64,000 bases of DNA from an uncultured Acidobacteriota bacterium (GTDB lineage: Bacteria; Acidobacteriota; Thermoanaerobaculia; Gp7-AA8), in NCBI GenBank assembly GCA_963822445.1, contig CAWGHO010000003.1, positions 672,001 through 736,000 of the forward strand. The letters are read 5' to 3'. A program made the position numbers and the translations under genes. The first letter of the stretch is position 1. Every line of letters starts with the position of its first letter. Shown piece after piece: positions 1 through 64,000 of the stretch. The notes beneath the pieces were generated by a model that saw only the letters and a list, made by a program, of their open reading frames with translations, ran no database searches and was not told the origin of the DNA.

Positions 1-399
1 AAGAACCGCACCTTCCTCCCGCACGTCCTGCCCATCCAGACCGGAACGGCGGTGCAGTTTCCGAACAGCGACGACATCCGCCATCAGGTCTATTCGTTCT
101 CGACCGCGAAGACCTTCCAGCTGCCGCTCTACAGCGGCACGCCGTCGAAGCCGATCGTGTTCGACAAGGCCGGCGTGGCCTCGCTGGGCTGCAACATCCA
201 CGACCGGATGAGCGCGTACATCGTCGTGGTCGACACGCCGCATTTCGCCGCGACCGGCAAGAGCGGCCGCGTCACGCTGTCCGATCTGCCGGCCGGCAAG
301 TACGTCGTGCAGATCTGGCATCCGCAGCTGCGCGCGGACGCCGCGCCGATCACGCTCACGGCCAGCCAACAGGCACAACTCGTGTTCGCCTTGCGTTAG
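1..399 (+). CDS. Cupredoxin-like / methylamine-utilization-type exported protein, 5' truncated by the window edge
   Basis: Frame is open from base 1 (KNRTFLPHVLPIQTGTAVQFPNSDDIRHQVYSFS); H...GCNIHDRM type-1 copper ligand pattern. Confidence 0.8.
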   Translation, partial: KNRTFLPHVLPIQTGTAVQFPNSDDIRHQVYSFSTAKTFQLPLYSGTPSKPIVFDKAGVASLGCNIHDRMSAYIVVVDTPHFAATGKSGRVTLSDLPAGKYVVQIWHPQLRADAAPITLTASQQAQLVFALR

Positions 400-406
400 G
401 GGCCTC

Positions 407-2689
407 ATGCCCATCCGCAGCTTTCAGGCAAAGCTCCTCTACCTGATGGTCGCCGTCCTGATCCTGCTTCAGGCTGCGACGCTGATCGCCGTGCATGTGG
501 CCGGGCAGAAGACGATGTTCGCGAGCATCGACGACGAGCTCCGCGTCGGCACGCGCATCGTCGACCAGATTCTGGCGAAGCAGGGCGAGCAGCTCTCCCA
601 GACCGTTCGCGTGCTCGCCTCCGATTTCGCGTTCCGCGAAGCCATTGCGCTCGGTGAAAGACCGACGATCACCTCCGCGCTCGCGAACCATGGCTCGCGC
701 ATCTCGGCCGACGTCGGATTTCTGATCTCGCTCGAGGGCGTGGTCATCGCCGATACCGTCGGCGGCCGCGTGGTCGGTCATGGCTTTCCCCGTTCCGCGC
801 TCGTTCAGGAAGCGCAGACACGTGGTGAGTCGTCGGGGATCGTCTCGCTCGATGGTCATCCGTACCAGCTGGTCGTAGTTCCGGTCCTCGGCCCGCAGCC
901 GATTGCCTGGGTCTGCATGGGATTCGAGATCGATTCGGCGATGCTGAACGAAGTCCGGCGTCTGACCGGTCTCGACGTGTCCCTTTTGAACGCCGCGGCC
1001 GGCGCCAAGCCGCTGTCGATCTCCACGCTCCCGCCGGACCAGATCGGCGCCGACGGCTATCGCTCGCGTTCCCATCCGCTGACCACCGCGGACAACTCGC
1101 GGATCAACACGCTGCTGCAGCGCTCGATCGAAGAAGCGTCCCATCCGTATCGCCAACTCGAACTGCGGATCGCCGGGCTGTCGACGATGGCCCTGATCGT
1201 CGCGCTGATCGCGGCGAGTCTCTTCGCGCGCGGCGTCAGCCGTCCGCTGGAACAGCTCGCGGAAGGGGCGGCGCGCATCGAGCGAGGCGACTACGCGGAG
1301 CCGGTGGACATCCGCCAGCGCGACGAGATCGGACGGCTGGCCACTGCCTTCGACAAGATGCGCACTGGTATCGCGGAGCGCGAGGAGCAGATCCGTTATC
1401 AGGCCCTGCACGACGCGCTGACCGGCCTTCCCAATCGCGTGCTGTTCATGGAGCGATTGCACGAGGCGGTGATCCGCGCGAAGCGCTCGCAGCAGATGGT
1501 GGCGATCATCATCATGGATCTCGATCGCTTCAAGGAGATCAACGACACGCTCGGCCATCACTTCGGCGACGAGTTGCTGAAGGAGATCGGCCAGCGGCTG
1601 CTCGACCTGCTGCGCGATACCGAAACGGTGGCGCGTCTCGGCGGCGACGAGTTCGCGGTGACGTTCTACGTGAGCGAGGCCGCCCGTGCCGCGGACATGG
1701 CCCGCCGGGTGTGCGACGCGCTCGAAGCGCCGTTCGTGCTCGCCGGCGTGTCCATCGAAGTTGCGGCGAGCATGGGCATTGCCGTCTGTCCGCTGCACGC
1801 CGACGATGCGGAGACGCTGATGAAGCGCGCCGACGTGGCGATGTACGACGCGAAGGAGACCCACAGTGCATACGCCATGTACGCGCCGGGTCGCGACGAG
1901 CATTCACTGCGCAGGCTGGCGATGCTGTCCGAGTTGCGTAACGCCATCGCCCGCGATGAATTGACGCTTCACTATCAGCCCAAGGTTGGCGTGAGTGACG
2001 AGAGCGTGCATGCCGAGGCGCTGGTGCGGTGGCGGCATCCGGTGCATGGGATCATGCGGCCGGATGAATTCATCCCGTTGGCCGAGCAATCGGGCAACAT
2101 CGGGATGATCACGAAATGGGTGCTGCGCAAGGCCATCACGGATTGCGGAGCGTGGAACGCGGCCGGACTGGATATCAGCGTCGCCGTGAATCTCTCGGCG
2201 CTCGATCTGTTCGACACGAAACTGCCGACCTACATCGATGGCCTGCTGACCGAGGCCGCGCTTCCGCCGTCGAAGGTGGTGCTGGAGATCACCGAGAGCG
2301 CGGTCATGAAGGATCCCGTGCACGCGGCGAAGATCCTCCGCGATCTGAAACGCCGCGGGGTGAAGCTGGCCATCGATGATTACGGCACGGGCTACTCGTC
2401 GCTCGCGCACCTGAAGCGGCTGCCGGTCGACGAGCTGAAGATCGACAAGTCGTTCGTAATGCATCTGCGGAATGCCTCGACGCAGGACCTCCTCATCATC
2501 CGCTCGACGATCGACCTCGGCCACAACATGGGCCTGAAGGTGATCGCGGAAGGGGTGGAGGATGCCGAGGCGTTGCAGATCCTGCGGGAGCTCGGGTGCG
2601 ACATGGCCCAGGGTTACTACATCAGCCCGCCGCTGCCGATTGCGGAGCTGCAGGAGTGGTTCAAGACGTTCGCGCTGGCGCGGGTGTGA
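407..2689 (+). CDS. Membrane diguanylate cyclase/phosphodiesterase (Cache-like sensor, HAMP, GGDEF, EAL)
   Basis: Two TM segments, HAMP (DEIGRLATAF), HDALTGLPNR, RLGGDEF, EAL, IDDYGTGYSS, AEGVE. Confidence 0.95.
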   Translation: MPIRSFQAKLLYLMVAVLILLQAATLIAVHVAGQKTMFASIDDELRVGTRIVDQILAKQGEQLSQTVRVLASDFAFREAIALGERPTITSALANHGSRISADVGFLISLEGVVIADTVGGRVVGHGFPRSALVQEAQTRGESSGIVSLDGHPYQLVVVPVLGPQPIAWVCMGFEIDSAMLNEVRRLTGLDVSLLNAAAGAKPLSISTLPPDQIGADGYRSRSHPLTTADNSRINTLLQRSIEEASHPYRQLELRIAGLSTMALIVALIAASLFARGVSRPLEQLAEGAARIERGDYAEPVDIRQRDEIGRLATAFDKMRTGIAEREEQIRYQALHDALTGLPNRVLFMERLHEAVIRAKRSQQMVAIIIMDLDRFKEINDTLGHHFGDELLKEIGQRLLDLLRDTETVARLGGDEFAVTFYVSEAARAADMARRVCDALEAPFVLAGVSIEVAASMGIAVCPLHADDAETLMKRADVAMYDAKETHSAYAMYAPGRDEHSLRRLAMLSELRNAIARDELTLHYQPKVGVSDESVHAEALVRWRHPVHGIMRPDEFIPLAEQSGNIGMITKWVLRKAITDCGAWNAAGLDISVAVNLSALDLFDTKLPTYIDGLLTEAALPPSKVVLEITESAVMKDPVHAAKILRDLKRRGVKLAIDDYGTGYSSLAHLKRLPVDELKIDKSFVMHLRNASTQDLLIIRSTIDLGHNMGLKVIAEGVEDAEALQILRELGCDMAQGYYISPPLPIAELQEWFKTFALARV

Positions 2690-2737
2690 GAGCCGGCGGG
2701 ACGCCGGCGGACCAGCCGGCGAGGACGCCAGCGCTCC
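2690..2737. repeat. REP-like GC hairpin element between convergent genes
   Basis: gccggcgggacgccggc...gccggcgaggacgccagcgctcc; same GGACGCC hairpin style as the other REP-like elements in the window. Confidence 0.5.
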
Positions 2738-2749
2738 AAAACGCCGGCT

Positions 2750-3760
2750 CTACCGCAGCCTTCCGCCCACACTCACGATCACCGTCGGCCCCTGCGTGAA
2801 CGCATCGCCTTCGGTCAGCGTGCGCTGCGAAATCGGATGACGAACATCCGCGCTAAGTGAGAACGCCTCGAGGTTGAGCGTCACACCCGCGGCAACACTC
2901 GTCGCAACGAGCCCCGTATTCTCATCGCGCAGGTCATCCCAGTACCCATACCCCTGGGCAAAGGCCGTCCCCTCCGCGCGGATCCGCACGCGATCGGACA
3001 CGCGCTGCGACACGTGCACGCTCAGCGCGCCGTCGGGTGGCGCACGAAAGCCGCGGCGATTTTCGTAAATCGGCAGGCGCGCGTTCATCGATGCACCGGC
3101 GGTGAGGCGATCGGTGATCGGCGTCGAGTAGCTTGCCTCGAAGAGCGGATCAATGGTGCCGGTGCCGAACTGGATGTGCAGATGCTCGCGGCCTTGTTCG
3201 CCGAGGAGGTAGGGGTTTTCGACGGTGGCGCCGGTGGGGAGCGTGGCGCCGAGCGAGACATTCAGCCTCGTCCAGCGCCGGCGGGCGAGGAACATCAGAT
3301 CGCTGATGCCGCGCAGCGTCGCCGTGCGGTGATGCAGATCGATGTTCCGTTGCATCGCGGCCTGGTCTTCGGCAGATGCCGCATCGACGACGCCCAGTCC
3401 GGAGCGTTGTTCCTTCTGCTCCCACGGAACGCGCGCGATCAGGTCCCACTCCGGCGTCAGCGTGTATTGCAGGCCGAGCTCGACGCGCAGGTAATCCAGC
3501 GAGGTCTCGTGGCGATACAGCGGCACCGGTACCGGCGCGCCGGAAGACGTGTTCCCGGTTCGCGAGAAATGCCCTCCCTTGAAATCACTTCCGTAAAGCG
3601 TGGTCAGGGAGAACCGGATTGCGCCTGGAGCCAACCCGGGCTCCAACCCGCGATCGCCGCCGCGCGGGATCGCAGGATTGCTTCAGGCCGGTCACGTCTG
3701 GCCGGTCGCGGCGGGCGTGATGACGAAGATCGCCAGCGCCGCCAGCAACACCCGGATCAC
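2750..3760 (-). CDS. Putative selenoprotein: outer-membrane barrel 'transporter' (MetA/SphA-like) with N-terminal UxxU motif, 336 aa with readthrough
   Basis: GTG at 3760 overlaps the upstream stop (GTGA); reads MIRVLLAALAIFVITPAATGQT-TGA-PA-TGA-SNPAIPRGGDRG-LEPGL, in frame with ORF 2750..3646; amphipathic beta strands and QFGTGTIDP motif; SECIS-like hairpin follows. Confidence 0.8.
3644..3680 (-). promoter_or_regulatory. Candidate bacterial SECIS element
   Basis: Minus strand CAAUCC(U)GCGAUC-CCGC-GCG-GCGG-(C)-GAUCGCGGGUUG pairs by eye into a long bulged hairpin; apical loop begins with G, 19 nt after the second UGA and 28 nt after the first. Confidence 0.65.
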
Positions 3761-4410
3761 CGAGTGCGCCTCGCGATGAGCGCTTTGATCTTGTCGATGT
3801 CGTTGCCGACGACCTCGCCGATGAACTTTCCATCCGGGCCGTACACGCGAACGTAGGGAAGGGCGGCGAGCTTGAATTCCTTCGTGGCCTGTTTCGCCGC
3901 CGCCGATTCCCAGTTCTGCAGATCGATCGTCCGCAAGGCGACGTTGGCGTTGTCCTTTACCAGATGCTCGATCTTCGGCGTGAGCACGTGGCAGGGACCG
4001 CACCATTCCGCCCAGAAATCGACGATCGTGAACTTGCCGCGGACGAGATGGTCGCGCAGGACGAAGGCCTCGCCATTCGAGGCGACCTTGATGTCCAGCG
4101 CGGCGCGCTCCTGCGGCGTGAGGCGGGCGCGGACGACGTCACCCGCGAAGGTAGCTTCGAATCCGAATTTGCCGAGCGCGGCGCGGATCTCCGCGGGAGC
4201 GACGAGTCGCGTCGATTCGACGCGGCCGCGTTTCATCGCGTAGGTCACGTCGACGTTCGTCACGCCGGGAAGCTTCTTGAGTGCGTCGGATGCCGTAGCC
4301 GAGCATCCATCGCAGGAGAGTCCGGCCACGTCGAACTCCGAGACGAACGTCTGCGCGCCGGCGGTCAGAGCCGTCAGCGTGAGAAAGGCGATCGTTGCCA
4401 GGGTTCGCAT
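3757..4410 (-). CDS. Exported heavy-metal-associated (HMA/MerP-like) domain fused to thioredoxin
   Basis: ATG 4410, signal peptide MRTLATIAFLTLTALTAGA, HMA motif GLSCDGC, thioredoxin motif DFWAEWCGPC. Confidence 0.9.
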   Translation of the reverse strand: MRTLATIAFLTLTALTAGAQTFVSEFDVAGLSCDGCSATASDALKKLPGVTNVDVTYAMKRGRVESTRLVAPAEIRAALGKFGFEATFAGDVVRARLTPQERAALDIKVASNGEAFVLRDHLVRGKFTIVDFWAEWCGPCHVLTPKIEHLVKDNANVALRTIDLQNWESAAAKQATKEFKLAALPYVRVYGPDGKFIGEVVGNDIDKIKALIARRTR

Positions 4411-4455
4411 GCTCCCGGCGTAACCGGTGCGGATGCCACTTAGTATTCCCGGCGC

Positions 4456-6819
4456 ATGGCGTTGCTCCTCTACCTCGCGACCGCGCTGGTGATCCTCTGG
4501 CTCGCGCACCGGTTCATCAGGCCGATCTCTCGCGCGGCCGCGATGGTGCTGCTCGCACTGCCGTTCGCGATCGCGGGCTACGCGCTCATCACCAGCGGCG
4601 TGTACGGCCCCGTCGATCATCCATATCAATACCCGCCGCTCTCCGCGCTCGCGGAGGAGCACGGCATCGGACCGGCCCGAAACGCCTCGGCCATCGACAT
4701 CTGGAGCGAGTTCTATCCCTGGCGGCTGGCGGTGAAGGAGTCGCTGGCGCGCGGGGAGTGGCCGCTGTGGAACGCGTACAACCTGGCCGGTCATCCGCTC
4801 GCGGCCGAAGCGCAGTCGGCGCCGTTCTCGCCGTTCACGCTGCTCGCCTGTCTGCTGCCGGCGATGCTGAGCTGGACCTACTCGCTGGCCATCGTCCTCT
4901 TCATCGCCGCCCTCGGCGCATTCCTCTTCGCGCGCGAGCTCGGATGCGGCGAAGGGGCCTCGCTCGTCGCCGCGATCGGCTGGGGCCTGGCCTCCTGCAC
5001 CGGCTCGCGACTGACGGCGATGGGTTTTTCGACCGCGTACGCCCCCATGCTCCTCGCGGCCGTCCGCCGTGTAGTGTGGGCCTCCGGCCTACCTTCTTCG
5101 GTTTCTTCCGGCGCGTTCCTGACCGTGACCCTCACCCTCACTCTCCTCGAAGGCCACCCCGAGTCCCTCTTCCTCAACGTTCTCGTCGGCTCTGCTTACG
5201 CACTCTTCGAACTAATCCGCCGCCGCGCCGCCCCCTGGCGCGCGATCGCAACAGCCGTTGCCGCAGGCGCAATCACCCTGCTCCTCTGCGCGATTGCCTT
5301 GCTGCCGCTCCTCGAAGCGATTCCCCAGTCGCACGAGTACCTGGTGAAGAGCGATGCTCTCGCCGACGTCCCGCGCGGTCTGCCGAATCGCCACGTTGCG
5401 GCGGCGCTGGCCACGAATCTCTTTCCCTATCTCCAGGTCCGTCACTGGCTGAAGCCGGACGCCGGCTACGTCGCGCCGGAAACGACGCCGGTGGGCAGCA
5501 TCATCCTCGCGCTGTCGATCTACGCGGTCTGGCGCAGACGATCACCGGAAACGTGGTTCTTCGCCGGTCTGGCCGTGTTCTGCCTGCTGACCGGAGCGCG
5601 CTGGGCGCCGATCGCGGACACGCTGCACAAGCTCCCGCTGCTGAACATCACCTTTCATGACCGTCTCGCTTTTCACGGCGCAATCTGCCTGATCGTGCTG
5701 GCCGCGCTCGGCGTCGAGCATTGCCTGCGAACGAACGACCGCCGCGCGGTGATGTTCACCATGCTGGCGACACTCGCTTTCGTCATCGCCGGCACGTTCT
5801 GGCTGCAAACCAACACCATCCTCGCCACCACCGCCGCCGACTACGGCCGCTATCGCATCCTCGGCGAAATCGTCTTTCTCGCAGCGGCGACGTTGTTGCT
5901 CGCGTCGCGATCGCGCGTGTTGCTGCCGGCGCTGCTGGCGCTGCTGGTCGGCCAGCGCGCGCTCTCCGAGATCGACACGTTCGGGAACTTTCCGCTCAAA
6001 GCCGCTTATCCGCCGGTCGTGATGCTCGAGCCGCTGAAGCAGATTCGCGAGCCGTTCCGCATCGTGGGAGCTGGCCTTGCGCTGCCACCGGCGGTGAACA
6101 CGTTCTACGGCGTGGAAGACGTGCGCGGCTACGAGGCGCTCACGCTCGATCAGTTCGTCACGACCTGGAAGCTGTGGTGCCGGCGGCATGGGATCTGGTT
6201 CAACCGCGTCGACGATCTGACTTCGCCATTCCTGTCGCTGATGAACGTGCGCTTCGCCATTCAGTCGGACGATCTCCCGGTGCCGGTGGGCTGGCGAGTC
6301 GTTGGAAAGCAGCCAGGGGCGATGCTGCTGGAGAACGCGAACGTCATCGATCGCATCTTCGTGCCGTCGCGAGTCGTGCTTTCCGGCGCGCTTCCCGAGG
6401 AGATCGTCGACCGCATGGCGCCCGTTCGCGACTTTCGCGAGATCGCCTGGATCACCTCCCGCTCCGCCCAGCCCGAACAGCCGAACGGTCCCGGCAAAAT
6501 CACCCTGCGCTCCCGCAGCCGCGGCGGCGAATACGTCTTCGATGCGGCGATGGAGAACGACGGGTACGTGGTGATCAGCGACGCCGCATGGAAAGGCTGG
6601 CGCGCTTACGTCGACGGGCGCCGCGTTTCGCTCAATCGCGCGAACGCCGCGTTTCTGTCGGTGCTGGTGCCGAAAGGGCGGCACACGGTTCGGGTGGTGT
6701 ACATGCCTGGATCGTTCGTGCGCGGCCGGGCGATCAGCATCAGTACGCTGATGCTGATCGCCGGCGTGGCCCTGATTCGCCGTTACGGCAAAGACACGTT
6801 GTTCAGAGCGAGGGGATAG
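4456..6819 (+). CDS. YfhO family membrane glycosyltransferase (GT-C), paralogue 1
   Basis: GEWPLWNAYNLAGHPL motif, many TM helices, C-terminal GWRAYVDG...V.VP.G.H.V...Y.P motif. Confidence 0.9.
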   Translation: MALLLYLATALVILWLAHRFIRPISRAAAMVLLALPFAIAGYALITSGVYGPVDHPYQYPPLSALAEEHGIGPARNASAIDIWSEFYPWRLAVKESLARGEWPLWNAYNLAGHPLAAEAQSAPFSPFTLLACLLPAMLSWTYSLAIVLFIAALGAFLFARELGCGEGASLVAAIGWGLASCTGSRLTAMGFSTAYAPMLLAAVRRVVWASGLPSSVSSGAFLTVTLTLTLLEGHPESLFLNVLVGSAYALFELIRRRAAPWRAIATAVAAGAITLLLCAIALLPLLEAIPQSHEYLVKSDALADVPRGLPNRHVAAALATNLFPYLQVRHWLKPDAGYVAPETTPVGSIILALSIYAVWRRRSPETWFFAGLAVFCLLTGARWAPIADTLHKLPLLNITFHDRLAFHGAICLIVLAALGVEHCLRTNDRRAVMFTMLATLAFVIAGTFWLQTNTILATTAADYGRYRILGEIVFLAAATLLLASRSRVLLPALLALLVGQRALSEIDTFGNFPLKAAYPPVVMLEPLKQIREPFRIVGAGLALPPAVNTFYGVEDVRGYEALTLDQFVTTWKLWCRRHGIWFNRVDDLTSPFLSLMNVRFAIQSDDLPVPVGWRVVGKQPGAMLLENANVIDRIFVPSRVVLSGALPEEIVDRMAPVRDFREIAWITSRSAQPEQPNGPGKITLRSRSRGGEYVFDAAMENDGYVVISDAAWKGWRAYVDGRRVSLNRANAAFLSVLVPKGRHTVRVVYMPGSFVRGRAISISTLMLIAGVALIRRYGKDTLFRARG

Positions 6820-7625
6820 CGCACCAGGTTCTTCGAAGTGCGCATGCTCACCCGCAGTTTCCAGTCGGGCTGGGGCTTGCCCGCCCACGTCGAAAGCTTG
6901 GTCATCCCTTCATCGTCGATGACCGACACCATCTGCACTTCGCCGGCGCCGTCGATGTAGCTGATGTCCTGGATGCGCTTGTTCGGATCCTTGATCCGGA
7001 CCATGACGTCGTTCTCGGACGCGCCCATGAACATGCCTTCGAGGAACTGCTTGAGCATGTTCGCCAGGTCTTCGCCTTCGAATCCCATCTCCGCGTACTC
7101 TTTTTTCTTCTCGTCGGAGCGTTTCTTCTTCTCAGCCTCGAGCTGCGCGGGCGTCACGAGGGAGATCTCCACGCCGTTCGCCTTGAGGGCCTTGTGAGCG
7201 AGCGGCTTCCCGGACTGCGGAAGGAACTTCGCAACTTCGGCAATGCTGTTCGGATCCTTCGCCGGCATGAACAGCTCGATCTCGCCGCGCACTTCTTTGA
7301 TGCTCATCGCTTTGCGATCGGGATTCTTGAGCGTGACCGACACCGCGGCCGGACGGTCCGGCTGTCCACCACGGTTCGTCTCGAACTGAGGCTCCTTCGC
7401 CTCGGGATCGAGAAGATCGCGGCCGGTCTCATCGACGGCCTTCGTCAGAAGGACACGCGACGCCGCGACGTCCGACGATTTGATCTTCGGCATCTCCACG
7501 GAGATGGCCAGCTGGGCGAAGAAGCCGTTGGTCCGGCGATCGTTGACCTGGCGCACGACGAGCGATTCCTGCGCGGCGACGGCCGTACTGGAGAGAACGA
7601 GAGTGAGAGCGATCAGCGTCTTCAT
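6783..7625 (-). CDS. Secreted hypothetical protein (paralogue of adjacent gene)
   Basis: Signal peptide; aligns by eye with 7622..8518; ATGA overlap. Confidence 0.85.
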   Translation of the reverse strand: MKTLIALTLVLSSTAVAAQESLVVRQVNDRRTNGFFAQLAISVEMPKIKSSDVAASRVLLTKAVDETGRDLLDPEAKEPQFETNRGGQPDRPAAVSVTLKNPDRKAMSIKEVRGEIELFMPAKDPNSIAEVAKFLPQSGKPLAHKALKANGVEISLVTPAQLEAEKKKRSDEKKKEYAEMGFEGEDLANMLKQFLEGMFMGASENDVMVRIKDPNKRIQDISYIDGAGEVQMVSVIDDEGMTKLSTWAGKPQPDWKLRVSMRTSKNLVRYPLALNNVSLP

Positions 7626-8518
7626 GGCAATTGCACCTTCAGGTCGAACGGAAAGGAGGCCCTGGCCTTGTCGGTGACCATCTGGATCTCCAGCCTGGCG
7701 TCGGCAGGGATGGGCTCGGAGAGATTGAGGGTCATCAGCGCGGACTCGCCGCGCGTGCTCGTGGAACGGCCGGAGGTGTTCATCGGCTTGCCGTCGCTGC
7801 CGAGGACCTCGATGCGGAAGATGCGGTCGAAGTCGGCTTTCTTGCCGGAGAGGACCACCGCCCCTTCCGGATAGCCGCTGTCCATCGACTCGAAGGCCTT
7901 GGCCATTTCGATGGCCAGCTCGATCTCCTTCGCATCGACGCCGCGCGCTTTTCCTTCGGCGCGGATCTTCTCGATGTCTTCCGCGGTGATCGTCCGCGCT
8001 TTCTTCGCAGCCTCGTAACCCTCACGCGAAAGCGGCGTGATCTCCAGCTTCGCCGCCTTGAGCGCCTTCGAGGAAAACGGCACGTCGAGCTTCGCGAGAG
8101 GCTTGTCTATTTTCACACTGGCGTTCGGATCCTTGCCGGGAACGTAAAGCTCGACGGTTCCTTTCAAGCGAACCGACGTGGCCTTGCGCTCCGGCTGGCC
8201 GACCGACATCTGCAACGTCCCGCTGTTGTAGTCGCGTGGCATGAAGTCGGGGATGTCCGGATTGGCTTTGAGAAGGTTCTTGCCGCTGTCGTCTTTGGCT
8301 TCCTTGACGATCACGCGCGCGGCTGTGGCTTTGTCGAGTCCGGAGCCGGTGAGCTTGACCCGCAGATCGAGGCCGCCGGCCATCTGAAATCCGCCCGTGT
8401 CGCTGGACGACACGCGGTTGTCGACGACATCGTCGACTTCCACGCCTACGCCGGATTGTCCGTGCGCGGCCGTGGTGAGAAGGAGAAGGAGCCCGAGAAC
8501 GAAGGTTGCCCGCATCAA
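7622..8518 (-). CDS. Secreted hypothetical protein
   Basis: Signal peptide ending AHG; GAGGTG RBS; long open frame with typical codon usage. Confidence 0.85.
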   Translation of the reverse strand: MMRATFVLGLLLLLTTAAHGQSGVGVEVDDVVDNRVSSSDTGGFQMAGGLDLRVKLTGSGLDKATAARVIVKEAKDDSGKNLLKANPDIPDFMPRDYNSGTLQMSVGQPERKATSVRLKGTVELYVPGKDPNASVKIDKPLAKLDVPFSSKALKAAKLEITPLSREGYEAAKKARTITAEDIEKIRAEGKARGVDAKEIELAIEMAKAFESMDSGYPEGAVVLSGKKADFDRIFRIEVLGSDGKPMNTSGRSTSTRGESALMTLNLSEPIPADARLEIQMVTDKARASFPFDLKVQLP

Positions 8519-8584
8519 TCACCTCTTTTGTTGAGGAGGGGAAGATACGACCTGGACGGCTGCGCGACCGTGCGTGGGGTCACA

Positions 8585-8741
8585 AGGGGACGACGAGGGG
8601 CCTCCGGCGGGCCGGCACGGCCGGCAGCGCTGATGTTCGCGTGAACGCGACTCGCGCTAACTACCGCGAGCGCGGCAGAAGGCACAACCAGCGCCTGCCG
8701 GCCCGTGGCCGGCCCGCCGGAGGCCTCCCGGTCGTATCCCT
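8585..8741. repeat. About 155-bp long-inverted-repeat (MITE-like) element, copy 1
   Basis: Arms ggcctccggcgggccggc...gccggcccgccggaggcc; core gcgtgaacgcga...ggcagaaggcacaaccagcgcc shared with copies at 15978 and 50667. Confidence 0.85.
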
Positions 8742-8757
8742 GGTGCAAAATGCGCGG

Positions 8758-9978
8758 ATGCGCCGATCAGTCCTCATTCTTCTCTCCGTCCTCACGTTGC
8801 TGTCCCCCGTGGCCGAAGCGGCGCGGCGCCGTTCGGTCGGTACGGCCGAGATCGTGGTCATCGGCGGTCTCTTTTCCCTCACCGGCGACGGCGCAACCCT
8901 CGGCCGGGCCAGTCAGGCCGCGCTGGAGATCGCCGCGGACGACATCAACGACGAGCTCGCGGCGCTTCGCCTCCCGTATCGCGTGCAGCCGTTGATCGTC
9001 GACACGCAGCTCAAGGCCAGCGTTGCCCAGGAGAAGATCGCCGAGTTGCACGAGGCCGGCGCGAGGTACGTCATCGGACCGCAATCGAGTGCCGAGGCGG
9101 GGGCGATTCTGTCGTTTGCGAACCAGTACGGCATCGTCCTGATCAGCCAGGGCAGCACCGCGTTCTCGCTGGCGATCCCGGACGACTACCTCTTTCGCCT
9201 CGCGCCGAACGATCGATTGGAAGGGGCGGCCATGTCCGCCGTCATGCGCGCTGATGGAATCGAGGTGGTCGTGCCCATCTGGCGCAACGACACCGGCAAC
9301 ACCGGCCTTCGCGACGGGGCGATGCAGTTTTTCGTGGCCGGCGGCGGCATCGTTCACGGCGGGGTTCCCTACGATCCGACGACTACCGATTTCACCGTGA
9401 CCGTCAACGCGCTCGGCGATGCCGTGCGCGCCGCGAAGAATGCAAACCCCGGCAAGCGTGTCGGCGTTTACATCGCCGCGTTCGAGGAAGGTGCGTCGAT
9501 CTTCGACCGCGCCCGACTCGATGCTGACCTGAGTGGTGCGCGCTGGTACGGTGGCGATGGATTGACGCAGAGTCAGGCTCTGCTTGCGAATCCGGCGGTG
9601 GCCGCGTTTGCCGCGGCGACGTCGTTCACGGCGCCGGCGGTCGGTCTCGGCGAGACGACTCGCGATCGGTGGGAGCCGCTGAGCGAAGCGATCGAAGCGC
9701 GCGTCGGATTTCTGCCTGACGCTTTCTCGCTGTCGGTCTACGACGCGGCCTGGGTGGCGATCCTGTCGCACATCGAAAGCCGCGGCCGTTCCGATCTGCG
9801 CCGCGAGTCCTTCGTCCGCAACGTGCAGCGTTACTGGGGCGTGACCGGCCCGACAGCGCTCGACGCCGCGGGCGACCGGAAGAACGCCGACTTTGATTTG
9901 TGGACCGTGCAGGAGACGGGGACGAAGATCGACTGGGTCCGCACCGCGCAGTACGTGAGCGGACGGCTGGTGCGCTGA
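8758..9978 (+). CDS. LivJ/LivK-type periplasmic substrate-binding protein (orphan)
   Basis: Signal peptide, IGGLFSLTG, VIGPQSS, YLFRLAPND, YDAAW, YWGVTG...DAAGDR motifs. Confidence 0.9.
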   Translation: MRRSVLILLSVLTLLSPVAEAARRRSVGTAEIVVIGGLFSLTGDGATLGRASQAALEIAADDINDELAALRLPYRVQPLIVDTQLKASVAQEKIAELHEAGARYVIGPQSSAEAGAILSFANQYGIVLISQGSTAFSLAIPDDYLFRLAPNDRLEGAAMSAVMRADGIEVVVPIWRNDTGNTGLRDGAMQFFVAGGGIVHGGVPYDPTTTDFTVTVNALGDAVRAAKNANPGKRVGVYIAAFEEGASIFDRARLDADLSGARWYGGDGLTQSQALLANPAVAAFAAATSFTAPAVGLGETTRDRWEPLSEAIEARVGFLPDAFSLSVYDAAWVAILSHIESRGRSDLRRESFVRNVQRYWGVTGPTALDAAGDRKNADFDLWTVQETGTKIDWVRTAQYVSGRLVR

Positions 9979-9989
9979 GGGAGGTCCGC

Positions 9990-10883
9990 ATGAAAACGAT
10001 CGCTTTGCTGATTGCGTTGCTCGCGTTGCCGCTGTCCGGCCAGGCCTCGCGCGGCAATCCGGACATGTCGTTCGGCGGCGAGACGGTCGACGCGATGATC
10101 GCCGCGTTCATGAAAGAGCACGACGTGGCCGGGATGGCTGTGGCGATCGTGCAGGCGCCGTACATCACTCGCGTCACGGGCTTCGGCGTCGCCGACAAGG
10201 ACCGCCGCACGCTCGTCGCTGACAACACCGTGTTCGATGTCGGGCAGATGAAGAACGCCTACACCGCGGTGGCGGTGATGCAGCTCGTGGAGATGGGCAA
10301 GTTGAAGCTCGAGGACGTCCGCGAGCCGCTTCGCACCGCCGACGCGTCGCTCGAACGGCTCGTGGAAAAAGCGAGCGGCATGACCTACGAGGACTTCGTC
10401 CGCAGGGAACAGTTCGAACGGATCGGGTTGAAGCACACGTTCTTCGGCGCCGATCTCGCTCGCGTACCTCGCGACCCGGCGAAGAAGTTCCTGAGCGAGC
10501 CGCGTTTCATCGATCCGACCGAAGCTGCCACCGGCTACGGCAAGAGCGTGAACGTGGAGCCGCGCGCGATCTACTCATCGGCGCGCGACATCAGCTTCTG
10601 GGACATCGCCCTGGCCGGCGAGATCCTGATCAAGGATCCAGCGCTGCGGAAGGTCCTCTACGTTCCCGGCGAGGCCAAGCGGGTGGGCGCGTGGAACTTT
10701 CCCGGACATCCCGGCCTGATGATCACCACCGGCAGCGGCAACGGGTTCTCGTCGCTCCTGAGCCGCTACACGGACCCGAGTGAGCTGGTGTGTGTGACGC
10801 TGCTGGCGAATCGCGAAGGTCTGGACCTTCACGCGCTTGCGCAGAAAATCGCTGCCGCGCACAACGGGAGACTGAAGCCTTAG
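9990..10883 (+). CDS. Beta-lactamase/serine hydrolase fold protein lacking the SxxK motif
   Basis: GGAGG RBS, signal peptide; VAGMAVAIV, GFGVAD, TVFDVGQMKNAYTAVAVMQLVEMGKL, LVEKASG. Confidence 0.85.
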   Translation: MKTIALLIALLALPLSGQASRGNPDMSFGGETVDAMIAAFMKEHDVAGMAVAIVQAPYITRVTGFGVADKDRRTLVADNTVFDVGQMKNAYTAVAVMQLVEMGKLKLEDVREPLRTADASLERLVEKASGMTYEDFVRREQFERIGLKHTFFGADLARVPRDPAKKFLSEPRFIDPTEAATGYGKSVNVEPRAIYSSARDISFWDIALAGEILIKDPALRKVLYVPGEAKRVGAWNFPGHPGLMITTGSGNGFSSLLSRYTDPSELVCVTLLANREGLDLHALAQKIAAAHNGRLKP

Positions 10884-10982
10884 TACGGCGGCCGTCCCGG
10901 CCGCATCCTGCCGGGCGTCTCGCCCGGCAGTCCAGCGCGGGGCGATACGCCCCGCGCGTCGCGGGCGGGACGCCCGCCGTAC
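10883..10982. repeat. REP-like multi-hairpin element with GTAC ends
   Basis: gtacggcggccgtcccggccgc...gcgggcgggacgcccgccgtac with internal hairpins; relatives at 34014, 40630 and 56895-57239. Confidence 0.8.
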
Positions 10983-10984
10983 GT

Positions 10985-12406
10985 TCACACCCGCACGTAT
11001 TCGTAATCCACCGGCATGTTGTTGATGCCGCGATCGGGCGGTGCGATCCAGCTCGCCACCTTCCCCGGCTCGAGCACCGCGTGCATCACCGACGCGACGA
11101 AGTTCTGGTCCTCGGGCGTCGGAATCCAGTTCGGCAGGCCCGCAGCGAATGCTTCCGGTGCGATCGGATTGCCGGCCGGATCGGTAGGCACGTTCGCCCA
11201 CGCGCCGACGGTGCGGCGGAAGCGCGGAGAGGGAAGGCGCAGCTCGAAATCAATGCCGGCCTTTTCGATGATCTTGTTCCAGCGCTTCACGCCGTTCTCG
11301 CAATCGCGGACGTACGCGACGCGCAGGATCTCGTTCATGGCATTGCGCTGAGAGACCGTCTCCGTCTTCACGCCGCCTTTGCCGTCCGGCACGTCCAGCG
11401 AGTAGTCGCCGTTCGCGATGTGATCGTCGTACAGCGATTCGTCGGGACGGCCCTTCAAGCCGTTCGCGAAGTAGCTCGCGGCATTCGACGAGATCTCCGA
11501 GCCGAACAGATCGAGCGCGGAGCTGAACCAGAAGTTCATGTACTTCTGAATCGTCGGCAGGTCGATTGCGCCGCCGGCGCGCACTTTCCGCGGATCGTCG
11601 GTCTTCAACTCGTTCATCACTTCGACCGAACGGCGCACCACCCGTCCGATGCCCGTGTCGCCCACGAACATGTGATGCGCTTCCTCGGTGAGCATGAACT
11701 GGCAGGTCCGCGCGAGCGGATCGAAGCCGCTCTCGGCCAGGGCCTTGAGCTGGAACTTGCCGTCGCGATCGGTGAAGTACGCGAACATGTAGAACGAGAG
11801 CCAGTCGTTGATCGGCTCGTTGAACGTCGAGAGGATGCGCGGCTTGTCCGCGTCGCCGGAGTGGCGCTCGAGCAGCCCTTCCGCTTCCTCGCGGCCGTCG
11901 CGGCCGAAGTAGGCATGGAGGAGGTAGACCATCGCCCAGAGGTGGCGGCCTTCCTCGACGTTGACCTGAAAGAGATTGCGGAGGTCGTACAGCGACGGCG
12001 CGCTCTGTCCGAGGGCTCGTTGCTGCTCGACGGATGCGGGCTCTGTGTCGCCCTGCGTGACGATGAGCCGCCGCAGCGTGGAGCGATGCTCGCCCGGCAC
12101 GACCTGCCAGGCCGGCTGGCCGATGTTGTCGCCGAAGCCGATGGTGCGGTCCTGCTTCTGATCGGCGAGGAAGATGCCCCAGCGGTACTCGGGCATCTTC
12201 ACCATCCCGAACGTCGCCCAGCCTTCCTTGTCCACCGAGGTTGCGGTGCGGAGATAGACGTCGTTGTTCTGGAAGATCGCGGGTCCGAGGTCCTTCCACC
12301 AGTCGAGAAAGCGCGGCTGCCAGTGCTCGAGGGCGCGCTGCAGCGTTTTGTTCGTCGAGAGATCGACGTTGTTGGGGATTTTGTCGTCGTAGTTGATTGC
12401 GGCCAT
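10985..12406 (-). CDS. boxB: Benzoyl-CoA 2,3-epoxidase subunit B
   Basis: KIPNNVDLS, VTQGDTEPASVEQQ, VNVEEGRHLWAM, MLTEEAHHM di-iron motifs. Confidence 0.97.
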   Translation of the reverse strand: MAAINYDDKIPNNVDLSTNKTLQRALEHWQPRFLDWWKDLGPAIFQNNDVYLRTATSVDKEGWATFGMVKMPEYRWGIFLADQKQDRTIGFGDNIGQPAWQVVPGEHRSTLRRLIVTQGDTEPASVEQQRALGQSAPSLYDLRNLFQVNVEEGRHLWAMVYLLHAYFGRDGREEAEGLLERHSGDADKPRILSTFNEPINDWLSFYMFAYFTDRDGKFQLKALAESGFDPLARTCQFMLTEEAHHMFVGDTGIGRVVRRSVEVMNELKTDDPRKVRAGGAIDLPTIQKYMNFWFSSALDLFGSEISSNAASYFANGLKGRPDESLYDDHIANGDYSLDVPDGKGGVKTETVSQRNAMNEILRVAYVRDCENGVKRWNKIIEKAGIDFELRLPSPRFRRTVGAWANVPTDPAGNPIAPEAFAAGLPNWIPTPEDQNFVASVMHAVLEPGKVASWIAPPDRGINNMPVDYEYVRV

Positions 12407-12409
12407 CGG

Positions 12410-14056
12410 TCAGACCCTTTCCCATCCAAACTTCGGTTTCGTCCCACTGCCGAACAGCTTCAGCGCGCCCTGCTCGCCGACGGCGTTCGGGCGGATGAAG
12501 ATCCAGTTCTGCCACGCCGAAAGACGGCCGAAGATCTTCGTGGCCACCGTCTCGCGTCCAGCGAAGCGGAGGCTCGCTTCCATTCCGGTCAGCGCGTCCG
12601 GCGAGAGACTCGCGCGCTCTTCGATTGCCAGGCGCAGCTCGTCTTCCCAATCCAGCTCGTCGGGAGCAAAGGTGATGAGCCCCCGCTCGATCGCCTCCTC
12701 GGCATCGAACGGCGTCTCTTTTCCGACTTCAGATGCGCCGCCGAAACGCGTCTCCAATCGCGTGACACCGTTGACCATCTTGTACGGCCCGAAGCCTGTG
12801 GTGAGCGAAGTCGAACCATTCATCGCGCTCAGCGCGACGCGCGGTCCGTTCTCTTCGGCGAGCAGCATGTACGAGCGATCCGCGGCCAGCGCGAGCTCAA
12901 ACAGCGTGCCGGCGAAACAGGAACCCTGATCGATGACTGCGTAAATGCTGCGGGAGGAAACGTCGAGTCTAGCGAAGGTGCGGCGAATGAAGCCGATCGT
13001 CTCGCGCACGAACCAGTGTTCCTTGTGCTGCTCGAGCGCGCGATCGATGCGCAGGACGTCGTCGATCTCGCCCTTCGTTTTCACGATCCAGATCCCGGCT
13101 TCACGCACGTTCGTGCGGAGGTGCAGGATGGCGTCGTCGAGCTCACGGGCCAGGGCCAGCGGCCACCACTGCGCGCCGCGGGCGACGATCGCGTCGATGT
13201 CGACCGCTTCATCGGCGGCCGGTGCGTTGACGGTGATGGTGATCGTCCGCGCCTCGGCATCGATCGCGACGTCGACATGCTCGTAATGCAGACCCGCTTC
13301 ATCGACGGTGCGCTTCAGCGGCGTCAAGGCGATGCCCTTCGCGTCTTTCGGGCGATCGGTCGAAGCTGCGAGTGCCTGCGCGCGCTCCTGGACTTTCTCG
13401 ACGAAGGAGCGCGGCGGCACGACTTCATCGACGAGACCCCAGGTCTTCGCTTTCGCTCCGCCGAATCCTTCCGCGGTCGTGCAGAAGACGTCGGCGAGAT
13501 CGCGGCGCACTTTGCGTTTGTCGACGAGCCGCGTCAGTCCACCCGTCCCGGGCAACACCGCCAGCAGCGGCACCTCGGGGAAGCTGACTGTCGACGAACG
13601 GTCATCGACTAGGACGATCTCGTCGCATGCGAGCGCGAGCTCGTATCCGCCGCCCGCCGCTGTGCCGTTGACCGCCGCGAGGAACTTCAAACCCGAGCTC
13701 TCGCTCGAATCCTCGATTCCGTTGCGGGTCTCGTTGGTGAACTTGCAGAAGTTCACCTTCGTGGCGTGGGAGGCCTTGCCGAGCATGTAGATGTTCGCGC
13801 CGGCGCAGAACATCCGCTCCTTCGCGCTCGCGAGCACGACCGCCCCGACCTCGGGATGCTCGAAGCGGATGCGGTCGAGCGCGTCGCGGAGCTCGATGTC
13901 CACGCCGAGGTCGTAGGAGTTGAGCTTCAGCTTGTAGCCTTCGTCGATGCCGCCGTCCTCGTTGACGTCGAGGGCGATGGTGGCCACGGGGCCGTCAAAG
14001 GTGAGCCGCCAGTGCTGGTAAGTGGCCGGGTCACGGTCGAATGTGATCATTGGCAC
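12410..14056 (-). CDS. boxC: 2,3-epoxybenzoyl-CoA dihydrolase
   Basis: GYKLKLNSYDLGVDIEL, VNFCKFTNETRNG, C-terminal FGRLSAWQNWIFIRPNAVG...WERV. Confidence 0.97.
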   Translation of the reverse strand: MPMITFDRDPATYQHWRLTFDGPVATIALDVNEDGGIDEGYKLKLNSYDLGVDIELRDALDRIRFEHPEVGAVVLASAKERMFCAGANIYMLGKASHATKVNFCKFTNETRNGIEDSSESSGLKFLAAVNGTAAGGGYELALACDEIVLVDDRSSTVSFPEVPLLAVLPGTGGLTRLVDKRKVRRDLADVFCTTAEGFGGAKAKTWGLVDEVVPPRSFVEKVQERAQALAASTDRPKDAKGIALTPLKRTVDEAGLHYEHVDVAIDAEARTITITVNAPAADEAVDIDAIVARGAQWWPLALARELDDAILHLRTNVREAGIWIVKTKGEIDDVLRIDRALEQHKEHWFVRETIGFIRRTFARLDVSSRSIYAVIDQGSCFAGTLFELALAADRSYMLLAEENGPRVALSAMNGSTSLTTGFGPYKMVNGVTRLETRFGGASEVGKETPFDAEEAIERGLITFAPDELDWEDELRLAIEERASLSPDALTGMEASLRFAGRETVATKIFGRLSAWQNWIFIRPNAVGEQGALKLFGSGTKPKFGWERV

Positions 14057-14072
14057 CTCAAAAACAAGACTC

Positions 14073-14086
14073 GGAACTATAATTCC
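14073..14086. promoter_or_regulatory. Putative BoxR operator upstream of boxC (GGAA-N6-TTCC)
   Basis: Near-palindrome cGGAACTATAATTCCg; inverted near-identical copy at 14909-14922. Confidence 0.6.
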
Positions 14087-14904
14087 GGTTTCCGTTCGAG
14101 CAACTCTCGGACCGACTCTTCGATCCGCTTTCCTGTCGTTTCCAGGGTGATGTCCGCCCGGCCGTAGAGCTCGCTGCGCTCGTCGAGGATGCGGCGGAGG
14201 TCGTCCATGGCCTGTTGGGATCCGGCCATCGGCCTGAGATCTCCCTGATCCAGAACCCGTTGCATGTGTTCCTCGGGCGTCGTCCGGACCCAGACCGTGA
14301 AGCAGCTGCGGAGCAGTAATTCATAGGTGGCGGTCTCAGAGACAAGACTGCCGCCGGTGGCGACGATGAAGCGAGGTTGCGACGCGAGCAGCTCCTGCAG
14401 GGCCTGCAATTCGTAGCGGCGGTAGGCCTGCTGGCCGTAGAGCTCGATGATCGAGCCGAGGGAGGTGCCGGAGAGGCGCTCGATCTCTTTGTCCAGCTCG
14501 AAAAAGGGGATTTCTAGCTCGTTCGCGGCCGCGGCGCCGATCGTGGTTTTGCCCGCGCCGCGGAGGCCGACCAGGGCGATGCGAGCGGCACGGCTCGGTT
14601 GGGCGACGCCCGAGGACGCCGCCGCGATCGCGGCGTGCGCTTCCTTCCATTGCTCGGGAGTCAGCCGCGCCAGAAACTCCTGCACCGTTTCCTCGGCGAC
14701 GAGCCGGCTCAGTGGAAGCCCGAGCGCGGCGGCGATGTGCCGGAGCAGGAGCAGGGAGACGTTGCCTTTTCCCGACTCGAGTTGGGTGAGATAGCGCTCG
14801 GAAATGCCAGCGTGATGGGCGAGGAGCTTCCGGCTCATCCCCCGGCGGGCGCGCTCGCCGCGGATGCGCTCACCGAATGCGCGGAGGAAGTCGGGATCCT
14901 GCAA
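14077..14904 (-). CDS. boxR: BoxR/BzdR-type regulator (XRE HTH plus shikimate-kinase-like domain)
   Basis: RGMSRKLLA...ISERYLTQLESGKGN HTH; RIALVGLRGAGKTT P-loop; adjacent to boxC. Confidence 0.92.
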   Translation of the reverse strand: MQDPDFLRAFGERIRGERARRGMSRKLLAHHAGISERYLTQLESGKGNVSLLLLRHIAAALGLPLSRLVAEETVQEFLARLTPEQWKEAHAAIAAASSGVAQPSRAARIALVGLRGAGKTTIGAAAANELEIPFFELDKEIERLSGTSLGSIIELYGQQAYRRYELQALQELLASQPRFIVATGGSLVSETATYELLLRSCFTVWVRTTPEEHMQRVLDQGDLRPMAGSQQAMDDLRRILDERSELYGRADITLETTGKRIEESVRELLERKPEL

Positions 14905-14908
14905 GATG

Positions 14909-14922
14909 CGGAATTATAGTTC
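14909..14922 (-). promoter_or_regulatory. Putative BoxR operator overlapping the TATAAT -10 of boxR
   Basis: cggaattatagttc; minus-strand TATAAT (14918-14913) lies 8 nt before the TTG start. Confidence 0.6.
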
Positions 14923-14950
14923 GGGCGCGGTGTGGTGCCTGCACCACACG

Positions 14951-15220
14951 TTACTTCGAGACGATCGTCCAGATGCCGATGGCGATGAACCCGACCCCGG
15001 CGATGGTCTTGAGCGCGCGGGGGGAGATCACCCGCTCGATCACGCCGCCGAGGAGGACGCCGAGGGCGGCGGCGAGGACGAGGGCAAGCGAGGCGGCGAG
15101 AAAGATCAGCCACTTGCTGGTGTCGCCCTTCGCGGCGAAGAGCATGGTGGCCAGCTGGGTCTTGTCGCCGATCTCGGCCAGGAAGACGGTGGTGAGGACG
15201 GTGAAGAAGGTGCGCCACAT
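14951..15220 (-). CDS. TMEM165/GDT1 (UPF0016) family single-domain membrane protein
   Basis: FLAEIGDKTQLA motif; three TM helices. Confidence 0.92.
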   Translation of the reverse strand: MWRTFFTVLTTVFLAEIGDKTQLATMLFAAKGDTSKWLIFLAASLALVLAAALGVLLGGVIERVISPRALKTIAGVGFIAIGIWTIVSK

Positions 15221-15285
15221 GAGGGGCGCAGCATGTCATGAAGATGCGAGCGGCGGCACCGCCGGCCGCCGCTCGCACATCGCGG

Positions 15286-15843
15286 CTAGAGGCTCGCGCT
15301 CCAGAGCACAGTGCCGCTGTTGCTGATGGCGACCAGCGACCGGGTCGGCGGGGCGTCGTCAGTCGCCGCCGGAGTGACGACCACGGCGTACGTGCCGCCG
15401 CTGTACGGCTCGAGGTCGGTGATGCGGCCGGTGATGTTCAACGTCCAGGCAGTCGCGCCGGAGGCCGTCGAGATCGCGGTGATCGTCGACGAGGCCGCGG
15501 CGTCGGTGCTGGAGTCGGACACGGACAGCAGGTTGCTGCCCGAGAGAACCAGCCGTCCGCGCCGGTTGGACAGCGTGGAAGTCCACAGCGTCGCACCGGT
15601 CGTGCTGATGGCCTTGATCTCCATGCTCGGTGACGGAGCCTGCAGGTCGCCCGGATCATCGGCGACCGCGAACACGGTGCCGTTGTCGGCTACGATCACG
15701 TTTCCACCCGGTCCGCGCTCCTCACCACCACCACCAGGACCACCCTGACCGGGCCGGCGTCCGCCACCCGGTGCGCCACCCTGCGCGAAGGCAGCGCCGG
15801 CAATCATCATCACTGCGAGAAAAGCAATCAGAACTCGTTTCAT
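15286..15843 (-). CDS. Secreted protein with Gly-rich N terminus and PQQ-like beta repeats
   Basis: AAGGAG RBS, ATG 15843, signal peptide; repeats AISTTGATLW, AISTASGATAW, AISNSGTVLW. Confidence 0.85.
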   Translation of the reverse strand: MKRVLIAFLAVMMIAGAAFAQGGAPGGGRRPGQGGPGGGGEERGPGGNVIVADNGTVFAVADDPGDLQAPSPSMEIKAISTTGATLWTSTLSNRRGRLVLSGSNLLSVSDSSTDAAASSTITAISTASGATAWTLNITGRITDLEPYSGGTYAVVVTPAATDDAPPTRSLVAISNSGTVLWSASL

Positions 15844-15880
15844 TTTGTGTGTTTCTCCTTTCAACGGGGAGATCACATAG

Positions 15881-15895
15881 ACAAGCGAGGTGCCA
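15881..15895 (-). promoter_or_regulatory. Putative sigma-54 -24/-12 promoter
   Basis: TGGCAC-CTCGC-TTGT on minus strand (consensus TGGCAC-N5-TTGC), close to a sigma-54 activator gene. Confidence 0.6.
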
Positions 15896-15927
15896 CGCAT
15901 GCCGCAGAGAGGAGCCGCGTCCGCGCC

Positions 15928-15965
15928 GCGTCGAAATGACGCGGCTGCGCGTGTCGCGATGACTC
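15928..15965. promoter_or_regulatory. Putative tandem activator binding sites
   Basis: GCGTCgaaatGACGC (15928-15942) and GTGTCgcgatGACTC (15951-15965), 23 bp apart. Confidence 0.45.
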
Positions 15966-15977
15966 GGCGTGGGCAAC

Positions 15978-16135
15978 AGGGGACGACCAAGGGCCTCCGG
16001 CGGGCCGGCCACGGGCCGGCAGGCGCTGGTTGTGCCTTCTGCCAAACTCGCGGTAGCTGGCGCGGATCGCGTTCACGCCAACATCAGCGCCTGCCGGCCC
16101 GCGGCCGGCCCGCCGGAGGCCTCCCGTCGTTCCCT
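15978..16135. repeat. About 155-bp long-inverted-repeat element, copy 2 (inverted)
   Basis: Core ggcgctggttgtgccttctgcc...tcgcgttcacgc is the reverse complement of copy 1. Confidence 0.85.
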
Positions 16136-16142
16136 GTCGCGT

Positions 16143-16799
16143 CTAGCCGGGCCGTCGCTGCGGCGGCTTCGGAGGCGGCGGCGTGTCGCGAGGCTCGCGG
16201 CGCGCGTCGTCATCGCGATCCTTGCCGCGACGATCCTCCTCGCCGCGATCGCGCGTCGGGTCCTCGCGGCGGCGATGCTCCGGCATCGGGCGCGTCGTGG
16301 GCGGTCGGCGCGGGCCGTGCGTCGATTCCTCGCCGGCGCGCACGAAGATCGGCTGCATCTGCAGCGGCGACTGGAGCTCCACGACACCCTCGTAGACATC
16401 GACTGTCGTGTTGCCGTTTGCATCGACGCGGACGTCGAATTGCGTGCCGCGCACGGCGAGCAAGGCTCCGGGCGTTTTGACCACTCGCGGTTCCGTGCCG
16501 GTGATCTTGTCGAAGGCGGCGCGGATCCGGCCCCGCTCGACGGAGAGGATCACGCCGGGTGTTCCATCGGCGAGCTTCACTTCCGTCGACCCGTAGATCT
16601 CGAACTTCGCGGCGTGATTCTCCGTGGCGATGCGGGCGTACGAAAACCAGCCCGTCTCCACCGAGTCGCCGCCCTTCGCGTGATCCCCTTTCGAGATCTG
16701 CGCGTCGTTCAGCTTCACCGTTCGCTTGATCTCATCGAACCGGTAGTCCTGCGCGAGGACGGGAAGCGCGAACAGCAATGCGATGAGCGTTGTCTTCAT
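16143..16799 (-). CDS. Secreted FecR domain protein
   Basis: Signal peptide; GDSVETG, VKTPGALLAVRGTQF, VDVYEGVV motifs; charged low-complexity tail. Confidence 0.9.
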   Translation of the reverse strand: MKTTLIALLFALPVLAQDYRFDEIKRTVKLNDAQISKGDHAKGGDSVETGWFSYARIATENHAAKFEIYGSTEVKLADGTPGVILSVERGRIRAAFDKITGTEPRVVKTPGALLAVRGTQFDVRVDANGNTTVDVYEGVVELQSPLQMQPIFVRAGEESTHGPRRPPTTRPMPEHRRREDPTRDRGEEDRRGKDRDDDARREPRDTPPPPKPPQRRPG

Positions 16800-16806
16800 G
16801 GGAGCC

Positions 16807-18162
16807 TCATTCGTCCAGTGAGATGTTCAACCGTTTGATCTTGCGGGCCAGCGTCTTCCGCTCGATGCCCAGAATGAATGCGGCCTGGGTCTGATTCCCG
16901 CCTGTTGCGCGGAGCACTGCCGCGATGTGCTTTTTCTCCGCGTCGTCGAGCGACGTCAGCTCGGCGGGTGGCGTAGCGGATTGAGGAACTGCGGCACCGT
17001 CTTCGCGCGGCGTCATCGCTCGCAGCGTGGCGGCCGCGGCGTCGGCGTCGGTCAAACCGCCGGAGTCGATGATCGTGCGGCGGATGACCTGCTCGAGCTG
17101 GCGCACGTTGCCTGGCCAGGATTGTGAGCCGAAGAGATCGAGCACTGCCTGCGACGGGCCGGGCACCGTGTCGCGCTTCAGCTCCGTGACCATGCGGCGC
17201 CGGAAGTGCTCGACGAGCATCGGAATGTCGGACCTTCGTTCGCGCAGCGGCGGAACGGGGATCTCGTAGCCGGCCAGCCGGTAGTAGAGATCCTCGCGAA
17301 ACGACCCCGCGGCGACCATGGCCTTCACGTCGCGATGCGTGGCGGCGATGAGCCTCACCGACACGCGATGGCTCCTTTCCGATCCGAGCGGCGTGACCGT
17401 GCCGTCCTGCAGAAAGCGCAGGAGCTTCACCTGAAAGGCGGGGGAGATGTCGCCGATCTCATCGAGGAACAGCGTGCCGCCGTCCGCGCGCGAGAGCGCT
17501 CCGCGGCGATCGGCGCGCGCATCGGTGAACGCGCCGCGCGTCGATCCGAAAAGCTCGCTTTCGAGCAGCGTGTCCGGAATCGCACCGCAGTTGATGGCCA
17601 CGAACGGGCCGGCGGCTCGGTCGCCGAGGTCGTGGATCGATTGGGCGACCAGTTCCTTGCCGCTGCCGCTCTCGCCGAGGATGAGCACGGGGACGTTGAG
17701 CGAGGCCACGCGCATCACCGCCTTGTACATCTCGATCATCGACGGATGCGTGCCGATCATGCGCGAATCGGGCGGCGCCTCGATCTCCACGTTCCGCGGC
17801 GCAGCCTTGCGCGATGCGGCGGCGACGCGCTCGATGAGCTCCGCCAGATCGAACGGCTTGGCGAGGTAGTCGAAGGCGCCGAAGCGTTGCGCCAGCGCCG
17901 TCGTTTCGATGCTGCCCCGCGCGGTCATGAGGATCACGCGCGGCGGGTCGTTGCGCTCGGAGATGGCCTTGAGCAGCGTCAGGCCGTCTTCGCCGGGCAT
18001 GTAGATGTCGCTGACGACGACGTCGACGCGATGCTCGCGCAACACGCGCAAAGCGCTCACCGCGTCGCCGGCGCGCAGCAGGCGATGGCCCACTTTTTCG
18101 AGCGCCATCGCCGCGCTTTCGCGAATCCCCTCGTCGTCATCGACGACCAGCACCGTCGCCAT
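16807..18162 (-). CDS. Sigma-54-dependent NtrC-family response regulator
   Basis: ATG 18162; VLVVDDD receiver, GESGSGKE, GAFTDA, TLFLDEIG, WPGNVRQL, Fis HTH. Confidence 0.95.
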   Translation of the reverse strand: MATVLVVDDDEGIRESAAMALEKVGHRLLRAGDAVSALRVLREHRVDVVVSDIYMPGEDGLTLLKAISERNDPPRVILMTARGSIETTALAQRFGAFDYLAKPFDLAELIERVAAASRKAAPRNVEIEAPPDSRMIGTHPSMIEMYKAVMRVASLNVPVLILGESGSGKELVAQSIHDLGDRAAGPFVAINCGAIPDTLLESELFGSTRGAFTDARADRRGALSRADGGTLFLDEIGDISPAFQVKLLRFLQDGTVTPLGSERSHRVSVRLIAATHRDVKAMVAAGSFREDLYYRLAGYEIPVPPLRERRSDIPMLVEHFRRRMVTELKRDTVPGPSQAVLDLFGSQSWPGNVRQLEQVIRRTIIDSGGLTDADAAAATLRAMTPREDGAAVPQSATPPAELTSLDDAEKKHIAAVLRATGGNQTQAAFILGIERKTLARKIKRLNISLDE

Positions 18163-19913
18163 CAGGCGGTCTCCGTCACGAGCGGGAGTATGAAGCGAAA
18201 TCGCGAGCCTCCGCCGCTCCCGCTTTCCAGCGAGACCGTTCCGCCATGCCATCGGGCGACTTCTGACACGAGAGAAAGTCCGAGTCCCAATCCTTCCGTT
18301 CCGGCCGCCGACGAGCCGCGAACGAACCGTTGAAAGATCCGCTCGCGATCCTTCGCCGCGATTCCCGGACCCTGGTCTTGGACTTCCACGACCGCGTCGC
18401 CGTTTACGCGGCGCACCTCGACCCGTACGTCGCCGTCGGTGTACTTGAGGGCGTTGCCGACGAGGTTGTCGACGACCCGTTCGATCAGCATCGCGTCTCC
18501 GCGGACCATCACGCCGCTTCCGGCAGTCGCCTCCACGCGATCGTTGCCGCTTCCCAGAAGCTCCGCCCGCGCGCCGACCAGGTTGCCGAGATCGAAGACG
18601 GCGGAGGAGGATTGAAAGTCGCGCAAGGGAAGCCTTTCGAGATCGAGCAGCGCGCCGACCATCGACTGCAGTTTGCCCGCTTCGGCTTCGAGCAGTTTCG
18701 CGACGCGGCGGCGTTCTGCGTCGTTGAGATCGAAGCCGCTCAGAAGCTGGGTCAGGCCGCGCATGGATGCCAGCGGCGTTTTCAGCTCGTGGGCGAGGAC
18801 GCGTTTGGATTCGATCTCCTGCGCGCGCTCCTCGGCCATGCGCGTGGCCACTTCTTCGAGGCGGATGCCGAGGTCCTGCGTCGATGCGGCCATGGCTCGC
18901 GCTTCGACTGTCGCTCCGGTGATGACGATGGCGAGGACCAGCATGCCGAATGGGGCGGCGGTGCCGAATGAGGCGAGCAGCGCGTAGCCGCCGAAGGTCG
19001 CGGCGAGCAGCAGGATCGCCATCGACGTGAGCCGGGTCGCGCGCGAGCGTCGTCGCAGTTGCACGATCGTGCCGGCGGCAAGTCCGGCGAGCAATCCGCC
19101 GGCAAGCGGGGAGAGCACGCGAATGCGCTCGCCTCGCAAGAGCGACTCCGTTGCCGCGGCATGCACGGTGACGCCGGGATCGGGCGCGAGCGGGGACGAT
19201 ACGGGTGTGAGCACGCGGTCGCCGAGGCCGAGGGCGGTGGGGCCGATGAAGACCAGCTTGTTGCGGAGCTTCGTCGTGTCGGCGCGGCCGCGCAGCAGAT
19301 CGAGCGCGCTGATCTGCGGAATCGCGCGCGGAGGCGTGCGGAACATCGGCGCAACCGTGCGGCCGATGGGGACCGATTCTGAGCGGACCATCGACGCGGC
19401 CACGTACGACAGCGCGGTGTAGGGCCGGTCCTCGCTCTGTTTGGTCGTGGCGAAGCGGCGAAGAATGCCGTCGCGATCGAGCTCGAAATTGCCGTGGGCG
19501 ACCGTGCCGGCTTCGCGAATCAAGGGCGCGGGCACGAGCCACTGCTCGTTCTCGACGAGCACCGAGACCGCCGCGCTTGGAATCCGTTTCATCGCCGCCG
19601 CGAGGACGTCATCGCCGGTGCGCGGATCGGCGAGGAGGATGTCGAGGATCGCGCCTTTCGCTTCGGCATCGGCGGCGCGCGACACGATCTGCGCGAGCAC
19701 GTCCCGCGGCCAGGGCCACGGTCCGATCTCGCGCAACGAGCGCTCGTCGATCGTCACGACGACCGACACCGCGGCCGCTCGCGATGGCAACGCGCGCACG
19801 GCGATGTCGCGCAGCGGCAGCTCCAGTGTCTCGACGAAGCCGAAGGCCAGCAGAAGCGTCACGGCGATCGCGGTGACGGCGCCGATCCACAGTGCCGCGC
19901 CCGGCCGAGTCAT
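18162..19913 (-). CDS. CHASE2 domain sensor histidine kinase
   Basis: IDERSL..IGPWPWPR, D.DGILRR, PGVTVHA; AHELKTPL, NLVGNALKY, DQGPGI, GLGLGL. Confidence 0.95.
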   Translation of the reverse strand: MTRPGAALWIGAVTAIAVTLLLAFGFVETLELPLRDIAVRALPSRAAAVSVVVTIDERSLREIGPWPWPRDVLAQIVSRAADAEAKGAILDILLADPRTGDDVLAAAMKRIPSAAVSVLVENEQWLVPAPLIREAGTVAHGNFELDRDGILRRFATTKQSEDRPYTALSYVAASMVRSESVPIGRTVAPMFRTPPRAIPQISALDLLRGRADTTKLRNKLVFIGPTALGLGDRVLTPVSSPLAPDPGVTVHAAATESLLRGERIRVLSPLAGGLLAGLAAGTIVQLRRRSRATRLTSMAILLLAATFGGYALLASFGTAAPFGMLVLAIVITGATVEARAMAASTQDLGIRLEEVATRMAEERAQEIESKRVLAHELKTPLASMRGLTQLLSGFDLNDAERRRVAKLLEAEAGKLQSMVGALLDLERLPLRDFQSSSAVFDLGNLVGARAELLGSGNDRVEATAGSGVMVRGDAMLIERVVDNLVGNALKYTDGDVRVEVRRVNGDAVVEVQDQGPGIAAKDRERIFQRFVRGSSAAGTEGLGLGLSLVSEVARWHGGTVSLESGSGGGSRFRFILPLVTETA

Positions 19914-19960
19914 CGCGGCATGGTAGCGCGTCGTCTCCACCTGCTAATCTCCGTCGCCGC

Positions 19961-22294
19961 GTGGCCTTCGTCCTCTACGCGGCAACCGCGGCGTCGATTC
20001 TCTGGCTGGTGCACCGCTTCGTGCGGCCGATCTCGCTCGCCTCGATGATCGTCATCGCCGTGCTGCCACTGGGCATCACCGGCTACGCGCTGATCACCGA
20101 CTCCGTGTACGGCCCGATCGACTTCGCCTATCAATCCGAGCCGCTTTCCGCGCTCAAGGCGCAATACGGAATCGGCTACGCGCACAACGTCACCGCGACC
20201 GACATCTCTGCGCAATTCCTGCCGTGGCGACGCGCGGTGCAGCTCTCATTGCAGCGTGGCGAGTGGCCGCTCTGGAATCCGTACAACCACTGCGGTCACC
20301 TGATGGCGGCGTCGCTGCAGTCCGCGCCGTTCTCGCCGTTCACGCTGCTCGCGCTGCTCCTTCCCGCGGCGGTCAGCTTCTCCTACACCGCCGCCATCTC
20401 CCTCTTCATCGCCACCCTCGGCGCATTCCTGTTCGCGCGCGAGCTCGATTGCGGCGAAGGCGCGTCGCTCGTCGCGGCGGCGGGGTGGGGGTTGGCGGCG
20501 ATCACCGTTCTGTACTCGCTGACGCCGATGGGATTTGCGACTTCCTTCGCGCCGCTGATCCTCCTGGCCACACGCCGTGTCGTGTGGGTGCCCGGCGTCG
20601 CATCGGCGGCCTTGCTGACCATCGTCCTCGCGCTGTCGCTCTTCATCGGACATCCGGAATCGCTTTTTCTGAATGTCGTCGTCGCCATTGCCTACGCGGT
20701 GTTCGAGCTGATTCGACGCCGCGTCGCGCCGTGGCGATCGATTGCCACCGCGTTCGCGGCGGGGGCGGTGGCGTTGCTGATCTGCGCGATTCAGCTCCTG
20801 CCGTTCTTCGAGGCGATGCCCCAATCCGGGGAGTACGAATTCAAAGAACAGATCTGGGCGGCCTCGGAGCGTGCCTTGCCGGCCGATCGCGCTGCCGCGT
20901 CACTGGCGACTGATCTTTTTCCACATCTGCATGTGCGCCGCTGGGTCAAACCGGCCTTCGGATTGACCGGCGCGGAGACCGCCGCCGCGGGCAGCATCAT
21001 CCTGGCGTTGGCGATTTACGCGGTGTGGCGGCGGCGAACTGCGGAGACGTGGTTCTTCGCGATCGTGGCGCTTTGCTGCATCGCCGCTGGGAATCGCTGG
21101 TCGTTCGTCGTCGACGTGCTGCAGTCGATTCCCATCTTCGACATCGTCCATCACGAGCGGCTGAACTTTCACGGCGCGCTGTCGCTGGTCGTGCTCGCGG
21201 CGCTCGGCGTCGATCACATGATTCGCCGCGACGATTTCCGTGCTGCGGCGGCGACCCTGATCGGCGTGTTCGCGTTTCTGGCGATCGGCACGTTCGCGGT
21301 TACGCGCACCGTCGTCCTGGCGAACGATCCCGCCGATTGGGGCCGGTACAAGATCGTCGCGGAGCTCGGTGGTCTAGCGCTGGCGAGTGTCGTGTTGATA
21401 GCGAAGCGGCGCGTGTTGCCGGTGCTCCTCGCACTTCTCGTTACCCAACGCATCGCTTCGGAAGCAGGCACCTTCAAGACCTATCCCGCGAAGGCAGCCT
21501 ATCCGAAGATCGCCCTCCTCGAGCCGCTGCAGACCATCAAGGAGCCGTTCCGTGTCGTCGGTGCGTCCTTCGCCCTGCTGCCCGCGGCGAACATCTACTA
21601 CGGCCTCGAAGATCCCCGCGGATTCGAAGCCCTCACCCTCGGCGGCCTCGTGCACACCTGGAAGTTGTGGTGCCAACACCAGCCGATCTGGTTCAACCGT
21701 GTCGACGATCTCTCGCGGCCTTTTCTGTCGGTCATGAACGTCCGCTTCGCCATCCAGGCGCAGGGCGCGCCGATCGCGGAAGGCTGGCGTCCGATCGGTG
21801 CTCAGGGCAATGCGGTGCTGCTCGAAAACGAGCGCGTCATCGAGCGGATCTTCATTCCGCGGCGCGTGCGCGTCGCCGACGAAACGCCGGCGCAAGTCGC
21901 CGATCGCATGGTCGCGGCGACTGACTTCCGCGAAATGGCCTGGATCACCGATCGCGGCGTAAACACGCACGAGCGCGACAACGGTCCGGGCTCCCTCACG
22001 CTGCGCGAGCGGCGGATGGGCGGTGAGTATCGCTTCGATGCAGACATGCAACGCGACGGGTGGGTCGTCATCTCCGACGGCGCGTGGGATGGCTGGCGCG
22101 CGTACGTCGACGGCCGCCGCGTGCGCATGCAGCGCGCGAACGCGGCGTTTCTGGCGGTGTACGTTCCCGCAGGACGGCACGACGTGCGCGTCGTGTACTG
22201 GCCGGAATCATTCGTCCGCGGACGGGCCATCACCTTCATCACGCTGATCGCCATCGGTCTTTTTGCGCTGATCCGCCGCGTTCGACTACGCTGA
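19961..22294 (+). CDS. YfhO family membrane glycosyltransferase (GT-C), paralogue 2
   Basis: GTG 19961 aligns with the start of paralogue 1; collinear motifs (GEWPLWNPYN, WKLWC..QPIWFNRVDDL). Confidence 0.9.
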   Translation: MAFVLYAATAASILWLVHRFVRPISLASMIVIAVLPLGITGYALITDSVYGPIDFAYQSEPLSALKAQYGIGYAHNVTATDISAQFLPWRRAVQLSLQRGEWPLWNPYNHCGHLMAASLQSAPFSPFTLLALLLPAAVSFSYTAAISLFIATLGAFLFARELDCGEGASLVAAAGWGLAAITVLYSLTPMGFATSFAPLILLATRRVVWVPGVASAALLTIVLALSLFIGHPESLFLNVVVAIAYAVFELIRRRVAPWRSIATAFAAGAVALLICAIQLLPFFEAMPQSGEYEFKEQIWAASERALPADRAAASLATDLFPHLHVRRWVKPAFGLTGAETAAAGSIILALAIYAVWRRRTAETWFFAIVALCCIAAGNRWSFVVDVLQSIPIFDIVHHERLNFHGALSLVVLAALGVDHMIRRDDFRAAAATLIGVFAFLAIGTFAVTRTVVLANDPADWGRYKIVAELGGLALASVVLIAKRRVLPVLLALLVTQRIASEAGTFKTYPAKAAYPKIALLEPLQTIKEPFRVVGASFALLPAANIYYGLEDPRGFEALTLGGLVHTWKLWCQHQPIWFNRVDDLSRPFLSVMNVRFAIQAQGAPIAEGWRPIGAQGNAVLLENERVIERIFIPRRVRVADETPAQVADRMVAATDFREMAWITDRGVNTHERDNGPGSLTLRERRMGGEYRFDADMQRDGWVVISDGAWDGWRAYVDGRRVRMQRANAAFLAVYVPAGRHDVRVVYWPESFVRGRAITFITLIAIGLFALIRRVRLR

Positions 22295-22306
22295 CGCTCA
22301 CACACA

Positions 22307-23656
22307 ATGTCGAGTCTGGCGCGCTCCTGCCTTCGCGTGCTCCTGATGTACGTCCTCGCGGCGATTGCCGTCGGCATCGTCGTCTACCACCGGTTGCCGA
22401 TCGTCACGGTCGCGATCTGGTCCGGCCTCATCGCCGGCTTCTTCCTCTTCCTGGCCATCGCTTATCTCTTCGCCATCCCGAGAGCCTTCGTCGACTGGTG
22501 GCGCATGCGCCCCGGCGCGAAACCGCGCGACGGAAAGCGAAGCGCGATCATCGGCACGGTCCGACATTCCGGCGCGTCGCTCCATTCGCCATTCACGCGG
22601 CAACCGTGCGTCGCCTATCACTACAAGATCGTGTCGATGGCGGGCGAACAGCCCAAGAACGACTACGAGGGATTCGCGCTCGTGTCTTCGTACATCGCGA
22701 CGGAAGACGGCCAGGTCCGCGTGATGGCGTATCCGGAGCTCGACATTCCCTGGGAGCGCGTGAAAGGGGAGGAGGCCAAACAGCGGGCCCGCGCCTTCAT
22801 CGAGTCGACGACGTTCACCGACATGCGCTCGAAAGGCATCAAGGGCGCGATGGCCGAGCTGAGCGATCTCATGGCCGACGACGATGGCCTGGTCCATTAC
22901 GACCATCGCATCGAACCGGTCACCGAGGATCTGGGGAAATGCATGCTCGAAGAGCGGGTGCTGCTCTCCGGCGACAGCGTCTGCGCCATCGGCAGGTACT
23001 CGGAGGAGAAACGCGCGCTGGTTCCCAATCCGGACGGGATCGTTCAACCGCTGACGATCAAGAAAGGCACGCCGGCGTCGTTCCGCCGCGGACAGATTCG
23101 CAAGGCCATCGGCAGCGCGATCGGCGTCGTGATCCTGCTCGCTCTCCTCACCGTCGCGGCGGGAGTCTTTCTCACCAGCGTTCCCATGGACGCCGCCGAG
23201 CAGCAGAAACCCGATCGCAGATTTTTCTGGGAAGAGGTGAAGCTCGAGCGCTGGATCGAGCGCGAGTACCGGAAGACGCCCGACTCCGGGCCGATGTACT
23301 TCCTCGAGCTCTGCGATCACTGCGCGACCGGCCGGCTGGAAGCGGGAGGACGCGCGATCGAGCTGAAGCACGCCGGGGGTTGGGAGGATGCAACCCAGCG
23401 CGTGGTGCATCTCGCCGCGGCGGAGGGGGAAGCCGACGGCGTGACCATGACTTACGACAAGAAAAAGCGCGGCGGCAAGGTGGCGATCATCATCAACGGC
23501 AGGGAGTTCGTCGTCCCCGACGATTGGCTGTTGCCTTCCGATGTCCAGACCTCGCTGCACACGAACGAGACCCTGGACGGGCGGGTGCGGGTGATGGCCC
23601 CGAACGACTCGATCCGGCTGAGAGCTTCGTTCCGGGCGCCGCTGGAGCAGCGGTGA
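22307..23656 (+). CDS. Hypothetical membrane protein (possible GIDE-like domain)
   Basis: Two N-terminal TM, L.SPFT.QPCV.Y and EERVL..GD.V..IG motifs, third TM, extracytoplasmic tail. Confidence 0.75.
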   Translation: MSSLARSCLRVLLMYVLAAIAVGIVVYHRLPIVTVAIWSGLIAGFFLFLAIAYLFAIPRAFVDWWRMRPGAKPRDGKRSAIIGTVRHSGASLHSPFTRQPCVAYHYKIVSMAGEQPKNDYEGFALVSSYIATEDGQVRVMAYPELDIPWERVKGEEAKQRARAFIESTTFTDMRSKGIKGAMAELSDLMADDDGLVHYDHRIEPVTEDLGKCMLEERVLLSGDSVCAIGRYSEEKRALVPNPDGIVQPLTIKKGTPASFRRGQIRKAIGSAIGVVILLALLTVAAGVFLTSVPMDAAEQQKPDRRFFWEEVKLERWIEREYRKTPDSGPMYFLELCDHCATGRLEAGGRAIELKHAGGWEDATQRVVHLAAAEGEADGVTMTYDKKKRGGKVAIIINGREFVVPDDWLLPSDVQTSLHTNETLDGRVRVMAPNDSIRLRASFRAPLEQR

Positions 23657-23811
23657 ACGTCAAATAATAGTTGCCCCCTCTCGCACTTTCCTGTACCTTT
23701 GACGGTCATCTGACGTCCATTCAACGAGTTGCGCGCCAGAATTCCGCGTGAAGATCCGCCGTCCCGGGTCTTCAGCGGAGTAATCGGGTCCAAGCAAGAG
23801 GGAGCTACAGC

Positions 23812-26800
23812 GTGAAAAGTCACTCGACGGCCGAGGTATCGGTCCGCCTGCGCTTTGCGGTATCGGTTGTGATTCTGGCGACGCTCGCATTCGCGGGTCA
23901 GGCCGCCGCGCAGGTCATCCCGTACTGGGACAACGGCAACGGATCGGCGATCAACTTCGATCCCGCGCCCTGGCCCTCGACCCCGCAATGGATCGCGTAC
24001 ACGCGAACCAACGACTCCATCAACGACCAGCGCACGCAGGATCCGTCGAACGGCGGCACCAGCCCGCAGGCGTACGTCAACGTCTCCTCCGGTTGCACCG
24101 ACCAAGCCCTGCCCTCGGTTTACTACTACTACGACGCCGCGCGGCAGGTCATCTTCTACCGCTGGCGCGTCGAGAACGCTCCGAACAACTACGCCACCGG
24201 TCCCGCGCCTGGCGCGTTCAGCTCCACCAATCCCTGGCAGTCCGCGCAGTGGACCGTGCTCTTCGACACGAACGGTGACGGCTTCCGCGACTTCGCCGCG
24301 CATCTGAACGGCTCCACCGGATCGCCCTCGGCCCCGATCGACATGATGAATGCGATCTGGAGCCCGACCCTCTCCAACACCCTCGACTACCTCGGCGATC
24401 CGGCCAACGTTCACCTCATCTCGTCGAACCCGACCGCCTTCATCCAGGGCACGTCCGGCAACACCAACAACCAGATTCTCCAGTTCAACGGCAGCGCCGT
24501 GCCGACCGTCGTGCAGTGGCCGAACGGCTCGAGCGAAACCGTTTGGGACTACGGCACGACCCGCGCGACCGACGTCTCCACCAGCACCTGCCGCGAGTAC
24601 TTCGTCGACTACCAGATTCCGCTGGGCATGCTCGACGCGACCGCGTTCGGCGGACCGGCCCTCACCCCGGACACGCCGTTCTCGTTCATGTTCGCAACGG
24701 CGAACAGCCTTCAGAACCCCTTCCAGAAAGACATCGTCCTCAACGGCGACTACACCTGCAACGCCACCGCGCCGGCGCCGTTCGGCGATCCGCTGACGCT
24801 CAGCGGCGGCATCATCGAGCACCCCATCGCGACGTCCGTTGCAGTGGGATCCGGATCGTGTGCGTCCGTGCCCTTGTCGGCGCAGATCCTGGACACGCTC
24901 GAAGTCGAAGAGTGCGAGACCGTCTCGACGCTGTCGAGCGCCACGAAGTTCGTCTACTACTACGACATCAACGGCGACGGCCTCGACAACGACGGCGGCG
25001 TCTGGACCGACGTGGCCGCGCCGGCGACGCGCGACGGAACGATCGTCCGCGCGAACTGGGACACCAGCTCGCTCGTGCAGGGGCAGTACCTCATCGCGGT
25101 CGAGCTGATCGACACCGCCACGCCTGTCCCGCACACGACCCGCACCTGGCTGTCGTCGGCGACGCCTCCGATCTACACGAACTTCCCCACGGCCGGCATC
25201 AGCCCGGCGACGCTCGGCGTCAACTACGCGAAGACCATCATCGCCGGAGCGTGCGGCGCGCTGCCGCCGTCGATGACCAAAGTGGCCAGCACCGCGAACG
25301 TGCAGGCCGGCGGTGCGATGAGCTACACGCTCACGATCACCAACAACGCCGCCACGCCGATCACCCTCTCGACCATCACCGACACGCTGCCCGCGGGCTT
25401 CGCGTACGTCAGCAACGATCCAGGCAATCCCATCACCCCCTCTTCTTCGCCGGCGCCTGGCGCGACCGGCACGATCAGTTGGACATTTCCCGGCGGAACC
25501 ACGGTCCCGGGTAGCGGCTCACAGACTTTCTCCTTCAATGTGACCGCAGGCTCGACGCCGGGAAGTTTTTTCAACACAGCGACCGCGGTGACCAGCGCGG
25601 GCACCGTCTCCGCGGCTGACAACACCGGCATCACCGTGCAGACCGCGGCGATGGCCGTGAGCAAGATCGCCGCGTTCTCCTCGGCACCGACCACGCCGAT
25701 CACCACAGTCGATCGCAACGCCGCCTTCCAGTACACCGTCAACTACTCGAACATCTCCGACACGATCACGAACGGAGTCGTCGTCACGGACACGCTGCCG
25801 TCCGGCGTGACGTTCGTCAGCGCCGTCCCGGTCCCCACGTCGGTCGCGGGAAGCGTCCTGACCTGGAACATCGGCAACGTCGCCGCGAACAGCGGTCCGT
25901 TCACGATCACGATCAACGTCACGGCCACGACGCCGGGATCGCAGACCAACTACGTCGAGCTGACGTCGACGAATGCCGCGACGGAATCAGCGACGGCCAC
26001 CGTGCTCGTCTCCGGTCCCGCGCTGACGATCACCAAGACGGCCACGGCCAGCGCGGTCTCCCCGCCGGCGACCGTCGACTACACCATTACCTACTCGAAC
26101 GTCGGCGACGCGGCGGCGAGCATCACCACCGTCACCGACACCGTGCCGGCCGGCTTCCTGCTCGTGACCGGCGCGCCGACCACCGCGGGCTGCACGCAGG
26201 CTGGCGGCATCGGCACGCAGGTGACCTGCACCGTCAACGCGTCTCTCGCGGCCGGCGCCAGCCAGACCCGCACGCTTCGTTTCTCCGTCACCACCGCGGC
26301 GCCGGATCCCTCGGTCAACACGGCCACGGTCAACGCCAGCAACGCCGCGTCGGCATCGGCGAACTACTCCCTCGGCATCTTCAACAACAGCTGCGGCACC
26401 AGCACGATCCTCGGCGTGCCGAACGTGACCGGCACCGCCTACTTCTTCGACAACGTTCAGACCGACGTCACCACCGGCACGGCCGAGCAGGTCGGCTACA
26501 CCCGCATGACCGCGATCGGTGCCGGGTACGGCGTGGGTACGACGGTGACGTTCTCGGCGCCTCCCGCGGGAACGACAGCCACCGGTACCGCCGTGATCAA
26601 CGGCGGACGGGTCGTCGGCATCACCCTGACCAATCCCGGCTCCGGCTACACCACCGCGCCGACGGTCACCATCACCGGCGGCGGCGGGGCCGGAGCGACC
26701 GCGCAGGCGTTCCTGACCAGCACGCAATACACGACCGCGTTCCCGACGCCGGCCGGTGCGGCCACGACCACGCCGCTGACCATCGTTCCGACGACGCCGA

Positions 26801-29800
26801 TCGAGCTGGCCCGCTTCTACTCGCCCGTGCTGTCCGCCACCGACGCGATGGCCATCACCAACATCAACGACGGCCTGGCCGTGGTGCAGCTCTACATCGA
26901 CAAAAACGGCGCGCCGCAGGTCCAGGCCCGGGTCACGCTTTACGACTTCGACCCGGCCACTCTGACCAGCACCCAGATCGGCCAGGGATTCTCGACGATC
27001 GTCAATGGAAACAAGAACAACGAGCCCCACGCGGTGCTCAACCTGAACATCGCCGCGGGCACGGTCCTCCCGGCCGGCCACCGCCTGCTCTGGACCATCG
27101 AGTACATCAGCAACAACCAGGAAAACGACATCACTCTCCGCTGGGACGGCGCGGCATCCCCGTCCCTCGCCCGCATCTGCGCGGCGCCGATCCGTCCGTC
27201 CATCACCAAGACCGTGGACAAGGCCACGGCCATCCCCGGCGTCGATCAGCTGGTCTACACCATCACCTACAGCAATCCCGGTGGCGGGGCGATCCCGAAC
27301 GTGGTGATCAGCGATCCGCTTCCGGCCGGACTGACCTACGTTTCCGCATCGCCTGCGCCGACGTCCGCCCCCGCGGTCGGAGCCAACGGCACCGTCACCT
27401 GGAGCCTGGGCACGCTCGCCGCGGGCGCTTCGGGAACGCTGACGCTCACCGTCAACACGACCAACGGCATGACCGCATCGTCGGTGACCAACACCGCGAC
27501 GCTGACGAACAACGTCACTGCCCCGGTCAGCGCGTCGGCGACGACGCAACTCCGCAAGCCGGCGGTGTCGATCTCCAAGCGGGTCAATGACGCCGCCCTC
27601 GCGCCCGGCGATACGTTCGCTTACACCATCGACGTCGTGAACGCTGGCAACGCGCCGGCGAGCAGCGTCGTCGTCACCGATTTCCTGCCCAGCTTCATCA
27701 CCTCGACCAACTACACCGGTACGACCAACACCGTGGCCACGGTCACGATGACCGCGCCGGGCAGCGGCTACACCAGCACGCCCACGGTCTCGTTCAGCGG
27801 CGGCGGCGGAACCGGCGCGGCCGGTACGGCCATCGTCTCCGGCAACACCGTGGTCGGCATCAGCATCACCAGCGGCGGCACGGGCTACACCTCCGCGCCG
27901 GCGATTCTCATCAGCGGCGGTGGGGGAGCGGGTGCGACGGCGACGGCGACTCTGGCCGGTGTGACCGTGGCCGGCTCGACGATCACCTTCAACGTCGGAT
28001 CGCTCGCGGTCGGCGCAACGGCGACGTTCGTCATCAACGCCCAGGTCGCGACCTCCGGCATTCCCGCCGGCGACACCACGCTCACGAACACCGCGCAGGT
28101 CGTCGACAGCTACAACACCACGCCGCGGACCTCGACCGCCGACGTCATCGTCAGCGCCGCGCCCGTGCTCACGCTGACCGAGACGGCCACGCCTTCCGCG
28201 AACCGCGTGGTGTACGTGAACGTGACCGCGGGCGGCACCTACACCGACATCCCCACGGTCAGCTTCACCGGCGGCGGCTGCACCGGCGTCACCGGCACAG
28301 TCAGCGTGACCGGCACACCCGGCAACTACACCGTCACCGGCGTGACCATCACCAATCCCGGCAGCGGGTGTACCAGCAACCCGACGGTGGTCTTCACCGG
28401 CGCGGGACCGGGCGGCGCGACCGCGACGCCGACGGTCGGTCCGGCACCCGGCGACACGATCACGTACGTCCTCACCGCGACGAACATCGGCAACGCCACC
28501 GCCACCGGCGTGGTGCTCTTCGACGAGATCCCGAACTACACCAACTACCTCTCCGGCGGCACGTTCTCCATCGACACGGTCTACTCGACCGCGACGAACG
28601 TTGCGCCGGGCGCATCGACGCAGCTCACCTACACGGTCACGGTCGGCGCCTCGCTGCCGAAGGGGCAGACCTCGCTCGTCACGAACGGCGGCCTGACCTC
28701 GACCAACACTCCGCCGCCGGCACCGGTCACCACGACCGTCCTCACCGGCGCGGCACCGGCGTACTCGATCGACAAATCGCCGGACGATCAGTTGAAGCCT
28801 TTCCCGGTGGCCACGCTCACCGCGAACGCGGTCGCCACGACCACGGTCACCGTCGCCTCGACGCGCCTCGTGGAGACCGGCAGCTACGTCGTGATCGGCA
28901 CGACCGCCGCGCAGGTGGTCAGCAAGACCACGACGACGATCACCCTCGACACCGCCGTGACCGCGACCTCGGGCACGAACGTCCTGCAGGCCATCGAGTA
29001 CGTCCTCAGCTACGAGAACGACGGCAATGCTACCGGCACGAACGTCGTCGTCAGTGACGTGCTCCCGGCCGGTCTCGCGTACGGCGGCATTCCCACCGGC
29101 GCGACCGCCCCCAACTCCGCACCGGCCATCGGCGCGAGCGGCACCATCACCTGGAACATCGGCACGCTCGTCAACGGCGACAGCGGCATCCGACGCTTCC
29201 TCGCGTACGCCACGATCGCCGGCACCTACACGAACACGGCCACGATCTCCGACGGCAACACCCTCAACACGTACAACGACTCCGATTCGGCCACGGCCAC
29301 GTTCGGCGCGCTCGATCCGCAGAAGACCACTTCCACGCCGTCGATCATCAATCAGGTCCCGACCAACGTCGCCACCTACACCATCACCGTGAACAACCCG
29401 CTGGCCACCCCGGCCACGAGCGTGCACGTGATCGACAACCTGTCGACCGGCTTCACCTATCGCCCCGGCAGCACGATCATCAACGGCGTGCCGTCGGCCG
29501 ATCCGACCTCGGAGTACGTGGCCGGCATCGCTCTGACCAACGGCGGCTCGGGCTACACCTCCGCGCCGACGGTCACCATCTCCGGCGGCGGCGGAACCGG
29601 CGCCACGGCCAAAGCGACGATCTCCGGCGGCGTGGTCACGGGCATCATCATCACCAACCCCGGCTCGGGCTTTACCTCCGCTCCGACGGTCTCCTTCAGC
29701 GGCGGCGCGGGAGCGGGGGCCGCGGCCACGGCCTTCCTCTCCGACAACACCACCAGCCCACAGTGGGCCGGCCTGACCATCCCCGGCGGCGGCACGCTGA

Positions 29801-32800
29801 CCATCACCTTCAGCGCCGATCTCGCCTCGACAGTCCCGCCGGGTCTGTATCAGAACGAGGTCCTGACCTACGGCAGCATCCCCGCGCTCTACTTCGACTA
29901 CCTCGGCACGACCCAGGAAGACGTGCAGGTCTGCGTGCCTCCGCCGATCGTCTCCGCGCCTCCGGCCTGCGGCAGCTCGGCCGGAAACGTGGCCTCGATC
30001 CTCAATCAGCCGGGATCGACAGTGACCTGGTCGATCACCAACGGCAACGGCACGATCACCACCGCCTCGACCGGCACCATCCACCAGGTGGCCCTCGGCA
30101 GCGGCGGCTCCGGCTACTCCATCGCTCCGGCGGTCTCCTTCACCGGCGGCGGAGGAACGGGTGCGGCCGCGATCGCGACAGTCTCCGGTGGCGTGATCAC
30201 CGCCATCACCATCACCAACCCCGGCAGCGGCTACACCTCCGTGCCGACGGTGGTCATCACCCCGAACGGCAGCGGTTCCGGCGCGACCGCGGCCGCGGTT
30301 CTCGGCACGGGCATCATCTACACCGCCGGTGCGAGCGGCACGGTCAACCTCCAGGTCACCGTGACCCGCGAGTTCAGCAACGACATCCCGGCCTGCAACG
30401 TCGTCTCGAACGAGTCCGTCGCGATCGATCCCTCACCGGCGATCACCGTCGCGCCGGGCGACATCACCGTCTGCCCGAACACCCTGGCGACGTTCACCGT
30501 CACCGCCACCAACGCCACCGCGTATCAGTGGCAGGTCTCGACGAACGGCGGCGGCATCTGGAACAACGTCGTCGGTGCGACTGCTTCGACGTACGCCTTC
30601 ACGGCCACGCTCGCCGAGAACGGCAACCTCTATCGCGTCATCGCCAGCCGCGGCCCGTCCTGCACCATCACCTCCGCGCCGGCGCTGCTCACCGTCTCCT
30701 GCGGACCGGACCTCGCGGTCATCCTCAACGCCGACACGCCCGACCCGGTCATCGCCGGCGAGAACATCACCTACAACCAGCAGGTCCGCAACATCAGCCC
30801 GACCGCGGCCACCGCTCCGAGCTTCACCCAGACCACCCCGGCCGGAACGACGTTCGTCTCCATGACCCCGCCCGCCGGCTGGAGCTGCACCACGCCCGCG
30901 GTCGGCGCGACCGGCGCGATCACCTGCACCGCGGACGCGAACACGCTCGCCGCGAACACGACCACCGGCAACTTCGTGCTCGTCCTCGCCACCAGCGGAA
31001 CGCTCGCCCACGGCGCGACCATCGCCCTTCCGGCGAGCGTTTCCATGCAGGAAGTCGATCCCTCGCCGAGCAACAACACCCTCACCGCGAACACCGGCGT
31101 GATCCGCCGCGTCGACAACGCCGTCGTGAAGACGAACAGCTCGAACGCCCCGCCGTACGGCCCCGGCTATCTCTACAGCCCGCCGTCGCAGCCGGTTCCG
31201 CTGCACTGGACGATCGTCGTCACGAACAACGGCCCGTCGCGCGCCGAGAACACGACCGTCACCGACACGCTCCCCGCGGAGTTCGTCTACGACCACACCA
31301 ATGCTCCCGCGACCTCGACGCAGGGCAGCTGCGCTTACAACTCCGGCACGCGCGTGCTCACCTGCACCATCGGCACGCTGAACAACGGCGACACGGCGAC
31401 GATCACCGTCCCCGGCTTCGTCGACGGCGCGTACGACGACTTCTCCAACACGGCCACGGTCACCCAGACCGAGACCGATCGCGATCTGTCGAACAACAGC
31501 TCCACGAGCAACATCATCCTGCTCGCCCCGACGGCGATCGAGATGCTCGAGCTCGACGCCGTCCAGACGCCGAAGGGCGTGACCGTGCTCTGGCAGACGT
31601 CGCTCGAGACGGACAACATCGGCTTCAACGTCTACCGCAGCGCGGCCGGCGGCCCGATGGAGCAGGTCAACGAGCACCTCATCCACGGCTCCGCGCTGGT
31701 GAAGGGCCGCGGCCACAACGGCCGCAACTACCGCTTCAAGGACATCAAGGTTCCCGCGGGCTTCGTGCAGTACTACGTCGAAGACATCGACATCCACGGC
31801 GTCACGACCATGCACGGGCCGGTCACGCCGCGCATCGGTGAGGACGACGAAGCTGCCGGCTCGCCGACTGATCCCGATCCGGGCATCGGCTCGACGGGCG
31901 GCGTGATCGAGACGGGCAAAGGCATGGGCGTTCCGTTCGCCGAGAAGACCATGCCGGTCGATCAGCGCATGAACCAGCAGTGGCACATCGTCTCCGGCGC
32001 GACTTCGGCGAAGCTCGTCGTCGCCCAGACCGGCTGGGTGCGCGTCACCAAGCAGCAGCTCGTCGCCGCCGGCTGGGATCCGGGCACGAACAGCAAGGCC
32101 ATCTCCGTCTTCGTCGACGGCATGGAGATCCCTGTCGAGATCCGGCAGGCCAATCCGAACCGCTTCGACGCGAACGACACCATCGAGTTCTTCGGCTCGG
32201 GCATGGACACCGCCACCAGCGGCGCCCGCATCTACTTCGTCACCCTCGGCAAGGGCAAAGGCCTGCGCCTGAAGTCGAACAGCGGCGCGAAGAAGGGGAG
32301 CGCGGCACCGGCCAGCTTCCGCTACACCTATTCGCGCAAGACCCGCACGGTCTTCTTCAGCTCCCTCACCAACAACGGCGACCGCGACAACTTCTTCGGC
32401 GCCATCGTCAACACCAAGGTCTCCACCGACTCGGTCTACGTCGAGAACCTCGACCCGGCAGGCGCGCCCGCGGAGCTCGAGATCGTCCTGCAGGGCGGCA
32501 TGGAGAAGTGGAATCACGTCGTCTCCGTGAAGCTCAACGGCAACGAGCTCGGCCCGGTGCGCTTCTATGGACTCGATCGCCACGTCTTCAAGACCACCGT
32601 TCCGCTGACGATGCTCGTCGCCGGCAAGAACACCCTGACGTTCAAAGCGACGAATACGTCGAATGACATCAGCGTGGTCGAGGCGGTCAGCATCAACTAC
32701 CCGCATCTCTATCGCGCCGACAACGACGCGCTGGCCTTCACCGCGCCGAGCGGCTCGGAAGTCGTGGTCGGTGGACTTACGACCGACGCGGTGAGCGCTG

Positions 32801-34005
32801 TTGACGTCACCGACGCGCTCGATCCGATCCGTCTCGAGGTGAAAACGGTTGCCGGCAACGCCACGGTCGTCGTCCCCGACGGTCAGCAGCGCACGGTCCT
32901 CGTCTACGCCGACTCGCGCGTTTCGGCGCCGGGTCAGGTCGTGCTCAATCAGGCCTCGACCTGGAACGACGCGAAGAACCGCGCGAACCTGGTGATCATC
33001 ACCAACCGCGCCTTCCTCGACCAGGCCACGACGCTCAAGGCCGCACGCGAGGGCGCTGGAATCGCAACGGCCGTCGTCGACGTGCAGAACCTCTACGACG
33101 AGTTCTCGTTCGGACATCACGGCCCGCAGCCGATGCGCGACTTCCTGAAGCGCGCCCAGGGCTGGGCCCTCGCGCCGAAGTACGCGATCCTCCTCGGCGA
33201 CGCGAGCTTCGACCCCCGCAATTACCTCGGCACCGGCAACTTCGACTTCGTGCCGACGAAGCTCATCGCCACCGACTGGATGAAGACGTCTTCCGACGAC
33301 TGGTTCGCCGACTTCGACGACACCGGCATCCCGGCGATGGCCATCGGCCGCATCCCCGTGCGCACCGCGGCACACGCCGCGAACGTCGTCAACAAGCTCG
33401 TGCAGCGCGGAGTCGCGCCGCCGTCAGCAACATGGACCTCGACGATCAGCCTCGTCACCGATCGTCCGGACAAGAACGCGCCGTTCGACAAGAGCAGCGC
33501 GTACCTCCAACAGGCCGTGCCCTCGTCAATGACGATCGCGCCGGTCGACTACAGGAACTTCCCGAGCAACGCCGCGACCGCGACGGCCGTGAAGAACGCG
33601 TTCAACAACGGCAGCCTGGTGATGAACTACGTGGGCCACGGCTCGGTCGAGAACTGGAGCCGCAACGCCATGACCTCGGCCATCGTCCCCACGCTCACGA
33701 ACGGCACGAAGCTTCCCTTCGTGATGTCGATGAACTGCCTCAACGGCTACTTCCACGACCTCTACAGCAATAGCCTCGGCGAAGTGCTCCTGCGCCACGC
33801 CACCGGCGGTGCCATCGGCGTCTGGGCCTCGTCCGCAACGACCTCCGCCGATCAGCAGACGCTGATGAACGCCGAAGCCCTTCGCCAGATCTTCGCCGGC
33901 GCGACGATCGGCGAAGCCGTCCTGAAAGCCAAAGCCGCCACGACGGACAAAGACGTGCGCCGCACGTTCATCCTGATGGGCGACCCCACCATGCGCCTCA
34001 AGTAA
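23812..34005 (+). CDS. Giant secreted protein: DUF11/Ig-like repeats with C-terminal C25 (gingipain-family) cysteine peptidase
   Basis: Signal peptide; repeated K.......G....Y.I...N.G......V.D.LP.G units; YAILLGDASFDP, SDDWF, IGRIP, NYVGHGS (His), MNCLNG (Cys), LMGDP. Confidence 0.95.
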   Translation: MKSHSTAEVSVRLRFAVSVVILATLAFAGQAAAQVIPYWDNGNGSAINFDPAPWPSTPQWIAYTRTNDSINDQRTQDPSNGGTSPQAYVNVSSGCTDQALPSVYYYYDAARQVIFYRWRVENAPNNYATGPAPGAFSSTNPWQSAQWTVLFDTNGDGFRDFAAHLNGSTGSPSAPIDMMNAIWSPTLSNTLDYLGDPANVHLISSNPTAFIQGTSGNTNNQILQFNGSAVPTVVQWPNGSSETVWDYGTTRATDVSTSTCREYFVDYQIPLGMLDATAFGGPALTPDTPFSFMFATANSLQNPFQKDIVLNGDYTCNATAPAPFGDPLTLSGGIIEHPIATSVAVGSGSCASVPLSAQILDTLEVEECETVSTLSSATKFVYYYDINGDGLDNDGGVWTDVAAPATRDGTIVRANWDTSSLVQGQYLIAVELIDTATPVPHTTRTWLSSATPPIYTNFPTAGISPATLGVNYAKTIIAGACGALPPSMTKVASTANVQAGGAMSYTLTITNNAATPITLSTITDTLPAGFAYVSNDPGNPITPSSSPAPGATGTISWTFPGGTTVPGSGSQTFSFNVTAGSTPGSFFNTATAVTSAGTVSAADNTGITVQTAAMAVSKIAAFSSAPTTPITTVDRNAAFQYTVNYSNISDTITNGVVVTDTLPSGVTFVSAVPVPTSVAGSVLTWNIGNVAANSGPFTITINVTATTPGSQTNYVELTSTNAATESATATVLVSGPALTITKTATASAVSPPATVDYTITYSNVGDAAASITTVTDTVPAGFLLVTGAPTTAGCTQAGGIGTQVTCTVNASLAAGASQTRTLRFSVTTAAPDPSVNTATVNASNAASASANYSLGIFNNSCGTSTILGVPNVTGTAYFFDNVQTDVTTGTAEQVGYTRMTAIGAGYGVGTTVTFSAPPAGTTATGTAVINGGRVVGITLTNPGSGYTTAPTVTITGGGGAGATAQAFLTSTQYTTAFPTPAGAATTTPLTIVPTTPIELARFYSPVLSATDAMAITNINDGLAVVQLYIDKNGAPQVQARVTLYDFDPATLTSTQIGQGFSTIVNGNKNNEPHAVLNLNIAAGTVLPAGHRLLWTIEYISNNQENDITLRWDGAASPSLARICAAPIRPSITKTVDKATAIPGVDQLVYTITYSNPGGGAIPNVVISDPLPAGLTYVSASPAPTSAPAVGANGTVTWSLGTLAAGASGTLTLTVNTTNGMTASSVTNTATLTNNVTAPVSASATTQLRKPAVSISKRVNDAALAPGDTFAYTIDVVNAGNAPASSVVVTDFLPSFITSTNYTGTTNTVATVTMTAPGSGYTSTPTVSFSGGGGTGAAGTAIVSGNTVVGISITSGGTGYTSAPAILISGGGGAGATATATLAGVTVAGSTITFNVGSLAVGATATFVINAQVATSGIPAGDTTLTNTAQVVDSYNTTPRTSTADVIVSAAPVLTLTETATPSANRVVYVNVTAGGTYTDIPTVSFTGGGCTGVTGTVSVTGTPGNYTVTGVTITNPGSGCTSNPTVVFTGAGPGGATATPTVGPAPGDTITYVLTATNIGNATATGVVLFDEIPNYTNYLSGGTFSIDTVYSTATNVAPGASTQLTYTVTVGASLPKGQTSLVTNGGLTSTNTPPPAPVTTTVLTGAAPAYSIDKSPDDQLKPFPVATLTANAVATTTVTVASTRLVETGSYVVIGTTAAQVVSKTTTTITLDTAVTATSGTNVLQAIEYVLSYENDGNATGTNVVVSDVLPAGLAYGGIPTGATAPNSAPAIGASGTITWNIGTLVNGDSGIRRFLAYATIAGTYTNTATISDGNTLNTYNDSDSATATFGALDPQKTTSTPSIINQVPTNVATYTITVNNPLATPATSVHVIDNLSTGFTYRPGSTIINGVPSADPTSEYVAGIALTNGGSGYTSAPTVTISGGGGTGATAKATISGGVVTGIIITNPGSGFTSAPTVSFSGGAGAGAAATAFLSDNTTSPQWAGLTIPGGGTLTITFSADLASTVPPGLYQNEVLTYGSIPALYFDYLGTTQEDVQVCVPPPIVSAPPACGSSAGNVASILNQPGSTVTWSITNGNGTITTASTGTIHQVALGSGGSGYSIAPAVSFTGGGGTGAAAIATVSGGVITAITITNPGSGYTSVPTVVITPNGSGSGATAAAVLGTGIIYTAGASGTVNLQVTVTREFSNDIPACNVVSNESVAIDPSPAITVAPGDITVCPNTLATFTVTATNATAYQWQVSTNGGGIWNNVVGATASTYAFTATLAENGNLYRVIASRGPSCTITSAPALLTVSCGPDLAVILNADTPDPVIAGENITYNQQVRNISPTAATAPSFTQTTPAGTTFVSMTPPAGWSCTTPAVGATGAITCTADANTLAANTTTGNFVLVLATSGTLAHGATIALPASVSMQEVDPSPSNNTLTANTGVIRRVDNAVVKTNSSNAPPYGPGYLYSPPSQPVPLHWTIVVTNNGPSRAENTTVTDTLPAEFVYDHTNAPATSTQGSCAYNSGTRVLTCTIGTLNNGDTATITVPGFVDGAYDDFSNTATVTQTETDRDLSNNSSTSNIILLAPTAIEMLELDAVQTPKGVTVLWQTSLETDNIGFNVYRSAAGGPMEQVNEHLIHGSALVKGRGHNGRNYRFKDIKVPAGFVQYYVEDIDIHGVTTMHGPVTPRIGEDDEAAGSPTDPDPGIGSTGGVIETGKGMGVPFAEKTMPVDQRMNQQWHIVSGATSAKLVVAQTGWVRVTKQQLVAAGWDPGTNSKAISVFVDGMEIPVEIRQANPNRFDANDTIEFFGSGMDTATSGARIYFVTLGKGKGLRLKSNSGAKKGSAAPASFRYTYSRKTRTVFFSSLTNNGDRDNFFGAIVNTKVSTDSVYVENLDPAGAPAELEIVLQGGMEKWNHVVSVKLNGNELGPVRFYGLDRHVFKTTVPLTMLVAGKNTLTFKATNTSNDISVVEAVSINYPHLYRADNDALAFTAPSGSEVVVGGLTTDAVSAVDVTDALDPIRLEVKTVAGNATVVVPDGQQRTVLVYADSRVSAPGQVVLNQASTWNDAKNRANLVIITNRAFLDQATTLKAAREGAGIATAVVDVQNLYDEFSFGHHGPQPMRDFLKRAQGWALAPKYAILLGDASFDPRNYLGTGNFDFVPTKLIATDWMKTSSDDWFADFDDTGIPAMAIGRIPVRTAAHAANVVNKLVQRGVAPPSATWTSTISLVTDRPDKNAPFDKSSAYLQQAVPSSMTIAPVDYRNFPSNAATATAVKNAFNNGSLVMNYVGHGSVENWSRNAMTSAIVPTLTNGTKLPFVMSMNCLNGYFHDLYSNSLGEVLLRHATGGAIGVWASSATTSADQQTLMNAEALRQIFAGATIGEAVLKAKAATTDKDVRRTFILMGDPTMRLK

Positions 34006-34013
34006 CGCGAAGG

Positions 34014-34092
34014 GGAGCGGGCGTCCCGCCCGCCCCGCGCTCGCTGCCGGGCGGAGACGCCCGGCAGAAGGCGGCCGGGACGGCCGCCGTAC
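34014..34092. repeat. REP-like multi-hairpin element
   Basis: ggagcgggcgtcccgcccgc...gcggccgggacggccgccgtac. Confidence 0.8.
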
Positions 34093-34107
34093 GGTTAAAA
34101 TGCCAGC

Positions 34108-34278
34108 GTGGCCGAGCAGGAACAGCAGCGCGTACCAGTCAATCAGAAGCCGGGTACCGGCATTGATCGAACGGTCATTCGCGACCTTCTCGTGCTCACG
34201 CCCGCGCAGCGTCTCGAGTTGATGGTCCAATCAGCTCGCAATCTCGCCGACTTCCTCGCCAAGACGCGCAGGCCGTGA
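34108..34278 (+). CDS. Small 56-aa putative antitoxin/partner of the nucleotidyltransferase (not in ORF track)
   Basis: MAEQEQQRVPVNQKPGTGIDRTVIRDLLVLTPAQRLELMVQSARNLADFLAKTRRP; TAAAAT 6 nt upstream; GTGA overlap with next gene. Confidence 0.75.
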   Translation: MAEQEQQRVPVNQKPGTGIDRTVIRDLLVLTPAQRLELMVQSARNLADFLAKTRRP

Positions 34279-34775
34279 ACAGGCCTTTCGATCCGAACGC
34301 CATCCTCCGCGTTCTGGCGCGACATCAGGTTCGTTTCATCCTGATTGGAGGTTTGGCCGGTTCATCGCTTGGCTCACCCACGATCACCATCGACCTCGAT
34401 ATCTGCTACGACCGCGAGCGATCCAATTTCTCTCCGCTCGTTGCGGCACTTCGAGAACTCGAGGTCTCCCTTCGCGGCGCGCCCCCGGGGCTCCCGTTTC
34501 AACTCGATGAGCGAACGATCGAGCTGGGAGACTCGTTCACGTTCAACACGCCTTTCGGTCCGTTCGACTGTCTCGGCACGCCATCGGGCACGAACGGCTA
34601 TGCGGATCTGCGGAAAGCCGCGACCGAGCTCACCATCGACGCCGACACGCGCATCCTCGTCTGTTCCCTCGATGACCTCATGCGCATGAAGCGTGCGGCC
34701 AACCGTCCCAAGGACCGCATCGAGCTCGAGATCCTTGCCGCCGTCAAAGAAGAGCGCGAAAAGCTCGGGCTGTGA
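34275..34775 (+). CDS. Pol-beta superfamily nucleotidyltransferase (DUF6036/AbiEii-like)
   Basis: LIGGLAG...T.DLDI catalytic motif; C-terminal LDDLMRMKRAANRPKD. Confidence 0.88.
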   Translation: MNRPFDPNAILRVLARHQVRFILIGGLAGSSLGSPTITIDLDICYDRERSNFSPLVAALRELEVSLRGAPPGLPFQLDERTIELGDSFTFNTPFGPFDCLGTPSGTNGYADLRKAATELTIDADTRILVCSLDDLMRMKRAANRPKDRIELEILAAVKEEREKLGL

Positions 34776-34790
34776 GTACCATTCGCGCTC

Positions 34791-37700
34791 ATGACGCGAA
34801 AGACGCTGCTGCTCTTCCTCACGCTCTTCGCCTTCACCTCCCTCGCCGCGACGTTCGATCCCGCGCAGTACAAGGCCATGCAATGGCGCGAGGTCGGGCC
34901 GTATCGCGGCGGGCGCTCCGCGGCGGTCGAGGGGATCGCGTCGCAGCCCGAACGTCTACTACTTCGGAGCGACCGGCGGCGGGGTCTGGAAGACCGTCGA
35001 CGGCGGCGAGAGCTGGAAGCCGGTCTCCGACGGATTCTTCGGCGGCTCCATCGGCGCGGTCGCCGTCGCCGAATCCGATCCCAACGTCGTTTACGTCGGC
35101 ACCGGGGAGAAGACCGTGCGCGGCAACGTCTCCCACGGCGACGGCATGTGGAAGTCCCTCGATGCCGGGAAAACATGGAAGCACATCGGTCTCGCCGACT
35201 CGCGGCACATCCCGCGCGTCCGCGTTCATCCGCGCAATCCCGATCTCGTCTACGCCGCCGCCCTCGGCCATCTGTTCGGTCCCAATCAGCAGCGCGGCGT
35301 GTACCGCAGCAAAGACGGCGGCAAGACCTGGGAGCGCATCCTCTTCGTCAACGAAAACTCCGGCGCGATCGATCTCATCCTCGATCCCGCCAACCCGCGC
35401 GTCCTTTACGCGTCGACGTGGCGCGTGCGCCGCACGCCGTATTCACTGGAGAGCGGCGGCGAAGGCTCGGCGCTGTGGAAGTCGACCGACGGCGGCGACA
35501 CCTGGATCAATCTGTCGAAAAACAAAGGCCTGCCCAAAGCGCCGCTCGGCATCATCGGCGTCAGCGTCTCCGCGTCGAATCCGCAGAACGTCTACGCCAT
35601 CGTCGAAGCAGCGGAAGGCGGCGTGTTCCGCTCGCGCGACGGCGGCGAGACCTGGGAGAAAACCAACGACGATCGCAACCTTCGCCAGCGGGCCTGGTAC
35701 TACACCCGGATCTACGCCGACCCGAAAGAGGAGGACACCGTTTACGTCCTCAACGTCGCGCTTCCACAAATCGAAAGACGGCGGCAAGACCTTCACCACC
35801 ATCGCCACGCCGCACGGCGACAATCACGACCTCTGGATCGCGCCGAACGATCCGCAGCGCATGATCGAATCGAACGACGGCGGCGCGAACGTCACCACCG
35901 ACGGCGGCCGCACCTGGACTGCGCAGGACAACCAGCCCACCGCGCAGTTCTACCGCGTCTCCACCGACAACGCCTTCCCGTACCGGCTCCTCGGCGGACA
36001 GCAGGACAACAGCGCGGTGCGCATCCGCCATCGCTCCGGCGGCAGCGGCATCGGCTTCCGCGATTGGGAAGAAACCGCAGGCGGCGAGAGCGGCCACATC
36101 GTCGCCAAGCCCGACGATCCCGACGTCGTGTTCGGCGGCTCGTACGGCGGCTATCTGACCGTGGCCAACCATCGGACCGAGGAGTTCCGGGATGTGAATC
36201 CGTGGCCGGATAATCCGATGGGGCACGGCGCGGAAGGAGCGGTCGAGCGCTTCCAGTGGAACTTCCCCATCCTCTTTTCACCGCATGACGCCAACACGCG
36301 TCTACGCCGCGTCGCAGCATCTCTTCCGCTCCACCAATGGCGGCGGGAGCTGGGAGCGCATCAGCGGCGATCTGACTCGCAACGACAAGACGAAGATGGG
36401 GCCGTCCGGCGGTCCGATCACCAAAGACAACACCTCCGTCGAGTACTACGGAACGATCTTCGCCGTCGCCGAGTCCTCACTCGAAGAGGGGCTGATCTGG
36501 GCCGCGTCCGACGACGGATTGATTCACGTCTCCCGCGACAACGCGAAGACCTGGACGAACGTCACTCCGAAAGCTGCACCCGCCGCGATCATGTGGAACT
36601 CCGTCGATCCCGGCGTCTTTGACAAAGGCGTGGCTTACGTCGCCGGCACGCAATACAAGCTCGATGACTTCCGCCCGTATCTCTTCAAGACCACGGATTA
36701 CGGCGCGACCTGGACGAAGATCGACAAAGGCATCCCTACCGATCACTTCACCCGCGTCGTGCGATCCGACAAGCGCCGCAAAGGGCTGCTCTTCGCCGGA
36801 ACCGAGCGCGGGATGTACGTCTCCTTCGACGACGGCGCGAACTGGCAGTCGCTGCAGCTCAACCTGCCGATCGTTCCGATCACCGATCTCGCCGTGCGCG
36901 ACGACGATCTCCTCGCCGCGACGCAGGGCCGCGGCTTCTGGATCCTCGACGATCTGTCACCGTTGCAGCAGGAACCGAAATCGACACGCGTTCATCTGTT
37001 CGAGCCGCGCCCGTCATGGCGCACGGGCGGATCGACTCCCGAGCGCACGCCCGCGAAGCAGGGCAAGAATCCGCCGCAGGGCCTCGTCGTGAATTACTGG
37101 ATCGGCAAGGACGTCAAAGCCGGGACGCCGGTCAAGCTCGCCTTCCTGAACGCCGACGGCTCGGTCATCCGCGAGCTCGCGGGCGAGGTGAAGCCGGCGC
37201 CGGCGAAGGTTGAAGCCCGCGAACAGAAGGACGTCGTGAAGGAAGAACCGCCCGCCGACGAGCCGAAGACCATCGGCGTGAAGAGCGAGGGAGGGGAGGC
37301 CGAGGAGAAAGATCCGAAGGTCGAGAAAGAGAAAGAGAAGAACAAGCTGCCCGATGCCCAGTACGGCCTCAATCGATTCGCGTGGAACCTGCGCTATCCC
37401 GAGGCCGCGAAGTTCGAAGGGCTGGTGCTGTGGGGTGGGGGGACGGATGGTCCGCGCGTTCCGCCGGGCACGTACAGCGTTCGCCTCACCGTCGGCGAAG
37501 AATCGCAGACCACGACCGCGCAGTTGAAGCAGGACCCGCGCACGTCCGCGTCGCAGCAAGACCTGCAGGCGCAGTTCGATTTCCTGCTGGCCGCGAATCG
37601 CAAGCTCACCGAGATCCACGAACAGATCGAGCGCATCCGCGAGGTGCGCACACAGCTCGCCGGCATCCGCAAACGCGCCGGCAAGGACGAAGCCGCGAAA

Positions 37701-38009
37701 CCGCTCGTCGACGCGGCGAAAGACCTCGACAAGAAGATGACCGCGATCGAGGAAGCGCTCTACCAGACGAAGAATCGCAGCTCCCAGGACCCGCTCAATT
37801 TCCCGATCCGGCTCAACGACAAACTGGCCAGCGTGGCCGACTCCGCATCGTCGGGCGACGCGGCCCCAACTGCCCAGCAGCGAGCGGTTTACGCGCAGCT
37901 GGTGACTCAGATCGATGCCGAGCTGGCGAAGCTCCGCGAGCTCTGGGAAAAGGACCTCCCGGCACTCAACACCATGGTCAAAACCTCGGAGGTGCCGGCC
38001 ATCAAATAA
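34791..38009 (+). CDS. Secreted VPS10/BNR-repeat beta-propeller glycosyl hydrolase-like protein, broken by three +1 frameshifts
   Basis: WREVGPYRGGRS start and many S.DGG.TW Asp-box repeats continue across frames; one extra base near 34948, 35760 and 36298. Confidence 0.85.
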
Positions 38010-38032
38010 CTGTGTAGACTCTCCCGGTACCC

Positions 38033-39628
38033 ATGGGCCCGATCCTCGTTCTCCTCGCTCTCATCGCCGTCACCGACCCGCCGCCCGACAATCTGAAGGT
38101 CACGTTCGCCGCGCCGCCGGCGCCGTCGCGTGATCAGCCCGTGACTTGGCGGGTGAAGATCGAAAACATCTCGGGCGCCGAGCTCCCGCCGACGAAGATC
38201 TACTTCCGGTTCTATCCCGGACGCATCCAGTCGCTCGATCCAGAGCTTCCGTGCTCGCCGCAAACCGACGGCGGGTATAGCTGCGACTTTCCCACGTTCG
38301 AAGCAGGCGGCTCGAGAGAGTTCGTCGCCTCCGTGCAGCATCCGTTTCGCTACGGACGAACCTCGGCTTCCGTCGGCGCCTCCTATGTCTATGTCTACGG
38401 GATGCCCGAAAGCCACAGCAGTGTGGTGACCTACTGGCTGGATTTTCCCGTGACCACGAGCGCGGACGCCGGTCCTGGTTCGCTCCGCCAGACCATTCAC
38501 GACGTCAATTCCTCGCGGGATTGCCGCCTGGCCTGGCCGGAGTGGTCGAACCCTTGCCGGGTCGTGTTCGACATCGCCGATCCGCTTCCGTCAGAAGGTT
38601 GGTACACGATTCGGTTGCGCTCTCCTCTGCCTCCGATGCTGGCGTACGACATGGGGATCGACGGCACGACCCAGACCTCGAGCAGGCCCGGTCCGGCGAT
38701 CTTCATCGACGGCTCCTCGCTCCCCTCGGGTCACGGCCTCGTCGCCGACTCCGCGGGCATTGGTTCGCACGCGGAGATCCGTGGTCTGGCCATCGGCGGA
38801 TTCCCCGGCGACGGCATCCACGTCACCGTGCGATCCGAGGCTCTGGTCGAAGGTTGCTACGTCGGTGTCGATCCGACCGGATCGCGCGCGCATCCCAACG
38901 GCTTGCGCGGAATCTCCAGCGAGACCATGCGAGGTTGGATCAGCAACAACGTGATCAGCGGCAACCGTCGCAGCGGCGTGTTTTTCATGGGCCAGCCGAG
39001 TGTCGGTCCGCAGATCCGCGACAACCGGATCGGCGTTGCCGCGCACGACGACACTCCCATCGGCAACGGCGCGAGCGGCATTTTCATCGCCGACTTCTGG
39101 GGCGCGTACAACTACCCGAGCATCGCCGGCAACGTCATCGCCAACAACGCGGACTTCGGCGTCGCGCTCACGGCCAACGCACCGATGTTGATTCTCGCGA
39201 ACTCGATCAGGAACAACGGTCAGGGTGGAATCGACATCGGACTCGATGGTCCGACGCTGTCCGCCCCCGGCGTTCCGGGCGTGGAGCGTGGTGTCATTCC
39301 GGTGCCGGTGATTCAGTCCGCGATCTACAAGGACGGCGTGACGACGATCAAAGGCATCGCGGACGCGGGAAACAATCGACGCGAGGTTTATCTGTACGCG
39401 AATTCCACGCTCGAAGCGGACGGCTTCGCGGAAGGGGAGCAGTTCCTCGGCAAGACCTCGGTCACCCACCGCGAGAACACGGGCTTCACGTTCGAGTATC
39501 CGGGCGACCTGCGCGGCAAGTTCATCAACGGCAACGCCGTCGCGGTCACGTTCTGGGGCTGGGACGAGTACGCGTACACGAGCTCGGAGTTCGGACGGGC
39601 CGTGCCGGTTGAAGATGGTATGCGGTAG
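38033..39628 (+). CDS. Secreted DUF11-like plus right-handed parallel beta-helix protein
   Basis: VTTSADAGPGSLRQ, NVISGN...G, NRIGV, NSIRNN...GID, TSSEFG motifs. Confidence 0.88.
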   Translation: MGPILVLLALIAVTDPPPDNLKVTFAAPPAPSRDQPVTWRVKIENISGAELPPTKIYFRFYPGRIQSLDPELPCSPQTDGGYSCDFPTFEAGGSREFVASVQHPFRYGRTSASVGASYVYVYGMPESHSSVVTYWLDFPVTTSADAGPGSLRQTIHDVNSSRDCRLAWPEWSNPCRVVFDIADPLPSEGWYTIRLRSPLPPMLAYDMGIDGTTQTSSRPGPAIFIDGSSLPSGHGLVADSAGIGSHAEIRGLAIGGFPGDGIHVTVRSEALVEGCYVGVDPTGSRAHPNGLRGISSETMRGWISNNVISGNRRSGVFFMGQPSVGPQIRDNRIGVAAHDDTPIGNGASGIFIADFWGAYNYPSIAGNVIANNADFGVALTANAPMLILANSIRNNGQGGIDIGLDGPTLSAPGVPGVERGVIPVPVIQSAIYKDGVTTIKGIADAGNNRREVYLYANSTLEADGFAEGEQFLGKTSVTHRENTGFTFEYPGDLRGKFINGNAVAVTFWGWDEYAYTSSEFGRAVPVEDGMR

Positions 39629-39707
39629 GCAGTAGGCGGTAGGCGGGAGAACGATCATCCACCGCCTACCGCCTACCGCGAGCGGCGAAGCCGCGAACCG
39701 CCTACCG
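39622..39707. repeat. Inverted heptamer tandem-repeat hairpin (GGTAGGC / GCCTACC)
   Basis: gcggtaggcagtaggcggtaggcgg...ccgcctaccgcctaccgc plus an extra unit near 39698. Confidence 0.8.
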
Positions 39708-40436
39708 ATCCGTATCGGGCTTTGCGGCTGGACCATCAACGCCGAGGAGTACTTCGCGTCGTTCGATACGCTCGAGGTGCAGCAGACGTTTTATGAACCG
39801 CCGTCGCGCGAGACCATGTCGCGCTGGCGTGACGCGGCGCCGCCCGGATTCATCTTCACCATCAAAGCGTGGCAGCTCATCACCCATCGCTCCACGAGCA
39901 ACACCTACCGGCGATTGAAGAGCGAAGTGAATCGCGACGAAGTCGGCGCGTTTCAGGTCAACGACACCACAATGCGCGGCTGGAAGGTCACTCGCGACTG
40001 CGCGAAGCTGCTGCGGGCGAAAGCGATCCTCTTTCAATGTCCGGCGAGCTTCCGGGCGACCGAGGAGAACGTCGCGAACATGCGGCGCTTCTTTGCGAGC
40101 ATCGAGCGGCTCGAAGGCGTCGATTACCTGTGGGAGCCGCGCGGGCCGTGGCCCGATGACCTGCTCGTCGAAGTCTGCAGCGAGCTCGATCTCGTCCACA
40201 CGGTCGATCCCTTCCTGCGCGATTCCGTGACGCCGGAGCTGACCTACTGGCGGCTGCACGGCATCAAGAATCACTACCACACCTATACCGACGACGAGTT
40301 GCGCTCGCTGGCCGTGCGCGTTCCGCGCGCAGGGGAGACGTACGTGATGTTCAACAACATCCCCCGCGCCGGCGACGCGAAGCGTTTCGCGACGTTCATG
40401 CACCAGACCGGACAACCTCCCGCAACGCAGCCGTGA
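39708..40436 (+). CDS. DUF72 domain protein (start codon uncertain)
   Basis: IRIGLCGW...Y...F.TLEVQQTFY, KAWQLITH, LFQCPASF, WEPRG, YWRLHG, MFNN; family-like sequence begins upstream of the first GTG. Confidence 0.85.
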   Translation: MRIGLCGWTINAEEYFASFDTLEVQQTFYEPPSRETMSRWRDAAPPGFIFTIKAWQLITHRSTSNTYRRLKSEVNRDEVGAFQVNDTTMRGWKVTRDCAKLLRAKAILFQCPASFRATEENVANMRRFFASIERLEGVDYLWEPRGPWPDDLLVEVCSELDLVHTVDPFLRDSVTPELTYWRLHGIKNHYHTYTDDELRSLAVRVPRAGETYVMFNNIPRAGDAKRFATFMHQTGQPPATQP

Positions 40437-40493
40437 ACGCCATTGCTGTCAGAGATGGACGGACCAACGTTGCTGCAGCAAGGGAGGTAATCA

Positions 40494-40627
40494 ATGTCCA
40501 TTGTTCTGGTTCTGTTGCTCACGTTCTTTGGCGCTTCCGTCGACGACGGCAACGGTTTCGATCCCCTCGGCGGACCGCGCATCGGCAGCACGGGTGACGA
40601 GGGAAACGGCTTCGATCCTCACGCTAG
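40494..40627 (+). CDS. Small secreted peptide with two D-x-G-N-G-F-D-P repeats (probable 1-nt deletion before its stop)
   Basis: AGGGAGG RBS; MSIVLVLLLTFFGASVDDGNGFDPLGGPRIGSTGDEGNGFDPH; cac-gc-tag would read H-G-stop with one more G. Confidence 0.6.
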
Positions 40628-40629
40628 CC

Positions 40630-40678
40630 GTACGGCGAGCGTCCCGCTCGCACCGCGCCGGGCGTCCGCGCCCGGCGC
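40630..40678. repeat. Partial REP-like element
   Basis: gtacggcgagcgtcccgctcgc plus gcgccgggcgtccgcgcccggcgc hairpins. Confidence 0.7.
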
Positions 40679-40697
40679 TCTTGTACACTCGCTGGCG

Positions 40698-41201
40698 ATG
40701 TTTCATAGCGCCTCCCACAGTCTCAACCGCCTTCGCTCCCAGCTCGCGCAAATGCGCACCCTCGCCGAAGCCGGCGATCCGCAACTCTTCGCAACCGCAC
40801 AATGCTCCGCGTGGTGCGCATCGGAGCATCTCGATCACATCGTGAAAGTCTCCGCGTCGATCGTGAACCGTCTCCTGCAGGTGGACGCGCCGGCCTCCGC
40901 GGGCGTATCGCCGCTCGGCCGGATCATCCTCGCCGTCGGGCGGATTCCACGCGGGAAAGGCAGAGCGCCGGAGCGTCTGCGCGGCGAACGCGTGGCCGCC
41001 GCGGAGTTGCAGGCGTCCCTGGCGAAACTGGAGGAGAAAATCGCGCTGCTTTCCGACGTTCATCTCGCCGAAAAGCGCGGAGCGATCGTCCCTCATCCTC
41101 GCTTCGGTGGCCTGCGCCCGGGACAGGCCCTGCGCTTCGCGGCGGTCCACAACGACCACCATTTGCGGATCATCCGGGATATTTTGAGGAAGAGTGATTA
41201 G
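40698..41201 (+). CDS. DinB/DUF1569-like four-helix metalloprotein
   Basis: W....HLDH, HPRFG.L, H.DHH...I motifs; TACACT 8 nt before ATG 40698. Confidence 0.85.
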   Translation: MFHSASHSLNRLRSQLAQMRTLAEAGDPQLFATAQCSAWCASEHLDHIVKVSASIVNRLLQVDAPASAGVSPLGRIILAVGRIPRGKGRAPERLRGERVAAAELQASLAKLEEKIALLSDVHLAEKRGAIVPHPRFGGLRPGQALRFAAVHNDHHLRIIRDILRKSD

Positions 41202-41288
41202 TGGTTAGTGATTAGTGGTTAGTGATTAGTGATTAGGAGAACCGAGCACGCTACCTTCCTAATCACTAACGACTAACCACTAATCACT
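41193..41288. repeat. Inverted heptamer tandem-repeat hairpin (AGTGRTT / AAYCACT)
   Basis: Six AGTG(A/G)TT units then ctaatcactaacgactaaccactaatcact. Confidence 0.85.
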
Positions 41289-41331
41289 TCGTCAGTGCTA
41301 TTCTCCCCCGCCTGTTCTTTCCCAACTTCGT

Positions 41332-41486
41332 TCTGAAGTGGTGTACGGGAAGCCGGTGTGATACCGGCGCGGCCCCCGCCACTGTAACCGGCGACGAATC
41401 ACGCTGAGGCATCGACCCCCACTGCGAAAGCGGGAAGGGCAGCGCGACGAGGACGACCCGGAAGCCAGGAGACCGGCCACTTCAGA
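41332..41486 (+). promoter_or_regulatory. Cobalamin riboswitch
   Basis: P1 tctgaagtgg/ccacttcaga; GGGAAgccggtg, GCCCCCGCCACTGTA, CCACTG...GGGAAGG, B12 box AGCCAGGAGACCGGCC; upstream of a TonB-dependent receptor. Confidence 0.95.
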
Positions 41487-41571
41487 GCCCACAGAGTTCC
41501 TCCGGGGTGTGAGGAGCGGCTGGCGTCGACTCTTCACGCCTCCGCTTCGGAGGGAAGCGAAAGGAGTCGTC

Positions 41572-43404
41572 ATGAAGCGTGTGGCCCTGGCAGTCCTGTT
41601 TCTCATCATCACCCCCAATTCATTCGCGCAAACCGACCCGCAGAAGGTGTCCGCGGAGATCGTCGTCACCGCGTCGGCGATTCCCGAGCGGGTCGATGAA
41701 ACGCCGGCGACGGCGACCGTCGTCACGCGCGAGGAGATCGAGGCCCGCGAAGCGCGCGACGTCGCCGACGTCCTGCGCGAAGTCCCCGGCCTGACCGTGA
41801 ACCGCACCGGCTCGAACGGCAAAGCCACCTCGCTGTTCATCCGCGGCGGCAGCTCCAAGCAGGCCCTCGTGCTCTGGAACGGAGTCGAGCTGAATTACCC
41901 CTACCACTCCGGCTACAACTTCGGGCAATTGTCTACCGCTGGTGTCGAGCGGATCGAGGTCGTCCGCGGTCCCTTCTCGGCGCTGTACGGCTCCGAAGCG
42001 GTCAGCGGAGTGGTCAACGTGTTGACCGAGCGGAAAACCAACGGCGGCACGCTCGATCTGTCCGTCGGCGAGCGCGGTCTCTTCAACGCCGGCGTCAGCG
42101 GGGCGCTCTCGCTCGACAAGTGGTCGGTCAACGCCGCCGTTGAGCGCCGCCAGGACAGCGGGTTCGCCGCGAACGACGACTACAAAGGCACGTCGATCGG
42201 CGGCGGCGCCACGTATCGCGCCACCCCGCGGCTTTCTCTGGGATTCCTGGCCCGGCGCAGCTCGTACGACCTGGGCATTCCGTTCAACGCCAATGCTGCA
42301 GGCACCGCGTTCGTCCCCAGCCCCAGCCGCCGCGAGGAGGGGATCGAGACCTCCTTCGCCCTGCCCATTCACTTCGATTCCGGCCGGATGTCCTATGAAT
42401 TGCGCGTCTCGGAGAGCCGCCGCGATGAAGACTTCCGCGATCCGGAAGGAACGTTCGGTCCCGAGCGCAACCTCACCGATTCGCGCGTGCGCACCACCCG
42501 CGCCACCGCCCGCACGACCACCCGCGCCGGCACGATCACCATCGGCGGCGAATACGAGGAATCGCTCGTCGATCACCAGAGCGCGTTCGCGGTGATCGAT
42601 TCGCGTGACCGCACCAGCCGCTCTGCATTCGTCGAGGATCGCCTGTCGATTCCCGCCCGTAACTCGTCGGTCGAGATCACCGCCGGTCTGCGCCTCGACG
42701 ACTTCGATACGTTCGGCAGCCAGCTCTCGCCGCGCATCGCCGCGGCCTGGGTTCGCGAAGGTCACAAGATCCGCGCGGCGTACGGCGAAGGATTCCGCGC
42801 GCCCGGCATCGGCGAGCTCTACACCCCGTTCTACGGCAATCCCGATCTTCAGGCCGAGCAGAGCCGCACCGTCGAAGTCGGTTACGAGCGCTGGTTCGAT
42901 GACAACGGCAGCGCGTCGATCACCCTCTTCGACAGCCAGTACGACGACCTGATCTTCTTCTCCAGCGCCTTCCGCTACGACAACATCAGCGCCGCGAGCG
43001 CGCGCGGTATCGAGCTTTCCGGCCGCCGCCGCTTCAACGCGTTCAGCGCCGCCGCGTCGTACACCTGGCTCGATGCCGAGGACGAGACCACCGGTTCGCA
43101 GCTGGTCCGCCGTCCGGAGCACTCCGGCTCGATCACCCTCGGATACGACGCCGGCGCGGCCTCGGCCCTCGTCGTCCTCAGCCACACCGGCTCGCGCGAC
43201 GACGTTACCGATCTCCTCCCTTACGGAATCGTCCGAAACGGGGCGTACACGACAGCCGACGTGGTGGTGCACTACCATCGTGGTGCTTTGCGGCCGTTCG
43301 TGAAGATCGAAAACGTCACCGGCGAGAGGTACGAAGAGGCTTTCGGGTACCGCTCGCCGGGCCGGCGCGCCGTCGTAGGAGTTCGGTACGGAATCAGCAA
43401 TTAG
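41572..43404 (+). CDS. btuB: TonB-dependent receptor, probable vitamin B12 transporter
   Basis: AAGGAG RBS; EIVVTA TonB box, ERIEVVRGPFSALYGSEAVSGVVNV plug, GNPDLQAEQS; riboswitch upstream. Confidence 0.9.
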   Translation: MKRVALAVLFLIITPNSFAQTDPQKVSAEIVVTASAIPERVDETPATATVVTREEIEAREARDVADVLREVPGLTVNRTGSNGKATSLFIRGGSSKQALVLWNGVELNYPYHSGYNFGQLSTAGVERIEVVRGPFSALYGSEAVSGVVNVLTERKTNGGTLDLSVGERGLFNAGVSGALSLDKWSVNAAVERRQDSGFAANDDYKGTSIGGGATYRATPRLSLGFLARRSSYDLGIPFNANAAGTAFVPSPSRREEGIETSFALPIHFDSGRMSYELRVSESRRDEDFRDPEGTFGPERNLTDSRVRTTRATARTTTRAGTITIGGEYEESLVDHQSAFAVIDSRDRTSRSAFVEDRLSIPARNSSVEITAGLRLDDFDTFGSQLSPRIAAAWVREGHKIRAAYGEGFRAPGIGELYTPFYGNPDLQAEQSRTVEVGYERWFDDNGSASITLFDSQYDDLIFFSSAFRYDNISAASARGIELSGRRRFNAFSAAASYTWLDAEDETTGSQLVRRPEHSGSITLGYDAGAASALVVLSHTGSRDDVTDLLPYGIVRNGAYTTADVVVHYHRGALRPFVKIENVTGERYEEAFGYRSPGRRAVVGVRYGISN

Positions 43405-43406
43405 AA

Positions 43407-43434
43407 AGGGTGGGCAGGATGGTCTGCCCACCCT
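43407..43434 (+). terminator. Hairpin after btuB, possible terminator
   Basis: agggtgggcag-gatggt-ctgcccaccct perfect stem; weak U tract. Confidence 0.5.
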
Positions 43435-43438
43435 ATTC

Positions 43439-44125
43439 ATGCCGGCTGCGATCCTCGTCGTTGAAGACGATCTTCTGACCAGACGGTTGCTCCAGGCGAT
43501 CCTGGAGCGCGACGGCTGCATGGTGACGCCTGTTGGCAGCGCGGCCGAGGCGATGGGGGAGGTCGGGCGGCGCGGGTATGACCTGGTGCTGCTCGACCTC
43601 GGCCTCCCCGACGGCGACGGCCTCGACGTCTGCCGCCGCATGCGCGAGCGCCACCAGATGCCCATTATCATCGTCAGCACCCGCCGGGAGATCGAGGACC
43701 GCGTGGCCGGCCTCGATACCGGCGCGGACGACTACATCGTCAAGCCCTTCGAGCCGCGGGAAGTCGTGGCCCGCGTCCGCGCCCACCTGCGGCGGGCGAG
43801 GGAGATGACCGGCGCGGAATCGGTCATCCATCTCGGTCCGGTGGTCGTCGACGTCGCCCTGCGCGATGCCATCGTCGACGGCCGGCCGGCCGGCCTCACG
43901 CAGAAGGAATTCGAGCTCCTGCATCTGCTGGCGTCACGGCGCGGCCGGTCGGTGAGCCGCGAGTACCTCATGGAGCAGTTGTGGGGCGACGACGAGCTGG
44001 CCTCGGAGAAGAATGTCGCGGTTTATGTGAGGCGGCTGCGCAGCAAGATCGAGCGCGACCCGGACAAGCCCGAGATCATTCTCACCGTGCGCGGCTTCGG
44101 CTATCGCGTCGGCGGGGTGAGGTGA
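43439..44125 (+). CDS. OmpR family response regulator (orphan)
   Basis: LVVEDD, LLDLGLPDGDG, GADDYIVKPF, LTQKEFELL, TVRGFGYR. Confidence 0.95.
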   Translation: MPAAILVVEDDLLTRRLLQAILERDGCMVTPVGSAAEAMGEVGRRGYDLVLLDLGLPDGDGLDVCRRMRERHQMPIIIVSTRREIEDRVAGLDTGADDYIVKPFEPREVVARVRAHLRRAREMTGAESVIHLGPVVVDVALRDAIVDGRPAGLTQKEFELLHLLASRRGRSVSREYLMEQLWGDDELASEKNVAVYVRRLRSKIERDPDKPEIILTVRGFGYRVGGVR

Positions 44126-44140
44126 TATATCGCGCCCTCC

Positions 44141-44647
44141 ATGTGGACCGCCCGACGCATTCTGAAAGAGATCGCCGACCCTGACCGCCGCCGCGACATC
44201 CTCGCCGCGTTCTGGAAGCACGGCGACGACCAGTCGAAGTTCATGGCCCAGATGCAGCTGGCCAAAGCCCTCCATTTCCGCGACGAGACCATCCGCAAAA
44301 TGGCACCGCAGAAGAGGGCGGAACTGCTCGCGTCGCGCATCGGCGTCGCCGAGTTCGATCAGTTCCTCGAGATCGGCCTGATGGCGTATCACACCCATCA
44401 CAAGAACGAGATGATGGCCGCGTTCCTCGATCGCTGGAACGTGCCGCACGAGAACGGGACCATCGAAGCCGACGAGTACCCGGTGCCCAGCGCCGACCAG
44501 GTCCGCGATGCGGTCAAGGCGCTGGAGGGGGAGTACGACCGCCGCGACACCGCCATCTATCTCGCAACCGCGGGATTGCTGATGGGGGATGAATGGCGGG
44601 AGTCGACGTGGCCGGTGGTGAATGAGTTGATTGCGGAAAGTCGTTAG
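44141..44647 (+). CDS. Hypothetical protein
   Basis: Open frame with typical codon usage filling the interval. Confidence 0.8.
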   Translation: MWTARRILKEIADPDRRRDILAAFWKHGDDQSKFMAQMQLAKALHFRDETIRKMAPQKRAELLASRIGVAEFDQFLEIGLMAYHTHHKNEMMAAFLDRWNVPHENGTIEADEYPVPSADQVRDAVKALEGEYDRRDTAIYLATAGLLMGDEWRESTWPVVNELIAESR

Positions 44648-44714
44648 TCGTTAGTGATTAGTCGTTAGTAGCTCGGCGGTTCTACTAACGACTAGCGACT
44701 GACGACTAACCACT
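44639..44714. repeat. Inverted heptamer tandem-repeat hairpin (AGTCGTT / AACGACT)
   Basis: agtcgttagtcgttagtgattagtcgttagtag...ctactaacgactagcgactgacgactaaccact. Confidence 0.85.
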
Positions 44715-44719
44715 CAGTT

Positions 44720-45286
44720 CTAGCGCCGATCAATCCTCAACACCCCCCACCCCGTCCCATCGTGCAGCAGCGTGGCCGTGGCCTGTTGCGGCGCGGCGAA
44801 GCGGTCGTGAACCGCGCCGGTCTTGAAAGCCGCTCCGACCTCATTCGGGATCCAGCGCCAGGTGAAATCGACGGTGACCTCGCCTTCGCGATCGCGGACG
44901 GCGACGACGTCGCCGATCTCCTTCTTCGCCAGAGGCACGACGTCGAGGATGCCGTTCGGCCGCAGGAGGAAGCGTTTGTCGTTTCGTGATTTGTCCGCGA
45001 GCATCACGTCGCCCGTGCGATCGAGGGCGATCCATCCCGCTTCCGCGAGCTGACGGGCCTCGTCGCGGACCGGCGTGCTCATCGACACGCCGCTCACCGG
45101 CGTCGTCCAGCCGGCGTTCGTGAATTCGAACTCGCTGAACTCCGGCGCGTTCGCGATCAACGTCTTCGCGTCGGCGGCGCTCGGCGCAGCGGGGCGCGGC
45201 TGTTTCGCCACCGTCGCGGTGGTGTCGGTGACCGGCTGTTCGGCGGCACACGCGGTAAGCAGAAGAGCAATCAGGATACGGCGCAT
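44720..45286 (-). CDS. Hypothetical lipoprotein
   Basis: MRRILIALLLTAC lipobox. Confidence 0.8.
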   Translation of the reverse strand: MRRILIALLLTACAAEQPVTDTTATVAKQPRPAAPSAADAKTLIANAPEFSEFEFTNAGWTTPVSGVSMSTPVRDEARQLAEAGWIALDRTGDVMLADKSRNDKRFLLRPNGILDVVPLAKKEIGDVVAVRDREGEVTVDFTWRWIPNEVGAAFKTGAVHDRFAAPQQATATLLHDGTGWGVLRIDRR

Positions 45287-46038
45287 GCGCGCAGTAAACC
45301 CGCGACCTCGTCCCGCGTCAATTCGCGAGTCTTGCCGCTCTCGAGATTTCCGAGGTCGATTCCGGCGATTGCGGTGCGGGTCAGTGAGATCACTTTGGCG
45401 TCCAGCGCCTCCACCATCCGCCGCACCTGCCGGTTCCGCCCTTCGGTGATCGTGATCTCGAACACCGTCTTCCCGCCCGGCTCGCGCAGGCGCGTGATCT
45501 TCGCCGGACGCGTCGGACCGTCGCGCAGCTCGATCCCGTTTCGCAGGCGATCGAGCTCCTCCTCGCTCAGACCGCGCGACGCTTTCACCTGATACGTCTT
45601 CGGCACGTGGTAGTCGGGATTGGTCATGCGCTCGGCGAAGGCCGTGTCGTTGGTGAGGATCAGCAGGCCGCTGGTGTCGAGATCGAGCCGGCCGACGGGG
45701 AACAGGTAGCGCTGAAGATCAGGAAGCAGGTCGAAGATCGTCGGCCGCCCTTCCGGATCGCGATACGTGGTCAGGTAGCCGGCCGGCTTGTTGAGGAGAA
45801 GGTAGAGCGGCTCCGCTTTTTCGAGCGGCTTGTCGTCGAAGGTGATGCGATCGCGCTCCAGATCGACCCACCGGTTCGGATCGCCCTCCACCCGCCCGTT
45901 CACCTTCACCCGCCCTTCGCCGACCCAACGCCGCGCCTCGGTCCGCGAGCCGACGCCGGCTTTGGACAAGACTCGCTCCAGCGTTTTCAGTGGACGGTCG
46001 CCGGCCGGCGGCGCTTTGACCTGCCTGGCCTTGCTCAT
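45271..46038 (-). CDS. rRNA pseudouridine synthase, RsuA/RluB family
   Basis: S4 domain, LLNKPAG, PVGRLDLDTSGLLILTND, ITEGRNRQVRRM. Confidence 0.95.
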   Translation of the reverse strand: MSKARQVKAPPAGDRPLKTLERVLSKAGVGSRTEARRWVGEGRVKVNGRVEGDPNRWVDLERDRITFDDKPLEKAEPLYLLLNKPAGYLTTYRDPEGRPTIFDLLPDLQRYLFPVGRLDLDTSGLLILTNDTAFAERMTNPDYHVPKTYQVKASRGLSEEELDRLRNGIELRDGPTRPAKITRLREPGGKTVFEITITEGRNRQVRRMVEALDAKVISLTRTAIAGIDLGNLESGKTRELTRDEVAGLLRACAVS

Positions 46039-46592
46039 CTCGGGTCTGTGAGCCTGATCCAGAAACTGTTGTCGATCCTGATCTCCGTGATATGCCCGGC
46101 GTCGTCGACACCGACGTTGTGAACCGCGCCTGTGTTCGCATCAGTGAAGCGGTAATGTCGCGGTCCGACGAGTTGGGCGTTGCCTTCGCTCTTCTCCGGG
46201 TCGAAGGCGATGGTCACCCGCTGGAAAACGCGATTGCCCCATTCCGGCGGCGCGACCTCTTCTCCGCCGCGCTGCCAGACCACGCCTTTCGCGCCGGCTT
46301 TCGCAGTCCACTCCTCGGCATTGACGGTGACCCGGAGTTCCTCCGCGCCGACAGTCGGGCGGGTCATCTCCCCCTCGGCGCGCACGCCGCCTTCTTCGAG
46401 GCGGAAATGAAAGCCGGGCGTGGAGCGGAACCAGCGGACCGCATCTTCATAGCGCGTGGACGCCGGCGCCGTGGCAACGCTGGTGATCGTCGGCGCACTT
46501 TCCGTCGTCGTCGACGGAGCGGGCGTCTCGCGCGAACAGGCGGCGACGAACACAATCAGAAACGCGTACTTAGGAAAACGTTTACATCGCAT
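46035..46592 (-). CDS. Hypothetical lipoprotein
   Basis: VAAC lipobox followed by Thr/Pro linker; ATGA overlap with next gene. Confidence 0.75.
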   Translation of the reverse strand: MRCKRFPKYAFLIVFVAACSRETPAPSTTTESAPTITSVATAPASTRYEDAVRWFRSTPGFHFRLEEGGVRAEGEMTRPTVGAEELRVTVNAEEWTAKAGAKGVVWQRGGEEVAPPEWGNRVFQRVTIAFDPEKSEGNAQLVGPRHYRFTDANTGAVHNVGVDDAGHITEIRIDNSFWIRLTDPR

Positions 46593-46631
46593 CGGAACAG
46601 GCGAATGCTACCCTGACGTTCGATACCAATC

Positions 46632-47885
46632 ATGCGGAAAAACTCGTGGTGGTGGGTTGCACTGGGAGTGGCGCTTGCCAGCATCGCGCTTGGAGTGTCG
46701 CAGCTGCCCTACGACGACCCGATCGTGCAGGCGAACATGTTTGCGCCGCCGCACCGCCCCGCGCCCCAGCCGGTTTACATCCCCGAGCCACCGCCGCTTC
46801 CGCCCGCCGAGCCGTCGCGTGAAGTTCCGACCCTGGTCAAGGCCAGCGAGGAGCAGATCGAGCTTCGCGTGAAGGCCCTCGCGCACGAGATGGCCGACAT
46901 GTGGACGCGCAACCCGGAAGAGCTCGTGGTCGTGATCGACGACGCGGCCCGCTCCGTTCCCAGCGCGCCGTCTGTGACGTTGCTGCTGGCCATCGCTCAC
47001 GCCGAAACGAACGGGAAGATTCTCGATGTGTCCGAGGCGGGGGCGGTTGGTCTTGCGCAGGCGACGCCGGTCGCGTATCGCCAGGAAAATCTCGACGGCA
47101 AGCTGTTCGTCACCGCCGACTACCTGATCGGCTCCCGCGCCTACATCATGAAGAAGCCCCTCGGCGACGCGGACACCATCGCCTCGCTGGTCGTCGGCAA
47201 AGACACTCCCGCGACGCGGAAGAAGGCCAAGCGCCTCCTGCGCGCGGCGAAGGAGCTCCGCCGCGAAGGCATCGACGAGCTCGATCTCCTCGCGCCGTAC
47301 GCCTCGAAAAAGTACTACGCCGACATCGCCCGCCGCGACAAACACAACAAGGAAGTGCTCGTGCGTCTCGGGAAGCTGCTCGAGTCCGGATCGCGCGCGC
47401 AGCTGAAGTCGTTCCGCGATGCGACGCGCAAGGAGTACCGCGCGCTCAAGCAGACCCAGCTCGCGTCGTGGAAGGAATACCAGAACGATCTCATCGCCAA
47501 ACGCGATCGCATGCTGGAGCAGCACTTCGGCGTGAGCCACAAGGAAGTGAAACGGACCATGGCCTACGAGGCCAGCGAGTACCTCGGCGAGCACCTCGAC
47601 GACCGCTTCTCCGCGAAGAGCATGGCCCGCTTCCTCGTCCACCACCTCGACCGCAAAGCCAGCGAAGCGCGGAAACTCGGCGCGACCGACGAGAAGGTCG
47701 AGCAGATGACCGCCGCGCTCTACAACGGCGGCTCGCACAACGTGAAGCGCATGCTTGCCGGCCTCATTCGGACATTGCCGGAGACTGAGAAGTACATGAA
47801 GAAGGTCCCCGCGACGCGGCGCCGCCTCGATGGCGTGATCGCCGGCGTGCCGATGAACGAGTCGGGCGTGCGCACGCTGCGCTGA
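46632..47885 (+). CDS. Lytic transglycosylase (SLT)-like protein with large helical insertion
   Basis: AIAHAET (catalytic Glu position), S.AGAVGLAQ, AALYNGG, ETEKYMKKV. Confidence 0.8.
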   Translation: MRKNSWWWVALGVALASIALGVSQLPYDDPIVQANMFAPPHRPAPQPVYIPEPPPLPPAEPSREVPTLVKASEEQIELRVKALAHEMADMWTRNPEELVVVIDDAARSVPSAPSVTLLLAIAHAETNGKILDVSEAGAVGLAQATPVAYRQENLDGKLFVTADYLIGSRAYIMKKPLGDADTIASLVVGKDTPATRKKAKRLLRAAKELRREGIDELDLLAPYASKKYYADIARRDKHNKEVLVRLGKLLESGSRAQLKSFRDATRKEYRALKQTQLASWKEYQNDLIAKRDRMLEQHFGVSHKEVKRTMAYEASEYLGEHLDDRFSAKSMARFLVHHLDRKASEARKLGATDEKVEQMTAALYNGGSHNVKRMLAGLIRTLPETEKYMKKVPATRRRLDGVIAGVPMNESGVRTLR

Positions 47886-47892
47886 TCCCGCG

Positions 47893-48987
47893 TCACGCCA
47901 GTGCGAAATCGACCCGCAGCACGAACATCGTCACCATCCACCCCAGGAGGATGATGAAAGTCGCCGTCACCAGCCGTTCCCGCTGTCGCGTCTCCGCCCA
48001 CGTGGCCAGCCAGAGAAACGTGGGAAACACGACCATCGAATAGCGCGCGATCGATTGCACAGTCCCGGTGCTGAGCGGAACGGCCACCGCCGCGAACGCG
48101 TACGCGGCGAATGCCCACTGACGGCGGCGGAGCATCCCCACGGCGGCGATGATCAGGAAGAGCGCGGCGGCACCGTTGAGGAGCACGAAGTTCCAGGGCC
48201 GGCTCACCGCGAACGACTTCGTCCACTGCCCGCGATCCCAGAGCGCTTGCGCCTTCACGAATGCCAGCGCGTCGCCGGTCAGTTGATGGAGGAAAAGCAT
48301 GAACGCGGCGGTGCTCATCGGGATCAACAGAAGCCAGAGTTGCCGGCGCGACAACTTTCCGCGTTGCTGCAGTGGCAGAAGGATCAGCGCGGGAAGGAGC
48401 AGGATGCCGATGAAGCGCGTCGCGGCCGCGAGCGCGCCGGCGATTCCGGCGGCCCACCAGCGGTCCCTTGCCGCGAAATAGAACGACGCTGCCGAGAGAC
48501 AGAGGAACAGCGACTCGGTCAGCGGCAGCGAGAAGAAGTAAGTCGTGGGGAAGAAGGCCATGAAGAACACCGCCCGCTCGACCTGCTCGTTCGTCGCGCC
48601 CAGTCGCATGCCTGCCGCGGCAACGAACAGAAGTCCGGCCACGCAGGCGAGATTCGACACGAGCAATGCCGCGATCGGATAGTCGACAGGCATGACCCGC
48701 ATCAGCAGCGGATAAAGCGGGAAGAACGCCCAGGTGCTCCGCGGTCTGCCATCCGCGCCCGGCGCCTCGTATCCCTCGCGCGCGATCCGCTCGTAATGCC
48801 AGGCATCGCCGACCATGGTTATGCGGACCAGCTCCGGCACCAGCCGTTCCGCCGACAACACGACTTCCGTCCGCCAGATCGTGTTCGCGTATTCCTTGCC
48901 GAGGAAGGTGATCTGCGAGCCGATGACCAGGAGGGAGAAGACGAGCAGGCGGCTCAGCAGAATGGTGGCGAGGACGTTCCGGAGCAT
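47893..48987 (-). CDS. Mannosyltransferase family (PIG-V-like GT-C) membrane protein
   Basis: GDAWHY..IA..GY, AFFPLYP, LTESLFL, ATRFIG motifs. Confidence 0.9.
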   Translation of the reverse strand: MLRNVLATILLSRLLVFSLLVIGSQITFLGKEYANTIWRTEVVLSAERLVPELVRITMVGDAWHYERIAREGYEAPGADGRPRSTWAFFPLYPLLMRVMPVDYPIAALLVSNLACVAGLLFVAAAGMRLGATNEQVERAVFFMAFFPTTYFFSLPLTESLFLCLSAASFYFAARDRWWAAGIAGALAAATRFIGILLLPALILLPLQQRGKLSRRQLWLLLIPMSTAAFMLFLHQLTGDALAFVKAQALWDRGQWTKSFAVSRPWNFVLLNGAAALFLIIAAVGMLRRRQWAFAAYAFAAVAVPLSTGTVQSIARYSMVVFPTFLWLATWAETRQRERLVTATFIILLGWMVTMFVLRVDFALA

Positions 48988-48992
48988 CGCCG

Positions 48993-50249
48993 CTACGTCC
49001 GCAGAACCTTCCCGGTCTTCCCCGTGATCAGCCGCGCGCCGCGTTGGTAGGTGAGGTAGGCCCACGCCCATTGCGTGATCACCAGGAAGCGGTTGCGGAA
49101 GCCGATCAGGAAGAAGATGTGGATCGCCAGCCAGGCGAACCACGCGAGGAAGCCGCTCAGTTTGAACTTGCCGAAGTCCGCGACGGCGGCGGCGCGACCG
49201 ATCGTCGCCAGCGAGCCTTTGTCTCTGTAGCGAAAGGGCCGCAGCGGCTGTCCCGCGACCGCACGCTCGACATTCAGCGCCGTGAATTGCCCTTCCTGAA
49301 TCGCGGCGGGCGCGACTCCGGGCACGAACGAGCCATCGGCCTGTTTCACCGCGGCCAGATCGCCGATCACGAAGACGTTTTTGTGCCCAGGTACGGTGAG
49401 ATCGCGCTCGACGAGCACGTGACCGGCGCGATCGAGCGGGACGCCGAGGGATTTCGCGAGCGGCGACGCCTGCACGCCGGCGCCCCACAGCACGGTCCGC
49501 GTCGCAATCACCCGATCCCCGATCCGAACCTCCCGCTCATTGACCACGGAGACCATCGCGCCGGTGATCACCTCCACGCCCAACTCCACGAGCTGCTTGC
49601 GCGCTTTCTCGGACAGATCGGGCGGATACGTTGGCAGGACGCGATCTTTTCCTTCGATCAGAATCACCCGCGCGCTTTCGGACTTGATCCGCCGGAAATC
49701 GCGGACCATGGTCTGCCGCGCGATCTCGGACAGCGCGCCGGCCAGCTCCGCGCCGGTCGGTCCCGCACCGATGATCGCGAAGGTCAGCCACGCCTGCTGT
49801 TCGACGGGATCGGTCTCCCGTTCCGCCGCTTCGAACGCGAGGAGGACGCGGCGCCGGATCTCGAGCGCGTCGTCGATGGTCTTCAGACCCGGCGCGTTGC
49901 GCTCCCATTCGTCGTGACCGAAGTACGAATGCGTGGCGCCGGTGGCGATGACCAGGAAGTCGTACGCTAGCTCGCCGTCGAGCAACTGGACGCGCTTGCG
50001 GTCCATGTCGACGGCCACCGCGTCGCCGAGGATGACCGTGGCATTTTTCTGCTTGCGGAGGATGCCGCGCATGGGAGCGGCGATGTCGCTTGGATTCAGC
50101 GCTGCCGTGGCCACCTGGTAGAGCAGGGGCTGAAAGAGATGGTAGTTGTGCCGGTCGACGACCGTGACCTGCGCGTCGACGTGTTTCAGTCCGCGGGCGC
50201 AGTAGAGGCCGGCGAACCCACCGCCGATGATGACCACATGTGGAGGCAT
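48993..50249 (-). CDS. ndh: Type II NADH dehydrogenase family FAD oxidoreductase
   Basis: GGGFAG, HLFQPLLYQVATA, GAGPTGAELAG, VIGDLA, YRDKGSLATIGR. Confidence 0.93.
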   Translation of the reverse strand: MPPHVVIIGGGFAGLYCARGLKHVDAQVTVVDRHNYHLFQPLLYQVATAALNPSDIAAPMRGILRKQKNATVILGDAVAVDMDRKRVQLLDGELAYDFLVIATGATHSYFGHDEWERNAPGLKTIDDALEIRRRVLLAFEAAERETDPVEQQAWLTFAIIGAGPTGAELAGALSEIARQTMVRDFRRIKSESARVILIEGKDRVLPTYPPDLSEKARKQLVELGVEVITGAMVSVVNEREVRIGDRVIATRTVLWGAGVQASPLAKSLGVPLDRAGHVLVERDLTVPGHKNVFVIGDLAAVKQADGSFVPGVAPAAIQEGQFTALNVERAVAGQPLRPFRYRDKGSLATIGRAAAVADFGKFKLSGFLAWFAWLAIHIFFLIGFRNRFLVITQWAWAYLTYQRGARLITGKTGKVLRT

Positions 50250-50279
50250 TTCAGGCGCGACTCGCGCCGTACTCTACCC

Positions 50280-50588
50280 CTACTGCAAGGTCTCATGGCC
50301 GCTGAACCGGATCGCGAACGCGTCGATGATCCGCCGCATGTCGGCCAGGAACCCCGGATCTTCGGCGATGCGCTGTTTCATCACCACGAGAAACGGCACG
50401 TCCGCATCATCGTCGGCCGAACCGTCTCCACGCTCGATGAGATCCAGCCACTTGTCCGGATCTCCGTCGAAGAGGGTCAACAGCATCTGCATCCGCGCGA
50501 AATTCGCGGCGACCGCACCCAGGCTCCAGCGGGGGGTCCATTCCAGGACCTCAACAGAGACATCTCCAGCGAGAGTTGACGTCATCAC
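50280..50588 (-). CDS. Hypothetical protein
   Basis: AAGGAG RBS upstream; coding-like frame. Confidence 0.65.
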   Translation of the reverse strand: MMTSTLAGDVSVEVLEWTPRWSLGAVAANFARMQMLLTLFDGDPDKWLDLIERGDGSADDDADVPFLVVMKQRIAEDPGFLADMRRIIDAFAIRFSGHETLQ

Positions 50589-50666
50589 AATAATTCACTC
50601 CTTTAGCGGGACACTCAACTAAGGAGTGACGGCGGGACGGAATTCCCTACCCACGATGTTGGCGAA

Positions 50667-50821
50667 AGGGAACGACGAGGGCGCCTCCGGCGGGCGGCCA
50701 CGGGCCGCAGCGCTGGTTTTGGCGTGAACGCGATTCGTACAGCTTGCGCGGGTTTTGGCAGAAGGCACAACCAGCGCCGCGGCCCGTGGCCGCCCGCCGG
50801 AGGCGCTCTCGGTCAGTCCTT
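50667..50821. repeat. About 155-bp long-inverted-repeat element, copy 3
   Basis: gcctccggcgggcggccacgggccgc...gcggcccgtggccgcccgccggaggc arms with the same core as copy 1. Confidence 0.85.
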
Positions 50822-51214
50822 GCCAATCTTCGCGAGCTCCGGCTTCCCCACCCACCGCCCCCAGGAAAAGCAGCGGATGCAGGTGAACGTGTAGTCGGTC
50901 ACCCCCGTCTCGCCGTTCTCCTTGGCGTTCACCTCGATCTTCGACTGGCAGCGGTAGCAAAGGATCGCGTCGCCGCGCTGGAGGTTCTCCACGAACCCCT
51001 CCACCGACTGATCCTGAAACTCCATCTGCTTCGGGCGCTGGCCGATCTGGATCGTCTCCTTGCCGCGGGGGCAGGTCAGGAAAATGTGGTCGGCGAACGT
51101 CGTCTGCACGAAGCTGCCGGTCAGCGTGGCGCCGGGGTGGCGGGGGCAGGGGATCGGCTTCCCGGCCCAGTAGGCGCGGGCGAGCTCTCGCATCTGTTCG
51201 ACTTCGGTCGGCAT
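50813..51214 (-). CDS. Small protein with two putative zinc-ribbon units
   Basis: ATG 51214 (MPTEVEQM) after TACAAT; CPRH...CPRG and CYRC...CIRC. Confidence 0.8.
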   Translation of the reverse strand: MPTEVEQMRELARAYWAGKPIPCPRHPGATLTGSFVQTTFADHIFLTCPRGKETIQIGQRPKQMEFQDQSVEGFVENLQRGDAILCYRCQSKIEVNAKENGETGVTDYTFTCIRCFSWGRWVGKPELAKIGKD

Positions 51215-51231
51215 GCGCGGCGAATTGTAAG

Positions 51232-52074
51232 TCAGGGGGCCAGCGACGCCGAAGGGACCGGCGCGCGGCCGTCGACGCGGTCCTGCCAGTCGTCGCGCTG
51301 GCGGCGGAAAGGCGTCATCAGGATCCGGCCGAGGGTCACTTCGCGGTCCGATTCGTAGGCCGGGACGCCGATCGTGACTTCCTGCTGCGGCACGGCCAGG
51401 CAGATCGTGCGATGCAGGTAGTCCCACGCCGAGAGCAGGCTCGAGTAATTCGTGAACGACTCTCCCCGGCGATCCGAGTGATGGATTCCGTGCATCCGCG
51501 GCGTGACCAACAGCCGGACCAACGCGGATTCCATCCGCGCGGGCAGACGGACATTCGAATGATGGAAAAGGATCGACGCAAAGAGGATCAGTTGCCACAG
51601 CCAGACCGCTTCCAGCGACGCGCCGAAGGCCACGATCTGCGCGGCGCGGTAGAAGAACGAGATCACATGCTCGCCGAAGTGGAAGCGCAGGGCCGTCGAG
51701 GCGTCGAGGTCGCGGTCGATGTGATGCACGAGATGAAAGCGCCACAGAAACGGCACGCGATGGCTGGCCCAGTGCCACCACCACAGCGTGTAGTCGAGGA
51801 GCACGATCGCGATCGCGATCTCCATCCAGCTGCGCATCTCGAACAGGTTGAGCAACCCGAAGCGATGGACCTCGGTCCAGCGCGCGATCGGAATCACCAG
51901 CACCGCCTGCATGCCGATGCCGGCGAGGAGCGAAAGCACACTCAACGTGAGATTCCGCGCGGTGCGGCGCAGCTTCGGCTCGACGGTGCGGCGAAGCGGT
52001 TTGCGCAGCTCGAAAAACAGCAGCGCGCTCCAGGTGACGGCGATTACGCCGATGGTGATGAGTTGCGCGCGCAT
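51232..52074 (-). CDS. Sterol desaturase / fatty acid hydroxylase family protein
   Basis: His boxes WWHWASH, FHLVHH, FHHSN, MHGIHH. Confidence 0.93.
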   Translation of the reverse strand: MRAQLITIGVIAVTWSALLFFELRKPLRRTVEPKLRRTARNLTLSVLSLLAGIGMQAVLVIPIARWTEVHRFGLLNLFEMRSWMEIAIAIVLLDYTLWWWHWASHRVPFLWRFHLVHHIDRDLDASTALRFHFGEHVISFFYRAAQIVAFGASLEAVWLWQLILFASILFHHSNVRLPARMESALVRLLVTPRMHGIHHSDRRGESFTNYSSLLSAWDYLHRTICLAVPQQEVTIGVPAYESDREVTLGRILMTPFRRQRDDWQDRVDGRAPVPSASLAP

Positions 52075-53189
52075 CGCTCGACTTCCTCGAACACGCGCAT
52101 GAAGTTACCACCCAACACCTTCTCCAGATCGACTTCGCTCATGCCCCGCTCCAGCAGGCGCGCGGAAAGCGCCGGGAGATTGGCCGCCGTCGTCAGGCCC
52201 GCCGGCAAAGCAGGAACGCCGTCGAAGTCACTGCCGATGCCCACGTGATCGATCCCCGCGACCTCCGCGGCATGAAAGATGTGGTCCGCGACCTGGTCGA
52301 GCGTCGCCGTCGGGCATCCGAGGGTCTGGAACCATTCGAGGTAGGTATCCCAGTCCATCCGATCATCCGGCATCTCCTCGGTGCCCCCGGTCGGATCGCC
52401 GTTGTTCTTTTTTCGGCCTTTCTGGGCGTGCATGATCACCTGCGCGACCTCGTCGCTGATGAACGCGGAGAAGAAGTTGATCATGCACACGCCGCCGTTG
52501 CGGGCGAGCTCGCGGAGCATGTCGTCGGTCATGTTGCGCGGATGGCGGCAGAGCGCGCGGCAGGACGAATGCGTGGCCACGATCGGCACCCGCGTGGTCT
52601 CGATCGTGTGAAAGAAGGCCTTGTCCGAGACGTGGGAGATGTCGACGATCATTCCCAGATCGTTCATGGTGCGGACGACGTCGCGGCCGAAGTCGGTGAG
52701 GCCGCCGTGGCGCTCCGCGTCGCCCGACGAGTCGCACCAGTTGTTCGTGTTGACGTGAGTGAGGGTGAGGTAGCGCGCGCCGCGGTCGTACAGCTCTCGA
52801 AGGATGTCCAGCGAGTCCTCGATGGCGTGACCGCCTTCGACTCCGATCATGATCGCGATCTTGTCCGCGGCTTTCGCCGCGCGAATGCCGGCGCTGTCCG
52901 TGACCAGCGAGAGCTCGAGCGGCTTGCGCTTCGTCTCGTACTCGATGAGATCGATCAGCTTGCGGGCGAAGTCGGCCGCGCCACGATTGGCGTAGAACGG
53001 CGGGACGTACGACGCGAAGAACGTCGCCGTGATCCCGCTCTCCTGCAGCGACCTGAGATCCGCCTGCGCCTCGGTGTCATGTTCGTCGAGGTGGACGTTG
53101 TGCCGCAGCAGGCGGTAAGGCGTGTCGCAGTGGCCGTCGACGATGATGGCGCGCTTATGAACGTCGTTACTCACCGGCAAAGTACTCAT
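52044..53189 (-). CDS. Membrane dipeptidase, family M19
   Basis: DGHCD, GVEGGH, VDISH, ATHS, HPRN, VGIGSDFDG. Confidence 0.95.
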   Translation of the reverse strand: MSTLPVSNDVHKRAIIVDGHCDTPYRLLRHNVHLDEHDTEAQADLRSLQESGITATFFASYVPPFYANRGAADFARKLIDLIEYETKRKPLELSLVTDSAGIRAAKAADKIAIMIGVEGGHAIEDSLDILRELYDRGARYLTLTHVNTNNWCDSSGDAERHGGLTDFGRDVVRTMNDLGMIVDISHVSDKAFFHTIETTRVPIVATHSSCRALCRHPRNMTDDMLRELARNGGVCMINFFSAFISDEVAQVIMHAQKGRKKNNGDPTGGTEEMPDDRMDWDTYLEWFQTLGCPTATLDQVADHIFHAAEVAGIDHVGIGSDFDGVPALPAGLTTAANLPALSARLLERGMSEVDLEKVLGGNFMRVFEEVERCARNSSPSA

Positions 53190-53835
53190 CGATCCGATCG
53201 AGCTCCTTCACCATCGAGGGGATGTCGTCGAAGAGGAACTCCGCTTTGGCGAGGAGCTCGCGGTCGAAGCCGCCGCACAGCAGCGCGGCGATGGCCAGAC
53301 CGGCGCGATGCGACGCGAGGACGTCGTACGGCGTGTCGCCGGCGACGAGGGTGTTCTCCTGCTTCGTCCCCACACGCTCCAGCGCGGCCTGAAAGATCTC
53401 CGGCGACGGTTTCGAAAACTGCGCATCTCCCTTCGATGTCGAGCCCTCGAGCATGTCTTCCGCGCCGAGGAGCGAGACATAGTACTCGACCTCGTTCTCG
53501 TTCGATGACGAGGCGAAGGCGAGCTTCAACCCGCGGTCGTGGAGCTCTTTCAGCGCGTCGATGATGCCGGGAAAGGGCTGGACGGATTTCATGTATTTCT
53601 CCGTCCAGAGCTCGCCGCGATACTTCTGCAGCTTCTCGCCGATCTTCCGCATCTCCCGCGCGTTCAGGAGGTCGGGAACGAGCAGGTCGCCGCCCTTGCC
53701 GATGTGCTCACGGACCACATCCCATTCGACGTTCTTGCCGAAATGCGCGAAGGCCTCGACCCAGCAGTCTGTGTGTTTGTCATTCGAGTCGACGAGCGTG
53801 CCGTCGATGTCCAACAGGATTGCTTTCAGGTGCAC
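53167..53835 (-). CDS. HAD family hydrolase
   Basis: DIDGTLVDS, SKPSPEIF, GDTPYD; start uncertain (GTG 53835 chosen). Confidence 0.92.
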   Translation of the reverse strand: MHLKAILLDIDGTLVDSNDKHTDCWVEAFAHFGKNVEWDVVREHIGKGGDLLVPDLLNAREMRKIGEKLQKYRGELWTEKYMKSVQPFPGIIDALKELHDRGLKLAFASSSNENEVEYYVSLLGAEDMLEGSTSKGDAQFSKPSPEIFQAALERVGTKQENTLVAGDTPYDVLASHRAGLAIAALLCGGFDRELLAKAEFLFDDIPSMVKELDRIDEYFAGE

Positions 53836-53913
53836 GGGGGGCGGGGTAGCAAGCGGCGGGCCTTCGCCGCAGAATAACGACACATCCACCCCCCGTTAAT
53901 CGTCCCAAGTCCG

Positions 53914-54633
53914 ATGTTCGTAACCCTGACCGTCCTCGCCCTGGCTGTGCTCATGCTCGCCGTCGAGCGGTGGAAGCCTGGCCGAACGTTTCCGGCCGTG
54001 CGCGGGTGGTGGTGTCGGGCCATTGCGTTGAACGTGGTGCAGGTCGGGATCGTGTTCGTGGCCGGGACGACCTGGGACGGGTGGCTGATTCGCAATCGGC
54101 CCTGGTCCGCGGATCCGCTGGGGCTGGTCGGCGGCGCGATCGTCGGTTACGTGGTGATCACCTTCATTTACTACTGGTGGCATCGCGCGCGGCACGCCAG
54201 CGACTTCCTGTGGCGCTGGTTCCATCAGTTTCATCACAGCCCGCAGCGCATCGAGATCATCACCAGCTTCTACAAGCATCCCTTCGAGCTGGTGGTCAAC
54301 GGAATTCTGTCCAGCGCGATCGTCTACTGGCTGGTTGGACTCGATCTGAAGGCGGCGACGCTCGCGGTCACGCTCACCGGGATCGCGGAGCTCTTCTATC
54401 ACTGGAACGTGAAGACGCCGTACTGGATCGGCTTCGTCATTCAACGTCCGGAGAGCCATCTCGTGCATCACGAGCAGGACCTGCACGCCTTCAACTTCGG
54501 TGACCTGCCGCTGTGGGACATGCTCTTCGGCACGTTCCGGAATACGAAGGCGTGGGATGCGAAATGCGGATTCGCCGAAGAGCGCGAGTTGCGCGTCGGC
54601 GATCTTCTTCTGGGACGCGACGTCAACACATGA
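53914..54633 (+). CDS. Sterol desaturase family protein
   Basis: WWHRARH, HQFHHS, FYHWN, SHLVHH His boxes. Confidence 0.93.
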   Translation: MFVTLTVLALAVLMLAVERWKPGRTFPAVRGWWCRAIALNVVQVGIVFVAGTTWDGWLIRNRPWSADPLGLVGGAIVGYVVITFIYYWWHRARHASDFLWRWFHQFHHSPQRIEIITSFYKHPFELVVNGILSSAIVYWLVGLDLKAATLAVTLTGIAELFYHWNVKTPYWIGFVIQRPESHLVHHEQDLHAFNFGDLPLWDMLFGTFRNTKAWDAKCGFAEERELRVGDLLLGRDVNT

Positions 54634-55076
54634 AGGCCGCGGGCTTCCTCCTCGTCCTCGGACTGGCCCAGATGCTGGGCGATGTCACGCATCTCCTCCC
54701 CTTGAAAGCCGTCGCGGCCGCGACCGGCGCATCGCCCGCACCGAAAGTGTTTTCCGCGGTGCAGGGCCTCGAAACCTACTCGACCCGTTTCTTTCTCGAC
54801 CTCGGCCACGAGCGCGTCGAGCTCACACCCGAGATGTACGCGCGAATCCGAGGGCCGTACAACCGGCGCAACGTTTACGGTGCGGCGCTGGCGTACGGGC
54901 CGGTGCTGCCGGAGTCGTTGCTTCATCCGGTGATGAAGCATGCGCTGTGTGGTGATGCGCCGCTGCTTCGCGAGCTGCGATTGCGCGCGACGCGGACGCC
55001 GGCCGTCGAGCTCGAGCCGTTGCCTGGCACGTCCCTCGGCACACTGCGCACGCGCTTCGAGGCTCCCTGCGAATGA
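54630..55076 (+). CDS. Hypothetical membrane-anchored protein
   Basis: ATGA overlaps at both ends; ASPAPKVF and GPYNRRNVYGAALAYGP segments. Confidence 0.85.
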   Translation: MKAAGFLLVLGLAQMLGDVTHLLPLKAVAAATGASPAPKVFSAVQGLETYSTRFFLDLGHERVELTPEMYARIRGPYNRRNVYGAALAYGPVLPESLLHPVMKHALCGDAPLLRELRLRATRTPAVELEPLPGTSLGTLRTRFEAPCE

Positions 55077-56257
55077 AGAACGGCTGGACGGGCGGACAGT
55101 ACTCGCTCTATCGCATCGTCTTTGGCGTCTACCTCTTCATTCATTTCTTCGCGCTTGTTCCCTGGGCCGATGAAGTGTTCCACCAGATCCTGCCGCGCGA
55201 CGCCAGTCCGCTGCTGCATCTCTTCCCGAACATCCTCGCCTTCGCCGACGTGGCTTTGCCGATGCTGGTGATTGCCCAGGCCGCGGCGATCTTCTTCGCC
55301 GCCGGCTATCACGACCGCATCGCCGCTGTGGTGATGTGGTACGTCCTCGCGTGTCTCTTCGGACGCAATCCGCTGATCGCCAATCCGTCGCTGCCGTTCG
55401 TCGGATGGCTGTTGCTCGCGCACGCGTTTCTGCCGCGAGCGCCGTTCTGGTCGTGGGACGCGCGCGGCCGCGTCGATCCGCGCGGAAACTGGTCGATGCC
55501 GCCGCAGATCTTTGCCGTCGCCTGGATCGTGATGTCCCTCGGCTACTCCTACAGCGGCTACACGAAATTGATCAGTCCCTCGTGGACCGACGGGACGGCC
55601 TTCGCGCGCGTCCTCGCCAATCCGCTGGCGCGGCCGTCGTTCATTCGCGATTTCATGCTCGGCTTACCTCCGATCGCGCTCAGCGTTGCGACGTGGGGCG
55701 CGCTCGCACTGGAGTTGTTGTACGGGCCGCTGGCGCTCTTCCGCCGGGTCCGTCCCTGGCTGTGGCTGGCCATGCTGCTCATGCACCTCGGGCTGATGGT
55801 GCTGATCGACTTCGCCGACTTGAGCTTCGGCATGTTCATCCTGCATTTCTTCACCTTCGATCCCGCCTGGATTCCGCGGCGCGCGCCGGCGACCACCGAT
55901 CGCGTGCTGTACGACGGCTCGTGCGGCCTCTGCCACCGCTCGGTGCGATTTCTCATCGCCGAGGATGGGCCGGGGACGTTGTTCACGTACGAGCCGCAGG
56001 AAGGCGGCGGATCGACGGTCGTCGTCGAGACCGCGTCCGGCGAGCGTTTCACCCGATCGACCGCCGTCATTCACCTGCTGCATCGCCTCGGCGGGCTGTG
56101 GCGGGTGATCGCGATCGTCTTCGCGCTCGTGCCGCGCAGGTTGCGTGACGCGGCCTACGACTTAGTCGCGCGCGTGCGCTACCGGATTTTCGGCAAGACC
56201 AAGGATGCGTGTCCGCTCATGCCGCCGGAGCTGCGGTCGCGTTTCACGCATTCGTAA
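55073..56257 (+). CDS. HTTM-like membrane protein fused to DCC1-like (DUF393) thiol-disulfide oxidoreductase
   Basis: Y.YSG.TKL.S..W.DG.A, LELL, MHLGL; C-terminal YDGSCGLC and RDAAYD.VARVRYRIFG...C. Confidence 0.88.
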   Translation: MKNGWTGGQYSLYRIVFGVYLFIHFFALVPWADEVFHQILPRDASPLLHLFPNILAFADVALPMLVIAQAAAIFFAAGYHDRIAAVVMWYVLACLFGRNPLIANPSLPFVGWLLLAHAFLPRAPFWSWDARGRVDPRGNWSMPPQIFAVAWIVMSLGYSYSGYTKLISPSWTDGTAFARVLANPLARPSFIRDFMLGLPPIALSVATWGALALELLYGPLALFRRVRPWLWLAMLLMHLGLMVLIDFADLSFGMFILHFFTFDPAWIPRRAPATTDRVLYDGSCGLCHRSVRFLIAEDGPGTLFTYEPQEGGGSTVVVETASGERFTRSTAVIHLLHRLGGLWRVIAIVFALVPRRLRDAAYDLVARVRYRIFGKTKDACPLMPPELRSRFTHS

Positions 56258-57000
56258 ACCGCATGCCCTTTCGGGAGCCGGCGCGATCCGTACGAGCGCC
56301 GCACCTTCACGCGGAATCCGTTCTCGCGCAACAGCGCGAGCATCGCCTCGCGGTCGTGCAGCCAGAGCTGATGCACTTCCTCGGAACGCCGCACTTCGCC
56401 GTCGATCTCGCGGAAGGTGAGGATGCGGCGGGCGTTGCCTTCCTGGATGGCGATGACCGTCCAGTCGTCACCGCCGATGCGGCTCTCGTGATCGACAGCG
56501 GACTCGGCGACGTCGAAGAGCAGCAGGCGCGCGCTCATGTTGCTGATGAAGGTGCGGACCTCGTCGAACGGGGCGTAGTTCAGGACCTCGCCGATGGAAA
56601 CGACCGCGTCGCTCGCCGGCAGATCCGCCTCGGCGAATCGTGCGACTTCGAACCGCGCGTCCGGCGCGTTTGCGCGGGCCAGCTCGATCATCGCCGGAGA
56701 GGCATCGAAACCGATGACGTCGAAGCCGGCGCGAGTCAGCTCACGCGACAACACGCCGCTGCCGCAACCGATGTCGAGGACGAGCCCTTCGCGGATGTCG
56801 TGGCGCCAGAGGGTTTCGATGACGCCGATGCTCGCGGCTTCGGCGAATTCGGAGAAGCCGGCGTGGTGGATGAACGCGAGGTCTGCACCGTAATGTACGG
56901 CGGGCGTCCCGCCCGCGTCGCGCCGGGCACCCTGCCCGGCGCTCTGACGATCGGGCGACACGCCCGATCGATGCGGCCGGGACGGCCGCTCCCCGGTCAT
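56179..57000 (-). CDS. Class I SAM-dependent methyltransferase (start uncertain; first about 35 codons run through a REP element)
   Basis: YGADLAFIH, VLDIGCGSG, GFDAS..MI, GEVLNY. Confidence 0.85.
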   Translation of the reverse strand: MTGERPSRPHRSGVSPDRQSAGQGARRDAGGTPAVHYGADLAFIHHAGFSEFAEAASIGVIETLWRHDIREGLVLDIGCGSGVLSRELTRAGFDVIGFDASPAMIELARANAPDARFEVARFAEADLPASDAVVSIGEVLNYAPFDEVRTFISNMSARLLLFDVAESAVDHESRIGGDDWTVIAIQEGNARRILTFREIDGEVRRSEEVHQLWLHDREAMLALLRENGFRVKVRRSYGSRRLPKGHAVYECVKRDRSSGGMSGHASLVLPKIR

Positions 57001-57239
57001 CGCTGCGCTCCTTCAGGATCGCGGAACCTTGCGGCCTTGCAGCGTACTGCGGGCGTCCCGCCCGATCGGAGCGGCCGGGACGGCCGCCGTACGGTCATCG
57101 CTGCGCTCCTTCAGGATCGCGGAACCTTGCGGCCTTGCAGCGTAGAGCGGGCGACTCGCCCGCGGCGATCGGGCGTCGCGCCCGATCGGATGAGCGCCGG
57201 GCAGGATGCCCGGCGCGATGCGGCCGGGACGGCCGCTCC
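56895..57239. repeat. BIME-like cluster: three REP-like units separated by two identical 53-bp spacers
   Basis: Units 56895-56992, 57044-57092, 57142-57239; identical direct repeat at 56994-57046 and 57092-57144. Confidence 0.85.
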
Positions 57240-57243
57240 CCTT

Positions 57244-57747
57244 TCACCGCTCGGCTGCCTTGCGGATCGCCCGCAACATCAATCTGCGAATCAACCCACT
57301 GAACGGCCGCACCACCAGCCAGTACGCGCGAAACCTCCAGTTCGCGCAGAGCACGCGCGTCTCGGTCGAGACAAGACTCCCATCCTCACGCGGCTCGATG
57401 GCGAAGTTCCACGCGGCGCGTGCGGAATCCGGAGGCACTGGCCGACGAAACGACTCGACATCGACAGGCGTCAGCTTGCAGGCCGGTTTCCAGAACGGGC
57501 CTTCGATGCCGAGGACGATCTCTCGTGGTGGATCTTCGGCGAGCAGGCAGAAACCCTGCCGAAGAAAGAGATCGAGTGAAAAGGCGGTGGACGACATGCC
57601 GCGCAGTCTCAGGAGCATCCGCACGATCGGATGCGTGGTCAGCTCGCCGTGACGGATCACCTCGTAAATGCGGTCCGGCGTGGCCCGCACGAATGTCGAG
57701 TGATACTCGTGATAGTCGGAGTGGGGGAGCAGCCGGTCGATCAGCAC
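57244..57747 (-). CDS. Hypothetical protein (DUF2867/SRPBCC-like)
   Basis: LID.LLP..D..E.H, EIVLG..G.FW, STETRV, FRAYW..VRPFSGLIR. Confidence 0.8.
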   Translation of the reverse strand: MLIDRLLPHSDYHEYHSTFVRATPDRIYEVIRHGELTTHPIVRMLLRLRGMSSTAFSLDLFLRQGFCLLAEDPPREIVLGIEGPFWKPACKLTPVDVESFRRPVPPDSARAAWNFAIEPREDGSLVSTETRVLCANWRFRAYWLVVRPFSGLIRRLMLRAIRKAAER

Positions 57748-57751
57748 GACA

Positions 57752-59171
57752 TTACAAGTCGTCGTGCGCGCGGAGGAACGTGTTCGGCTTGGTAAAGGTC
57801 TTGGCCATGCCCAGGCCGCGATTCAACTCGCCGAGCGAAACCCGTCCCGTGGCCACGGCCGCGCCGAGCTGCACGAACGTGCGGAACTTCCCGCGCGTCT
57901 TGTAGCGGACGTCGAGCGAGTGCTGCCAGAGCGCCGAATACTCCGTGTAGAACTCGTCGAGCGGCAGGCGCGTCGGCAGCACGGTGTGGACGATGTCGTA
58001 CATCTCCCACTTGTGCGTGGTCACGTTCTGCTTCGCGGCGTCCCAGAGGTCGGTGCCGGGCAGCGGGGTGAGGATCGAGAAGCCGGTGTTGTACGCGCCC
58101 ATGTGCTCGATCCAGTCGCGCAGCCGCTTGAAATCGTCGCGGTCCCAGGCCGGATCGACGATGAAGTTCGGGGTGAATCCGACGCCGAGCTCCTTGAGGA
58201 TCTCGATCGCCTTCACGTTGTTGTCGGCGGAGTTCTTCTTGTTCACCGCGCGCAGACCTTCGTCGGTCACGGATTCCAGGCCGAGGAAGATCGCCAGGTT
58301 GCCGCAGTCCTTCCACATCTCGATGAGATGGGGGAACTTGCAGATGATGTCCGTGCGGGTCTGCACGGTGAAGTATTTGTGGATTCCCGCGGCCTTGATC
58401 TGTTTGGCCATCTCCTCGCCGCGTTTCACGTTCATCCAGAAGATGTCGTCGGTGATGAAGATGTTCGGCGCGGTGATGTCGCGCAGTTCCTCGACCACGC
58501 GCGCCGGCGATTTCTCGCGGAAGGTCGATTCGTGAAACTTCCAGACCGAGCAGAAGTTGCACTTGAACGGGCAGCCTCGCGCGGTTTCCATCAGCGCCAG
58601 CGGCTTGCGGAAGTTGATGTAGTAGTGATCGGCGTACTGAGTGATCAGATGCCGCGCCGGCATCGGATAGTCGTCGAGCCGCGGCCGCGTCGGCGCGTGC
58701 CCGGTGTTCATCCAGCCGCTGCCGTCGCGTACTTCAGAGTCCGGGGATCTTCTTGATGTCCCCCGAATCGGCGAGGGCGTTCACCAGCGGTGGCATGACC
58801 TCTTCGCCGTCGCCGATGGCGATGACGTCGATGGCCGGATCGCGGAACCAGTCCGGATCGCGGGAGGCGTCGTGGCCGCCGATGACCACGAAGGCTTTCG
58901 GCATCTCCCGCTTGATCCGCTGGGCCAGCCGGATGGTGCGGTTGCGCTCGGTGGTGAAGTTGCACTGCAGGCCGACCACGTCCGGATCGAACGCGCGGCA
59001 GGCGGCCATGCCCGCTTCCTCCCCGTCGATGCGGAGGTCGATGACTTTGCAGACGTGGCCGTCCTGCTCGAGGCAGGCTGCCACGCAGATCGGTCCGAGA
59101 GGCTCGACGAAGGTGAGCATCTCCAGTCCGAGGATTCCGCCCACGGGAGGTTTCAGGAACGCGACTTTCAT
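57752..59171 (-). CDS. Cobalamin-dependent (class B) radical SAM methyltransferase, HpnR-like, with one +1 frameshift
   Basis: B12-binding part (EPLG, VIGGHDAS, GDGE) 59171-58737 joins RGCPFKCNFC part if one T near 58736 is removed (GL-EVRDGSGWMNTG). Confidence 0.85.
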
Positions 59172-59198
59172 GTGTGTGGGCGAAACCTTAACAGATTC

Positions 59199-59280
59199 GG
59201 TTACGGGGTTGCGGGGTTCCGAGGTCACGGGGGTGAGAAAGGGCTCCGAGGCGCACCTCGAAACCCCGTAACCCCGTAAC
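59199..59280. repeat. Inverted octamer tandem-repeat hairpin (GGTTACGG / CCGTAACC)
   Basis: ggttacgg ggttgcgg ggttccga ggtcacgg ... cctcgaaaccccgtaaccccgtaac. Confidence 0.75.
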
Positions 59281-59282
59281 TG

Positions 59283-62021
59283 TCACAGCCCGAATCTCAC
59301 TCCCAGCTGCAAGGTCGAGAAGGTGATGTTCCCGCCGGTGGCGTTCATGGTGTGCACGTTCCAAAGCCCCTCCACGCCCCAGCGCGGCGAGATGTCGTAA
59401 AGCAGGCCGGCGCCGGCGTTTCCCCCGGCGAGGATCTTGGTCCCCAGGTAATCCAGGCGATACACCCCCGCCGAGGCGCCGAGGAACGGGTGCACCTTCC
59501 CCGATCCGAACCACCGTTTGCCGCCGATCGTGAACTGCACGAGCTTCGGATCGGTAGAGCTGCTCCGCTGGAACGTGTGGATTCCTGCGATGAGCTCGGC
59601 CGACCAGTTCTGCGAGAACCGCCGTTCGATTCCGGCGTTCGCGCTCAACACGCCATCCGAGCTGCTCAGGCCGTCGTGGAGGGCGTTGGGGCCGACATCC
59701 AGGAACAGGCGCCATTTGCCCGCGACCGACCCACCGCCCGAAGAACCATCGATCGGAATGCCGTCGACGACGACGTCGACATCCGGCGTGGTTCCCACGG
59801 GCAGATCACTCACCGTGTAGACGTACGTTCCGGTCTGATCGCGATCGATCGGCGTGCTGCTGATCGTCCCCGGGCCGGTGAGTGTCGCCCGAACCTTCGA
59901 CGCGTATCCGGGCCCGACGTAGTTGCCGAACCGGTCGCGCGGCGTCACCGCGACCAGCGCGGTCCCATCATCGCCCGCGCGACTGATGCTGATCGTCGTC
60001 GCGATCGGATCCGGCTGTACTTTCAGATGCCGCTCCAGCCGCTCCGTGCGTCGCACGTGACCGGTGCGCGGATCGTCCCAGTCGAGCAGCACTTCGAATA
60101 CGTACAGACCGGGCACCGTCGTGCCGCTGAACGTGCCGGTGTAGAGACCGTCGCCGTTGCCCGAATCGCTCAGGGTGATGGTCTCGACGTCGCGCGGCCT
60201 GATGCGCGCGAGCAGCGCCGTGTCGGTGATGCGGTCGACTTTCCGCTGATACGGCGTGGCGGTGTCGCCGCTGGGAGTCGTGGTCGTGCCGGTGTTCGAG
60301 TCGGTGGAGGGTGTGTCGTGGAGAATCGTGCCGAGGCCTTCCGCGGGGCGCTGAATGCGGACGCGGATCGCATCGCTGGGGAGCTTCGCCAGCGGCCGGC
60401 CGGCGAACGAAACGTTGACCTGAATCGGGAGCGTGTCGCCGGTCGCCGGCGAGAGCTCTTCGAGACGCACGCGGTACTCGAGGTCCTTCTCGACCAGGAA
60501 CGCGTTGAGCGTGTAGGGAATGGGCCGGTTCGCATCGGACTGCGCGCGCTTCACCCGCACGCTCCAGTCGCCGGCTGCTTCCGGCCGGATGTCGAATCGC
60601 TGAATGACTGCCTGGCCCGTCCGCGAGATCGAGGTCGGAGTCATGACCGTGCCGTCGCCGCCGAGGACTTCGAGATCGAGCACGCGTTCCAGAGGTGGCG
60701 CCCATTGCAGCGAGACGACCACGCGCGGAACGGAGCGGTCGACGATCAGCGGCTGCGGCGCGCTCGGACCGGCACCGGTGAGGGTGTCGCTCCGGCGCAA
60801 TGCCGAGGAGATGGTGTTGCCTTTGAGGATGTTCACCAGCGTCTGGCCGAACGCGTCGAAGAGCGTCTCGGCGTTGATGGCGATGAAGGACAGTCCGTTG
60901 GTCTGCAGCGAGATCCGCTCCAGCAGTTCCTGATCGACACCGGCCGGAAGTCCGAAGCCGACCGTTTGAATCGGCGTGAAGCGCTTGCGCAGCTCCGACT
61001 GCAGGCCGGCGATCGGCTCGAGCGTGAGGATGTCGTCGGCGATGGTGTTGATCAGCGGCGCCGTGTTCTGCTTGCCGTCGGTGACCACGACCACGACCAG
61101 ATCGTTGTCCGGATCGTCCAGCCATTCCCGCATGGCCTCGTTGATGCCGCCGCCGATCGACGTCGAGCCGGTCGGCGTCAGCGTGTCGATGTGCGCGCTG
61201 ACCGCCGTCCATTGATGACCGGAGCCCGGCTCGTTCGCGCCGCGCTGCACGAAGAAGTTGTCCGGCGCATCGGCGCCCGGGATCGACTGCACGGCGGCGG
61301 TGGAGTTGAAGAAGACCACGCCGATGCGATCGCCGCTCAGATCGATCTGGCTCTCTTCGAGCGGAGCATCGATCTGCTGCCACTGGGCGATGAACGCGGC
61401 CAGCGCCGACTTCAGGATGGCCGCCTTCGACGCGCCGGAGGCGATGCCCGGCGGCAGCTCGTTCATGCTGCCCGACCGGTCGAGGACCAGCACGACGTCG
61501 AGGAAGTGTCGCGACCGGAAGATCGCGCTCAACTCGGGGGCGACGGCGTCGGCGATTCCGAGGATCGTCGCCGGGAAATCGCCGACGCGCTTGAAGACTT
61601 TCGAGCATTCCACCTCCGAGCCGACGGAGTAGGAGGACATGCGGTACTCGACCACATCCTGCGGTCCCGAAAACCGCATCATCACCTGGGTCACCCCCGC
61701 GTTCGGGCTCAGGCAGAAGTTGCCCGGATTGAATTTCGACAGCGGCTTGTAGGTGATCTTCGCCGAGTTGCCGGCGCCAGCTTCGAAAGTGACCGAGTCG
61801 CCGTTGACGGTGGCGGTCTGGCCGAGATTGATCGTCGTCGTCTCCGCGACGACCAGTTGCGCGCCCGCCGGCGGTGCGTCGAGTGCGAAGGTGATCCGCA
61901 CCTCGCCGATCTGATGGGGCGAGCTCTCGCGGATCGGAATCGTGAGCTCGAAACTCTCGCTCGCTGAGAGGGCGGATGCAAAGCACACCAGGATCACCAG
62001 CGAGACTGCGAATCGTTTCAT
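59283..62021 (-). CDS. Secreted vWA domain protein with C-terminal outer-membrane beta-barrel
   Basis: GGAGG RBS, signal peptide, MIDAS DRSGS...T...TDG, Ig-like middle, C-terminal amphipathic strands ending LQLGVRFGL. Confidence 0.88.
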   Translation of the reverse strand: MKRFAVSLVILVCFASALSASESFELTIPIRESSPHQIGEVRITFALDAPPAGAQLVVAETTTINLGQTATVNGDSVTFEAGAGNSAKITYKPLSKFNPGNFCLSPNAGVTQVMMRFSGPQDVVEYRMSSYSVGSEVECSKVFKRVGDFPATILGIADAVAPELSAIFRSRHFLDVVLVLDRSGSMNELPPGIASGASKAAILKSALAAFIAQWQQIDAPLEESQIDLSGDRIGVVFFNSTAAVQSIPGADAPDNFFVQRGANEPGSGHQWTAVSAHIDTLTPTGSTSIGGGINEAMREWLDDPDNDLVVVVVTDGKQNTAPLINTIADDILTLEPIAGLQSELRKRFTPIQTVGFGLPAGVDQELLERISLQTNGLSFIAINAETLFDAFGQTLVNILKGNTISSALRRSDTLTGAGPSAPQPLIVDRSVPRVVVSLQWAPPLERVLDLEVLGGDGTVMTPTSISRTGQAVIQRFDIRPEAAGDWSVRVKRAQSDANRPIPYTLNAFLVEKDLEYRVRLEELSPATGDTLPIQVNVSFAGRPLAKLPSDAIRVRIQRPAEGLGTILHDTPSTDSNTGTTTTPSGDTATPYQRKVDRITDTALLARIRPRDVETITLSDSGNGDGLYTGTFSGTTVPGLYVFEVLLDWDDPRTGHVRRTERLERHLKVQPDPIATTISISRAGDDGTALVAVTPRDRFGNYVGPGYASKVRATLTGPGTISSTPIDRDQTGTYVYTVSDLPVGTTPDVDVVVDGIPIDGSSGGGSVAGKWRLFLDVGPNALHDGLSSSDGVLSANAGIERRFSQNWSAELIAGIHTFQRSSSTDPKLVQFTIGGKRWFGSGKVHPFLGASAGVYRLDYLGTKILAGGNAGAGLLYDISPRWGVEGLWNVHTMNATGGNITFSTLQLGVRFGL

Positions 62022-62057
62022 GTTCCCTCCGATGCCGGAGGATTGAAGCATGGACGG

Positions 62058-64000
62058 CTATTTCGCGTCGATGGCGAGACGCTTTCCCGGCAACAGCAGC
62101 GCAACCAGCGCCGACACGAACAGCACCGCCGGAAAAATCATCAGCCGGTTGTCGCGGGCCAGGCTTCCGCCGGCGATCAGCGCGACCAGGCCGCTGCCGA
62201 TGACGCCTCCCACGTAGCGCATCGTCGACAGCGCGCCCGAGGCCACGCCTGCTTCCGACGCTTCGACGGCGCTCATCGCCGCTGCTTGCGCGGGGCTGGT
62301 GGCCATCCCGATTCCGGCGCCCATCATGATCAGCGACACCAGGAGGTCATTGCTGACGACGAACATCGCCGCGCCCGCTGCCGCGAGGAGCCCGCCCGCC
62401 AGCGACACGACGCGCGCGCCGATCGCATCCGACAATCGTCCGCCGAACGGCGCGACGACGACCATCCCCGCGGTGAACAGCAGCAGCACGCGTCCCGTGT
62501 CGGCGGGATTCTTCGCCAGAAAGAACGGCAGCAGAAAGAGCATCGCGTACATGGCCAGGTTCTGCAGGGCCACGATCGCGCTGCCGGCCGCGAACGCGGG
62601 GCGAGTGAACAGATGGACGTCGAGGACGGGGTCGCTCGCGCGAAGCTCGCGCAGGACAAAGGCGATGAGCGCGACGAGCGCTGCGGACGCGAAAGCGAGG
62701 TTCGTCGTCTCGATCGCTGCGACGAGCAGGAGCACGGCGATGCCGAGAATCGCGCTGCCGGCGAAGTCGAACGACGCGACGCGCTCCGACTTCGGCGAGC
62801 GTCGCGGCCGCTCCAGCAGAAACGAGAGCAGGACGACGGGCACGTTCACGATGAAGACCGAGTGCCAGCCGAAACGCGCCGTCAGAAATCCGCCGAGAAT
62901 CGGACCGACCGCCGCGGCGCCTCCCATGATCGAGCCGAACACGCCGAACACGCGGCCACGCTTGTCCGCGGGAACGCTGTTGCGTAACACCGCGAAAACC
63001 GTGGGGATGGTGAACGCGCCGCCCAGGGCCATCAGCACGCGACCGGCGCCGAGGACTTCGAGGGAAGGGGAGAAGGCCGCGAGTAACGCGCCAAGGCCGA
63101 ACATCGTCCGGCCCAGCGTGAGGACGCGCGACGCGCCCCAGAGATCGGCGAGTTTGCCGGCCGGACTCTGGGCCACGATCGTGACGACGAGGTATCCCGT
63201 GACCAGCCAGCGCGTGACCACCGCCGGGCTGACCGCGAACGAGCCGGCGATCGACGGAAGCGCGACGGCGATGATCGTCGAGTTGAGCGGCGCAAGCAGC
63301 GCCGCGAGGGCCAAGCCCACGAAGCTCGCCGGTGTAGTGTGGGCCTCCGGCCTACCCTCGGGCGGGAGGACCACACCCGTCGTAATCGGCCGCGACTGCA
63401 GCAGATACACCTCATCCCCTTCAAACGCCCACTCCAGATCCTGCGGCCCATCGAAGTACCTCTCGCACTCCCCGGCCAGCCGATGCAGCGCCATGACCTG
63501 CACATCGCTCAACGAAAGCCGCCACACATCGTCCGGCGCGACGGCAGCTTTCACCGTCCCGCCGTCCGCCGCGAACCGCACCATCACGTCCTTGCGCCCG
63601 GCCCTCCGCTCGAGGATCTCGCCGTCCGTGCTGACGCGAATGAAGTCCGGCATGACCAGCCCGGCCACCACGGCTTCGCCAAGTCCCCAGGCGCACTCGA
63701 TCACCCGCTCGTTTGCGGCGGTGATCGGATTCCGCGTGAAGAGCACGCCCGCACAGTCCGCGTTGACCATGGCCATCATCACCATGGCGATGCGTGGCTC
63801 CCCGGCGACGCCCATCTTCCTGCGATAAGCCAGCGCACTCTCCGCGCGCGCCGACTCCCGAATCGTCCGTACCGCCTCGAACAGCATCTCCTCGGAGGTC
63901 ACGTTCAGCACGGTCACGTGCTGCCCCGCGAAGCTCGCGTCGATCGAGTCCTCACCGACTGCCGAGGAACGTAATGCGACCCTTTCGCCGGTTTCGTGAA
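62058..64000 (-). CDS. PEP/pyruvate-binding (PPDK_N ATP-grasp) domain fused to an MFS transporter, 5' truncated by the window edge
   Basis: VALRSSAVGEDS..ASFAGQH, GVLFTRNP, WGLGEAVVAG, PQDLEWA, LLQSRPIT, then LNSTIIAVALP, GKLADLWG and further MFS helices in one frame. Confidence 0.88.
   Translation of the reverse strand, partial: HETGERVALRSSAVGEDSIDASFAGQHVTVLNVTSEEMLFEAVRTIRESARAESALAYRRKMGVAGEPRIAMVMMAMVNADCAGVLFTRNPITAANERVIECAWGLGEAVVAGLVMPDFIRVSTDGEILERRAGRKDVMVRFAADGGTVKAAVAPDDVWRLSLSDVQVMALHRLAGECERYFDGPQDLEWAFEGDEVYLLQSRPITTGVVLPPEGRPEAHTTPASFVGLALAALLAPLNSTIIAVALPSIAGSFAVSPAVVTRWLVTGYLVVTIVAQSPAGKLADLWGASRVLTLGRTMFGLGALLAAFSPSLEVLGAGRVLMALGGAFTIPTVFAVLRNSVPADKRGRVFGVFGSIMGGAAAVGPILGGFLTARFGWHSVFIVNVPVVLLSFLLERPRRSPKSERVASFDFAGSAILGIAVLLLVAAIETTNLAFASAALVALIAFVLRELRASDPVLDVHLFTRPAFAAGSAIVALQNLAMYAMLFLLPFFLAKNPADTGRVLLLFTAGMVVVAPFGGRLSDAIGARVVSLAGGLLAAAGAAMFVVSNDLLVSLIMMGAGIGMATSPAQAAAMSAVEASEAGVASGALSTMRYVGGVIGSGLVALIAGGSLARDNRLMIFPAVLFVSALVALLLPGKRLAIDAK

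Follow-up and report, generated by a model that had tools for sequence, protein, structure and literature searches.

A predicted outer-membrane barrel with two candidate selenocysteines at its mature N terminus, encoded next to an exported HMA-thioredoxin in an uncultured Acidobacteriota bacterium

The window studied here, a stretch of 64,000 nucleotides from the genome of an uncultured Acidobacteriota bacterium, carries on its minus strand a gene for an exported HMA-thioredoxin, followed directly by a gene for a β-barrel. As called with translation table 11, the barrel ORF occupies 2750..3646, starts at a TTG (3646) and encodes 298 aa without a signal peptide. A sequence-only reading of this DNA had proposed that the frame continues upstream to a GTG at 3760, and translation confirms the extension: from GTG 3760-3758 on the minus strand it reads V/M-IRVLLAALAIFVITPAATG-QT, TGA (3694-3692), CCG, GCC, TGA (3685-3683), SNPAIPRGGDRGLEPG. 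If TGA is taken as selenocysteine (Sec, U), the frame is open from this GTG to a TAG stop and comprises 336 residues. The GTG also overlaps the stop codon of the HMA-thioredoxin gene (GTGA), as that reading had noted. The features of the locus are as follows.

2750..3760, minus strand: full predicted selenoprotein gene (signal peptide, Q-T-U-P-A-U N terminus and 12-strand barrel), stop TAG 2752-2750; from the frame with TGA as U and from homologues
3701..3760, minus strand: signal peptide, residues 1-20, with the GTG 3760 start; from translation and the signal peptides of homologues
3692..3694, minus strand: first TGA, putative Sec 23 (mature residue 3); opposite Cys in CPAC/CPAU forms, TGA in 32 UxxU sites
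3683..3685, minus strand: second TGA, putative Sec 26 (mature residue 6); opposite Cys in 19+1 CxxC forms, TGA in 59 UxxU/CxxU sites
3647..3676, minus strand: hairpin 1, 13 bp with one bulge and apical loop GCG; from the MFE fold and helix covariation in relatives
3625..3646, minus strand: hairpin 2, 8 bp with loop CGGGUU (G-G/U motif); from the MFE fold, RNAalifold and covariation
2753..3619, minus strand: predicted barrel domain, residues 48-336, 12 strands; from AF2 models, Foldseek, VIA and alignments
3757..4410, minus strand: exported HMA-thioredoxin gene, 217 aa, stop TGA 3759-3757; from Pfam matches and its conservation as a neighbour
4314-4303, minus strand: CxxC of the HMA domain (C33-x-x-C36); PF00403
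4005-3991, minus strand: WCGPC of the thioredoxin domain; PF00085

The two TGAs were expected to lie with CxxC spacing at the mature N terminus, and this is where they are found: by the -3/-1 rule the signal peptide would be cleaved after A-T-G, giving a mature start of Q-T-TGA-P-A-TGA-S-N-P. Signal peptides matching that of the window precede the motif in the 77 related loci in which the motif was found. The suspicion that gene callers truncate this gene proved justified; query cover was 86-89% in most of 115 database matches, and in most database entries of the barrel family the start is placed 35-40 residues late, with loss of the signal peptide. A lipoprotein with Cys or Sec at position +1 was considered, but in the main family the first Cys/Sec is preceded by G-Q-x, which forms no lipobox, and the idea was rejected there. 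Some distant Cys forms have L-A-C or F-A-C.

Aligning homologues had been proposed as a check on the two TGAs, and related loci do carry Cys or TGA at both positions. Across 80 such loci the site is UxxU in 32, CxxU in 27 and CxxC in 19, and the motif was not found in three: L087, which is CPAC and accounts for the extra member in the CxxC count of 19+1; L068, with ambiguous bases at the second site; and L074, which begins at a contig end. Full-length Bacteroidota homologues have Q-x-C-P-A-C-S-N-P aligned on U-P-A-U, and mature residues C3, A5, C6, N8 and P9, all upstream of the start chosen by gene callers, are invariant in 44 sequences. Within the phylum of the window (Acidobacteriota), 401 genomes yielded nine matches, and exactly two in-frame TGAs are present in 7/7 of the loci in which the N terminus is covered. 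The coding frame is conserved on both sides of the UGAs, with the signal peptide upstream and N8, P9 and the barrel downstream. Contigs of relatives from four metagenome runs bridge both TGAs, with no difference among the matches listed; the search of sequencing runs returned soil-type metagenome runs with shares of at most 0.09, and no RNA run containing the stretch.

Selenocysteine insertion depends on the host, and the genome of the window was accordingly searched for the machinery, another of the checks put forward earlier. It contains selA (488.6 bits), selB (368.6 bits), selD (371 bits; this gene itself carries one TGA) and a tRNA-Sec (71.1 bits, anticodon TCA). Among other hosts of TGA forms, selA was over the cut-off in 4/5 and selB in 5/5, and among hosts of Cys forms selA was over the cut-off in 0/5. 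G230, a TGA-form host with a 95% complete genome, had no selA over the cut-off, though selB is present.

That the TGAs are real stops in a decayed or split gene, any barrel being made from TTG 3646 without a signal peptide, is hardly credible: table 11 ORF calling and most database annotations show just that, and the RNA fold of the window is not significant by itself, but the outer membrane is out of reach for a barrel made without a signal peptide, the stretch from the second TGA to TTG 3646 is conserved as protein (including the invariant N8 and P9), TGAs stand at the same two codons in the 32 UxxU sites of several phyla with Cys codons as their sole replacement, and Sec machinery goes with the TGA forms.

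Reading through the TGAs as Trp, Cys or Gly, or a reassignment of TGA, is also very improbable. Two database entries (P0194 and P0198) have W at these positions, which tells us that some pipelines translate them with a code in which TGA is W. However, TGA is an ordinary stop in the same operon, where it ends the HMA-thioredoxin gene 60 nt upstream at a conserved C terminus, and this argues against a genome-wide reassignment. Readthrough as a residue other than Sec is at odds with Cys being the only substitute for the TGAs in homologues, with the presence of selA, selB, selD and tRNA-Sec, and with hairpins that are specific to the TGA forms.

As for these hairpins, the sequence-only reading had placed a bulged hairpin 2 nt after the second TGA. 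Weak outer pairs do form there, but in the MFE fold the strong bulged hairpin follows a 6-nt spacer. The loop of hairpin 1 lies 19 nt past the second TGA and 28 nt past the first; that of hairpin 2 lies 44 nt past the second TGA in the window. Taken alone, the 91-nt fold of the window is not significant (z -1.77, with 8/200 shuffles equally good), and the significance of the RNA structure comes from comparison across homologues. Over the 66 nt after the motif, the mean z is -1.97 for UxxU (n=33), -3.12 for CxxU (n=25) and -0.49 for CxxC (n=19).

In a joint alignment of 34 Sec forms (MAFFT and RNAalifold) hairpin 2 alone was recovered, with seven pairs and compensatory changes in 6/7. Hairpin 1 varies in length between lineages, and its covariation was therefore assessed on an ungapped subset, 27 of 58 unique Sec-form sequences. 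In this subset, paired cells over both helices amount to 85.6% versus 30-50% in slid controls, double changes occur in 9/17 pairs, and the covariation score was reached by 0/500 shuffles. A hairpin with a G[GU] loop 38-48 nt past the second codon is present in 50/58 Sec forms versus 1/19 Cys forms. The conserved hairpin that had been called for in TGA-containing homologues thus exists, covaries and is specific to the TGA forms; among the sequences compared, hairpin 2 has the strongest conservation of any RNA element in these forms.

The published bSECIS model, as given in the available text of PMC13188914, has a loop of 3-9 nt with a G in its first two positions, a stem of at least 4 bp, a distance of 16-37 nt from the UGA and an MFE of -7.5 or lower. 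Hairpin 1 of the window fits this model; across the family, 24/58 Sec forms and 6/19 Cys forms do, and the criteria as published there therefore discriminate poorly. In many relatives the loop of hairpin 1 has no G at its start, and the loop of hairpin 2 lies 33-48 nt from the second UGA across the family, in most forms 38-46 nt from it and thus beyond the 16-37 of the model. An Rfam scan of positions 3500-3800 of the window, with E up to 10, returned no match beyond one chance-level lncRNA row. By eye, the codons for N-P-A and E-A-G in some Cys forms pair in a manner that might be a relic of the hairpin; since the z-scores are not significant (0/19 below -2, mean -0.49), we make no such claim.

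The barrel itself was modelled with AF2. Two barrel models reached a pLDDT of 88.6 and 90.8, the N-terminal 20 residues of the second being at 60-66. The best structural match is 4rl8, a channel of COG4313 (Foldseek E 5.7e-11); for the predicted structure, VIA gives Z 23.4 and an rmsd of 2.5 over 246 residues, the end points being 13..315 of the model against 1..268 of the 4rl8 chain, and 1..315 against pre-cleavage EspP, with the model tail at pLDDT 60-66. As modelled, the barrel is a divergent relative of the COG4313/PF13557 channels. The 12-strand monomeric fold of Pput2725 from Pseudomonas putida F1 (4rl8) is common to both, in our case as a prediction, and the ESM Atlas clusters nearest to the barrel carry PF13557. 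Identity to 4rl8 is 11-12%; the window's barrel has no Pfam match, PF13557 included, and 4/57 relatives match PF13557 at E up to 0.01. Both proteins have an N-terminal segment ahead of the first strand, which in Pput2725 enters from the periplasmic side and is folded inside the lumen (PMC4493636). The C/U-x-x-C/U-S-N-P motif, the conserved histidines and the dedicated thioredoxin partner are not among the features described for COG4313 in the available part of that source (PMC4493636).

The DLHHR and EHLH motifs pointed out in the barrel are present, and their histidines are invariant in the family. H64, H84, H143, H144, H193 and H195 show no variation in alignment A1; in A3/A5, which are wider, H64 and H84 are nearly invariant and the other four remain fully so. 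The conservation of these histidines suggests a metal site. In a 12-strand barrel the two termini face the periplasm, which would place the Sec pair at the periplasmic mouth or in the lumen, and not on the cell surface.

The partner protein has a signal peptide, an HMA domain (PF00403, 41.1 bits) and a thioredoxin domain (PF00085, 48 bits). Its conservation as a neighbour had been named as a check; a thioredoxin lies directly upstream of the barrel in 28/80 loci, and an HMA-thioredoxin is the neighbour in 6/7 phylum loci. Distant members fuse the barrel to the thioredoxin (P0116, P0117 and L028, the last with U-A-G-U) or to a thioredoxin and Cupredoxin_1 (P0263). Besides its thioredoxin domain, the partner nearly always has an HMA or cupredoxin-like metal domain, while the thioredoxin domain is its most conserved part, and the part found fused. 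The central proposal, a hidden and secreted barrel with two Sec (UxxU) coupled to an exported HMA-thioredoxin, is thereby supported by homologues, Sec machinery, hairpins and partner conservation. It is very probable that the barrel is a genuine secreted protein and that both of its UGAs are Sec codons; Sec insertion itself is what we infer from these comparisons.

The capture of a soft metal (Hg, Cu or Ag), which the sequence-only reading had assigned to the barrel, is supported by the context of the family (mer, YHS/OEP, cupredoxin), but no metal gene was found adjoining the window's own copy, which has a GGDEF-EAL protein and a YfhO-like membrane protein for neighbours. Cys forms adjoin MerA (501 bits, cut-off 454) and MerTP (247 bits, cut-off 180). 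Of 21 Bacteroidota loci, 14 have a MerA or MerT-like gene within 2.5 kb and 17 have some metal gene; one operon runs in the order CsoR-like repressor, small thioredoxin, MerT-like, HMA, HMA-thioredoxin, barrel. Relatives of the Bacteroidota mer genes were found at E 1e-5 in 0/65 non-Cys loci. Next to the CPAU loci of Poribacteria, representatives of neighbouring ORFs match YHS (28.7 bits, under the cut-off of 30.3), OEP and YtkA, their clusters spanning 17, 15 and 6 loci, and other family members adjoin a P-type ATPase or a Csp1-like copper store. This gene context suggests that thiophilic metals are handled at the channel's periplasmic or lumenal end; soft-metal handling as the job of the barrel seems to us, on present comparisons, an evenly balanced proposition.

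One may go further and see in the family the step of mercury resistance that is still missing, entry through the outer membrane, with Hg(II) passing to a MerP-like HMA, then to MerT and then to MerA. The frequency of MerA/MerT-like genes near the Bacteroidota barrels and the operon order from CsoR to barrel speak for such a step. We nonetheless consider it unlikely, as the Sec forms, that of the window included, do not adjoin mer genes, no MerA or MerT was found over the cut-off in the window's genome, and the P-type ATPase, Csp1-like, YHS, OEP and cupredoxin-like neighbours or domains point to copper or silver too.

The explanation that we favor as a whole is the following. After cleavage of the signal peptide the mature protein would begin Q-T-Sec-P-A-Sec-S-N-P, both UGAs having been decoded by the SelA/SelB/SelC/SelD of the host under the guidance of the two hairpins past the second UGA. 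The barrel would be translationally coupled, through the GTGA overlap, to the periplasmic HMA-thioredoxin. Its N-terminal diselenol (a dithiol in the Cys forms) would sit at the periplasmic mouth, or be threaded into the lumen toward the histidine cluster, and bind a thiophilic metal or pass it on, the candidates being Hg(II), Cu(I) and Ag(I). In the partner, the HMA domain would exchange the metal and the thioredoxin domain would keep the Sec/Cys pair reduced. We put the probability of this explanation at roughly 0.75, with most of the weight on the core claim of a Sec barrel; the position of the tail, the identity of the metal and the direction of transport are what we infer on top of that core.

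A more specific version is tentative, and on balance doubtful. In it, the tail and the lumenal histidines would together form a selenolate/imidazole site carrying Hg(II)/Cu(I) across the outer membrane to the HMA-thioredoxin, and, as a joint part of the same proposal, the RNA would be an unusual two-hairpin SECIS, with a SelB-binding G-U loop 33-48 nt downstream and a spacer hairpin bridging the gap. A bis-selenolate holds Hg(II) more tightly than thiolates do, and would therefore fit sequestration better than the onward relay envisaged in both versions.

The reading that competes best with ours sees the Sec/Cys pair as a redox switch or a catalytic diselenide recycled by thioredoxin, which would make the protein a redox-gated channel or an outer-membrane oxidoreductase. 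UxxU/CxxC is the classical redox motif, and bacterial selenoproteins are for the most part redox proteins (PMC13188914). The strong conservation and the fusion of the partner's thioredoxin domain would suit such a role, as would the N-terminal plug in the lumen of COG4313 channels (PMC4493636), the proposal that COG4313 proteins are channels for hydrophobic or other small molecules, and the lack of a nearby metal gene at the window's copy. It accounts less well for the metal domain, HMA or cupredoxin-like, that the partner nearly always carries, for the Cys forms inside mer operons, and for the conserved histidines (six in A1, four in all alignments) that suggest a metal site. We thus regard it as rather improbable when set against metal binding, though the redox and metal-ligand readings are not mutually exclusive.

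Among known selenoproteins, one that comes close is NF041115, a UxxU metal-binding (seleno)protein of HMA-like type that is catalogued as a 'putative mercuric reductase' (PMC13188914). As far as the available text describes it (PMC13188914), it shares with the window's protein a pair of Sec, the UxxU standing in for a metal-site CxxC, as well as presumably a single SECIS region, and a link to mercury or copper. NF041115 is, however, a small soluble HMA fold, whereas in the window the Sec pair is on a membrane barrel and the HMA partner keeps its Cys; the NF041115 model gave no match to the barrel, and 35.5 bits against a cut-off of 95 for the HMA-thioredoxin neighbour, which has CxxC. Outer-membrane selenoproteins have been predicted before, namely the GSU2204-family MtrB/PioB barrel (NF041027) and an FCYXU-type TonB-dependent receptor (NF049945) (PMC13188914). 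These are exported to the outer membrane like our barrel, but have one Sec each, are larger and belong to unrelated barrel families.

In the MerP-MerT-MerA relay, paired Cys ligands pass Hg(II) inward, and the Cys-form barrels and HMA-thioredoxins share such operons; the window's copy has no mer gene around it. The literature searched yielded no account of a mer operon with an outer-membrane component, and we know of none. PcoB/CopB are copper outer-membrane barrels with a flexible N-terminal metal-binding tail, and in TlpA-ScoI a periplasmic thioredoxin keeps the CxxC of a metallochaperone reduced. The logic of these two systems may be analogous to that proposed here, a likeness that we offer as a lead.

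Against NCBIfam, 0/44 members of the barrel family matched at E 0.001, except for one weak generic OMP match, and the family is absent from Table 1 of the 2026 catalogue of 119 prokaryotic selenoprotein families (PMC13188914). The portions available of the literature on selenoproteins, COG4313 and mer operons (including PMC9312934 and 10.1101/2022.07.06.499078) do not describe it, and the supplements of published screens may already include it. At 50% identity the family comprises 686 clusters when E values up to 0.001 are admitted, and 128 at a limit of 1e-30. Its TGA forms occur in MAGs labelled Acidobacteriota, Poribacteria, Planctomycetota and Gemmatimonadetes, and selenoproteome counts for these phyla are therefore probably too low.

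Two Sec at the extreme N terminus of an exported membrane barrel would be an addition to the selenoprotein catalogue, made from a gene that is systematically mis-annotated in databases. The paired hairpins, with a conserved loop beyond 16-37 nt, should serve well to test the rules by which SECIS elements are predicted. The Cys orthologues in the mer operons of Bacteroidota suggest that the handling of mercury or copper includes an undescribed step, involving the outer membrane and a periplasmic thioredoxin, that is directly testable in cultivable bacteria. If the tail and the lumenal histidines do form a metal site that carries the metal across, mer-type and cop-type systems would for the first time have an outer-membrane step of their own, and the family would be the first case of two Sec in an outer-membrane protein.

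The HMA-thioredoxin (HMA-Trx) gene terminates ...CGG TGA, and GTG 3760-3758 is made up of the G preceding this TGA and the TG of the stop itself, so that the two genes overlap. From this GTG the frame reads V/M-IRVLLAALAIFVITPAATG-QT, TGA (3694-3692), CCG, GCC, TGA (3685-3683), SNPAIPRGGDRGLEPG, and it stays open past both TGAs until TAG 2752-2750, giving 336 residues with TGA read as U. Ordinary ORF calling recovers only 2750..3646, a product of 298 aa with a TTG start and without signal peptide. Translation of the minus strand and ORF calling thus bear out what the sequence-only reading had described: the GTG 3760 frame, its two TGAs, the GTGA overlap, and a barrel ORF at 2750..3646 lacking a signal peptide. 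The operon consists of two genes only, HMA-Trx and barrel.

Features of the operon and its flanks
start at 4456: divergent gene for a YfhO-like membrane protein, flanking the operon
4410-3757, minus strand: HMA-Trx gene, 217 aa, N-terminal signal peptide, HMA domain (PF00403, 41.1 bits; C33-D-G-C36) and thioredoxin domain (PF00085, 48 bits; W-C-G-P-C)
3760-2750, minus strand: barrel gene
3676-3647, minus strand: hairpin 1, 13 bp with one bulge, loop GCG
3646-3625, minus strand: hairpin 2, 8 bp, loop CGGGUU
end at 2689: convergent GGDEF-EAL gene, flanking the operon

Elsewhere in the window, two adjacent genes (6783-7625 and 7622-8518, both minus strand) encode secreted proteins of 280 and 298 aa that look similar in sequence and have no Pfam family.

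A protein search returned 115 relatives, most of them 297-306 aa long and covering only 86-89% of the read-through protein; they are thus truncated at the same point as the window's ORF, the cut by gene callers that had been predicted. Ten longer relatives, from Bacteroidota-type sources, carry a signal peptide followed by Q-x-C-P-A-C-S-N-P-A-L-Q, which matches Q-T-U-P-A-U-S-N-P-A-I-P position by position. When 401 genomes from the phylum of the window were searched in six frames, 9 gave a match, and all seven places covering the N-terminus have exactly two in-frame TGAs. When translated, five of these seven contexts show a signal peptide and then U-P-A-U-S-N-P, while the two more distant ones read H-A-U-P-A-U-A-N-P (locus L026) and G-U-A-G-U-T-N-P (locus L028). 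Scanning one genome per species yielded 284 relatives; among the best 80 of these 284 loci, 32 sites have UxxU at the mature N-terminus, 27 have CxxU and 19 have CxxC. No motif was found at three loci: on inspection L087 is CPAC, L068 contains ambiguous bases where the second site lies, and L074 starts at a contig end. By label, UPAU and UAAU forms belong to MAGs of Thermoanaerobaculia, Acidobacteriota, Planctomycetota and Gemmatimonadetes, UGAU and CPAU forms to Poribacteria, and CPAC forms to Bacteroidota families. In 44 aligned full mature sequences C/U3, A5, C/U6, N8 and P9 are invariant, positions that all precede the gene callers' start. Selenoprotein families are classically recognised by Sec and Cys replacing each other at fixed sites; the barrel family shows this pattern, with Cys or TGA at both positions of its homologues, the outcome that the sequence-only reading had proposed to check. 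Four metagenome runs contain contigs from close relatives that span both TGAs, with no difference across 3635-3747 among the matches listed.

Two paralogues 2.5 kb apart in one Poribacteria genome (L050:2540 and L050:5111) carry C-A-A-U and U-G-A-U, respectively, so that at the first position Cys and Sec occur side by side in a single genome. In a genome of the window's phylum, the UPAU barrel gene is split in three (L027, L031, L032; G250:C12:780779-786343; query residues 4-134, 141-243 and 250-331), with gaps of ~1.2 kb and ~3.4 kb, as if by insertions. Two proteins of the collection have W in place of the family's Sec (P0194, C-S-L-W-S-N-P; P0198, W-G-A-W-S-N-P); a TGA=W code was presumably used in calling them, which is another route to mis-annotation of the family.

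The window's genome, 94.7% complete, contains the whole Sec machinery that was to be sought there: selA (488.6 bits, cut-off 267.9), selB (368.6 bits, cut-off 242), selD (371 bits) and tRNA-Sec (71.1 bits; called by ARAGORN as tRNA-SeC with anticodon TCA). The selD gene (L010, G000:C2:1710833-1711771) has one in-frame TGA; SelD is itself a selenoprotein in this organism, which provides independent evidence of active Sec decoding. TGA is not reassigned across the genome, since it stops the HMA-Trx gene at its conserved C-terminus. Among the other hosts of TGA forms, selB is above the cut-off in all five (G230, three Poribacteria and one Planctomycetota) and selA in four, the exception being G230; selA was found in none of five Cys-form Bacteroidota hosts, genomes for which completeness is not given.

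The loop of hairpin 1 starts 19 nt past the second TGA and 28 nt past the first, and that of hairpin 2 starts 44 nt past the second. Taken alone, the fold of the window's own RNA is not significant (z -1.77). Among homologues a clear signal emerges. When the 66 nt 3' of the motif were compared with dinucleotide shuffles, the mean z was -1.97 for UxxU (n=33) and -3.12 for CxxU forms (n=25); for CxxC forms it was -0.49, with none of the 19 below -2. RNAalifold on 34 Sec forms recovered hairpin 2, with compensatory changes in six of its seven pairs. Across 27 ungapped sequences, 85.6% of cells in both helices are paired, compared to 30-50% with slid partners; double changes occur in 9 of 17 helix pairs, and none of 500 shuffles reached the covariation score. 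By the bSECIS criteria set out in section 5 of PMC13188914, the window's hairpin 1 fits the published model from either UGA, and family-wide such a hairpin is present in 24 of 58 Sec forms and also in 6 of 19 Cys forms. Of the 58 Sec forms, 50 carry a G-G/U-loop hairpin 38-48 nt downstream, and four more carry the same hairpin at 33-34 nt; among the 19 Cys forms, one has it at 38-48 nt. On this distribution, we think that hairpin 2 is probably the SelB-binding element, and that hairpin 1 may act as spacer or helper. Taking the sequence evidence together, we consider it very likely (probability about 0.9) that both TGAs are decoded as Sec.

The barrel protein has no match in Pfam or NCBIfam, and 44 family members match no NCBIfam model save for one weak generic OMP match. 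The AlphaFold2 models are confident, with a pLDDT of 88.6 when the signal peptide is included and of 90.8 for the mature chain alone, and they place 12 strands between residue 48 and the C-terminus. Among solved structures, Pput2725 (4rl8), a COG4313 channel, matches best (Foldseek E 5.7e-11; VIA Z 23.4, rmsd 2.5 over 246 residues), followed by FapF and autotransporter barrels and then by FadL/TodX. Because of this match, and because PF13557 is found in 4 of 57 relatives and in the nearest Atlas clusters, the predicted fold identifies the family as a divergent branch of the COG4313/PF13557 superfamily. At 50% identity it comprises 686 clusters with E <= 0.001 and 128 with E <= 1e-30.

VIA aligned model residues 13..315 with 4rl8 chain 1..268, and residues 1..315 with pre-cleavage EspP, residues 1-20 having a pLDDT of only 60-66. 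The pre-cleavage linker of EspP crosses the barrel lumen. These end points, which come without coordinates, are only a hint that the N-terminal segment might lie in the lumen. The window's barrel has 22 residues between the second Sec and strand 1; in Pput2725, ~14 residues ahead of strand 1 are described as folded inside the lumen, which they enter from the periplasm (PMC4493636). Six histidines (H64, H84, H143, H144, H193, H195) were invariant in the first alignment of homologues, and in larger ones four remain invariant and two nearly so. The model's strand topology places them in the outer half of strands 1-2 and loops 2-3, from which we infer that they would cluster.

Conservation of the HMA-Trx neighbour, also proposed for checking, is evident. 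Among the best 80 of 284 loci, a Trx gene lies directly upstream of the barrel at 28, including all those labelled Acidobacteriota or Thermoanaerobaculia, Gemmatimonadetes L047 and 20 of 21 Bacteroidota, and at none from Poribacteria or Planctomycetota; HMA-Trx is upstream at six of seven loci from the phylum search. The two-domain architecture is conserved as a whole, and both CxxC motifs are invariant. In the more distant part of the family, Trx forms a C-terminal extension of the barrel: P0116 and P0117, whose N-terminal motif has just one Cys; L028, which reads U-A-G-U and occupies a single frame of ~500 codons; and P0263, a fusion of barrel, Trx and Cupredoxin_1. Both termini of a 12-strand barrel are periplasmic, which puts the Sec/Cys pair at the N-terminus on the side where the fused Trx lies; this is our best argument that Trx acts on the pair, and the partner relationship is well supported. 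In a distant subfamily (P0186, P0192, P0201, P0204, P0110, L028), a further conserved Cys pair, C-P-[DE]-I-x-P-I-x-C, immediately precedes the first strands; a C-terminal Trx is frequent in this subfamily, and a Cupredoxin_1 fusion occurs in some cases.

In Bacteroidota, the operons of the Cys form and its HMA-Trx contain MerA (501 bits against a cut-off of 454) and MerT-like or MerTP genes (247 bits against 180); a CsoR-like repressor, a small thioredoxin and an HMA protein are encoded there as well. A MerA or MerT-like gene lies within 2.5 kb at 14 of 21 Bacteroidota loci, and at least one metal gene accompanies 17 of 21, including a P-type ATPase and a Csp1-like copper store. Downstream of CPAU barrels in Poribacteria are genes for a YHS-domain protein, a TolC-like OEP and a YtkA-like protein. 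These metal neighbours of the Cys and CPAU forms make it plausible, at roughly even odds on genomic context, that the barrel and HMA-Trx module handles thiophilic metals in general. The main rival is a pure redox-switch role for the Sec/Cys pair, a pair on which the Trx would act. An entry step dedicated to mercury would be a narrower form of the thiophilic-metal reading; none of the 65 Sec-form loci, the window included, gave a match to the mer genes of Bacteroidota at E 1e-5, and neither MerA nor MerT is above cut-off in the window's genome.

That genome also holds a pyridine-nucleotide-disulfide oxidoreductase, MerA/lipoamide-dehydrogenase-like, in three consecutive pieces (L115, L116, L118; G000:C3:1788692-1790052), the last with three internal TGAs; the gene may be frameshifted or otherwise unusual. 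At 25 Poribacteria loci, a conserved Cys-rich ORF of ~147 aa with an N-terminal hydrophobic segment, matching no Pfam or NCBIfam family, lies ~250-650 nt upstream of the CPAU barrel, where HMA-Trx stands elsewhere (L075, L077, L079-L083, L086, L088, L091-L097, L099, L101, L103, L104, L106, L107, L110-L112).

The selenoproteins with UxxU motifs in Table 1 of PMC13188914 (NF041115 HMA-like, Prx-like and FmdB-like) are unrelated to the window's barrel, as are the two predicted outer-membrane selenoproteins named in that paper, the GSU2204 MtrB/PioB type and the FCYXU TonB receptor, which have one Sec each. Targeted literature searches found no description of the barrel family. We regard the barrel as a new selenoprotein family on a known channel fold; what is new is the Sec pair at the mature N-terminus, the dedicated HMA-Trx partner, and a hairpin arrangement that lies partly beyond the standard SECIS window.
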